A DNA stretch of 64,000 nt from Eledone cirrhosa (Eukaryota): positions 373,674,001-373,738,000 of the forward strand of contig OZ024740.1 in the NCBI GenBank assembly GCA_964016885.1. Reading direction: 5' to 3'. Below the pieces are notes generated by a model. That model saw only the letters and a program-made list of their open reading frames with translations. It was not told the origin of the DNA and did no database searches. Shown here piece after piece: positions 1 to 64,000 of this stretch. Position 1 is the stretch's first letter. Each line of letters begins with the position of its first letter. The position numbers and the translations under genes were made by a program.

Positions 1-14
1 ACAATCGCCACGCA

Positions 15-502
15 GTTTATCTGTCTGTGTGCAGTCTGTCAGTCTAATATACACAGAGTTATGAACGGAGTAAACAGGGACCTTTCTTTAAATTGACGGA
101 CATCTTTTATATTTATTATTGTGTCATTTTTTATACAGTATGTAAATGTGTCAGTGTAGAGACATGTGTGTGTGTGATGTGTGTGGAAATAAGAGGGGAA
201 GGAAAGCAATAACTATTAACATGAGTGCGTGTGCGTGTGCATGTATATGCACGTATGATTATGTGTGTGTGCGTGCGTGCAGCGTTCCACAGAAAGTAAA
301 AACTATCAACATGTGTGAGTGTGTGTGTGTGTAAGTTTGCATGCGTGTGCGCGTGTCCATGCCTGTATGTGTGTGGCGATCCAGTTTATCTGTCTGTGTG
401 CCTGTCTATCGGTCTAACATACATATAGTTTTGAAGGGAGTAAATAAGGACATTTTTTTTACATTGACGGACATCTTTTATATTTATTATTGTGTCATTT
501 TT
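15..502 (+). repeat. Direct repeat (~120-bp unit, ~370-bp period) in Helitron 5' region
   Basis: gtttatctgtctgtgtg...attgacggacatcttttatatttattattgtgtcattttt at ~15-132 and ~384-502. Confidence 0.85.
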
Positions 503-508
503 TGACAA

Positions 509-3500
509 TTGCTTGAAATGAATACTGATAATAAAAGCAATTCGATTTTATCAAACAGTGAACTACAGCGGCGACGGCGTGCAGCCAGCAATGAAGAAAA
601 ACGGGCCGAACAGCGCCATCGGAACGCCGAACTTCAGAATGAAGAGGAGCTGGCTGAACACGCAATGAAACACTGGAGCAAAGCAGCGACGGCGTGCTGC
701 GATGGTTGAAGACAAACTGGCTGAGCATCATCAGCAAATGGCCAGAATTCAGCAGCAACCGCGTGCTGTGATGGATGAAGAAGAGCTGGCTGAACAGCGC
801 CAGCGTAATACAGAAGTTCAGAGAATGTGTCGCCAAAGTGCTCCTCATTCCAGTAAAGAGGCCAGAAGGCGAATGAATGATATTAAAAATGGATCATGGC
901 AACCGTGTCATTTTCGGATTGGTGGACGAGCAGAGTTTCCACATTGTGGAGCATTGCTTTGGAGGCACGAAAAGACGTGTACGACAATGTGTGGTAATAA
1001 ACGAGCAGTTCAACTAGAACCCCTTCGAATGCCGGATAATGAGGAGTCACCGGAGTTTTAAATACTTATTATGTGGGATGATCAAGGAGACTGGGGTAGA
1101 TTACTGCGCAAATATTCGCGGCAACTTAACAATTTATTAGCTTTAGCATCGCAGAGAGTTAGTGAGATGTTTGAGAGTGGAGCATGGCAACCGAATGTAG
1201 TCATTCAAGGCCGTTTGTATCATTGTATCGGTAATTTAGAAGTTACCCCAGGAGAAATTTACGTTAACGATCTAGATTATAGTGAATCGGAGGAGGATAT
1301 CAGCATCGGTTGGATGAAGTTGCCGGGAAATATGACTGAACTTGAACGGCGAAGGTTAAGTGATTTGATCCGTGATTTGCAATCATGGCTTAGACAGTGT
1401 AATCCTTATGTTATGGATTTCATGTTGGTGGCTGAACTGCAAAATGTTCAGCAGCAAACATTGGTGATTAAAGCTGACACAGTGCCAAGGAATCAACACG
1501 AACGCGATATAATGCCCCTGAACGATTTCGTGAAATTGCTGTGTTGATGGACGATAAGCCTGGATCGAGAGATATCGTCCTCAATTGCAGAGATGGTGGT
1601 CTAAACACTATCAATGAGTCAAATAGGACATACGATCCATTGCATTATCTTCATTTATCCCCAAAAGGTGAAAATGGATGGAACATGTCTGCTCATTTAG
1701 ATGATCATGAGAATTAGCATCAACAGTGAGGTGGCAATAGACACAATAATTCGATTCGCAACTTTTGCACGTTCCATTTGAACGAGAGGAATCAACAGAG
1801 AAATGCGCTATTTCAAGCCAGCAGATTGTTCCAGGAATACTGTTGTATGGCATTCGCAAAGATCGAAAATCAAAGGCTAAATTGTATAATAATATACAGG
1901 ATGCGATAACAGCCGATGATGCCAATTAAAAGCAAATTGGTCGAAGCATTATTTTGTCATTGGCGGCCCAAGATATATGAACATTCGCTATCAGGATCCA
2001 ATGTCTATTGTCAGAAATTTGGAAAGCCAGATTTGGTAATAACGGTTACATGCAATCCTGAATGGACTGATATTAAGGATGCACTTTTACCAGGACAAAA
2101 GCCAAAGGACCGTCCTGATATTGTGGCAAGTGTATTCAAAGGATATCTGAAAAAGATAATGGATGATGTGGAAAAAGAGGGAATCTTTTGAGGTATAGTT
2201 GCTTTTACATACGTAATTGAATTCCAAAAAGATGTTTGCCACATGCACATTTGCTGATCATTTTACATAGAGATTGTAAATTAAGATATGTTGAGGATGT
2301 CGACAGCATTGTGTGTGCTGAACTGCCTCAAAATGAGGCACTACGCAACTTGGTGGCAAAGTCAATGGTGCACAACCAATGCGGAGTGGCAAATCGGAAA
2401 GCGCCTTGCATTAAAAATGACCAATGCAGTAAGCACTTTCCGAAATCTTTTGTCACGAACACTTCCTGGTACGATTGGGATGCTGATCCCTCATACAGAA
2501 GACGGTTGCCTGCAGATGGTGGTTTGGTCGAAACTGTAAACGGTCGACAGGTTAGAAATCAATGGGTTGTGCCATACAATCCATATTTGATTATGAAATA
2601 TCGTTGTCATATTAATGTGTAAATTTGAAGCTCAGTTAAAGCTTGCAAATATCTATTCAAATATGTTTACAAAGGTCACTATCGGGCAATGATCAATGTC
2701 ACAAATGAGGAAGCGAACCAAGGAGATGTAGTTTGAAGGTTCTAGGATGTTCGCTCGATTGGATCTAGCTAGCTTGCTGGAGATTGTTCGATTTTGTTCT
2801 CAATTAAACGCAAACCCAGCGTTCAGAAACTGACGGTCCACTTAGAGAATAGCCAAATGGTCTGTTTTCAGGACACTAGAAGAGGTGTCGAAATAATTGC
2901 TGAATCACCACCTCCTAAGACGGAATTGACTGAGTGGTTTAAGCATAATAGGGAACATGCTTTGAACCCGGATCAAAAGCAACTCTACAGGCGATTTCCC
3001 TTCGCACTATACGTTGGATAAGAAGGGAAAGACATGGAATGGTAGAAAACAAAAGTTGAGATTCATGACTATTGGACGGGTTTGTAATGTCCATCCAGCA
3101 TCTGGTGATGTGTTTTATCTCCTAATTATGTTACATAAGGATTTTTTGAGAGGGACCCAGAGCTTCGCTGATTTGAAAACAAGCAATGGCGTGGAATATG
3201 AAACATACCAGGCTGTATGTCAGCATCTGGGACTCCTTCAGGATGACGCTGAATGGAATAACGCCGTGGAAGCTGCATGAACAACACATATGCCAGCTCA
3301 AATAAGGCAGTTGTTTGTCACGATTCTAGGATTCTGCAATCCTGTCGATCCAAGAGAGTTATTTGAACGCCATTGGGGAATTATAGCTGATGATTTTATG
3401 CATCATCTTCAGATCGATGATGGAAATTTGATGAAAGCTATTGTTTTGCTCAATATTGAGCAACAGCTTGAAGTTCATTTCAAATGTTTAAAATATTTCA

Positions 3501-5018
3501 ATTTGCCAATTCCTGATGAAGATATACGGCAACGTGTCTTAGCATTGAAAAGGAGATTGCAGCTTAGACGGTTGCCACTCGATCGGAGGGAACTCTTCCA
3601 GTTTGAACCACTGGAACATCAACGTATTTTGGATGAACGTATGCAAATGTTGACCCAATCTCAGAGAGAATTGGTCGATGGCGTTCTCCATTCGAGTTCC
3701 ACTAATGAGAAAATTTGTGCTTTCATAGATGCTCCATGAGGCACCGGAAAAACATTCTGTTTCAACACTATGTTATGGCAGTCAGAGCTCAGAGGAAGAT
3801 TGCTCTCCCTGTGGCCACCAGTGGGATTGCTGGCACTTTGCTGAGTGGTGGAAGGTTCTTCCACTCATGCTTCAAGGCTCCATTGGCTCCGGATGAGTTG
3901 AGTGTATGTAACATTACAGGACAGAGTGAACTCGAGAGCCTTATACGCAATATGTCTCTGATTATTTGAGACGAGGCTCCAATGGCACACAGATATTTGC
4001 TGAAGGCATTGGACATAATTTTTAGAGATATCTGCGGTAGTGACCTGCCATTCGGTGGTAAGACTGTCGTTCTCGGTGGCGATTTCAGACAGGTGCTACC
4101 AATTGTTAGGAATAAGAGCGCAAATTGTGATGCATATCTGAAAATGTCCCCGTTGTGGCGCCATTTCAGAGTTTTGCGATTACACGATAATATGCGACTT
4201 CGTATATTCGGGTAAAACGAAGAGGCTGAGACATACTTCCGATGGTTGATGCAGTTGGGAAACGATGAATAGCCACACGTTGGTGATAATCAGACTGTAA
4301 GAATCCCAGACCATTTGGTCATGTCACTGGACTGCCAAGCATTGATTGACTGGGTGTTCCCTAATTTGAATGATTTTTGGCAGAATATCTCCTGGATATC
4401 GGAACGCCTTATTCTAACTCATACGAATGCAACGGTTGATGAAATAAATGCACAAGTAGCCGGAATGTTTCCTGGAGAGGAATGGTTGACCGTCAGTGCG
4501 GATGTAATGGAGCCTAATCAGCAGAACAATATGGATGTTCCGACAAGTATCTGAATTCACTTCAAATACCCGGATTTCCCCCACTTTTTTTGAGGTTGAA
4601 AAAGGGTATGCCGATTATATTGCTTAGAAATGTCAATCATAAAATGGGTTTTTGCAATGGTACCAGATTGATTGTTGAGAGATTGATTAACGGAAGAGGT
4701 TTAGAAGCTGAACTCCCAGACAGAGAGGAATCGGTTCTCATTCCGAGGATCATGCTGAGACCAAGTGAAGTTCTGCTGCCATTCATTTGGCAAAGGAGAC
4801 AGTTTCCCCTCAATTTCGCCTTCTCCATGACTGTCAACAAGGCACAGGGACAGACTTTAAAGCGAGTCCGTGTCTACTTGAATGATGCAGCAGTCAGCCA
4901 TGGGCAACTGTATGTTACTGCATCTCGTGTGTGCAATCCGTATGGTATAACATTTGCAATGGATACCACTAACAGAGGAACAACCCTGAATATTGTCTAT
5001 AATGAAGCTTTGAACTGA
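509..5018 (+). pseudogene. Helitron Rep/helicase (HUH endonuclease + PIF1-family helicase), many stops and frameshifts
   Basis: Rep motifs LVITVTCNPEW, IEFQK/PHAHLL, KYLFKYVYKG. Helicase motifs [77 protein letters not shown]. Confidence 0.95.
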
Positions 5019-5049
5019 TGTATGCATATCTTTAATGCTATCAATAAGC

Positions 5050-5383
5050 GACGTAAATGATTCGGACATTGGTGTCATTTGATCAGTATTGTGAGCTTTG
5101 ACAGAGTTATCAGTTATGTTCAATATCATTTAATGTCGTTATGAGCAATAAAAACAAACAAGTATTGCTAAATATTGCTTTCACTGCTATGTTGCGCAAT
5201 AAATACCAACAAGTATTGGTAGAAATTGCCTTCACTGCTATTAATATTCGACGTAAATGATTCAGACATTCGTGTCCTTTGATCAGTATTGTGAGCTTTG
5301 ACAGAGTTATCAGTTATGTTCAATGTCAGTTATTGTCGATAATGAGCAATAAAAACCAACAAGTAGTGGTAGAGATTGCCTTC
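5050..5383 (+). repeat. ~200-bp-period duplication in Helitron 3' region
   Basis: gacgtaaatgattc...tttgatcagtattgtgagctttgacagagttatcagttatgttcaat at ~5050 and ~5250. Confidence 0.85.
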
Positions 5384-5767
5384 AAAATTATCGCTTCTGA
5401 TAGCGGTGGTAATAAAACCTCATCATACTGAGTCTGGCAAAAAGTTTGGTGCCTATGGCCGGCCAGGGCTAGAGTAATATTGATAAACAATTCTATTTTC
5501 GAAGTAGAAGGATCCGCATTTGGAGTTCATACCAGGCCACCTCCCCGAGGTAAACGCTGGGCCATATTGACTGTCTATTACTCAGTGGCTAAGAGCCTGG
5601 AAATTACTGAATAAATGTTTGTCATATAATTTGTTGTTTTATTATTATAGCTGACCACTTATAGATAAGCATGTTATCAATATCCATATTAATTTGGCAT
5701 TTGCATAAACCATTTCAAGTAAATAGGGACCTTTTTTTACATTGACGGACATCTTTTATATTAATTA

Positions 5768-6125
5768 TCTATATCTATATCTATATATATATAAAAGATT
5801 GGAACTTCAATCATCCTTTTGAGAAACGGGGAACGACCACGTATATGCAATGATGCACGTGTTACAGTCAGGCAGAAGATGAACCATCTCCTAGAGGTCA
5901 CAATTCTAGGTGGGAGAACCTATAATTGTTCATATACTATGCACAATCGGTACAACGAAGAATCTGGTATATCTGGAAGATTTTGTTTACTGTTTTTGGT
6001 ATCACACAGACACCACTGACTCGCCTCATACTGTAATGAGACACACATCCAACACAGTCATTTTCTCTTTTACCTGTCTTCTCTTATCATCTGTTTACCC
6101 GGGCGAAGCTGTGTACGTCAGCTAG
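5768..6125 (+). mobile_element. Complete non-autonomous mini-Helitron carrying a helicase remnant
   Basis: A|TCTATATC 5' end, 3' hairpin acccgggcgaagctgtgt then CTAG|T. Internal PRICNDARVTVRQKMNHLLEVTILGG resembles the helicase LCNGTRL region. Confidence 0.8.
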
Positions 6126-6483
6126 TAAATGTAATGTTAAAAAAATAAAAAGAATTATACAGCGTCGCGAACGAACTAATGAGAAATTTATAAATACTAG
6201 ATTTGCAGACTATAATTTAAAATTCAATTGTGATTATTTGTTAAATTGGAAACGAAACTAACTTCTACAATAACAATTTCGAACAGAAATGATGTTGCGC
6301 ATTAGAAACTTATAATTACTATCCAGTAATTGAATTAGTAAAATATGTAAAACACTCTAGTGATTTAGCCCACATGCATTGAAACGTGTATGAATCACAT
6401 TGAAAAACAAAAAAAAATAATGACAAGGATAATAACACATGCACCAAGAAGCTTATAATCAAAGATGCAAGCAAATGCGCATG

Positions 6484-6573
<90 letters not shown>

Positions 6574-6575
6574 TA

Positions 6576-6611
<36 letters not shown>

Positions 6612-6616
<5 letters not shown>

Positions 6617-7010
6617 ACCTGCTGATAGGTGGTATATTGCCATAGAGATCCTTATTTGTTGGGTGTTTCCTCCAAGACACGTTTAAAGCAGCACGGACCA
6701 AACGTGTGTATGTCCCGTCTAGCTTTTTCCCAGTCTGATGTTAACTATCAGCAGGTCAATACGTGGACAGAAACTGAGATTTGCTAGCCACTGTTGGCGC
6801 AGCAAGGAAGAAATAGCAGGTTATGTGTTTTTATGGAATTCATCTCATGGAACAAGAAACACTGGTCATCCCAAGAAGACATATGTCAAGCAACTTGAGG
6901 ACGATACTGGATGCGCTGCGGAAGAACTGGCAAGCGGTATGAGAGACAGAGATGGATGGAGGAAAACTGTCGTAGAAAGCCGAGCAAGCTCGACCTGATG
7001 ATGGTGATAT
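6612..7010 (+). mobile_element. 5'-truncated, 5'-inverted RTE-type LINE 3' end
   Basis: + strand ISRSIRGQKLRFASHCWRSKEE...MRDRDGWR with (TGA)n tail. The upstream part [38 protein letters not shown] lies on the - strand at 6612-6735. Confidence 0.85.
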
Positions 7011-7015
7011 ATATA

Positions 7016-7106
<91 letters not shown>

Positions 7107-7166
7107 GTATATATATATATATATGTATATAACGGGACACAGAAATACACGTTTACCTACACACAC

Positions 7167-7204
<38 letters not shown>

Positions 7205-10200
7205 GTTTGTGTGTGTGTGTGTGTATCTATGTGTGTACATGTGTGTTTGTATAGCTGTGTGTGTCTCCATTCCGTTTAAATTGTATTCCAGCTGCTCTAA
7301 ATATATGCTTCTGTGGTTTGTTTGTTTGCCATGTGCAAACCTGTGTATTAGCTCACATAGTTTATAAATCGCGTAAGAACCATTCATATATCCGCGAGAA
7401 ATACCAATTATCATTTAGCCATTAGATAAGTCTTTCCGTGGACCATATAAGAACAGTTTTGATTGGGATACTTAGATATATTGCAGCGGTTATAACCTAG
7501 ATACACATGTGCGTTGACCGTGTCACTTTGAAACTGATAAAATGGTATCTAACTGAAACAAATACATGAAAAAGTCAGTGGAAAACCACTCAAGATTTCT
7601 TCCAGGAAATAACCATGGCAAGCATAAGAACGGGCCATGAAATCTCCAATGAACGTTCCGTGGTTTGTTGGTGTAAATTGTACAAGAGAAATGTACGGAA
7701 AAAACTTGATCACGAAAAAAAAGTAGAAATCATTTTACAAATAAATATATATATATAAATATATTGTTCCACATAAAAGTAAATTCAACGGATAAATAAT
7801 GTGTAGTGTCTGATTAAATGCTCTAAATGATTACTATATATACTTGTTTATTTATAGTTTACATATTCAGAATATAGATATGCAGCACTAAAAAAGTCTA
7901 TTGAAATATATGACTTTCGCAATGCAGTTTACTCATAATATAACGTATATCTTAAAGACATTACCAAAAGGCCAGCATATTATAATTTGTCAACATGTCA
8001 ATAGAAATCTGCTTCTAAACTCCGATAATAACTGCATATTAATATTGTAAATGTTTCTCAGGCTACACTTTGTTCTATTTTGCTGATCTCGAGATAAATC
8101 TGTGCTGTTTACTTGTTGCGGTTTCTATTTTTGTTTCACTTTCTGATACCAGACATAACCATTCATTTCATTATTTGAAATGTACTTCTCAACAAGTACT
8201 ATGACATGATTAAATATAGTTTTCCAATATGATACTACAAGAAGGCTATTGTGTATCAGCGGCATTGTTCAAGAACTATGGTAGTACAAATCAGTAAACA
8301 TAATTGCAACTGTCAAAGTGTTGATATTTCACCTGAGTGTCATGGCTGGAATTTCTATATTTTGGGAATTATGTTTAACGCTAGAATATATGGCTGGTGT
8401 CCGTATATAAAGAATTGAACCGTGTTCGTGTAAGCCGGTTGCACAGTACATTATTTATTCGGGTTGTATTTAAGCATTAGTTTCACAATTATTCTGTTAC
8501 ACACTTTACGGCTTTTCAAAAGACTCGGAGGACAACGAAATATATATTTTAGTCTTATTTTAGAACAGGCTCTCTTCGACAACTACATTCCTTCTTAAAG
8601 AAGTTTAATTAACAAGTTTCCCTTTTAAACCCCACTAAAATGAAAATATTATGAACTACAAAAAAGCAGAATACTATAATTGGAAAAATTACCATGAAGT
8701 GTGTTTTGATACAGAGACAAGAATTTTAAAAATTCTATATCCGCAAATATTCTGATACGTTACATTTCATGAAGCACTTTTTTGTCAGACAAAATGGCTT
8801 ATTGGAACCCCAACCCAGCTCCCATGCAATGCAAGTATAACAAGAGAATTGTAAAATAATTGTAATTAAATTAATTATCTTCATCTGGAATTGTTTCATT
8901 TGAAATACTAAACGGTCATATAAATCGATCTTGGTCCGCTTTGTCAGATTAATTTAGAATCTGATTGTAAATATCATGAAACAATTTCAGTTAATCTTCA
9001 GAAATGAAAATTATGTATTAAAAGGTCAGAGAAGGATTCTTTTGTGAACATTGCCATCTGTATATCATTTTCTTATCTTGACATTCATAATGAAATTTCT
9101 ATACACCAAGTATTCAAATATCTTTTTACAAGATGGGTGGGGTTGGGGAGGAATATAAAAGTCATTTGAGTTTGCTTGTCGTTGCATGCTTAGCAACAAC
9201 ATTTTGTAACTAATTTCAGCTGCAATTGGCAGTAATTATGGAAACAGAAGTGGAAAACCTTTTGAATATGTGACAATCATAATGATGCTGATAAATCCCA
9301 AACATACTTTCCCAATATTCCAATTAAATTAAATTAGTTCGCCCAGAAATATAAACTAATTTAGCAAACACTGATCTTTGCAAAGCAGTCGATTCTAAGC
9401 TCGTTTAATTCAATCAGATTAATTTGATAACTAAATATTATATGTAAACTATGGTAGATGAAGCACATGATACATCGACACTGATGATATATGACATTGC
9501 GCAACTAAAGATTAATATTTTCGTGGGTCCAACATATTATGAAAATTGGAAATATGAGGATGGGGCTTCCGTGTTAATATAATTAGCTTGAAATCATTTC
9601 ATCTATCATGTGTTGAAAAGTTAGTAACAAAAATACCGATTAAATTAAATAAGTTAATGAGACATTTCAAATGTATATAGAAATAATATGTACAACATGT
9701 ATGTTAGAGAAGTTGTGTGTATTCACAATTACAAACAATTAAAATGAGAAACACATGTTCTGTAAGAAAGATAAAAAATGATGTGTTGAAGTTTGACAGT
9801 GAGAATGATTAAAGAAAAATAGAATAGGAAGAAAAATGCAAATAATCTGACATTACCAAATTATCTTTGGAATATTTCTGCATCGAAATGTTTTAATATA
9901 CTAGAACCGTCCTATTTTTGCGTTTCAGTATTTCTTCCTTGTTATTTTATAATCTGGTTAACACTTTCAATATTTCTACATATCTGGTTATGAAAGCTCC
10001 ATATTTTTCTAAGGAAGAGATTAAGTATGTTGTTGTACATCATTATGCTTGGATAGATCTAGATATATATGGGTAATTCGGGACGATGTTTGCAGAAATG
10101 ACAGCATCGTATAAATACGTAGTCGACGTTAAGAGGATGAATATTTGGATCGGTATCAATATAGGTATTTGAAAGCACAACCGGATCATGGCCACTGTCT

Positions 10201-10609
10201 ACTGAACCGGTGATGGAATAAAATGATAAATCAAAGTCGAATTAGAAATGATGAGATCATTAATTAGAAAGTGTTGTTGATTTTACATACGAGAAAGCAT
10301 TTAATATATTTCTGGAAGCCTCGGAATATACAATGCAATGTCAAAGTTCTGATTATAAATTCAATAAATAACATCTATGACATTGGCGACTTTGTTTAAA
10401 ATATGACACGTATATATATATTGAACCTATTATGTAGAGAAGGACCACCGAGACCACTGCTTTTATACTATTTTAGTTAAAACTCACGTAAACAATATGC
10501 ATTCATATTTGATTGACATTTCTTGTATCCCAGGTAATTTATATTCTACAATAATTAATCCACTTTTGTTTGTGTATGTGTGTGCATACATATATGTATG
10601 TATGTAGAG

Positions 10610-10955
10610 AGGGTGGATATAGAACTCGACACACCCGACACTCGCATGAGGAGACTGTTCCACAGCCACCAACTCACATACAGTGATGTCCGCACACTTT
10701 CTATTTATCGTATCAACAATTCAGAAGTGTGTATGAGAGCGCATGTGGTCTGTAAGATAGACATGTGAAAAGGTGGCTCGTCGTACATCGGAAGTACATC
10801 CGGATGCTGCACATACGGATCAAAGACCACATGACTACGATAGTTTCCTTTGTTAAAAAAACAACTTGACAGATGCTGAGGTCAGCATAGAATATAGGCA
10901 ATTTAAGAATCAATGAGGCCATTATCATCAGCAGAGGAAAAACACAAATTCTACT
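10610..10955 (+). mobile_element. Degenerate Penelope-like GIY-YIG endonuclease fragment
   Basis: Frameshifted CMRAHVVCKI / GSSYIGSTS / MLHIRIKDH / [11 protein letters not shown]. Confidence 0.7.
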
Positions 10956-10956
10956 T

Positions 10957-11031
<75 letters not shown>

Positions 11032-12913
11032 ATATACAAATATATATGTGTATGTATTTTGTATGTATTTATGTATTTATGTGTGTAGATAAAATAGCGT
11101 TACATACTGGAATTAAAACAAAACGGTATTTACTCTCCCACTATACATGTACTATAAAGGTCGAGTATACATCGAGTATACATGGTGTAAACATTTTTCA
11201 ATTCTGAGTTTTATCATCCCTATGACCAATATCCCAAATACACAAGTAAATGTTGACTTGTTGAAATTCATTATCTATATTCTATTATAAATGTGCATAA
11301 CTATGTATATATAATTGTTTCTACTTTTCGCACAATGATAACGAAATACACGTTGATCTATCCAAATGCAGCTTGTTCTGAATATTGCGGTTTGCGAAAA
11401 CGTGTTTAAAATTGCTCATTGACCATTCATATCACTTTCCTGGGGTGTAAAATGTTGAATCCACTATCTATAGCCATAGTGATAATCTAATAATAATGGA
11501 AGCTTTAGAGTAAGTATAGAGTGCAGAATACTCGCGGTAAGTATATAAAGCACATATCTGATAAAAATATTGCTTGAATAATAGCCGAAATTGTCAAATA
11601 TCTGAAAATGTTAAAGAGTGTTTGAAACAATAACTATATGTTCATACATCTAACCATATATCTATTCGTGTACAAGAGCAAAGGAAGTTGTCGTGTGTGT
11701 AAAATAAAGTATATTGACGTATCTAGTGAAACGCTGAACACTATTCTTCAGTCAAATGGGCTTACCATTTGCTGAGCGAAAGTAAAATGATATTTAAGGA
11801 ATATATTATTAAATATAAAATGTATGGCATCAGCTATTCATACTGAAATAAATACCTAACAATAATTACCCTTCTCCCTGTCGATTTTCAGTTTTATTCA
11901 TGTTGTAATCAATAGAATTAGTATCACTAATGTAGTTGTCGAGTTAAATTTGTAGGAGTGTACCAATTTATGAAATGCATTATTTAAACATGACATTAAC
12001 CGTAGCAGATGTACAAAATGTACTAAATAACCTATAACCTTGTACAAACACACGGAAATGATTAAAGCTTCGTATGCAATGAATGACAACTTAATCTTTT
12101 GACTGGCGATATGTGTAGACAAACACAGGCATTTCAATGGAATTCTAGTGACGTAAATTGAAGTTTGTTACTGCATATCCAAGATTAATGACGTAGACTA
12201 ATTGATATTGACGTAACGACATCAATTACACACAAACTAACGCAGACATACACAAACAAACACAGACACATACATTCACACACATGTAAACAACAAAATT
12301 CATTATAATCAATTTCCTTATAGACCAATATGTTGAAGATGCTATCTTTAACGCGAGCACACACACATATAGATGTTATAGAGTTAAGCACATTTGCCTA
12401 GATTCCATTTGCTCTCGGCAATAAAACAAGGGGTGTTTATTGATATGTATATCACGTTAATTAAGGAATCAGATAGCATTTGACGTCCATACGTATAAGA
12501 ATAGCCTCAAACGAATGGGATCACTAATACGATAATTGCTTCAGATAAAGAACAACTAATTAAGATATGACAAATGCATAGACAAACTCATTTACACATT
12601 AACCAAAATCAATAAACAACATGAAGCAGCGAATGTAGAAAATTTATGATTCGTATTTTCCATGTGATTGGTTGTAAAGAGTAAAATATCCGATGGCTAA
12701 TATTGCAGTAAATATATGTATAGAAATGAGGCAATAGGACCCACTTAAGAATTATCTTCATTGCTTGATTGGTTTATGACTTACATTAGGCGTTGTTGAT
12801 CGTTTTTGACAGAGATTATGGCCTGTATTATTGTGTGACCAATAGTCTGTTTATTCGACTTCATACGTTCTGCATCAAACAAGAACACACTTTCTAAATC
12901 AGCCACCTAATCA

Positions 12914-12954
<41 letters not shown>

Positions 12955-12999
12955 TTTGTTTTGCGAGGTTTTTGATATGAAATCGTGTGTCGAAACAAA

Positions 13000-14392
13000 T
13001 ATTGTTATACTTGGGGAGGATAATATGTTTGTGATAATATTGCCAGAATTAATAACAGAACACACTCACGGTTGGGTTGGTTTTCGCTTCTGTATCTTTT
13101 ATATCAGTTAATTCATTCGGTCCTCAATATTTACCATTGACTGACCAACGGTCAAAAATACAGATATAATATAGATATAAAAACATATATATAGTCTAAC
13201 AAAGTTCTTTCGGTGCACATCTGCAACATTGTCAGCGGTGCTATTATTTTCCTCCTGTTGTATTGTATATTTACGCCATCCATCTTTATTTAATGTTTAT
13301 TTATTTATTTATTTTTGCCTTCCACTCTGCGCATGATTTGTGTGTGTGTATAGTGTTTGGTGTGTGTTCGCGTTTGGGTGACTGTGTTTTGGTTATTATA
13401 TTCTATCTTAGTTTACTAGTATGTGATTATATTTGTTTGTTTATATTGTACTTGTGTATATATATATTTATTTATTTATATTTCTCTTAGATCAATAATG
13501 TTTGTTTGGGTGTTGTTTTTATTCCATTCATTATTTTCTGTTTAGCTTTGGCCTTCTAATTTCTATTCACTCGCCTCTCTGATTTGCCTATCTGCTGGGT
13601 CATTTCAATGTTTAGATGTTATTTTAATTTCTATGTTGTCTATGTTACCGTCATGTTGTTGTCTGGCGTGTTCGTATAGTACTGGACCGTTTTTCATCCT
13701 TTTAGTTCCCCCTGTGTTGGTCTATCCTTTCACCTATGCTGCGAGTTGCCTCGCCTATGTATGTTGTTGTCATGTATTCTGCAAGTACCTTCTGTACATC
13801 TTATGCTATAGACTACGTTACTAGTTTTACAGTTCATCCGGGGGTTTGCATTACATATAATACATTTCCTATTAGTACAGTGGGATTTTCTTAAAAGGGT
13901 ATGTTTTGCTGATCAGGCATTTTATGGTAGTTCCTGGCTTTTCTACCAACTTAATCTTTAAGTGGGTCTTTCTCACGGCCTTTCTACACTGGTTAGCTAA
14001 TTTCCCTCCAGGGGTAGCATCCACGAATATGACACTCTCGTATCTCTGGTTGTTGCCCCATGAGGTGAACTTCCCTATCTTATGTTTAGTCCCATTTAAG
14101 CTATTCAATGAGTTTCTCCTGTATAATGGGCAAATTCCTTTCATTTCCAGTTCTATAAGAGTCTTATACTTCTCTGTTGTTCCTTCGTATATTCTGATTA
14201 TGTCTCTTTGGTTGTAGCCAGAGAATTGCATGCGGTTGATGAAGTGTTGGATGTGTCTTTCCATTTCTGTTGGGTCGCACATGCGGGACACGTTCTTCAT
14301 CACTCGTACCATGTCTGCGATCAGAATATTAAACTTAGAACTACTGGAAATTGCTGAGTTTTTGAGTATCAGGTATTTGGAGGCCATGGGTT
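13000..14392 (-). mobile_element. 5'-truncated PLE (RT thumb, GIY-YIG, 3' UTR); same family as 47507-49667
   Basis: ORF 13872-14387 is nearly identical to the C-terminal half of ORF 47760-48896. YIGEATR motif present; shared terminus ccccaagtataacaata. Confidence 0.92.
13197..13240 (-). ncRNA. Degenerate minimal type I hammerhead motif
   Basis: caccg-CUGACAA-u-guugca gaug ugcacc-GAAA-gaac-UU-uguua; G8 mutated; homologous to 49420. Confidence 0.6.
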
Positions 14393-14404
14393 TATATATA
14401 TATG

Positions 14405-15240
14405 TATAAACAGCTAACCAAAAGAAACTCCACCAGGCATGACAACTGCTGCAGACTAGCCAACTGCCCCATCAACGACACATACCTATGCCACCAGGCT
14501 TACGTCGTATACAAACTAGAGTGAGACAAATGCAACAACTTCTACGTAGGTAGCACCACCAGACCACTCCACATAAGAATAAAAGAAAACCTCAATACTA
14601 ACGCTTCCTCATTTAAGAAACACCTAGTTAAATGCAAAAACACCGACAAAACCATAACAGTTAGGATAGAAACTAAGGAAAGAAACCTCGGCAATCTTAG
14701 GGTTAAGGAAGCACTAATTATAGATAAAACACAACCACCAATCAATAATAGACTAGAACTCAACACCCAATTTATAACCTGATAGGGCTTCTAGTCCCAT
14801 ATTTACACCCCCACAGACACACGCACGCACACACACACACGCTTACACCTCCACTTATTCTCTCTCACACATACACACACAAAACCAGTTCTGCCCAGAT
14901 AACACCTATCCCCCACATTTACGAATAGACTTATCTTCTCACACTCACACACACACACTCACATACTTACACCTTCATGCATTCTTCCACACACTTAAAC
15001 AGGCATGTATATGAAAAAAAAAACCTAAACAAACCCCTTTTAAAGGGACACTACTCTTTATCCACCTAATTTTAACTCTTTGACAATAGAGATAGAACAG
15101 ATACTCTATACTATTTCCTGTCAGCATGGCTTGGCAAGATATTTAGAACGGTGGTTTGAGACTTTTATTTGCCTCTGAAGAAGAGATATTATCTCGAAAA
15201 TTAAGGACATTTTAATAAATCTAAGATAAAAGACGAATTG
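14405..15240 (+). mobile_element. PLE 3' fragment (GIY-YIG + 3' UTR with HHR)
   Basis: KCNNFYVGSTTRPLHIRIKENLNTNASSFKKHLVKC...NLRVKEALIIDKTQPPIN on + strand; HHR at 15171. Confidence 0.82.
15171..15208 (+). ncRNA. Minimal type I hammerhead ribozyme motif
   Basis: ccu-CUGAAGA-a-gagauauuaucuc-GAAA-au-UA-agg; intact core, stem I ccu/agg. Confidence 0.72.
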
Positions 15241-15439
15241 TCAAATATATCTTTTGCAGTTGCATTCTTTTTTCTATGTTCATACCTGCATTGTTTTGGC
15301 TTTATTATACATATTCAAACGTTTATACCTCATTACACAATGCTTCAAGTGAACTATAACCTCCTCCCATATATATGTATATTTTTTAAAATCATTTTTT
15401 TTATTATTTATTTTGTTTTGACCTGTTTAGCTTGATCTG

Positions 15440-15611
15440 TGTTTTGGCTTAGGTGGCTGATGCTTTCTTGACCACTTTTTCCGTATTGTATGGCGTTTTA
15501 ACATATTGTTGAGCTCTGGTCTTTTAACTATGGAGCGCTTGCCAGGTCATTTCTTGTTTTTGCGTTTCATATCGCTTTTTCTACCCGCCGAAATGCGATT
15601 CTCGCTGAATT

Positions 15612-15612
<1 letters not shown>
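15440..15612. repeat. Unclassified interspersed repeat end abutting (TA)n
   Basis: Ends ctacccgccgaaatgcgattctcgctgaattt; related ends at ~24869 and ~26998. Confidence 0.65.
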
Positions 15613-15667
<55 letters not shown>

Positions 15668-15670
<3 letters not shown>

Positions 15671-16701
15671 CATTAAAGCCCGGCGTTACTCGGGGTCAGT
15701 AAGTTACCAAACTTAGGTTGCACCACCCATTTTATGGCAGCACCTTTTTGTCTGCCAAGCACTGGGTGAATGAATTGCAGACCCGGACTGCCGAAGCACG
15801 AGCTGCACCAGCAGTGACAATTGTAATTTCGCCTAGGGATATTATCTCCGTGCAAAGAAGTGTTGACATTTATTGTTTCACAGTACTTGCGCAACACGCG
15901 CGTAGACGATGCCAGCCGAATAACAGAGCTGCGATGGAGTTGTTCTGCATGGTTGTCTAATGTGTGTTTTCTAAATTTAAGACAGTAGGGAGTGGTGTGA
16001 TATGGGGGAGATTTAGCTGCTGTTTCTAGCAGCTTTCGTGACCGCATAGAGGATATGTTTTCTAAAGTTAAGACAGCTGGGAGGGGTGTGATATGGGGAG
16101 AGTTAGCTGCTGTTTCTAGCAAGTTTAGTGACCTCATTGAGGATATTATTGTGTATAGTAAATGAACTGATACTTCTTTCTTCCACGTTCGTTGATAGAT
16201 GTTTTAAAAACATTTTTTCGCTATTTGTTTTGTTGTTGAATAGATTTATCTGTTCATTTTTGAATAATTGTTGTTTCGTATGAAGTGTAATAAGTTCTCT
16301 TTTTCATTGAAGTAAATAAATGTTTGATCGTTCCACACTCAAAAACACACGTTCCCCCTGTTTCACTCCCTCTTTCTCTCTCTCTCTTAAAGTTGTAAGT
16401 TTAATCGTATATAAGAGAACGTTGCAGCATGTATGTAGTTTTATCGAATTTTAAGAGGTGTAGGGGTGTAGAGAGAGTAAATCAGATTGTATTAGAAGGG
16501 TAAAGCGTCATGTATTTAGTTTTATCGATTATTTCCGTCATTCCTGGTGAGTTTGAATGAAATAAATAGTCATTGACATAAGTTAGACTATTTACAACAT
16601 TCTTACATAAATTGAGTCTAATCAGTTTGAAATTGTGCAAATGTATAAACATGGAACATGCACAGACACACACACTACAACAACAATCTGCATCTTATAG
16701 A
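15668..16701 (-). mobile_element. Non-autonomous Helitron-like element, copy 1 of tandem dimer
   Basis: - strand TCTATAAG 5' end and 3' hairpin cccgagtaacgccggg; two ~92-bp internal repeats. Confidence 0.75.
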
Positions 16702-16704
16702 TAA

Positions 16705-17932
<1,228 letters not shown>

Positions 17933-17944
17933 TGATGATATATG

Positions 17945-18007
<63 letters not shown>

Positions 18008-18047
18008 GCACGCGCACACATGTATATATAAAGCGAGAGAGAGAGAA

Positions 18048-18227
<180 letters not shown>

Positions 18228-18699
18228 GAAAATTGCAATATGCCTGTTGCCATTTAATTAGCATTATCTGAAAATGATTGGCCCAAATCAATTCTGGTGA
18301 TCATGCTATTGAATAATCAACTATTTCTTTCCAACCATTAACATAGAACCAAATTAAATTAGACCACGCTTTCCTCAACTATCACGGTGATATGTGTGTT
18401 CTGTGATAAGTATATCACTTCAGAAAGAACATATTGCAACCTATGAAGAATCAGAAAAGAGCAAATGCTCCGCTCTATTTAAAATAAAACTGTTTTGGTA
18501 AATATATTCAAACCATCATTAAAATCAATATATAAGGTAGATAACGATTCTATTGAGTACGAAAGGGAATCTTTCTCAGAATAGAGTAATTTAAATTGAC
18601 ATCTGTTTTGGTTAGCATATATCAAAATTGTTGTTCATTACCAAACTAGTTCTGTCACCAAAAACATCCACATCGCGATTTCTCAAGTGACTGCCAATG

Positions 18700-19340
18700 A
18701 TTTTCAAAACGTCTGCACCCCCACTAAAAGAACGCCCTATAGTAACATGGAATACATGGTGACAGACCAGAGGTGACACGCAAATAACCAGAAACAGGAA
18801 GCATTGAGGCAAGTGACACACCACAACCTACAATGCAGGAGGGTCGACATCCCTAGCTAATTTGCTCTTTAAAATATTCAGAAAGAAATTCCCAGCTCAA
18901 CGCCGCTACCACGACATCTTCAACATAAACAAGGAAAAGCTGTTATATTTGCAATCACATACTGCACAGAATATCACAACATTTAAAGGCACATCTACAC
19001 CGGTCTTATCTCATCTAGAGCTCCAACCACTAACAGCTACATAAAAAATAAGAGCCTGTTCCATTGCAAATGCCCGAAGAGTAGCGTAACCTATAAGTAG
19101 GTAGCTACAAATACAATACAGAAAATGGCTTGCTTATAAATTAAGATGAAGCGCGTTTAATTTCGCTCCTCAGAACATAACTCCATGGGAGGAACTATCC
19201 AGCAAGTATTTCCAGTCACGTGTGGAAATTACATGAAAAAGGATTGTCATACAAGCTCTGCTGGGGCCGGAACACCAACGCCTAATCGTTCACAGTGGCA
19301 TAATTCGTATAATATGTGATCAGACGAAACATACCTTGCT
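18700..19340 (+). mobile_element. Highly degenerate Naiad-type PLE C-terminal fragment
   Basis: LFKIFRKKFPAQRRYHDIFNINKEKLLY and SISSHVWKLHEKGLSYKLCW resemble the PLE thumb and endonuclease C-terminus. Confidence 0.6.
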
Positions 19341-19814
19341 TGCGAGGGTAGGGCATATTCTTCAATTTATGTATATATAAAGAAACATTGATACACACCC
19401 ACACATATACCTTCAAATTTCACACGCACATACACGGTCACAGTAACATTTATGTTTGTATTCACAAATGTGCATAAATGCCCATGCGTGTATGAGCATA
19501 TGGAATTTCCTTTCGGTTGTCTTAGAAGGTCAATGTGTTAAATCTCAGTGGGATGGCTAGTGCTCTGGAATTTGGCCAATGAATGTTGTGCATGGATAGC
19601 TGGATAAATGGTGGAGTAGTCATAATCGTAAAACTATGTTAACGTTGGTAATCATAAAAAGATTGACGAAATACGTTATGTCGTATGGGATATTTAATTT
19701 GATACCATTTCACTAATCAATTGTTTGTGTGAGTATTTAAACTAAAGTGGAGTTGTGAAAAATGAAAATCAAGCGAAGTTGTGTATTCCTATTTTTCATT
19801 ATGCAGGCGGCATT

Positions 19815-19890
<76 letters not shown>

Positions 19891-19893
<3 letters not shown>

Positions 19894-20185
19894 CTGGCGA
19901 TCTGCTTCGGTCACGAGTGATCATGGTATTTGCACCTAGGAAGTTTCCTCTCCGCGGCACAAACTCGAGCAATTTGTGTTTTGTGGCAGAACAACAGACG
20001 CCCTTACATACCAGACTCCCCTCTCCACACCACTGGTGCAGTCTAAGGAAAAGACAAAGGCAGACATACCTTGACACCAGTTACGTTTCAAATCACTTCT
20101 ACACCTGAGTGAACTGGAGTAACGTGAATTATATGGTCTCCCTCTAACGCATAACCCGGTTCTTGAATTGACCTCACAACCACAA

Positions 20186-20188
<3 letters not shown>
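19891..20188 (-). mobile_element. SINE related in its 5' part to the SINE at 52966
   Basis: - strand cacgttactccagttcactcaggtgtagaa matches the core ctactcagtgaactcagctgtataaa near 53080. Confidence 0.65.
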
Positions 20189-20222
<34 letters not shown>

Positions 20223-21164
20223 AGTGTGTTCGTGTGTATCTTCAATGTAAACTGTTGACTCACTGGTTGACAGTAATATGGCCTGGAAACCCATCAACAT
20301 ACTGTACTCCTTATCGCTCAGCTTCAGTACGAGTGCTCTAAACATTGAAATAAATAATTTCTGAAAACACATTTCGTCTGAATTAGAAGCTATACTAACA
20401 GTTTGGACGGAAAATCATGTTCTTTATAAATTATCGAAACGCCCGGTAATAAGAAAATCCTTTTAGAGAATGTAAAAATCTCAAATGCAGAATTTACTGT
20501 AAAGAAGTGTCTTACAAAGTATAATAGCTTAGAAAATTGGGAAAATACATTTTAGGCGGAAACTTGAGGTTTCCGCTTCTCTCAAATTTCGGCCGTATGC
20601 TCTAAAATTTAGGCTTACCCAGCTTTGAAAACGGAATACATCTGAATTACATTCTACACGAAATGCTTTGATTTGAACCACTTTCTATATTGTATAATAA
20701 CCGATTCCTGTTATAATTTTCTTATGAGTTTAATATTCTTACATTTATATAAAGGCTACACGTGTGTGTACCGACCATAACCTACATGATATTCGTTATA
20801 AATGCGTGAGAAGTCACCAACATTTTTCATGTCTTTTACAATATAATGTGACAAGTTTTAATAGGAAGCTAAAAAAAAAAATAGAATCTATCCAACAGAT
20901 ATCGTTGATGAGTAAATAACTAGTCGACGAAAAAATCAAATCATCTCATATTCCCACAAATATCAAATGGAAAGAAAATTACATAAGCAGACATGTCAGT
21001 AATATTTTAAAATAAATTACTATAACTGAATAAACGAAGTAATTCTAAATACTCTAATTAGAGCTTATTTACACGCAACTCACTACATTCCAAAACATTT
21101 GTACATAATTGTTTATATCTACATACATACGTACATATATGTATGTATATATATATATATACAT

Positions 21165-21283
<119 letters not shown>

Positions 21284-21299
21284 TACTTATATATATGTA

Positions 21300-21360
<61 letters not shown>

Positions 21361-21407
21361 ATATATAAAGAGAGGGTTTTTATTTTACAAAATGAAAAAT
21401 AAGAAAA

Positions 21408-21801
<394 letters not shown>

Positions 21802-21975
21802 GTATGTATTTATGTGTGTGTTTACATATATATATATCAAAAGCAAGGAAGTACATATGGATGGTAAATATATTTCCCAGTATTTTAGGTATGAGAATCA
21901 ATTAGATTCAAGTAGAGATATTAATTACATCACCTGTTTTGCCACGCAGGGATCGAGTCAGTATCCTGTTAATAT

Positions 21976-22010
<35 letters not shown>

Positions 22011-22015
22011 GTAGA

Positions 22016-22095
<80 letters not shown>

Positions 22096-22115
22096 GAGAG
22101 ATGGATAGATAGATA

Positions 22116-24445
22116 TCTTTCTTTATTTGCCACAGGGGAGTACAAAGATGAGGCATTTCAAGACGTGATGGCGGGGTTTTTACATAAAAATAACATTATC
22201 ATTATAAGGGCGGTGGATTGGCTGTATCGGTGGAGGGTCGGACCCCATGCTTTCCAGCATAGTTACGTCCCTTTACGATCTGAGTTAAAATCCCGCCGAG
22301 GTTGACTTTGCCTTTCATCCTTACGGGGTCGAAAAAATAAAGTACCAGTAATGCATTGGGTAATTGCTGGCCTTGTGCCTAAAGTAGAAACTATTATCAT
22401 TATAAATAACAATAAACTATATATAATAAAATAACAATTGAAATCCCAAATAGGGGGTTAACGTCACTGCAGGGTTGTTTTACACCCCGTGGAAAGAACA
22501 ACTCTCAACACCAGGAACACGTTTTGTAGGTATTCCTGTCTTCCTTAATCTACAGGTTTATATACAGAGATGGCCCATTCACTCGGGCCATTTTCGCCAC
22601 ATTCACCCACCTTTCATCGAATTTACTGGGGTGTAACACCTCTCCCTCCACTCTCACCTTCCTTCTGAAGTGATACTCGAAGAAGGGGATAAGTTGCTGT
22701 GCGGAGAGAAAGATGTTTGCCCTCACTCCTTTTACCGTCGTCCACCATATAATCTCTTTCGCCATACCCACCAGACAGAGGAAAACCGCCTCTCCTTCGT
22801 TCTTAAAGTAAGTCGGCGGGGTGATCGGCACGATGGAATCGGCTGAGAACTGGATGCGCCCAACACGTGACAGTAGCTGTTCAACACAATTCCACAGGCC
22901 GGTCACCCCTGGGCACTGATCAATTGGGTGCAGAATGGTTTCGATGTCTTGCTCGCATCTTGGACAGGTCTTTTGGCAGGATCACTGCCAGGCCGTCCGT
23001 GACTGTAGATTTTGTCAGAGACCTCTGGAAGCTATCCATAGGCCTTGGATGGAAACTCCTCCAAAAACAGACTGGTCAGTTCGTCCTCCCCAATGCCTAG
23101 ATTTTCCCCGCTTGACCTAGGACTGCAGTTCTGAGAGGAGTTGTGGAAGAGCTTGTCCACAAACGACAGCCACACTGGTTCACCAGTCAGGAATACCTGG
23201 AGATGGCGTAGCTTCAGCGCGTGTTTACCCATCATCGGCCACGGCATGCCTAGCCCTCCGTTAGAAGGGTGTTGACAGCAGATGGATCTCCTCACCAATG
23301 AAGCCTGTTTCCTCCAGAGGATCTTTAAGATTAGGCGTTCCGTTTTGGTAATCTATTCGCAGGGGCAAGGCACAACTCTCAAGCGGTAGTAGATGACGGA
23401 CGCTATGTAAGTGTTCGCCAGCTCCGCTCGACCTTTCAAGGAGAGTTTGCACTCAGCCCTATCTGCGTGAGTGCAAACACCTTCGCCGTGATCTCGTTCC
23501 AGTTCTTGTCCACTTGGAGGTTTGGACCGAACCAGACCCCGAGCGATTTCACCGGTTTTTCCGTTCAGCGTCCAACGACACTGTCGGAAAGCATGGGTTT
23601 GCCTCTCCACGTGCCGAGTTGCAAACCGACAGACATGTTTTGGTTTAGTCTTGCTCCTGTCAACGTTTCGTATTCCTGTAATAGGTTGCCGATTACCCCG
23701 ATTTCCGAGGTCTTCCACACCATTACGCTTATGTCGTCGACATAGGCCGACAGTGCTTTCCACATTCCTGGTTCAATCGGGATACCCTGCAACAGCTCCA
23801 ACTTCCGCAGTAGCGGCTCGAGTGACAGTACATACAAAATGGAGAAGAGAGGGCATCCTTGACGGATGGAACGCATGATTTGGAATGGCTCTGATAGGTA
23901 GCCATTCACCTTGACTGCCGAGCAGATGATGGTGTGCATGGCAGCGATCCAGCCTCTGAAGACGGGACCGAAAAAGGCCGCCATGAGTATTGATGGTCGA
24001 CCCTATAAAAAATGCCTTAGACTGATCTAAATTGATCAGTGCCCCACCGAAGCCAGGTTTACACCCTTACCTCTCTATGATATATCGCATGAGGTGGAGG
24101 TTGTCGTGTATGGACCTGGTCGGGATTGCACACGTTTGCGCTTCTCCTACCAGGTTTTCGGCGAAAAGCGCCAGCCTCACTCCTAACACATTGGTCAAAA
24201 TCTTTAACTTCTGTTATGGGCCTGGCATTGCTTATATCACCCCCATCGTTCTCATCTATCCTGCTCAGCGTTACTATGCCTCGGCCTACAGAACTGGGAA
24301 TCCTCCCGTTCTGCTGCCAGTTGCAGTAGACCGCTTCGAGGACGCCAGAGAACAAGTCTGTCACGCCTATGTAAAACTCTTAGGTTAGACCATCTAAACC
24401 TAGCGATTTGCGTTTCTCGCAGCGGCCTAGGGCATCTTCTATTTA
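22116..24445 (-). mobile_element. 5'-truncated Tx1/L1-group LINE ORF2 remnant with 3' end
   Basis: VKVNGYLSEPFQIMRSIRQGCPL, SAYVDD, LSLKGRAELANTYIASVIYYRL, GGLGMP; AATAAAGAAAGA terminus near 22116. Confidence 0.88.
22208..22393 (+). mobile_element. SINE (Meta-domain-like core) inserted in LINE 3' UTR
   Basis: Core cgccgaggttgactttgcctttcatcc...gggtcgaaaaaataaagtaccag; flanked by duplicated attatcattataa. Confidence 0.82.
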
Positions 24446-24487
24446 GCTGATAGATAGATAGTTATATATATATATATATATATATGT

Positions 24488-24550
24488 AGTCCAGAGTGAG
24501 CCGTCGAAATGGCTTGAGCTCCGCCGTCGGGGTCATACTTTTTCATATTA
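24488..24550 (+). repeat. Fragment of the hairpin family seen at 37741 and 63478
   Basis: gccgtcgaaatggcttgagctccgccgtcggggtcatactt. Confidence 0.75.
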
Positions 24551-24569
24551 CCAAAAGCTTATCTTTATA

Positions 24570-24863
24570 AGCAGACAGTATTATTGATTTAGGCGTTGCA
24601 GAAACCCACTTTCGGAGTATTCCATCTTCCATGAAGGGTCCGGGTAAATATTTCAATCATATCTCATTTTGTTTGACCGGTTTAGCTTGTTGGCTTTTTT
24701 GGCTATGGTGGTTAATGGCTTCTTAACCATGGTCTCAGCGTCTATGACCATTTTAACTTATGTTTATAGCTCTGGTATCTTCTTCAGATCCATGGTGCGC
24801 TTGTCAGCACAATATGGGAGTTGCGTTTCGATAATTTCTACCCGCCGAAATGCGATTCTCGCT

Positions 24864-24869
<6 letters not shown>
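24570..24869. repeat. Unclassified interspersed repeat (family of 15440 and 26410)
   Basis: Shares gcagaaaccca...gggtccgggta.at.tttcaat and terminal gaaatgcgattctcg. Confidence 0.65.
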
Positions 24870-24917
<48 letters not shown>

Positions 24918-24934
24918 TAGATAGAGAGAGAGAG

Positions 24935-24981
<47 letters not shown>

Positions 24982-25466
24982 GCGAGAGGGAGAGATGGAT
25001 AGATAGATAGATAATTATTTGTTTCATATGTTTGCGTGGGTAACCAAAAGACTCGATATTTTACCTGCACAGCGACCTGTACCTCGACAAAGCCCCACCT
25101 TCAACGTATGTCCCATCTCGCGCACTTTCCCAAAGAACCCACTTGTAGAGACCCCAGACACACACTCTATTCACTTACACATACCGAGTATTTCCACCTA
25201 TAATCAGCATTGTAACACAAACCTGCCACTGCTCACCTGTAGGTTACATATTTTACCTCCCATGTATGTATGTACAGATAGCCTAAAACCTCAGCTTCCC
25301 TGATTCTTGTTTGTATATATGAACATAGTACGTACATGTGTAGTTGCATGTGTATGATACATTTAGGTACATCTGTGGACACAATTTTACCCCACGCCAC
25401 ACCAAGCATATGCAGGAATATGAGTGTATGTGTGACTGGGTATGGATGTTCATGTGTGTAGATATT

Positions 25467-25516
<50 letters not shown>

Positions 25517-25879
25517 TGTATGTTACTGCTCAAAACATTGCAAGCGCACTTGCAGGACGCCGAAGGCATTATATAGGGATGTGTGCAATTATGTATGTGC
25601 ACGTGTATGTAGGTGATCATATATGAATGCACCTGAGCCTGTTTGTGTATACTTTACATATTATTACCACATACTCATTTATTTGATATCTAAATTATTA
25701 CTTCTCCAACTAAAGTGATTTCAGGCTATTGCAAAACATTCTAAAACACCCCAGTATATATTATGTGTTCTTCTATATATACATTAGGCATACACATACT
25801 ACATACACTCATGTTTACTAACCCACATAATCCACTCTACATAATTTTAAATCCCTATATTTTACCAGATATTATTTAT

Positions 25880-26060
25880 GGGGCGGAGGATTTGCAGTAT
25901 CAGTAGACGTCCGACGCCATGCTTTCCAGCACAGTTACGTTCCTTTACAGTCTGAGTTAAAATCCCGCCGTGGTTCATTTTGCCTTTCATCTTTACGGAG
26001 CCGATAAAAAAGCATCGGTAATACACTGAGATAATTGCCGACTTGTGCCAAAAGAACAAA
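25880..26060 (+). mobile_element. SINE, same family as 22208
   Basis: catgctttccagca.agttacgt...tctgagttaaaatcccgccg; attattt on both flanks. Confidence 0.82.
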
Positions 26061-26312
26061 CCATTATTTGTTTCTATTTACTACTTTAATTTATTCATTT
26101 GCTAGCTTACTTCGATACAACACATTTTATTTCTCATAAATCTTCAATTTTATATATGTCACTTTTTACCATTAACTCATCACTTAGCTATACAATGTCC
26201 ACATGGAAGTCCCATCAATAAATAAACCTACCCTCCACCGTATATTTCTAAGACCATTATGCTCCTTCTCACACTCCACACCTACCTACTAACCACCCCT
26301 ACAATCCAGAAC

Positions 26313-26409
<97 letters not shown>

Positions 26410-26998
26410 AATTTATGTTTGTATTTATCTCCAGACTCTATCTATTGACCAGTTAATTTTCTCGATTTTTTAGTTGATTCTATTGACTGATGTATAGCTT
26501 ATGTTAATGTTAACCCTTCTGTTGAGAACTCTATTCGATTTGTAATGTTTTTGCATTCTTGCAAAAATACACACAACTGAATTTATTCGCCTGATATAGG
26601 GGCTGCCTCCCTTGCCGATCCCCACGTGGGGTCAGCAATAGTCAGTCCTTGTATTAACATTGAACTAAAACCTGTTGAGAAAGTGGCTTCCTTGTTCAAT
26701 CATCTTACCAGAAGCCTGACATTATTTATGTAAGCGGATAGTACGTGATTTTGGAGCCGCAGAAACCCAAATACTGGATTTTACCAACTTTCCAGGGGTC
26801 CGGGTACATTTTTCAATACCCGAATTACTTGATCTTTTTTTTTGATATGCGAATGATTGTTTAACCAACGTCTCAGTGTGTTTTTGGCCTTTAACGTTTG
26901 TTATAGCTCGGGTTCATCTGAATCATTGAACACTTGCCACACATCTCGGAGGTTGTTTTTCGTTATTTCGTGGGCTGAAATGCGAATCTCGATAATTT
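26410..26998. repeat. Unclassified interspersed repeat, longest copy
   Basis: Homology to 24570-24869; terminal gaaatgcgaatctcgataatt next to (TA)n. Confidence 0.6.
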
Positions 26999-27005
26999 AT
27001 GTTTG

Positions 27006-27040
<35 letters not shown>

Positions 27041-27059
27041 ATATATATGAAAAGATTCA

Positions 27060-27155
27060 GGAGCCCGATGGCTGAGCTCCGGCCGTTTCAACAGCTAGAT
27101 CCGAAGTGTCCAGTACTCTGGTGCGTTATGGTTCACCTGGTATCTTACTACACCC
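27060..27155 (+). repeat. Rearranged fragment of the 37741/63478 family
   Basis: agtactctggtgcgttatggttcacctgg preceded by an inverted cccgatggctgagctc piece. Confidence 0.65.
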
Positions 27156-27199
27156 TCTCTGTATATATATATACATTGAAACATGTGTATGTGTCTATC

Positions 27200-27272
<73 letters not shown>

Positions 27273-28581
27273 GTGCGGGTGTAACTGTGCGCGTATGCGT
27301 GTATGTGTGTGTACGTATACGTGCCATCAAGTCCCATTATCTCTGCACCTATATTCTGGGATGACGTGTTGATGACAGAGTGCAGAGTCGTGATGAATAA
27401 ATGGAATCATCCTAGAGCGGTGTTGCAATTGTCCATTGTTCCCAAAAGTCAGTAATGAGGATGGGAAATTAAGAAATAGAATTAATTACCAAGTCACAAA
27501 CTGGGTGAGATTTATTCCGTCTTGACACACAATTTCCTGATTTTCCTATTATTTTTGCATTTTCTATTAGTATAATAGTGAGAAATTATAGTTCGGTGCA
27601 AGTAGGTTAATAAACTCATTCATAATATAAGCACACAATATCCATTTTTACGTAGAAGACGGATAATCGATTATATCGCCCCTTACAGCTTGATATTACT
27701 ACGCAATTACTTAAAATTACCCTTAATATAAACCTTGCGTTGAATTCGTTTTCGAGATTATGCATTTAAAATTATGCACACAATTCATTGACCCATTGTC
27801 TACGTAATATAGTTGACAATAGGTGTTTAAGACACCTATCATAAATTTAAGAAAAATGTAAATAAAATGTAGTTCGCAAACACCAATCAATGAATCTGTT
27901 CCGAGAGAAGTGATCTTATTCAAACCAAACATCACCAGGCATATTAGTGATGTTTCATATTCACTAGGGTTCAATGTTGTCACCGGTGCTCAAATGAAGC
28001 AAATATGTATACCTCTACATGAATAGAAGACGGTGAATTTAAAAGCAACGCACAAATAAGCCCCGCCTCTCTTTCACACACATGAACCCATGTACACACG
28101 CACGCGCACATACACATACACGCACATACACACACACAATTACACATCGATTGTTTTCTCTTGTAATTATATCACCAATATATATCATCCACAGTAGTCT
28201 ATTAATAGAACGTTAAACCAGAAATGTGTAGGATGTAATACGATTTCTAACAATGACAATCCTAGTCTTCATTGAGTTAATATTTCGTTTTTTTTTTCTT
28301 GTCCATGTAATTCAGTAAACGCATGATAATAAGTACTAATTAGGGAAATTGCTGTGGTTAATGATTTTCTAATAATGCCTCATCTGAGTTTTGAAATATT
28401 TCTATGTAACTAATGCTGTTAGAAACCCTCCAGTAGTAATTTATGTTAGTTTTCAATTGAAGGTATACGCAAACAGGTAAGGATAATATACACACACACT
28501 TACTCACATGTACATATACAGCTATACACCTACGCACACACGCATATATATATATATATATATACATACACATACACACAC

Positions 28582-28653
<72 letters not shown>

Positions 28654-28663
28654 ACACACACAC

Positions 28664-28722
<59 letters not shown>

Positions 28723-30152
28723 TGTGTGTATGTGTAAGTGTGCATGTTTACTAATATGAATATACATGCATTTGGCGTATAAAGAATGGGATATAGAAAT
28801 AAAGAATGGTTAGAACATACATACATATTATTAGTGGTTTCTCTTGGAAAATATTAATTATTTTCTGAGAGGCAATCTCATAAACTAACGCTTTATGGCA
28901 AAAGTTTAGTGATATTATACAAATTCTATGTTTGGTAAGTGGTTGATTATATTATAGGGGTATTTTCGGGACATTAGCAGGCAGTACACCTAGTAATCTT
29001 TATGGTAAATATCACGTTTTATTATATAGAAAATACTCTATCCTGAACACTTTATTTGCATTATTGCTTCAGGTAATCCTGAATCTAATTACAGTAACCT
29101 GAATAGTGTATCTTTATAATATACAACAAAATGAAACTACATACAATAACATTAGAAAGGGATAAAATTAAGCGTGTAGGAATCGATTAAGCCCAACAAC
29201 ATAATGATATGTTGAAGGATAATATCAAAGAATCACTTCTATAAAAATCAATTACTTTTAATACATGCTAAGCTTTTACCAGAAATTGCTCTTAGGAAGT
29301 AGAATAATGTTGATAATTTCCATTTCTAAATTATAAAATGCAAAAAATACATTGTGATCGCAATTTATTTGGCAAAATTGCGTGAAAGACGTCAGATTAG
29401 ATAATACCTCAGGCAATGATTTTTCATGAATATTATATTTTCGTAAATAACTATGAAATACTATGTATGAAATTATGTTGCAATCATTTATATTTTATAA
29501 CTCAATGACTACTCCGTGTCTGTTACATCTATTTTAAATAGCCATGATTTACAATTTCATTGTATTTTAGTAGATGGAATTGGTACACGTTATAATATAA
29601 TTTTCAACCTAGACAATATGTATCTCACCTTGGAATACTGTCATTGTCAGAGAAGCAAACAAAGCAATCATTATTTGATCCATCGACCACAAGGAATGTG
29701 TAGTGAATTCTATCTCATATCACACCCTGACACATTTAAAAGTGGTTAACTGATATGATGTAGTTGTAGAAGCAATTGAAAAGATAACAAGACTAATTGA
29801 ATCGCCATTTATCATAGATTCATTTAATCAAAGCTGACTGGGGATATATAGCAACATTTATATATTGAAAATAATTGATGTAAGTAAAGAGAGTATAAGA
29901 TCATATGTATCTAAAATATGAAACGCACTTTAACACAATAAAAAATAAATGTAAATAGAAAAAAAAAAAGAATTCAACGATTTAATATCAGGCTATAAAT
30001 TTACCACCCGAAGCTAATTCGAAGAATCTGATTCTATTCTTTTTTAAAATTTGTGTAACAAACAGAACAAGATGTATCCTACACATTCAGCGCTTTACAA
30101 AATTGTGTATTAGAACTAGATTAATATTAATATTAAAGGAAGTTCCTGTATG

Positions 30153-30187
<35 letters not shown>

Positions 30188-32242
30188 TTCAGTTTTTTTG
30201 TTAAACGCTTAGTTTGCTACTGCCTCTTAAATGAATGTCACACCTGCAGATCTAACAGATATTATTCTAACTTTATGAGGAAAATTGATAGTATTATGAA
30301 AAATAACGACGTAATGCTTATTACCTAGAACTTTTCAGGTTGCAAAATGTCCATCTTCTATATATGTTCTAACACTTAATTCATGCTTCTGTATATTGTA
30401 TATCCCTACATTTAATTTAGCTTGCAATCAATGTTTTTCATTGATTGACCTACATTTAAAAATATAGATATAAATATATATTTGCCGGTCACTCGATGCG
30501 GGAAGGAACAACTTAACAGACACGATTTTTAACTACGGTAAGAATTTTTCTTTTCTTATATCAAAGTTTAATGGGCTTCCACTGATAAGCGCCCACCTAA
30601 ATATATTCTTACATGAATGTATATTAGGCTTCTACATAAACTGGAAATATTCTCCGAATTTGTAGAAAACTTATAATGAAACAATTGTTTGGAAAGAGAG
30701 ATATATTTTAACTTTAATTATATCTCATAAAATAATACAACTGGCTTTTCCACATAATACATATTGTTAGCACCCCAAACACTTAAATTGGGTTTATATT
30801 AAAATATAACCTAATGTTTGTTGAGTGAGATGGTTACCAGTCAGAGATTAGCTTTAAACTATCTCAGTTATTGTATTAATAATTGATATAAATATATATA
30901 TAGTTTATCAAAGTTCTTTCATCACACACCTCTGATATTTCCAATAGTACTATTATGTTTCCTCCCATTGTATTGTAATATATAGACATATATTAACAAG
31001 GATAATTGTTCCGAAACCATTGCTACATACATTGAATTATTGTTTTCATGTTTTTACTATTGGTTCACGATATGATAATATAATGCTTGAGCATCCAATT
31101 TGATAAGTTTGTTTTCTTATTGTTATTGACACAGTAGTATATATGGTAAATTACATTCTATAAAACTTATTCATGACAAATTTGCGTTTAATGATTTTAA
31201 GATGAAATAAATTGTATACATTAAGATATCGATTACCGTTATTATTTAAAAAAGAGAAACCATAAACCTTCATCATAGAACGAGTATGTTTTGTTAGAAT
31301 ACATTTATTATCTTGATATCATTTACAAGGACAGTTTTATAGATTCTTAATAACAATCAAGTAAGCGGTTGCATTGCAAACATGTCTGGGAATATCAGCT
31401 ATCATTTGGTCATACACTGATAACTTTAATGATTGTAAAGGAATTCATAATGATGTATTTACAGACATTAGTTAGGGAGTATGTTTACTATTTCAAGGGA
31501 CAGGTGATAAACTCATCGCTCAAAGTTTTAACTATTTTGTCAAAATATGTCTTGAATACTTTATAGATTTAAAGTAGATCATCCACAATTAATCACATTG
31601 CTGAAGATATCCTCAATAATTATAGGTCAAAAGAGAATCGTTAGGACCACTAGAAAAGAGATGCCAATGATAGTTATTAATATAGAATGTAAACAAATGA
31701 AACATTGTTTTATTAAGATATCATGTTAGGAAAGTGTATAAGTTTAATTTCCATATATCAGTTAATTATACTGATTGCCATGCAATTACTTCATACGACA
31801 AAAATTCGAAATTAAATACAGTGGATACCATAGAGCGAGCTGTCTTTTAATATGTTTTATTTTTAAACATTTCAATATCTTTAGAATATATCTTAGTCAA
31901 ACACACACATAAACACGCAAACACAAATATACACACACGCACACATCCCCATACATATGGTATTAATCGAAGCTGTAACCCAATTAGGGCGGATACCAAT
32001 TGAATTGTTACATATCATTATGGCAAAATAGTGAGCCGTGTGGAGTTTCGCCTGCTAACCATATTGTCATCAGACAGACCGTTCAATAAGCAAGCAAGAC
32101 TGTAGAGTAACTACATTCACTATTTAGTCTTCAGAAAGCTAAAATTTAAAATCTATATACTGAACTACACACATACAATACACACACACACAGATGTTTC
32201 TCGGAGATTGTTGCCTCGATACCAGCAATCTTCATTAATATC

Positions 32243-32303
<61 letters not shown>

Positions 32304-34084
32304 GGGTGTGTGTGTGTGTGTGTGTATGTGTGTGTATTGAGTGTCTGAGGTGCGAAGGTGGGGAAGACCACAATCATGGTGAGCTTAGTTATTATGTTCA
32401 TGTGTTAGAAATTTGACCGTAAGATCCAGCGTTTTCGGCAAATAACCTGTATATGCCTCTTCAGAAATTACTGAACGTTTTTGGAGCAACACAAATGAGG
32501 AAAGAGAAAAGGAGGAGCGGAGAAATAAAAAATAAAAAATAAAAGAAACGAAACAGAATCGCATAGAAGCGACAAAGAAAACGTGGAGAAAAGAAAGAAA
32601 AAAGAGAACGATGAAAAGGAAAAACTGATGGTAAAGTCGTGTTTGTGTGTAGAATTGGTTCGCATAGGCTGTGCACCGGTAAATTACTAGTCCGCAGAGA
32701 GAGAAGCGTAGGTCAGTTGTTGTCTACAAAATGACAGCAAAGGGGTGACGGAAAGGTTGGAGGGAGTGGCTAAAGGGAAAGTGAATTCCGTCGGAGACGA
32801 CGCCCTATTACAGGAAGTTAGAGCAAAGTACACAAACCAATTTACGCCGGGTGTAAGCAATTAAATCCATCCGATAATGGCTTCGGCTTTTCCGTTATGG
32901 TTTATCTGATTTTTCTTTTTGGGGTTCTCTTCTGTTGTTGTCTTCCCGTCCCGTCTCTTCCGTATCATTCTTGCTTTTCTTTCTTCACTTCTTTATTCTG
33001 CCTCTTCTTCCTCTCTTACTCCTTGGAAAGTTCGATAACACCTGAAAAGTCTTATGTTGTTCATAAGACTAATCCGCTGAGATCACGTTCAACTCTCTAT
33101 GATTAATGTGTATTTATATATAGTTATGAAACAAAAGGAGCTGTGTGGTTACTAAAAACAAGGTTAAGGATGGTGGTTAGGACGGAAAAGGAGAAAGGAA
33201 GAAAGGAGTTTCCATCGTCAGCTGTAAATATTTCCCGAGCCGATGTTTCGGCGCTGAATTACAAGACATCGGTGAATTCCGGGTACGCCCGAGGCCTTTT
33301 ATTAATCAAAAGGACAGGTGGAAAAGGAGAGAGAAAGAGAGAAAAAGGGGGAGAAAAAAAGGAGAGAGAAAAGGAAAGAGAGGTAAAGGAGGAAGAACAG
33401 GGGTGTGGGAAATGAGGAGAGAGGAAGAAAGGGGGAAGGGAAAGGGGAAAAATAGGAAAGGAATAGGAGAAAAAAAGTATACAGGTCCCATCGCGGGAAG
33501 ACACAGGTAAAAGAAACATGCAAAAAAGCAACCGTGGAAAAATAGGGAAAGAAAGATAAAGAGATAGAAAGAGACATTTTTTCTTCTTTGATTTATCTAA
33601 GTGACATTATTGAAAATGAGAGGAACAATTCTTTTCAAAAAAAGAGAGTTTTATAATGTATATAAACTATATAACATATAACCCGTTTCGATGTATCAGT
33701 GTCAGCCATCTTATCAAATGTTGAATTTTACAATTAACAAAGATTAAGAAGAATTAAAACGTGTAAAAATTAAAATAAAAAATAAATAAATTCAACGATG
33801 AAGAGGTCTGTTCAACTTTCTTGATGCGGAGAATGTGTCTAACATGGATCAGTATATAATTACAGAGTGGTAGTCATAGAAGTAGTAGTAGTAGGAGTAG
33901 TTGTGGTTGTTGAATCTTTTCACAGAACAAAGTTGTTTTTAGGAATAGTTTCAATGGTGTTAAATGATCGGTCAATAATTCATATGGGGAATGCGAAGTA
34001 GAGATAAGTATATCTGATAGGTAAATGGGATTGTCAAGAGATATTCTATTTCAGGAATACGATTTTGTTCTGTGAGCAGACAAA

Positions 34085-34085
34085 A

Positions 34086-34134
<49 letters not shown>
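34085..34134. repeat. (TAC)n microsatellite
   Basis: Direct sequence. Confidence 0.95.
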
Positions 34135-34136
<2 letters not shown>

Positions 34137-34449
34137 TGATACACCTTTCTGTATATATAGGGTTCGATATACATTTTCCATTGGAAATCGAAAATACATG
34201 GCGATCAGAGAAACCGATTGGAATGAAGTTATAAGCCTGCCATATGCCAATTGGGTGGGAGATAATCATTATATATACTGAATATATATATATATATATT
34301 GTTAAACTTTGGGAGGGTCATGTTGCCAATAAGAAACACAAGCACCAGTTGCATCCACTTCAATTTATTATAATACATTTATAAATTTAGGAATTTATAA
34401 ATTTCCGGTTGGTTGGTTGGTTCCACAACCAGATGATTGTTTATATATT

Positions 34450-34492
34450 GTCAAAGTTATTTCGTCACACATCATGTGACCTCTTAAGTGAA
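34450..34492 (-). ncRNA. Minimal hammerhead motif (G5U mutated)
   Basis: uuca-CUUAAGA-g-gucacau gau gugugac-GAAA-uaac-UU-ugac. Confidence 0.62.
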
Positions 34493-34839
34493 TGGGATTC
34501 TTTTCTTTGTTTTTGTGCCTCTCCTTTGTTCTGACCTACACCATCTTGTTATTTTATGTGTGTGTTGTGTGCTTAGTTTGCGCCTGTGTTTGTTTATATT
34601 CGTTTATTTATTTGTTTATTTACATGTTACTGGTTGGTTGTTTGTTCTATGTGCGTGTGTGTTTTCATTTTGTCCTTAATTGTAAGTTGTGATGTTGCTG
34701 TTCCATTCATGTTTCTATTTAATTTTAGTTGGAGTTCATTAATGTGTATTGCCTCTGTGATTTGTCTAAACATTGCGTCTTAAAAGACGGCGTAGGACAG
34801 AACAAAGGAGAGGCACAAAAACAAAGAAAAGAATCCCCA

Positions 34840-34882
34840 GTCACTGAAGAGGTCACATAATGTGTGGCTAAAGAACTTTGAC
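34840..34882 (+). ncRNA. Minimal hammerhead motif (G12U mutated)
   Basis: guca-CUGAAGA-g-gucacau aau guguggc-UAAA-gaac-UU-ugac. Confidence 0.65.
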
Positions 34883-35082
34883 AATATATAAACAAATAAA
34901 CAATCATCTGGTTATGGAACCAACCAACCAACCGGAAATTTATAAATTTATCATAATAAATTGAAGTGAAAACAACTGGTGCGTGTTTTTCTTATTGGCG
35001 ACATGACCCTCCCAAAGTATAACAATATCGGGTACAACACACTGTTTCAGATAAAGAATCTTGCTAAACAAATTCAGAAACG

Positions 35083-35140
<58 letters not shown>

Positions 35141-35144
<4 letters not shown>

Positions 35145-35700
35145 AAATAATAAATTTGAAGACTAAAATCCAAAGAGGGCTCGATAAGGATAAATATATA
35201 TGAAATATATAAGAACCGTAGAGCAAACAATTATTAAAATAACAGATTAAAGTTTAAGCAAAGAATCGCTGCTTTCACCCTTAATGGGATCTTCTGAAAC
35301 TAATAAAATCAATCTGTAAACGCAGAAGTGTATATTTCAAAAATCGTTGCAACCGGAGGAAGACAGGAAGATGATACTTTGGTTCGTGGATACGTTCCCT
35401 GGCAAAGAACGGGAAAAAACGAATATAATACGTCATTAATTGGAGCGGTGAAAAACGATTACACGCAAAGACAGAACCACGTTTATGGTATGAAAGAAGT
35501 CGTAGACTAATGTTCTTTTAAGTGGTTCATAGAGACGTTCTCTGGCAATGAACGGGAAAATATGTCATGTCTTCCTCTGGTTTGAACGTTGTTTGAAATA
35601 TCCACTTCTGCGTTTACAGATTGACTTTGTTAGTTTTAGAAGATCCCGTTGAGGGTGAAAGCATCGACTCTTTGCTTAAACATTAATATTTTATTTTAAT
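35141..35700. mobile_element. Inverted pair of Naiad-family 3' ends (family of 47436-52404)
   Basis: 35141-35565 matches the left arm of the large element; 35565-35700 is a short inverted copy. Confidence 0.85.
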
Positions 35701-35720
35701 TTAAAAAATATATATATATA

Positions 35721-35910
35721 TATTGTTATACTTTGGGAGGCTCATGTTGCCAATAAAAACAGACACGTCTGCTGGGTTTCACTTCAATTTATTATAAATT
35801 TCCGTTTGTTTGATTTATTAGCAACATGACCCTCGCAAAGTATAACAATAACTGTTTCAATACTCATTTTCAGGTGAAAAATCTCACAAAACAAATTCAG
35901 AAACGAATTC
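35721..35910. mobile_element. Miniature inverted pair of PLE termini (family of 34298)
   Basis: attgttatactttgggagg...catgttgc versus gcaacatgaccctcgcaaagtataacaata. Confidence 0.75.
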
Positions 35911-35922
35911 ATATATATATAT

Positions 35923-35959
<37 letters not shown>

Positions 35960-35966
<7 letters not shown>

Positions 35967-36248
35967 TCGTTTTTTCCCATTCTTTGCCAGCGAACGTTTC
36001 CACGAACCAAAGTATCGTCTTCCTGTCTTCCTCCGGTTGCAACGTTTTTTGAAATATCCAGTTCTGCGTTTACAGATTGACTTTGTTAGTTTCAGAAGAT
36101 CCCGTTAAGGGTGAAAGCAGCGATTCTTTGCTTAAACTTTAATCTGTTATTTTAATAAATATTTGCTCTACGGTTCTTATATATTTGATATATATTTATC
36201 CTTATCGAGCCCTCTTTGGATTTTAGTCTTCAAATTTATTATTATTAC

Positions 36249-36249
<1 letters not shown>
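35960..36249 (+). mobile_element. Naiad-family 3' end
   Basis: Near-identical to 52115-52404. Confidence 0.85.
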
Positions 36250-36287
<38 letters not shown>

Positions 36288-36302
36288 TTATGTATGTATG
36301 TA

Positions 36303-36399
<97 letters not shown>

Positions 36400-36438
36400 A
36401 CAGTATTGATGTTTGCTTGAAGTATTGTGGAATGATAA

Positions 36439-37084
36439 GGTAAATTTCTTTAAGTCGTTTGGAAGCCTCGACAATGCAAATGGGTAAATCTCCGGGTAAC
36501 AAGATCCGGTGGTGGAGAGAGAGATGTAAGTGGGTGTACGTTGAGATGCGTGGCGTGTATAAGACGTGTAGAGCAATGAAGGAAGAGCATACAGGATAAA
36601 ATAAAAATAACAACACGAGAGAGAGTTACCTTGGGAGAGATTTAATTGTCCCTATATATTTCGGATTCACATCCATCAACTGGGGTTTTTTCCGGGGTGG
36701 GGAAGGGTTGTCTGTCGGAAAGGTGCGAAACTCGTCCTCTGCTGTTCGTTATTTTGAATAACAATTTTTTGATATTCAAAACAACGAACAGCGGAGGACG
36801 CGTTTCGCACCTTTACGACAGATAACCTTTCCCCCACCCCGGAAAAAAAACCCAGTTGATGGATGTGAATCCGAAATATACAGGGACAATTAAATCTCTC
36901 CCAAAGTAAACTCTCTCTCGTGTTGTTATTTTTATTTTACCATTTATGCTCTTGACTTCATTCCTCTACACGCCTTATACACGCCACGCATTTCAACGTA
37001 CACCCACTTACATCTCTCTCTCCACCACCGGAGATTTACCCATTTGCATTGTCGAAGCTTCCAAACGACTTAAAGAAATTTACC
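36439..37084. repeat. Long near-perfect palindrome (~320-bp arms) with divergent HHR-like motifs
   Basis: Arms 36439-36760 and 36774-37084, spacer about 13 bp. Confidence 0.92.
36650..36685 (-). ncRNA. Hammerhead-like motif with variant core (mirror copy 36851-36885 on +)
   Basis: ccc-CAGUUGA-u-ggau GUGA aucc-GAAA-uaua-UA-ggg. Confidence 0.55.
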
Positions 37085-37086
37085 AT

Positions 37087-37119
<33 letters not shown>

Positions 37120-37120
<1 letters not shown>

Positions 37121-37590
37121 CTATGAATGTATATATAGTGTATTTTGCAATACACTGTATGCTTAATTAAAACCATTTCGTAGATCTTACGCTATTGTTT
37201 TAGAGTAGTGAGAGTCTCACTTACTTTAATTTTCAGCAAACAGGGGACATAAAGCTGACAGATCTCTGTTTCGCACTTTTTTGTGCTTATCAAAGCTAAG
37301 TACTCCGCCTGTTTGCTGAAAATCATGAATGTTTGATTCTCATAGAATTCTAGTAATAACCAGGAACTGATTATACAGTTTATACAGAGCGGTTGCTGGT
37401 CCAGCAGAAATTGAAAATTAGAATTGGTGCTCTGAAATAGCGATATATATATGAATGTATATATAGTGTATTTTGCAATACACTGTATGCTTAATTAAAG
37501 GCATTTCTAAGACCTTACGCTATTGTTTTAGAGTAGTGACAGCCTCACTTACTTTAATTCTATAAAAATCAAACATTCATGATTTTAAAC
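37120..37590. repeat. ~110-bp direct duplication with short inverted segments
   Basis: atgaatgtatatatagtgtattttgcaatacac...cacttactttaat at ~37123 and ~37451; aatcatgaatgtttgatt (37321) inverted at ~37568. Confidence 0.8.
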
Positions 37591-37690
37591 GTTCGGTAAA
37601 TCCATACTTTCATATATATATGTGTGCATGTATGTATATATATACATACTACTGTACGTCTGTATACATGTATGTATGTACGTATACATA

Positions 37691-37740
<50 letters not shown>

Positions 37741-37741
<1 letters not shown>

Positions 37742-37932
37742 CAACAAGTATGACTCCGACGGCAGATCTCAAGCTGTTTCGGCGGCTATTCCTTTGTCCA
37801 GAAATAGCCGTCGAAACGGCTTGAGCTCTGCCGTCGGGGTCATACTTGTTCGTATTATCCACTCTACTGCACTAAATATTGAGTAATTTGGTGTGTTATC
37901 GTCCGTCTGGGTCCTTACCACAATTCCTTCGT

Positions 37933-37935
<3 letters not shown>
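37741..37935 (+). mobile_element. Short hairpin-headed repeat between (TA)n tracts
   Basis: Palindrome 37743-37850 plus ~85-bp tail shared with 63478 and 41205. Confidence 0.8.
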
Positions 37936-37965
<30 letters not shown>

Positions 37966-37973
37966 TGATATAT

Positions 37974-38101
<128 letters not shown>

Positions 38102-38457
38102 ATATATATTATATACATATAATTCTACTATATTTCAATCGATTTCCATATTCATATCTACGATCATATACCGGTATTTATCAATGAATTAATTGTGAAA
38201 ACGAAATCATGATTTTTAACATATTACCCTTTTATATGAAAATTGCTTCCCCAAAGTAAGCAAGACATTGCTGTAGATTTGATGAAAGTTACATGGATTG
38301 GAACTCACCTGCAAACAGAAGAAAGATAAAGTATATAAGCATATTGATATCCATAAACTACCTCAGTATTACAGCTACACACACTCACACACACATACAC
38401 ACACACTCATACACACACATGCACACACACACACACACATACACACACACACACACA

Positions 38458-38533
<76 letters not shown>

Positions 38534-39011
38534 GAAAAGTATTGAAATCATTGTAGCAAGAAGCCAACAGTATTCCATATATATAAGTGACTATAGCGTC
38601 AAAATGGAAAAATAGTTAACGTAAGAAGTGGGAAAATAATTCAAACTCAATTCAAAAAGAATCAGGATATAGATTCATCCACATAATTTGGTGAAATCCA
38701 GGGAAAATGAATAGAGCCTTAACTCAGATTAAAATACAGTTTAAAATACTCATCCATCAACTTGGAAAAACTACAAATGCTCTGTATAGTCTTAAAAAAT
38801 ACTATTTCACGAAACTTTCAGTGGGGATGGTCACGGTTGGAATCGATCATCAGCAGAGCCCAAAAATACGATAACCAAAGTACCACTGTTTATAATATGC
38901 CAAAAAGGGAATTTAAAAGCAGGCTAGTTCAACATCATGCGTAATGAAGATAAACGCACATGTAGAGACATGGCTGGTGACGTCAGAATGAGACGAATGT
39001 CTATTTATATG

Positions 39012-39078
<67 letters not shown>

Positions 39079-39109
39079 TATATATTATAATTGATTATAA
39101 AAGAAAAAT

Positions 39110-39610
39110 AAACACAGATATATCCATATATGTGTTCAAATCGTAAAGGACCATATTCGCTAAGGTGAAAAGAATACTAACTATAGACAATAGGGTTTGC
39201 CAGACTCAATTTAAGAATAAATCAAGAAAATAAATACAAACCGGAATTGTGGTAACTACCAATCACCCAGACAGCTCTGGCGATGTTTTTTCGCAAAATT
39301 AATTGTGAAGAGGAATACCGATTCTTGCTCATCAGTGGGTGAAGGATTAGTATCCTGGTCAATTCTAAGTTAATTTTAAAAAAACTGAATAGTGTGCGTA
39401 TATATAATAAGGCGCATGGTATCTCAACTTATAGTGTCTCACAAACTCACATCACTAAAAATAGCCTGGGCGAATGGTAGTCACCGCAATTCCGGTTTGT
39501 ATTTATTTTCTTGATTTATTCTTAAATTGAGTCTGGCAAATCCTATTGTCTATAGTTAGCGAATCTGGTCCCTTAAGATTTGAACACATATATGTATATA
39601 TCTGTGTTTG
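39110..39610. mobile_element. Inverted repeat (~150-bp arms) with a hammerhead in the spacer
   Basis: Arms ~39110-39261 and ~39475-39610. Confidence 0.85.
39263..39342 (-). ncRNA. Extended type I hammerhead ribozyme
   Basis: ucaccca-CUGAUGA-gcaaga..(loop)..uuuugc-GAAA-aaacaucgccagagcu-GUC-uggguga; perfect 7-bp stem I, stem III eroded. Confidence 0.8.
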
Positions 39611-39755
39611 TTATATGTATATATCTGTGTGGGTTTTTCTTTTATATCCAATTATAATTTACGGCTCCGAAAAATCTCTGTCCTAGTGCTATTTTATTGT
39701 AATAGACGATTTTGAGTTTCTAACTCAATATATACCTTTAATATATAACTTTGAT

Positions 39756-39819
<64 letters not shown>

Positions 39820-40108
39820 GTAGGGGTATGTGTGTGTGTGTATAAATGGAAAAAGGCACACGTAAATTACAAAGCAATCTGCACCACTTATGTTTCATTG
39901 TGTTGTTTTTCAACTGGTAAATTACTATTTAACTCTTGTCCTGCATCTGTCACGGGGTACGCAAATAATCACCTCCTACACCATATATCAGTAGACCCCG
40001 ATAAAGATTGAAAACAGTGATTCTTGCTTAAAGCTTAAAATGTACTAATAATAAATATTTACTGTACGGGTTTGTATACATACATATGTATGTATGGGTA
40101 TATATATA

Positions 40109-40158
<50 letters not shown>

Positions 40159-40165
40159 GAGAGAG

Positions 40166-40229
<64 letters not shown>

Positions 40230-40231
<2 letters not shown>

Positions 40232-41160
40232 TAGTTCCACAACAGTTAATTATCCATTTCGGAGAACAATTGTTTCTCCTAGGATCATTAGCTCAGTTTA
40301 TATGAGAATATACGGAAAAGGAAAAGCAATTATACGATTACGCATGTGCAGAAGAAGACACTTCCCAAAGTGGAGTCAACTCCGATAGGATAAGTGGACG
40401 GGGACGACTGTGAAAAATCAGAATATAAAAGATTATTCATGGTATTTTGTCCAGAGCATAATAGATCATTCGTGTTTGTCAGTTTGGAGCTTTGAAATTA
40501 CGTAATAGGTGTTTCCAAACGTGTGAAGAAGGGGAGAACAATTAATTCCATGAACTAAGACAATCGCTATTCGGCAATCTCCTATTTATTATTTCTTCAA
40601 TGCACAACCCACAAGAGCCTACACATTTCCTTACGGCTTATACTTAATAATAACATTCCATTGAATTCAGTAATCCACGGCTGCATGCTTGAGGGACCCT
40701 TTGTGGCCCGCCAGCCTTGTGGACGATGGTTTTTACCGGGTGTCGGAATCTCGACAGATGATTCAGGAAATGTTCTTTAAACCGGCCCTCCGCCATACAT
40801 ACATACGATTTCACCTCTTGTTGTTTATTTGGTCGTTTAGAAGTGACTACAGCTTCGTAAATTACAGCAGGTGTGCTGAGCTGTTGATGAAGGGGACCAG
40901 CTTCAGGCCTTCGGCAAGAGTATTACGGTAGGCTTCTGCTCTTAAGGTTGTTGGGGATGTGGGCTTTCATATTCTTAGCACAGGAGAACCCTCGTTTCAT
41001 CCTGGGTATGTTTTAACGTTGAGTGAGAAATGGCGGGGTGTGCAATCTATCTTTCTATTAGCACAATTTCTTTTTCTATTGTTGTTGGCGATAGTAGGGA
41101 TAAAGCAAATTATTGTGGGAAGCCGCTGTTGTAACCGGGTTATGGTTAGGTTTAGGGTTA
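40230..41160 (-). mobile_element. Degenerate Naiad-type PLE 3' fragment
   Basis: - strand PAVIYEAVVTSK...VKSYVCMAEGRFKEHFLNHLSRFRHP, STRLAGH, CGLCIEE; possible eroded HHR at 40243-40297. Confidence 0.78.
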
Positions 41161-41204
41161 AATTGTTTTACTAGAAGAGAGCTTAGAGATTCGAGTGCCG
41201 ATAT

Positions 41205-41325
41205 ATATAACCAAGGAAGTGTGGTAAGGAACCAGATGGACCATAACGCACCAGAGTACTCAACACTTAGGATAGTAGAGTGGGTAATAGGAACATGTTT
41301 AACCCCGACGGCAGAGCTAAAGCCG
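41205..41325 (-). repeat. Tail fragment of the 37741/63478 family
   Basis: ggtaaggaaccagatggaccataacgcaccagagtactcaa...ccccgacggcagagct. Confidence 0.8.
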
Positions 41326-41399
41326 ACACACATATACATGTGTCTGCGTGTGTGAGTGTTTGCGTGTGTGTGTGTGTATGTGTGTGTATGTGGGTGTGT

Positions 41400-41448
<49 letters not shown>

Positions 41449-41821
41449 CCTCTTATAATACAGGCCGTCGTGCGTCGGGATCCCTGTATCACGAAAAGAA
41501 AATCTTTTTCGGGGAAATTATTGGATTTTCCAAATGTAAAGGTTTATTAGGAACTTTCAAAGTTTATTTTAGGTTTTGCCGTTTTAAGAGCTCAGGCTAT
41601 CATAACTGATAATCTTCATTGAAATATGTATAACGAAGTTTTAAATATAACCTGAATCAACTAAATATGGCCTCTGATCTATTATTAATATATAATGCTC
41701 CGACTTGCACCTTTTATACAGGTCGTTGAGCGCTTAAAGAAGCTTCACAACCGACAGACCATAATATAGTCCGCACTTCTCTGTTCGGTTAATCCCATAT
41801 CCCCCTCTCTCCCCCTCTCTT

Positions 41822-41854
<33 letters not shown>

Positions 41855-41856
41855 CC

Positions 41857-41920
<64 letters not shown>

Positions 41921-42902
41921 GGAATTTACAGAACTAGAACTGTTTCGTTCGCAAGAAATTATCATATATGTATTATGTTTCTGCTTCTGAATACATCATT
42001 ATCCATACATAAAAATACACAAATATCATGTGAAATATTTCAATTTCTATTTTATTATTTGCGTTGATACGCACTTTCTTTTCAACTACAAATAAGCTTA
42101 CTATCTATTCATGTTTTTGAAAAATCACTCTAATAAGGTGCCATAATTGACATCAACATTGACAAACAGCATTGCACACCATCACTTAAATAATGCTAAA
42201 AATTTATTGGTGTGTTTGAAAATGGCAAGTCTAAATAAAAAAAAATGTATAGAATTAAAACACTTCTGATGAACGTATGCCTCCATATAATTTCGCAGAT
42301 GTCCATTCAAAGTTATATATTCTGCGTTAGAATATTTTTATTGTAGGTTTATAGATGATAAATTAATAGACTTTGATCTACTTTCAGCGTAATATTTCTA
42401 TTGTTTTCACATAGTATTTAGCGAAATATGTTTTGCATGCATCAACTTAAAATGATTCCAAAAATCAATAGTATAGACAAACTTCTGTGAGTGGCTGCTG
42501 TTGATTTGTGAATATATATGTATTCTATTGAAGAAAATTGGTTGATTGAAAAACTTCCGAATTTTTTTCAACAAATATAAAGCACTCCACATTTTTGTTC
42601 ATCCCGAGTTTTATTATAATAATAAACAAGAAAGAGGGTTTCATTTGTACATCCTTATTTTTTTCGGTTATACGTATTTCAAAGATGTAAGGCGGTTGTA
42701 TAACAATTGCCCAACGTCTTTGAAATATGTATAACACAAGAAATAGTGATGTACACATGAAACCGCCTTTCTCCTTTATTATACAAACACATACAGACAT
42801 ACACACACACAACACATTCACACATACACACACACACGCACACACACACACACACACATACACATACACTTACACACCCACACACCCACACACACACACA
42901 TC

Positions 42903-42946
<44 letters not shown>

Positions 42947-42947
42947 C

Positions 42948-43949
<1,002 letters not shown>

Positions 43950-43961
43950 TATACACACACA

Positions 43962-44017
<56 letters not shown>

Positions 44018-44027
44018 CATATATATG

Positions 44028-44155
<128 letters not shown>

Positions 44156-44238
44156 TGATGGTAACTAAGATGCTTCCATAGGCGATATGTCGTTTGAGCA
44201 CTCTATGCTCTTCCAGAGCAGAGTATAGTACAATATAA

Positions 44239-44546
44239 AACGAAAAATCAGTGATGCATCTGAAATCAATATATTGTGTGTTACAAACGTTTCGCCGGCT
44301 GACAGCTCGAGAAATGATCATTGCATGGATCTTGTCTGACTCTGAACCTGCGGGCTCGTCGGACACGTGAAATTATTTCGGGGCAGAGTAAAAGAAGTTG
44401 CTCCGAAAACATTTGACGTGTCCGACGAGCCCGCAGGTCCAGAGTAAGACAAGATCCATGCAATGATCGTGTCTCGAGCTGTCCGCCGGCGAAACACTTG
44501 TAACAAACAATCAATTGATTTCAGATGCGTCTCTGATTTGTCGTTA
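44239..44546. repeat. GC-rich palindrome formed by two divergent hammerhead-like units
   Basis: Arms ~44239-44368 and ~44416-44546; spacer has its own ttcggggca/tgctccgaa stem. Confidence 0.9.
44418..44506 (+). ncRNA. Hammerhead-like motif, U4C core, very long stem II (mirror 44277-44367 on -)
   Basis: ugu-CCGACGA-gcccgc..(~50 nt)..gccggc-GAAA-cacuu-GUA-aca. Confidence 0.62.
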
Positions 44547-44553
44547 CAAATAA

Positions 44554-44626
<73 letters not shown>

Positions 44627-45647
44627 CATACACGGAGGAAGGCTTATGTCGCTGTTTTTGATGTCTTTGAGTAATTTATTTACACGTTTATTGTATTGGG
44701 ATTTTTACGATTTGTCTATGAAATTGTTAGAAATAACTGCATGCCAATTGTTAATGTTGAAAGGAGGAATTTTGAATCAATATTTGTCCGGGTCAATATA
44801 AAAGAAATAAGATAGTGTGTAATGGTGTGGGCAAAATAAAAGAACAAAACATATTTTCTATAAAATGACAAAATGGATATAAAATGACCCATTCAATATC
44901 AATTGTAGATTTTTCTACTCAAACAGGTAACTGATATCAAATAAGTCAGAGAATAGGGAGCGCTTTGCATGATGCATATTGAATTGAAAGAAGTAAAGGC
45001 GATAACACAGAAATGTTACTCCCATTGTATCGAATTCGTTCGATTTGGAGTAATCCCCGAGAAGAGTAATACACATCAAAGGGTGTGACGTACTTCATTT
45101 CAAATATAATAATAAAATGCATATGCATTACCCAAGATAGTAGCTGAATGTTTGGATAAACTAAATGATAAAAAACTCATGTGTAATTAGGAATCGAATG
45201 ATTGCCTATGCCTTTTATCTGTGTATGACCGACACGCTAATTACCAAATATATCGCGAATCAATTCCATCGATTATATTACTCCATTAAAAATGTGTGAT
45301 CATGTATCAAAAACAAAAGTTCTCTAATTAGTGGATTTGTATTAATGAAATAAATGTGAACACCATAAATCTCATCTGTTTAAAACATTTAATGAAAGTA
45401 AATACTGCAACGAGTGTTTAATATCATGTTCCTTACATTTAATGTTATATCCATAGAAAAGAAAACTGCTCATTGTGAAAATAACCTAGAAAATAATATT
45501 TTGTAACTAACCATTCCAATATAATCTCTCACTCTTTACTTATTTTCTTCATACTTTTTAGTTGTTTTAATATAGGCTCTTCAGTTGTAATGATGTCTAC
45601 TCCTCTGTGTTCTATTTCATTCGTCCACCACACCCTTCTCTCTCTCA

Positions 45648-45732
<85 letters not shown>

Positions 45733-46155
45733 TGTGTGTGTATGTGTGAGTGTGGGTCAACTACAACAGCATGTAAGTGTGTAAGTTGGGTATACAGTTG
45801 TAGAGGACTGTGTTGGAATGTTGGTGTGATAAGTAAACACTGGAAGATAAGTAGAGATTAAGATAACAATAAGTAAGAACACACTCCTACTCTCTTAATT
45901 ATATATACGTTTCATCTATATTTCACCAACCTCCCAAACGTTCGTCTCTCTATAGCGGTCGCTGACTCTCCTTACGGTTCATCTTACTAGACATACATGA
46001 TGTTTTTGATGGCGTTTAGCAATTTAATAGCTTTACTTTCCGTTTGAGTTTCTAACGTATCTTAACCATAATAAAGGAAGGTCTGCGGGATTGCGTCCAG
46101 AATATATTTTTTTACCCCGTTTGTAAAATAAGTTGGATTACTTTCAATAAATAAT

Positions 46156-46327
46156 TGTTTCTACGTTTGGCATAAGGCCAGCAAATACCCAGTGCATTAC
46201 TCGTACTCTATTTTATCGACCCCGTTAGGATGAAAGACAAAGGTAATCTCGGTGGGATCTGAACTCAGAATGACAAGGGCCGTAACTCTATGCGTAACCC
46301 TCTACCCATACCTCCAATCCACTGCCT
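46156..46327 (-). mobile_element. SINE, family of 22208
   Basis: ttttatcgaccccgttaggatgaaagacaaagg...; aataaataat duplicated on both flanks. Confidence 0.8.
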
Positions 46328-47143
46328 TTGAATAAATAATGAATGAATATTACATAATTTATGTCATAAATTTCGTGGCTGTTGATTAAATATATATTAT
46401 AGCTTAATCTTTAATATTCACTTCTTTAAAATTATCAAATGTCAACACTTCCGGTTAGCGGCCGTTATATTATAACACTTAAAATCGCATATATTTCCGT
46501 CGCTTATTTTCTCCTAATGGAGTTTATATATAATGTCCTCTTTTTGTTAATATTACATGGATTACTTATTACAAAAACAGTGTAACGTAGGCCTTGTTCA
46601 ATTTCTGTCTATATTGTCAAATACGATTTTATTTGATGTATCATATTTACATGCATATATATTGTGTATAATATCAATATACACACTACACATGCTAGCA
46701 GAAAACCTCCCGTTGGGAGGTTTTTCTGCTAGCCTCTATAAATTTCGAATACACTCACGTTTTGTTTCGATGTTTTTTCGAAGTATACTATGCACCTCAC
46801 GCCATATATATATAAGCCCTTTAATTCGATATTAATTTCAATATATTTAGTATCAATTACTTAGGTGCTCATTATTATTGAGTATCGTTCTGCATAATCA
46901 TTTTCATGCTTGAAGGACATTTCAAATGAATATATCCAGAAGAACTATTAAATTTCTATTAAATTTCTATGATTCCCTCCTTCAAAAACATCGTCCTATG
47001 TATTTTTTAGTATTGTTATTTATAATTGTTTTGCTCAAATTAAACACTTCAATCAATTGCGACATTGATTTAACACCCACATACACACCCACACACACAC
47101 ACACACACACCCACACCCATCCATACACACCTATACACCCACC

Positions 47144-47196
<53 letters not shown>

Positions 47197-47197
<1 letters not shown>

Positions 47198-47415
47198 GCA
47201 ATAATAATAAATGTGAAGACTAAAATCCGAAGAGGGCCCGACAAGGATAATATATATATAAAAATATATAAAACAAAAGAGCAACTATTTATTACAATAA
47301 CAAGTTAAAGTTTAAGCAAAGAATCACTACTTTCACCATTAAGGGGGTCTTCAGAATATCTCGTTAAGGGCGAAGCAGCGATTATTTGCTTAAACATTAA
47401 TCTATTATTTCAATA
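47197..47415. mobile_element. Small inverted pair of Naiad-family termini folded at the HHR-like motif
   Basis: Matches 35141-35295, then inverts at ~47350. Confidence 0.75.
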
Positions 47416-47511
47416 CACACACAGATATATATATAGTAATAATAATAATTTTGAAGACTAAAATCCAAAGAGGGCTCGATAGGGATAAATATATATCAAA
47501 TATATATCAGC

Positions 47512-49181
47512 AGGGATGTGGTGTCACTGTACCCATCCATTAACATTGATTTTGCTAAGAAAAGATGTGTGGAGATGATCATTGAGAGTGAGGTGGAGTT
47601 CTGCGACGTCGACACAGACGAACTGGGCCTCCTACTTAGACTTACCTACGACACTGACTACCTAGACAGCCACGACCTTAGATGTTTCTGCCCTAGTAGA
47701 CCTATAAGAGGTAGACCACCCACCATAACCTCAATGGCAAAAAAGACTCCCATGGGAAGGTGGATTGGGTGGACCAAAGCTATACGGACCCCCCAAATGA
47801 TCAGGTAAGACAAATGGTCGCACATGCAATAGGGGCTAGTATCAAAACTACCCTAAAGGGCCACATATTTAAGTTCAACGAGAAGATCTACACCCAAAAT
47901 GAGGGAGCAGCCATCGGCGTCAGCATAGCTGGTGATGTTGCCAACCTTTTTATGGTATGGTGGGAAAGGAGACTTAAATATCTCGTTAATGACAGCTCCA
48001 TAGACCTCATCATGTACTCTCGTTATGTAGACGATATCAATATAGTTATAATAACACCCCCACTAGAAAGCACTAACAAGTTTGATTTAGAACGTAGCAC
48101 CATGGAAAGCATCCAGCAGATAGCTAATTCCATACACCAGAGTATAACTGTACCTATCGACTTCCCTTCCAAACACCCTAACAATAGACTACCTGTATTA
48201 GACACAGAACTCTGGATTAACACTATAGACGAGAGAGCCCAAATTCTCCACTCACACTATGCTAAACCCATGGCCTCCAAATACTTGATACTCAAAAACT
48301 CAGCAATGTCCAGTAGTGCTAAGTTTAATATTCTGGTAGCAGATTTGGTACGAGTGATGAAGAATGTGTCCCGCTTGTGCGACCCAACAGAAATGGAAAG
48401 ACACATCCAACACTTCATCAACCGCATGCAGTTCTCTGGCTACAACCACAGAAACAGAGTCCGAGTATACGAAGGAGCCATGGAAAAGTATACGACCCTC
48501 ATAGAACTGGACATGAAAGGAATTTGCCCATCATACAGGAGCAAATCATGGAATAGCTTAGATAGGGCTAGATATAAGATAGGGAAAGCCACCTCATGGT
48601 ACGACAACCAGAGATACCAGAGTGTCATGTTTGTGGACGCTACCCCTGGAGGGAAATTAGCTAACCAGTGTAGAAAGGCCCTGAGAAAGACCCACTTAAA
48701 AATAAAGGTGGTAGAAAAGCCAGGAACCACCATAAAATCCCTGTTCAGCAAAATCTACCCTTTTAAGAAAACCCACTGTACCAATAGGAAATGTATCATA
48801 TGTAAGGTGAACCTCCGGATAAACTGTAAATCTAGAAACGTAGTCTATAGTATAAGATGTACAGAGGGTACTTGCAGAAACATGACAACAACATAGATAG
48901 GTGAGGCAGCTCGTAGCATAGGTGAAAGGATAGACCAACACTGGGGGGAACTAAAAGAACGAAAAAACGGGTCAGTACTATACGAACATGCTAGACAACA
49001 ACATGACGGTAACATAGACAACATAGAAATTAGTATAATATCTAAACATAGAAATGACCCAGCAGATAGGCAAATCAGAGAGGCCAGTGAAATAGAAATT
49101 AGAAGACCAAGGCTAGACAGAAAGAATGAATGGAATAACAACAACACCCAAACAAACAACACTGATCTAAGAGAAGTATAA
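47512..49181 (+). pseudogene. PLE reverse transcriptase + GIY-YIG endonuclease (frameshift near 47790, stop at YIG tyrosine)
   Basis: DVVSLYPSI; YTQNEGAAIGVSIAGDVANLFM; YSRYVDD; LPVLD; NCKSRNVVYSIRC...TT*IGEAARSIGERIDQH. Confidence 0.93.
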
Positions 49182-49419
49182 CTAAGTAAATAAAATAAAA
49201 TAAATGAATAAATAAATACATACACAAGCAAAAACACAACAAGCACATACACACACACTACTCACCCATCACACAGCAAATAAAACACTATACACACACG
49301 CAAACGCATGCGCAAAGAAGACAAAATAAAATAAACAAACAAGCAAATAAATAAATAAATATATAGACATTCTGAATAAAAATGGCGTAGACATACAATA
49401 CAACAGGAGGAAGATATAA

Positions 49420-49463
49420 CACCACTGACGATGTTGCAGGTGTGCAACGAAAGATTTATGATA
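49420..49463 (+). ncRNA. Minimal type I hammerhead ribozyme motif
   Basis: cacca-CUGACGA-u-guugca ggug ugcaac-GAAA-gauu-UA-ugaua; intact core. Confidence 0.78.
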
Positions 49464-49752
49464 AACTATATATATGTGTTTGTGTCTATATTGTATCATT
49501 ATTATTTTTGACCGTCGGTCAGTCAATGGCAACATTGAGGACCGAGTAAGTTAGATTACCGATATAAAAGACACAGAAGCGAGAAGCGAAATCCAACCAA
49601 ACAGTGAGTGTGTTCTGTTATTAAATCTGGCAATATTACACAAATATGACCCACCCCAAGTATAACAATAAATATATATCAAATATATAAGAACCGTAGA
49701 GCAAATAGTTAAGGGTGAAAACAGTAATAAATAAATAAATAAATATATATAT

Positions 49753-49826
<74 letters not shown>

Positions 49827-50864
49827 TAAAATAACAGATTAAAGTTTAAGCAAAGAATCGCTGCTTTCACCTTTAACGGGATCTTCTGAAACTAATAAAG
49901 TCAATCTGTAAACGCAGAAGTGGATATTTCAAAAAACGTTGCAACCGGAGTAAGACAGGAAGACGATACTTTGGTTCATTGAAACGTTCCCTGGCAAAGA
50001 ACGGGAAAAAAACGAATATAATACGTCATTAATAGGAGCGGTGAAAAACAATTACGCACAAAGACAGCAGCACGTTTATGGTATAAAAGAGATCGTAGAC
50101 TAATGTTATCTTAGGTGGTGCATAGAGACGTTATCTGGCAATGAACGAAAAAAAAACGAAGATAATACGTCATATGTGGAACGTGGAAAACAATTGCACG
50201 CAAAGAAAAAAACACGTAAATGGTATAGCAGAAGTCGTAGACTAAAATTCTAACTAGGAGACCGGATGAATCTCCGCTTCAGAGTTAAGAACAAAGTAAA
50301 TAAATACAATACAGAAGTAATAGAAATTAAATAAATACATACACGCATACAAATACGTAAAACACAAGCATACACGAAAACACTTACCATAGGTATACAA
50401 AACCACGCACATATAAATATGTGTGTGTGTATGCGTGTATACAAATAAATAAATAATTAAATAAACGTATATAAATAAATAAATACGTATATAACAGGTG
50501 CACACACATACCTACATGTAAATACACAAATGTTCGGAGACGTATGTCAATCAAAACATGAAGTACACATAAACACACACCCTACATACGTACGAACGTG
50601 CATACCCACACAGACGCAAACCTCCCGTATACACATAACCACACCATATGTACCAGAATATATAAAATATTACGCCATAACAAATACAATCAAATATACG
50701 TACGAGAAGGTATACGTACCTTCACAAAACATACAGGTTATATATACTTACCTATGCAAATAAGTAATGGTATAAACAAAACATATACTTAGCTACCACA
50801 TCAAGACGTAAAATATCCATGTATAGATCGTACTATCCGTTAGGGTATAACGTGGGACTGTAAT

Positions 50865-51330
50865 ACAGGAAAGTTTTGTGCAATTTATGTTTACAAGCCG
50901 AATTTGCCTCAGATTATTTGTTTAAGATGTGGTCTGTGGCGTAGAGTATTTCCAGGGCCTCAGCCGCGCAGAGGTCACATGGTCTTTTATTTCCGTTATA
51001 CGATCTACCCCTAGCTAGGATATTCCAGTGTAACTTATATTAGGTGTGGTTGTCTTTTAGACTCCAGATATAAGCTGAAAGTGACGTCATATTCCTTCTT
51101 AGAGGGTAACGAAAACAATGGGTATGCATTAAAAGACGCTGCTTGAATATATTGGCAGTTAACCTTATGTAGGCCCTACGGGACGTGGGTATTTCAACCG
51201 TACATTTGTAGACAATGTTACGAGAGAGGCATTTCCCGGATAGGGGGCAATTAACCCGATTCCTACAATTACAGTTAGTACTAACTACAGGGTTGCAAGT
51301 GTTCCTACGGCTAGGTAGTTTAGCTAAATT
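50865..51330 (-). pseudogene. Naiad-type GIY-YIG endonuclease remnant (absent from ORF track)
   Basis: CNCRNRVNCPLSGKCLSRNIVYKCTVE...AYIRLTANIFKQRL...TSLSAYIWSLKD...CDLCAAE...CKH; CxCx5Cx5C linker; two TAA stops. Confidence 0.88.
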
Positions 51331-52443
51331 TGAAGCTGTGATGTTATGTGCAATGTTATGTTTTGTTTATACCATTACTTATTTGCATAGGAAAATATAT
51401 ATAACCTGTATGTTTTGTGAAGGTACGTATACATTCTCGTACGTATATTTGATTGTATATGTTATGGCGTATAATTTTATATATCCTGGTACATAGGGTT
51501 TGGTTATGTGTATCCGGGAGTTTTGCGTCTGTGTGAGTATGCAGGTTCGTACGTATGTAGGGTGTGTGTTTATGTGTACTTCATGTTTTGGTTGACTTAC
51601 GTCTCCGAACATTTGTGTATTTATATGTAGGTATGTGTGTGCGCTTGCTATATACTTATTTATTTATTTATATACGTTTATTTAATTATTTATTTATTTG
51701 TATACACGCATACACACACATATTTATATGTGCGTGGTTTTGTATACCTATGGTAAGTGTTTTCGCGTATGCTTGTGTTGTACGTATTTGTATGCGTGTA
51801 TGTATTTATTTAATTTCTATTATTTCTGTTTTGTATTTATTTACTTTGTTCTTAACTCTGAAGCGGAAATTCATTCGGTGTCCTAGTTAGAATTTTAGTC
51901 TACGACTTCTGCTATACCGTTTAAGTGGTTTTGTCTTTGCGTGCAATTGTTCTCCACGTTCCAGATATGACGTATTATCTTCGTTTTTTTCGTTCATTGC
52001 AAGAGAACGTCTCTATGAACTATCCAAGGGAACATTAGTCTACGACCTCTTTTATACTATAAACGTGGTTCTCTCTTCGCGCGTAATTGTTTTTCACCGC
52101 TCCTATTAATGACGTATTATATTCGTTTTTTCCCGTTCTTTGCCAGTGAACGTTTCCACGAACCAAAGTATCGTCTTCCTGTCTTCCTCTGGTTGCAACG
52201 TTTTTTGAAATATCCACTTCTGCGTTTACAGATTGACTTTGTTAGTTTCAGAAGATCCCGTTAAGGGTGAAAGCAGTGATTCTTTGCTTAAACTTTAATC
52301 TGTTATTTTAATAAATATTTGCTCTACGGTTCTTATATATTTGATATATATTTATCCTTATCGAGCCGTCTTTGGATTTAATCTTCCAATTTATTATTAT
52401 TACTATATATATATATATATATGTGTGTGTGTATGTATGTATG

Positions 52444-52521
<78 letters not shown>

Positions 52522-52554
52522 TATATGTATATATATTTATATGCATATACATAC

Positions 52555-52718
52555 GCAGGCAAACACCTTTGTTTTGCTTTGCTCCATCCCGAATATGGCT
52601 TCCTGCCGGGCTTTCTTCTCCTCCTAGCTTACATGAAGTTATGCCTCTAATGCACTTATGACCAGCTGAATGGTGCGGTGCCAAGCATTTCGGTCATAAA
52701 CCAACAAGCCATCTAGAT
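52555..52718 (-). mobile_element. RTE LINE 3' portion, split from 55602-55925 by the hAT
   Basis: [20 protein letters not shown]...EEKKARQE. Confidence 0.7.
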
Positions 52719-52965
52719 CACAGGTTCTCAACCGATTCAGGCCAAATGCCCCTTTTGTGCGCCGAAATCATGAAACGCCCTCCTACCCTATTTTTCCATT
52801 GTTAAATATACTAATGCTTTTGATATCAGTCGATTACTAAAAAATTGATTAACAATATTCCAAAGATACCATTGCAGGCAGCTGAGAGTATAAATACATT
52901 ACTTAAAAGGAAATATATAAATTTCAAAAAAAGGAACATAAATGTTCTTTTTTTATGAATAAGGA

Positions 52966-53405
52966 AGACGCATGGCTTAGTGATTTGAGCATTGGGCTTG
53001 CAATCGAAAGGTTGTGAGTTCAATTCTCGGACGGGATGATGTGTTATATCCTTGAATAAGACACTTTATTCTACATTGCTCTACTCAGTGAACTCAGCTG
53101 TATAAATGAGATGATAGAACTGGGGTCCATATCATTCCACTGCAAAGAGGTCGTGGAGGTGCCACGGCAAAAAAAGCACCCAGCCCACACTGTAAAATTG
53201 GACGTGAGGCACCACGGAAAAAAGCACCCAGCACTCACTTTAAATGAGGTTGGTGTTAGGAAAGGCATCCAGCTATAGAAATCAAGCCAGAATCAGTTCC
53301 TGTATGAGCAATACAAGGTCAGCCAACCGGACTCTGCCCAGAACAGGACAACCCGTCTAACCCATGCTAGCGTGGAAGAACGGACGTAAAACGGTGATGC
53401 TGAAG
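52966..53405 (+). mobile_element. tRNA-derived SINE nested in the hAT
   Basis: A box tggcttagtg, B box gagttcaattc; Nin-domain-like ggtgttaggaaaggcatccagctatagaaa; (TGA)-like tail. Confidence 0.8.
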
Positions 53406-53849
53406 GACAAGTAGAATTTGTTATATTCCTACCAGGCGAAACCAGCTATTTTGAACATTTATACAAGAGCAACTCTGTCTATGCAAAGAGTGGTCTTATC
53501 TGGAAGAAAGTGGCAATTATATCATTTCAAAGCTTTCCAATTTTCCCTTTATTGAAACGAACAGAATAAATGTTGATATCTAACTTGATGTCCGCTTCGC
53601 TTTGTGAGATTAGAGACCATGAAATAGGGTTTTCATCACTATATAAGACGGTATATTTATTAGTAAATGGTAAAATATATACAACACATGAGTAACTGAA
53701 TTGTAGTAGACGGTTTCCAGTCCAGTCAGATTGCAACTACAAATTAAAAAAAATGTTAGTTTGCTTTGTAACAATAGCATATCTATGTTTTCGGATAAAT
53801 CAACTTACTTTAATTTTGATCTCATTTCAATGGAATCCTTGAGCTTCAT

Positions 53850-54945
53850 AGAGTCTAGCTAACTCTTTAACGTGCGGCTGAATTTTCGTAATATGTAGCC
53901 AGCGATCTCCACTAGCTGACTCTTTGACGTGAGGCTGAATATTCGTAAGATGTGGCCAGTGATCACCACGTGTAATTAGATTGTATTGGTTGCAAGACTT
54001 ACTGTGCAGTCTAGAAACAGCACCAAACCTCCTCTCAACTAACTATGAGCTTGGAAAAGGCAGAGAAAATCTCTGATCCTCTGCTTGTAGGAGTGGAAAT
54101 CGACGCTGAATTTCCTCTTGCATCCAAAAAAGGGGTTCACCTATTTCGGGTAATCTAATTTTGATCATGTCATCTAGTTGAAGTTCAATGAATACTTCTT
54201 GAAATTGAATGTCCAAATCGTTGACGGTAGCTATGAAAGGATCTGCTATCCACATTGGGATGACCATCAGCAAAAGTTCAACAAACGGTTCTCTCATGTT
54301 TTCTTGTAGTGCACGGAGGTGGGCGGTATAAATTTGGAGTTGGTCATCGCTTACAATGTTTTGAACATTGGCGACACTAGGAATATTATAGAATTCCCAT
54401 CAACAAAGATTCCTTTCGATTTACATTCAATTTGGCCAGGAATGTATTCACAGCATCCCTTGCTTCAAGCAAAGTGATCTTCTTTCCCTGCAAAGCCACA
54501 ATGACGCTATTGCATTTGTCAAAGATGTTAGAGAGTTAGGCGCAGTCTTGCTTCACATCAAGGGGTTTCTTGTACAGTTCTATGTTGCGTCCTCGAAGAA
54601 ACTCAATGATAGAGTCGAACAGTTTAAAGAAGTGAATAAGGCACTTGCCCTTTGAAAGCCACCTCACTTGAGTATGAAGGAGCAACTTGACGAATTCTTC
54701 GCACAGATGCGGAAAATTTCGTTTATTGAGGAAATGGAGTTTGATAAAATTGATGACATCAATGGACACCTGCAAGGACTTGCTCAGCGGCTCACTGAGT
54801 TTCTTCGCAGCCAAGTGTTGTCGATGAATGACACAATGAACAGCAAATACAGATAGATTTTCTCTCTTCAGAAGAGTGAAGAAACCCTTATGTTGGCCGA
54901 CCATTGCTCTTGTGTCGTCCGTAGCACATGATACAATGTGCTTGT
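53850..54945 (-). pseudogene. Buster/Charlie-like hAT transposase remnant (C-terminal half)
   Basis: VHCVIHRQHLAAK, LLLHTQVRWLSKGKCL, WIADPF, LPFPSS*LVERGF; ~57-bp tandem duplication at ~53854-53969. Confidence 0.9.
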
Positions 54946-54954
54946 GTGTTATAG

Positions 54955-55146
54955 GTGGTCCTAGATGCGTGTATTACCTGCTGATGTGTTGTATGTGGTC
55001 CTAGATATGTGTATTACCTGCTTATATGTTTTATGTTGTCCTAGATGTGTGTATTATCTGATTATGTGTTGTATGTGGTCCTAGATGTGTGTACTTCATG
55101 ATTATGTGTGTATGTGGTCCTAGATGTGTGTGCTACCCGCTTCTGT
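54955..55146. repeat. 40-bp minisatellite, ~5 units
   Basis: gtggtcctagatgtgtgtattacctgcttatgtgttgtat consensus. Confidence 0.9.
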
Positions 55147-55601
55147 GTTTTTTCTTTCTTTTTTTTTTTTGTTTGTAATATTATTTATACAATAGGGAAT
55201 AAAATAGATGTACATAGTGTTAACTCGTTACGGTTGAGTCAATAATATCAGACAGGAAATACATTGTTACTGGTGAAGGAAAGACAAGATTCTAACTGAC
55301 TGCGCTCACAGTGTCGTTGACTAAGTTGACTGTGGGTTTTTTCCATTTTTAAGATCTCAATTGCCAGTTAATGTCTAGACACGCCTGCACACCTGCTTAT
55401 AGCTGCAGTCAGACCATAGTTATTCTGTCTGCATGCTCATTCAAATGCATTCACACTGGCTGTCAGAGACAAACAAATATGGCTTATAAAACTTACCAAA
55501 GTAAAGAGCCTTCCTGACGCCCCCTTATTTCAAAACACCCCTCCCCCTGGAGTTGCAAAACGCCCCCTGCGGGTGCATATGCCCCGCGTTGAGAACCTTT
55601 G

Positions 55602-55925
55602 ATCTAGATGATGATATTACATGATTTTCGTGGTCTCTTTTAAGATGTCTTTATACTGTTTCCTCGGCGCAATACTGTTTCGACTGATAGATGTCAATTC
55701 TCCGCACAATTCGTCTGCCAATCGAGAAATGCCTTATACAGTTCAGCTGTTTCTTCATAAATATGGACTTTATACTGATGATGTTGGCTCTCTCGAATGC
55801 CAATGATGACAAATTATTTCCTGTGCATGTTTAGTAAGCCACGCAGACAGCGTTGTTGGATTCTCTCCAACGAGACCAATCTCATAACCGTATAATTGGG
55901 TGGTAAGGACTACGGATTCTGAGAG
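55602..55925 (-). mobile_element. RTE LINE fragment
   Basis: SVVLTTQLYGYE; ERANIISIKSIFMKKQL; CGELTSISRNSIAPRKQYKDILK. Confidence 0.72.
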
Positions 55926-57570
55926 TGTGGAGAAACAATATACACGCACACACACACATATATATATGTATGTCTATGTGCGTGTGTGTATATATATATT
56001 TGTTCTTGAGTTGTGTATACATATATGTGCATTTGAGAGGATGGAAGTGAGAGAGTGAGAATGTGTGAAATAGTTCGGGTGAGGAGTGTTTGTACATTTA
56101 ACGTGGTAAGTTGTAGTATATGACGAAAGTAATTCCGAAAATGTATCGGTAGAGAATTTAACACTTGCATTTGGAAAGTATATATATTTATAATATTAGG
56201 AACTCTAAGTAGTAAGCGATTACGAAAACATCTATTATATATACTTTCAATTATAAAAGTTCAATATGGAGAACATTATTAATTTAAATTAGTGCATAGA
56301 CTCTTTCAGAATGAAACAGAAACCAAATTATGGTAGCATCATATTGAAAGCAAATATATACATATAACATCTCAAATACAAATATAAATAACTAATTATA
56401 ATCCTTTGTGTGAGTAGTCTACTTTATGCGAGTATAAATTGGAATATTTCATTGTACAACAAGCGGGGATTTTATTATGATCAGTTTCATCTGACATATA
56501 CTGACTACACTTCTCTCAATTCGATTGAAAGAGCAACAGACTTTGTCAAGACAAATTTCATTATCATATAATAGATGTTATTATACGAAATCACCGGACA
56601 ATTGTCGATGTAAAGTGTTATGACATATTAACTTCATTGATATTGACATTCTCGTAGAAACGCGTAGCTTGATAATAAGTCATAAAGACCTCAGCTTAAA
56701 ATTTAACAAGGCAATAATCTCAATTAAGGGAAAGGTTGCAGTTTATATCGCTTCATAATTCGCTACACACATTTTGTAGATAAGGAATTTTATTTTGGGA
56801 GTGATCTCATGCAGTCGAATTGCTGTTCACGTCTACATGTGTAGAAGCAGCACCGCCTCAGATGTAGGAGTATCATTTTATGTGGAACTGTTTTACACTT
56901 TGTTGATGTTTAGTATTTACTGGAGACAGGCATGTACTTGCCTAAGAAAAGATACAATTATATTCTGATTCAGCCGTTGTAATCTACAGTGTGTGTTTTC
57001 CAATGTGGTGATAAGATAGCTTTTTAACTGACCAGGACTGATCTTTGTATGTTCACGCCTTTAAAATATAATGTGTCATTTAGCGGATAACAATAAAATA
57101 ATTAACACTTAGTCATACCACATTTTCCTTTTATCTTATATGGGTTTTCTTTCCAGTCAAAATAATAAAAAGTGTCCATGGCACACCAAAGCAGTCTTCA
57201 ATGAAGAAGAGTATGAAGAAGCATGCCGGTTAAAACATAGAATTAATACATTCTATTGATATTCCTATTCTAAAATATTGATATTTTTATTCTTAAATAT
57301 TGAAATTCCCTACAAGCATCATCACATGCAGTTAATAGATAGAGATACACGATATGTTTACGGATGCTTGACTTAATGTTTATTTGGTAGAAAATGCCGC
57401 TGAAACATAATTCAACATACAAATCATTGCACATGACATTAGGTAATAATAGTATAATGTTATGTTTTCTATCATCATTGTTGTCACTATGCTAGCTTAA
57501 ATTGAGCACACACACACACACGTACACACACACACACATACAGACGCACACACGCACATACAAAGACACA

Positions 57571-57630
<60 letters not shown>

Positions 57631-57632
57631 AA

Positions 57633-58382
57633 CAGGGTGTACATAAAAAAATGTATTACAAAAGCAAATGAACAGACACATATAAAAAACGTATGAGGAA
57701 TAGATTTTGCAGTTTTGTTTAACTAATTCAATACACCTCTATATGGACAGCATTATTTGCAAAAAGGACATGAAGACGGTACTCGATTTCTTGCCCTAGT
57801 ATCACTGATTTTTTGCTTTAGCTCAGTGATGTCTCGTATCTTTGTTCGATATACTATATATTTAAGATAAGCCCATAGAAAGAAGTGTCACTACAGCTAG
57901 ATGACCTTCAACCAAGCATCATTTTCAAACAAGATCGCGTACCACCACATTGGGGACTCTTTGTTAGTGGGTTTCTAAATGAAACATTTCCAGACCGGTA
58001 TGTTGGAATGGATGGCGAAATCTCTGGCCACCTCGTTCACCAGATATCACTCCCCTCGACTTCTTTCTATGGTGTTATGTTAAATATATCGTGTATCCAA
58101 CAAAGATACGAGACATCTCTGATCTAAAGTGAACGATCGCTGATGCCATTGCCACAAAATGATGAGGTTACGATACAGCGAACATGGCAAGAAATCGAAC
58201 ACCGTCTTGATCTGCTTCGTGCAACTACTCGTGACCATATGTAGGTGTATTAAATTTGTTAAAATAAACTTCAATATCTGCACCTCATTTTGTAACAAAT
58301 TTCATATATTTCATATATTTCTTTGTTCATTTGCTTTTGTCATAAATTTTCTAAATTTTAAAGAGATATTATGGACAGCCTG
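57633..58382 (+). mobile_element. Fold-back Tc1/mariner (maT-like) derivative
   Basis: TIRs cagggtgtacataa / ttatggacagcctg; IFKQDRVPPHW, WPPRSPDITPLDFFLW; 57633-57886 is an inverted copy of 58059-58382. Confidence 0.85.
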
Positions 58383-58394
58383 TATATATACATA

Positions 58395-58507
<113 letters not shown>

Positions 58508-58519
58508 CGAATATTAAAC

Positions 58520-58850
58520 ACAGACGCAAACGCATACATAAAGACTGAAACAAGAAGAAATAAATAAAATGAAATGGCGCAGGGTTAATAATACAACGGG
58601 AGGAAACATAATAGTACCACTGATGATGTCATAGATGTGTGACGAAAGTACATTGATAGACTATGTAATTATATTTATATTTGTATTTATAACCGTTGGT
58701 CAATCAATGATAAACATTGGTTGCCAAATAAATTAACTATGGAGATATAAATGATACAGAAGCGAAAACCAAAACAAACCAAACAGTGAGTGTGTTTTAT
58801 TATTATTTCTGGCAATATTATAAAAATATCACCCTCCCCAAGTATAACAA
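58520..58850 (+). mobile_element. Solo PLE 3' end related to 49330-49667
   Basis: acagaagcgaaa...cagtgagtgtgtt...ctggcaatatta...ccccaagtataacaa. Confidence 0.82.
58615..58658 (+). ncRNA. Minimal hammerhead motif (cleavage-site U mutated)
   Basis: uacca-CUGAUGA-u-gucaua gau gugugac-GAAA-guac-au-ugaua. Confidence 0.68.
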
Positions 58851-58859
58851 ACATAAACG

Positions 58860-61205
58860 TATAAAAAATGATAAAAGAATACTAATTAAACAAGCAGATA
58901 AAGGGGTGCAGTTGTTATAATAGATGCTGAATACTACAAGGATTTGGTTAATGGAACAACTGAAAGACACAACATTCTATCATGAAATAAATACCGTCAA
59001 ATATAGACCACAACATCATGAAGAAGATCAACAACCTGGCTTCAAAATACCACAACTCAGTTACTGATAAGGAAAGAGACTACAACACCAATTTTGAGCC
59101 AAAGTCAGCAACCTGTATGGCCTACCGAAAGTTCATGAGTCAAAAGTAATACAACTGGCAGTAAGAGAACAAAACAGTGAGCACATTAAATTACTACACC
59201 CAAAAGACTTAAAACTCAGACCTATTATAGCTGGTCCAACATGCCCCACCCAACGTCTAAGCAATTTTGTTTACATTATTTTTAAAGCACTATGTATTCA
59301 CATACCCAGTTCCATCCGGGATGATATCGACTTCCTCTCCCATCTTCACAAATCCACGGAAACGAATTCACTTCTACTTAGTTATGATGTGGTAAGCCTT
59401 TATACCAACATTACACATGATTTAGGAATAAAGGCGGTTAAATACTGGGTGGAAGAACATAGAGAAGTGATTCCCATCATATTCACAGCGCCATTTATAT
59501 TAGACGCGGTTAAACTTATTCTGGAAAACAACACTTTCTTCTACAATGGAAAGAATTACATCCAAATTAGAGACACAGCGATGGGAATAAAGTTTGCTCC
59601 CGTTTACGCGAACTATGTAATGGGATACTTAGAACAACAAATCTACCAAGAAATAGAGGAAAAATATAGTACTGACTTTAGAAAGTACATTGAAAACTCT
59701 TGGAAGAGATACCTTGACGACTGTTTCATCCTCCTGAATAACCTACACCCATCTCTCTAATTCACAAAAGAGATGAGTAGGACCAAATTACTATTCCTAG
59801 ATATAATGATAATCAAAAACGACACCACCATTACCACGGATATATAATGTAAACACACAGACACCCATCAATATCTGAATTTTAAGTCGTGCCATCCACC
59901 TCATACAAAACGCAACATCCCATACTGCCTAGCCAGAAGAATTTGTACCATTGTAGAAGATACGAATACCAGGTACAAACGCCTAACAGAACTACGAGAA
60001 TGTTTGCTCAAACAAAAAATACCCATCTCTACTTATAGAAAATGGCATACAACGGGCTATAAAAATACCTATACAACAACTTAGGACAACCCAAGGAAGA
60101 AGAAACCAAGAACTGGTCATACCATTTATAATGACACACAATACATGTCACCAGAATATGTTCAACACTGCCAAAGCAAACCTACCGATCATTGCTCAAA
60201 GTAATGAATTAAAAGGCTTAATCACAGATCGATCTTTGACTCTTAGTAAAAGACAGTCGAAAAATTTGAAGCAATTACTAACAAAAGCAAAGTTTGACCT
60301 TAACAACAAAGGCCAATCATTCACTGTATCTAAATGCAATGATAGTCGATGCGGCACATGTCAATCCATACACGCCGGTCAATATATGAAAACAAAAACT
60401 GGAAAAATATTCCCAAATGCAAATATGAACTGCAAAAGCAGAAATCTAATTTACTGCATTAAATGCCCGATTTGTGAAGAACTATATGTCGGTCAAACTG
60501 GAAATGCACTATCGGAACGTGCACGGGTACACCGTCAGAAAATCAGAGACCCAAATGTCCGTCAGATACCCCTAAGTAACCATCTAGCAACATGTGGTCA
60601 GGGAATATTTATAATATTCCCATTCTACAAATTACACAGCCCAAGTGAAATCAAGAGAAAAATCAAAGAAAAGAATGTTATTGATAAATTCAAACACAAG
60701 CTAAATGAACAATAATAATGCTTAGGGCTATTACTTCTAATATGACTATGACTACGACCATGTCGACTACGAAAAACCCTAGAATATGCTATTTTCATCA
60801 TTTCTAAAAATAGCAAAACAATTGATGCTTTGGATAGGATCAATTACTGGTCGTTAGACATGCTCAACCAACCGTGACGCCTAAACCAATCAGCTATAGT
60901 AATTCAGTGAAACTACACACCGATTGGTCGAAATACAGTTTGCAAGATTTAGTATTCTGGAGCCAGTTTTCACTGTATATAAGGTACAACATTTACCCAT
61001 TTCATTGCAATTGAAAATTGCAAACTTGACTCTCACCACAGAATATGAAGCTGAAGATTGCGAAAGCATGAAAGTACTTGTTCAATTAACACATAACATT
61101 TAATATTCTATCATACTCTTTCATTATAATACCATTATCAAATTTAAAGGATTGTAAATAAAACGAGTAAATCAGACAAAGTTGGAATTCCTCTTATTAT
61201 TATAA
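58860..61205 (+). mobile_element. Neptune-like PLE, decayed RT + GIY-YIG + 3' UTR
   Basis: IKQADKGGAVVI, LYGLPKVH, LRPIIAG, YDVVSLYTNI, AMGIKFAPVYAN, WKRYLDD, YLNFKSCHP, CNDSRCGTC, NLIYCIKCPICEELYVGQT. Confidence 0.93.
61046..61084 (+). ncRNA. Minimal type I hammerhead ribozyme motif
   Basis: ugaag-CUGAAGA-u-ugc GAAA gca-u-GAAA-guac-UU-guuca; intact core, GNRA loop II, palindromic stem III. Confidence 0.78.
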
Positions 61206-61253
61206 TATGTACACAATTATACACACCCGGGTATATTCATCTATCTATCTTTC

Positions 61254-61334
<81 letters not shown>

Positions 61335-61345
61335 TGTTTATTACA

Positions 61346-61413
<68 letters not shown>

Positions 61414-63477
61414 TGTATACATACGTGTATGCTTGTATTTATGCACATATATGTATGTGTCTGCGTGCGTATAGATATAAACGTGTATTTATATATCACA
61501 TCATATTTGAATATATCGAAGTCCCGCCTTCTAACATCAAGTGCACTAATACCTTTTTACTATATTAGACTGCCAACTAATCTAGCTCAATTCTATGATG
61601 TATTAGCTGAATATGTTATAGAGGGTCATGCGTATGCAGCACAAATAACATCATACGTGTAGATTATGTATAGTTTGGCAAAGCTGTATGCCAATCGTTA
61701 AATTATAGAATAACAACGAGGATAATTTATGTAATCCTTGCCTTATTCCATAAATAATAGATTTTGTGTTATAATGTTATCAAGGAAACCATACGCCAGG
61801 AAAGCAGAAAATCCTAATATTTGATAGACTGATATCAAAGAAACGTATGCTATTATATGAGGATGTCAACTGCAAATTATTTCATTTGTTTTCGAATACA
61901 AAGATATAAGCGGCCCAGAGTCAACTGACTTACTATCCAAACACGTATTCAATTTGAAGGAGAACAATTCAAAGAGCTATTAGAACGATTAATGTATACA
62001 TGTTTATTCAGATCATAGAAATGACAGTGATATGTCGTTAGTTGGCAAGAACTAAAATATTATTCGCATTGTAAATGTACTCCATACATTTTAAATGCTC
62101 AGTCTAGAGAAGTAACGGCCAAAGAATATATTGAGCTCGTTCTATATTTCAAATGAAATAATAAAATACGTGGATATACTGCCAGGGAGAGAAACCTATT
62201 GTATAGGACAAATTATGAATTCTCATTTAATAACCCATTGATTGTTGGTTTAGTTTTATTGTTTCATGGCCGACGTAATGGCTAACTAAATTGGAATTAA
62301 TCGATTCATTTGGTTATATGCACACCGTATAAACCTGTGAATTTATATCAATATAAAATATAATCATCGAAAATATTCCAACAATCAGTCAATAGTTATT
62401 GATAATGCATTTTCCCTATTGGGAAGGAAATAGATTGGTGCGTATTTCTGATTATGATCTTTTAAATATTATTGTGTGAAGTTGAACTTATAATTTAAAC
62501 TAAATTGTCATTGCTTTTACGTTAATTAGCAGTTTAGTCGGCGCTCGGAAGAAGAACACCGTCCACTGAACCGTTTCTGATGGCTGAATGACCATAGTTG
62601 GAAGAAAAAAGACACATCAATTGATTTCTGCACGCATTACAAACGGAATTTGCTACCGACGATGGTCTAATATCAGAAAAAAATGTCCACAATTGTCATG
62701 CATAAAGAAACGTCAAAAACCTGCCACATATTGCATTGATTATAACATGGAACCTAAACACCACGTCGGTGTCTATTGTTGAAGTTAATAAAAACAAATA
62801 TAATTAAGCATGGATCCCAATATATTTCATTTATTAGTTCTGTACTGGCGGTCCGAAATTTGTTCACATAAATGACAATATGATTTGGAATTTATCAAAA
62901 TATTTTGAATAACCAGATAGAACATTTCTACAAAACAATCAACTTTGGTGATGATTATTTTTAAAATCCCAGTGGGATTTAATAATTAATAATTGACACT
63001 CGTATATTGTTAATAGCATTCTCATCTTGGTATTGATGTTGCATACCAGTTGAAGACAATTTCAATAAAACCTTACAATCTTAACATATTCCAAGAAATA
63101 AATTAAATTCTGATTGTAAATATCTATTTATATTTGATGCATCAAAGTTGCATCATCATTGATGAATTATCATTTCAAAGGGATTTCATCCTGAAAAGGA
63201 AATTTACATAACATTTCTAAGAATCATTATTTCTCCATATCTGTTACTTTGATATTCCTTTACTTTCCTTTAGATAAACTTACCATTTGCTTCCTTCTAT
63301 ACTTTCATTCTCTCACACAACAATTCATTTGATTCTAGTTCAGCAGTCTCTTTCGAATTCCATCTATATCACATATCAACACACAAACATGGATTTAGTG
63401 ATCTCGACTCCATATCTCGCATTTTTATGAATCATCATAGACAAACGTAAACTTCTCCAAATATATATATATATATA

Positions 63478-63679
63478 GGAAAAAGTATGACGCCGACGGC
63501 AGAGCTCAAGCCGTTTCGACAAGCTATTTCGACGGGTATTTCAGTCCAGAAATAACCGTCGAAACGGCTTGAGCTCTGCAGTCGGGGTCATACTTTTTTC
63601 TATTTCCCACTCTACTATTCTAAGTATTGAGTATTCTGGTGCGTTATGGTCCATCTGGTTCCTTACCAGAATTATTTTG

Positions 63680-63680
<1 letters not shown>
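63478..63680 (+). mobile_element. Hairpin-headed repeat (family of 37741)
   Basis: Palindrome 63479-63600 plus shared tail, flanked by (TA)n. Confidence 0.8.
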
Positions 63681-63731
<51 letters not shown>

Positions 63732-64000
63732 GGGGGGGGCGTATGTGTGTGCTTTTGTTTGAGTGTACATATGTTTATCAATCTTTAAATAAATTAGCAA
63801 AAAGTAGGTTTACAAAATATGCTTGTTTCAACTCTCAATTGATGAGGGAATATTTATTTCCAGAGCGTGGAATTCGAAATTGGTTATAAATAAATCTGTG
63901 TGAACTAATAAGTGTATATTTTTTAATGTTTATTTTGGCAAAGTCCATTCCTGAAAAATAAAACATTACCCACGTGCCGGATAACTTGTCAAGCTTTATT

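Follow-up and report, generated by a model that had tools for sequence, protein, structure and literature searches.

The window analyzed here, a 64,000-nucleotide stretch of the Eledone cirrhosa genome (contig OZ024740.1, positions 373,674,001 to 373,738,000), holds a large palindrome with a protein-coding spacer, which raises the question of what kind of element the spacer belongs to and how the sequence flanking it came to be present twice in opposite orientations. An earlier note on this DNA had read the spacer as a GIY-YIG endonuclease of the Naiad clade of Penelope-like elements (PLEs). Here, we provide evidence that the palindrome is probably a dead, 5'-truncated PLE of the Hydra clade whose inverted arm likely arose through a second priming on the element RNA at integration, a reading to which we assign a probability of roughly 0.88. 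Such a palindrome is an expected by-product of Penelope-like integration and its layout has already been published; the one detail that we did not find in literature searches is a hammerhead-like core with A at position 4.

Architecture of the palindrome

Self-comparison identified inverted arms at 49819-50785 and 51357-52318 that are 93.7% identical over 967 columns, with a 571-nt spacer between them; in 962 aligned columns the arms differ by 56 substitutions (27 transitions and 29 transversions). The palindrome is thus real as earlier noted, but the length of ~1.05 kb given for its arms was too long, as the paired arms measure 967 nt and the extra ~90 nt is a tail found on the right arm only. 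The left arm (49819..50785, minus strand), which we identify as the native 3' UTR of a Hydra-clade element, has no tail and ends in (TA)n. The right arm (51357..52318, plus strand) is an inverted copy of the same 3' UTR that starts ~50 nt past the stop codon, meets the truncated body with a 2-nt overlap (read by eye) and carries the one-sided 94-nt tail (52314..52406, plus strand), followed by (TA)n/(TG)n. In a full-length copy, the same 94 nt form the 5' leader after the pLTR. The earlier span of 47436-52404 does contain this palindrome, but merges it with a probably separate stub and a nested PLE: the order along the span is a tail stub split by the nested PLE, a TA tract and then the palindrome.

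The spacer contains a 5'-truncated ORF remnant (50833..51358, minus strand) with a CxCx5C linker and a GIY-YIG endonuclease (EN) but no reverse transcriptase (RT). All motifs previously noted on its minus strand could be read, namely CNCRNRVNCPLSGKC (51273), IVY (51216), AYI (51174), CDLC (50979) and CKH (50895), and the YIG motif has changed to YIR. Premature TAA stops at 51042-51040 and 50916-50914 precede the native TAG at 50835-50833, and it is because of these stops and the missing start that the domain was absent from the ORF track. With no RT and two stops, this copy is dead.

A young and abundant family with intact members

A search of the 3.0-Gb genome with the spacer yielded 1,005 candidates, of which 40 were scored and 30 fetched, including the palindrome locus itself; these 30 loci are the best spacer matches and not a random sample. 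Apart from the window's own, the scored copies were 95-96% identical over the spacer. In 25 of the 29 other loci the 3' UTR arm directly follows the endonuclease region in sense orientation (matches shorter than 140 nt were not shown in this comparison), which upholds the view of the left arm as a native long 3' UTR, and the remaining four have lost an internal stretch, so that the stop region abuts the final ~280 nt of the UTR. At most of the 30 loci the end without a tail leads into (TA)n, and at one into (CT)n.

Nine loci were extended, and one of them (L031) has an intact 710-aa ORF at 1886-4015, with a partial direct repeat and an inverted copy ahead of it, in an element of ~3.3 kb from tail start to UTR end. 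Full-length sisters comprise the 94-nt tail, a single 710-aa ORF encoding a telomerase-like RT, the CxCx5C linker and the GIY-YIG domain, and a 3' UTR of ~1 kb, and are located in (TA)n. Open frames of at least 700 aa hold 5 of the 150 best endonuclease matches. The family is abundant and fairly young, and intact ORFs remain.

The spacer encodes a Penelope-like GIY-YIG endonuclease

Sequence databases offered little help with the protein: neither Pfam nor NCBIfam gave a significant match for the intact ORF or the spacer peptide, and single and profile sequence searches of the PDB gave no match. An AlphaFold model of the 710-aa ORF (pLDDT 91.8) was more informative. Residues 1-477 matched TERT best (Foldseek E 1.1e-9), and by Z score telomerase RT (16.8) and a group II intron RT (16.7) came out level. 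Foldseek with the endonuclease alone returned weak rows only (best E 0.58), which was resolved by a wide structural search with the C-terminal 150 residues folded alone, where I-TevI was best (Z 9.4, rmsd 2.4 over 89 residues), followed among 48,161 chains by T4 EndoII (7.7), UvrC (6.1) and a restriction nuclease (5.7). The resemblance in fold between the intact sister domain and I-TevI identifies the spacer as a PLE GIY-YIG domain, in agreement with the earlier reading. Across 75 aligned rows, the GIY-YIG residues Y586, Y599, G601, R610, H614, E669 and N682 are invariant, as are C565, C567 and C573 of the linker, which lies at 51273 in the window. The 70 top database relatives share 35-46% identity over the RT-EN part, and none of the best 120 exceeds 58%, a value reached over 61% of that part.

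A Hydra-clade rather than a Naiad element

The CxCx5C linker had been taken as the mark of the Naiad clade, but Craig et al. (2021, PMC8557442) publish it as a mark of the Hydra clade, whose members have a C-terminal endonuclease, RWK and DKT motifs, the CxCX5C linker, and CxxC and CxH motifs around E and N, and have lost CCHH. Naiads are described in the same paper as having an N-terminal endonuclease with CX2-5CxxC and CCHH, CxC between EN and RT, DKA, and ORFs of ~1,000 aa in the two cases for which a size is given, and in its supplement octopus Naiad proteins begin with a CxxxxCxxC endonuclease. There are real likenesses between the palindrome's element and Naiads, which are also PLEs with a GIY-YIG domain, a preference for (TA)n, inverted structures and high copy number; the (TA)n target, the inverted 5' copy and the lack of a canonical hammerhead core all fit the Naiads published in PMC8557442. 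Set against these, the endonuclease of the sister copies comes last, followed by the stop and the UTR, with the RT upstream; the sister ORF has RWR at 37 and SDKT at 114 and not DKA, and is 710 aa long rather than the ~1,000 aa of the two sized Naiad ORFs; its start is not the CxxxxCxxC endonuclease of the octopus Naiads. CCHH is absent, with two Cys between the two Tyr motifs in only one of 75 aligned rows. Among the best 120 of 687 homologs, which carry no clade label, the linker lies downstream of YxDD in 110 and upstream of it in none. The domain order, with EN downstream of RT, refutes the Naiad reading, to which we give next to no probability.

Hydra-type motifs recur throughout the homologs: RW[KR] is present in 56 and DK[TS] in 60 of 61 long homologs, and in CDLC..E..LNK..CKH the CxxC and CxH that flank E and N occur in 118 and 115, respectively, of the best 120 of 687. 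From these motifs and by-eye comparison with labelled PLEs, rather than from a tree, we assign the element to the Hydra clade. It appears to be a new family within this known clade, separate from Hydra-1_Obim because the two proteins, though colinear by eye, have only 19 of the first 44 residues in common (hand count).

Origin of the inverted arm

Adjacent inverted copies are not peculiar to this locus. PLEs commonly show an adjacent, inverted, 5'-truncated copy together with a one-sided tail (Craig et al., PMC8557442, Fig. 2 legend), and Penelope-13_HM has a 5'-attached inverted copy. In our data, 16 of the 30 loci have an adjacent 5' inverted piece, with varied truncation points; inversion is optional, since the other 14 have none. 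Within the first 100 listed motif matches, 16 of 21 close pairs (<5 kb) point outward, where ~1.6 close pairs would be expected by chance. Both termini were resolved in 12 of the 30 loci, and each of these 12 has a single tailed end, which is the inverted arm in seven and the body in five. Inverted pieces, outward pairs and one-sided tails together make it most likely that the right arm is an inverted copy made at integration, as the earlier note had suggested.

There are 12 differences from the family majority that both arms have in common. Nine of these are subfamily marks and three are near-private variants, found in 0, 0 and 1 of the 23 other copies, and this argues that both arms derive from one source. 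The near-private variants are few, however, with two in low-complexity sequence, and gene conversion could be an alternative cause. Arm divergence (5.8%) is close to the median of 6.1% for random pairs among 23 sisters, which together with the common variants fits one source followed by neutral decay.

We propose that the element's enzyme nicked both strands of a TA tract, and that each nick would have primed reverse transcription at one of two start sites, with or without the tail. The two cDNAs would then have extended toward each other and stopped early, one inside the endonuclease gene and the other just past the stop codon, before being joined head to head via microhomology. With head-to-head joining of two early-stopped cDNAs, the spacer would be the part that was copied only once. 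We infer the priming steps from the work of Frangieh et al. (2024, PMC11167929) on PAc, a Poseidon element of Anolis. There, both target strands are cut and extended in vitro, the two start sites of reverse transcription delimit the tail, and mutating the hammerhead does not abolish insertion in vitro. Two-strand priming was thus demonstrated in vitro for a protein of the Poseidon clade and is applied here, by inference, to a Hydra element; PAc differs from it in clade and in its tail of 30-40 nt, which lies within the ORF start.

A simpler scheme would have the truncated first cDNA snap back on itself and copy part of its own 3' UTR. This would explain why the arms have subfamily and near-private variants in common, as well as the short junction overlaps and the frequent turning of small stubs at the self-complementary TTC-A-GAA within the hammerhead-like motif. 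Yet a tail that is missing from the body is hard to obtain on the other arm when the first cDNA serves as template, so that the one-sided tail fits two primings: in seven of the 12 resolved loci, the palindrome included, the 94-nt tail is on the inverted arm with none at the body end, and a snap-back could yield this arrangement only with a second priming, a return to the RNA or precise trimming of the first end. We consider snap-back improbable. Still less probable, in our view, are two independent back-to-back insertions, an assembly fold-back, or a functional hairpin maintained by conversion. Chance neighbours are conceivable in so dense a family (18,366 exact motif matches) that nests in (TA)n, but no TA tract lies at the inner junction and outward pairs outnumber inward ones by 16 to 1 in the first 100 listed motif matches, while an arm difference of 5.8%, similar to that of random sister pairs, fits neither an artefact nor homogenization. 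Second priming on the element RNA is the reading that we retain.

A hammerhead-like motif with A at position 4

Both arms carry a hammerhead-like motif, on the right at 52244..52294 (plus strand), where A at 52250 replaces the canonical U4, and on the left at 49843..49893 (minus strand), which has type I order and likewise A at core position 4, with one stem II base changed in this copy. The layout consists of stem I (5 bp), core CAGAAGA, stem II (3 bp), GAA and stem III (4-5 bp); other than position 4, the core bases and the type I layout are present, at the expected place near the 3' end. Exact 30-mer counts across the genome gave 18,366 matches with A at position 4, 72 with T and 109 with C or G, against 388 with a changed G12. 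With 18,366 A and only background-level T, the source elements must have carried A4, and we rejected a source subfamily with the canonical core because T is no more than background beside 109 C or G and 388 non-G12. Older subfamilies were also set aside as evidence for an old U4A, as searches for them mostly gave decayed stubs of the main family that are not independent. A few CT cores seen in these searches sit at fold-back axes.

A scan of the arms for canonical cores found none. With the E cutoff relaxed to 5, Rfam recognized neither hammerhead-like motif, and its only matches were miRNA-type noise driven by microsatellites. Contigs from four sequencing runs showed no other letter at 52250 at a 5% threshold, noting that contigs drop rare variants. 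In the minimum free energy (MFE) structure predicted for the 51-nt motif, stems II and III are present and stem I is missing (-4.8 kcal/mol for the hammerhead topology vs -8.5 kcal/mol for the MFE), so folding lends no support to stem I. A CTGAAGC hairpin in the upstream UTR was considered as a second hammerhead and dismissed, as GAAA is not in place (by eye).

U4 is part of the uridine turn of the hammerhead core, and changes there slow cleavage. A full-text literature search for U4A with hammerhead returned no paper, though a 2017 paper, reportedly on small PLE hammerhead variants, may have covered cores of this kind. In File S2 of PMC8557442, CTGA opens every one of the 26 Hydra rows (25 families). 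U3-A8 covariation has been reported (Cervera and de la Pena 2014, PMC4209133), and Perreault et al. (2011, PMC3088659) mention a viroid variant that carries U4C and is less active; 'U4A' does not occur in the passages of the latter paper that were consulted, nor did the portions consulted of PMC6155905 and bioRxiv 10.64898/2026.07.22.740005 contain anything on a U4A core. Either the U4A motif is a working natural hammerhead variant, perhaps protein-assisted, with a predicted self-cleavage that we regard as possible but doubtful, or the family might be a genome-scale demonstration that ribozyme cleavage is dispensable for PLE transposition in vivo.

Neighbouring stubs and a nested element

Several smaller pieces of the palindrome's family lie elsewhere in the window and match its 3' end at 78-100%. 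They comprise a head-to-head stub with a tail at one end (35139..35723), a single 3'-end stub with a tail in sense orientation (35959..36251, plus strand), and a short head-to-head stub with a tail at one end and its axis at A47353 in TTC-A-GAA (47187..47435), which is more decayed (78-86% to L031). The earlier suggestion that non-coding palindromes at 35141, 35960 and 47197 belong to a protein-coding element is borne out by these matches, except that the stub at 35960 is not palindromic alone; it pairs with the stub at 35141.

Immediately left of the palindrome, a probably separate short stub of the same family is split in two: its left half (47425..47506, minus strand) is tail, and its right half (49668..49740) is the remaining tail and a short reversed hammerhead fragment. 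Between the tail-like pieces (47433-47506 and 49662-49707) and the left arm lie (TA)n and the short reversed fragment, and the two pieces are themselves split by a nested 2.16-kb element of another PLE clade (47508..49670, plus strand), which is flanked by an exact 22-bp target-site duplication (47485..47506, plus strand, and 49668-49689). The nested element is unrelated to the palindrome's element by BLASTP (best E 0.84) and 97% identical over the query to its own sister copies. By motifs, we classify it as a Neptune-type PLE, with Neptune and Nematis left together: like these, it has a C-terminal endonuclease, a CX4CxxC linker, a Cys pair inside the GIY-YIG domain and a canonical minimal hammerhead core. 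This younger PLE would have inserted later into the adjacent stub of the palindrome's family.

Significance and comparison with known Penelope-like elements

These findings correct the clade label of the element from Naiad to Hydra, and offer for study an abundant, fairly young family with intact ORFs, in a clade for which we found no biochemistry in those parts of the PLE literature that we consulted. Its strictly one-sided tail allows the two-start-site model to be tested on genomic copies. The family would have spread to tens of thousands of copies with U4 changed to A while keeping the other core bases and the three stems, and this fixed U4A core bears on the question of what purpose the hammerheads of PLEs serve.

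The element resembles Hydra-clade PLEs such as Hydra-1_Obim, Hydra-1_Ajap and Penelope-13_HM in its single ORF with RT followed by GIY-YIG, in RW[KR], DKT, CxCX5C, the absence of CCHH and the CxxC and CxH around E and N, and in its (TA)n target, 5'-attached inverted copy and one-sided tail. It also shares their type I hammerhead layout near the 3' end, in which stem II is flanked on both sides by an additional base. It departs from the clade in its size of ~3.3 kb with a ~1-kb 3' UTR, where Hydra elements are 'generally' <3 kb with one entry of 3,045 bp (PMC8557442), in its tail of 94 nt where 30-40 bp is typical, in its very high copy number, and in its CAGAAGA core where all 26 rows (25 families) of Hydra elements start with CTGA.

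Variants and remnants of the Hydra family

Four other loci of the genome (L011, L012, L015, and L006) carry short-UTR variants of the Hydra family, the high-copy Penelope-like element (PLE) family, in which ~700 nt of the 3' UTR are missing. Because the breakpoint is almost identical in three of them (4099-4103 in the coordinates of L031, the full-length sister with an intact 710-aa ORF), this deletion variant appears to have been mobile. Within the window, the Hydra-family 3' UTR contains an old internal tandem duplication of ~130 nt (49972-50103 and 50116-50245, 78% identical), and an old remnant of the family's 3' end (77%) lies at 39988-40078. Short 3'-end copies of the family at window position 47353 and at L054, L079, and L080 turn at TTC-A-GAA, inside the hammerhead-like motif; there the opposite strand again reads CTGAAGA, the canonical core, but most of stem I is gone.

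Other repeats and hammerheads

On the minus strand at ~38780-38853, the window holds a predicted canonical type I hammerhead with a long stem II, which belongs to another repeat family and has two further copies in locus L093. The same locus (202-1693, minus strand) carries a divergent second Hydra-type family, with a CNCx5C linker and CNLC; canonical hammerhead cores, which may or may not belong to that family, lie downstream. Stop-to-stop frames at window 54043-54973 resemble decayed DNA-transposase fragments; the single frame searched, 54539-54973, had no significant Pfam match. Window segments 47508-49670 and 13000-14394 are two truncated copies of one high-copy PLE, Neptune-type by its motifs, for which a genome search returned 3,217 candidates. 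In the sister copy at L052 a frame stays open for at least 1,058 aa and includes a long Asn-rich insert; the element's predicted hammerhead core is canonical.
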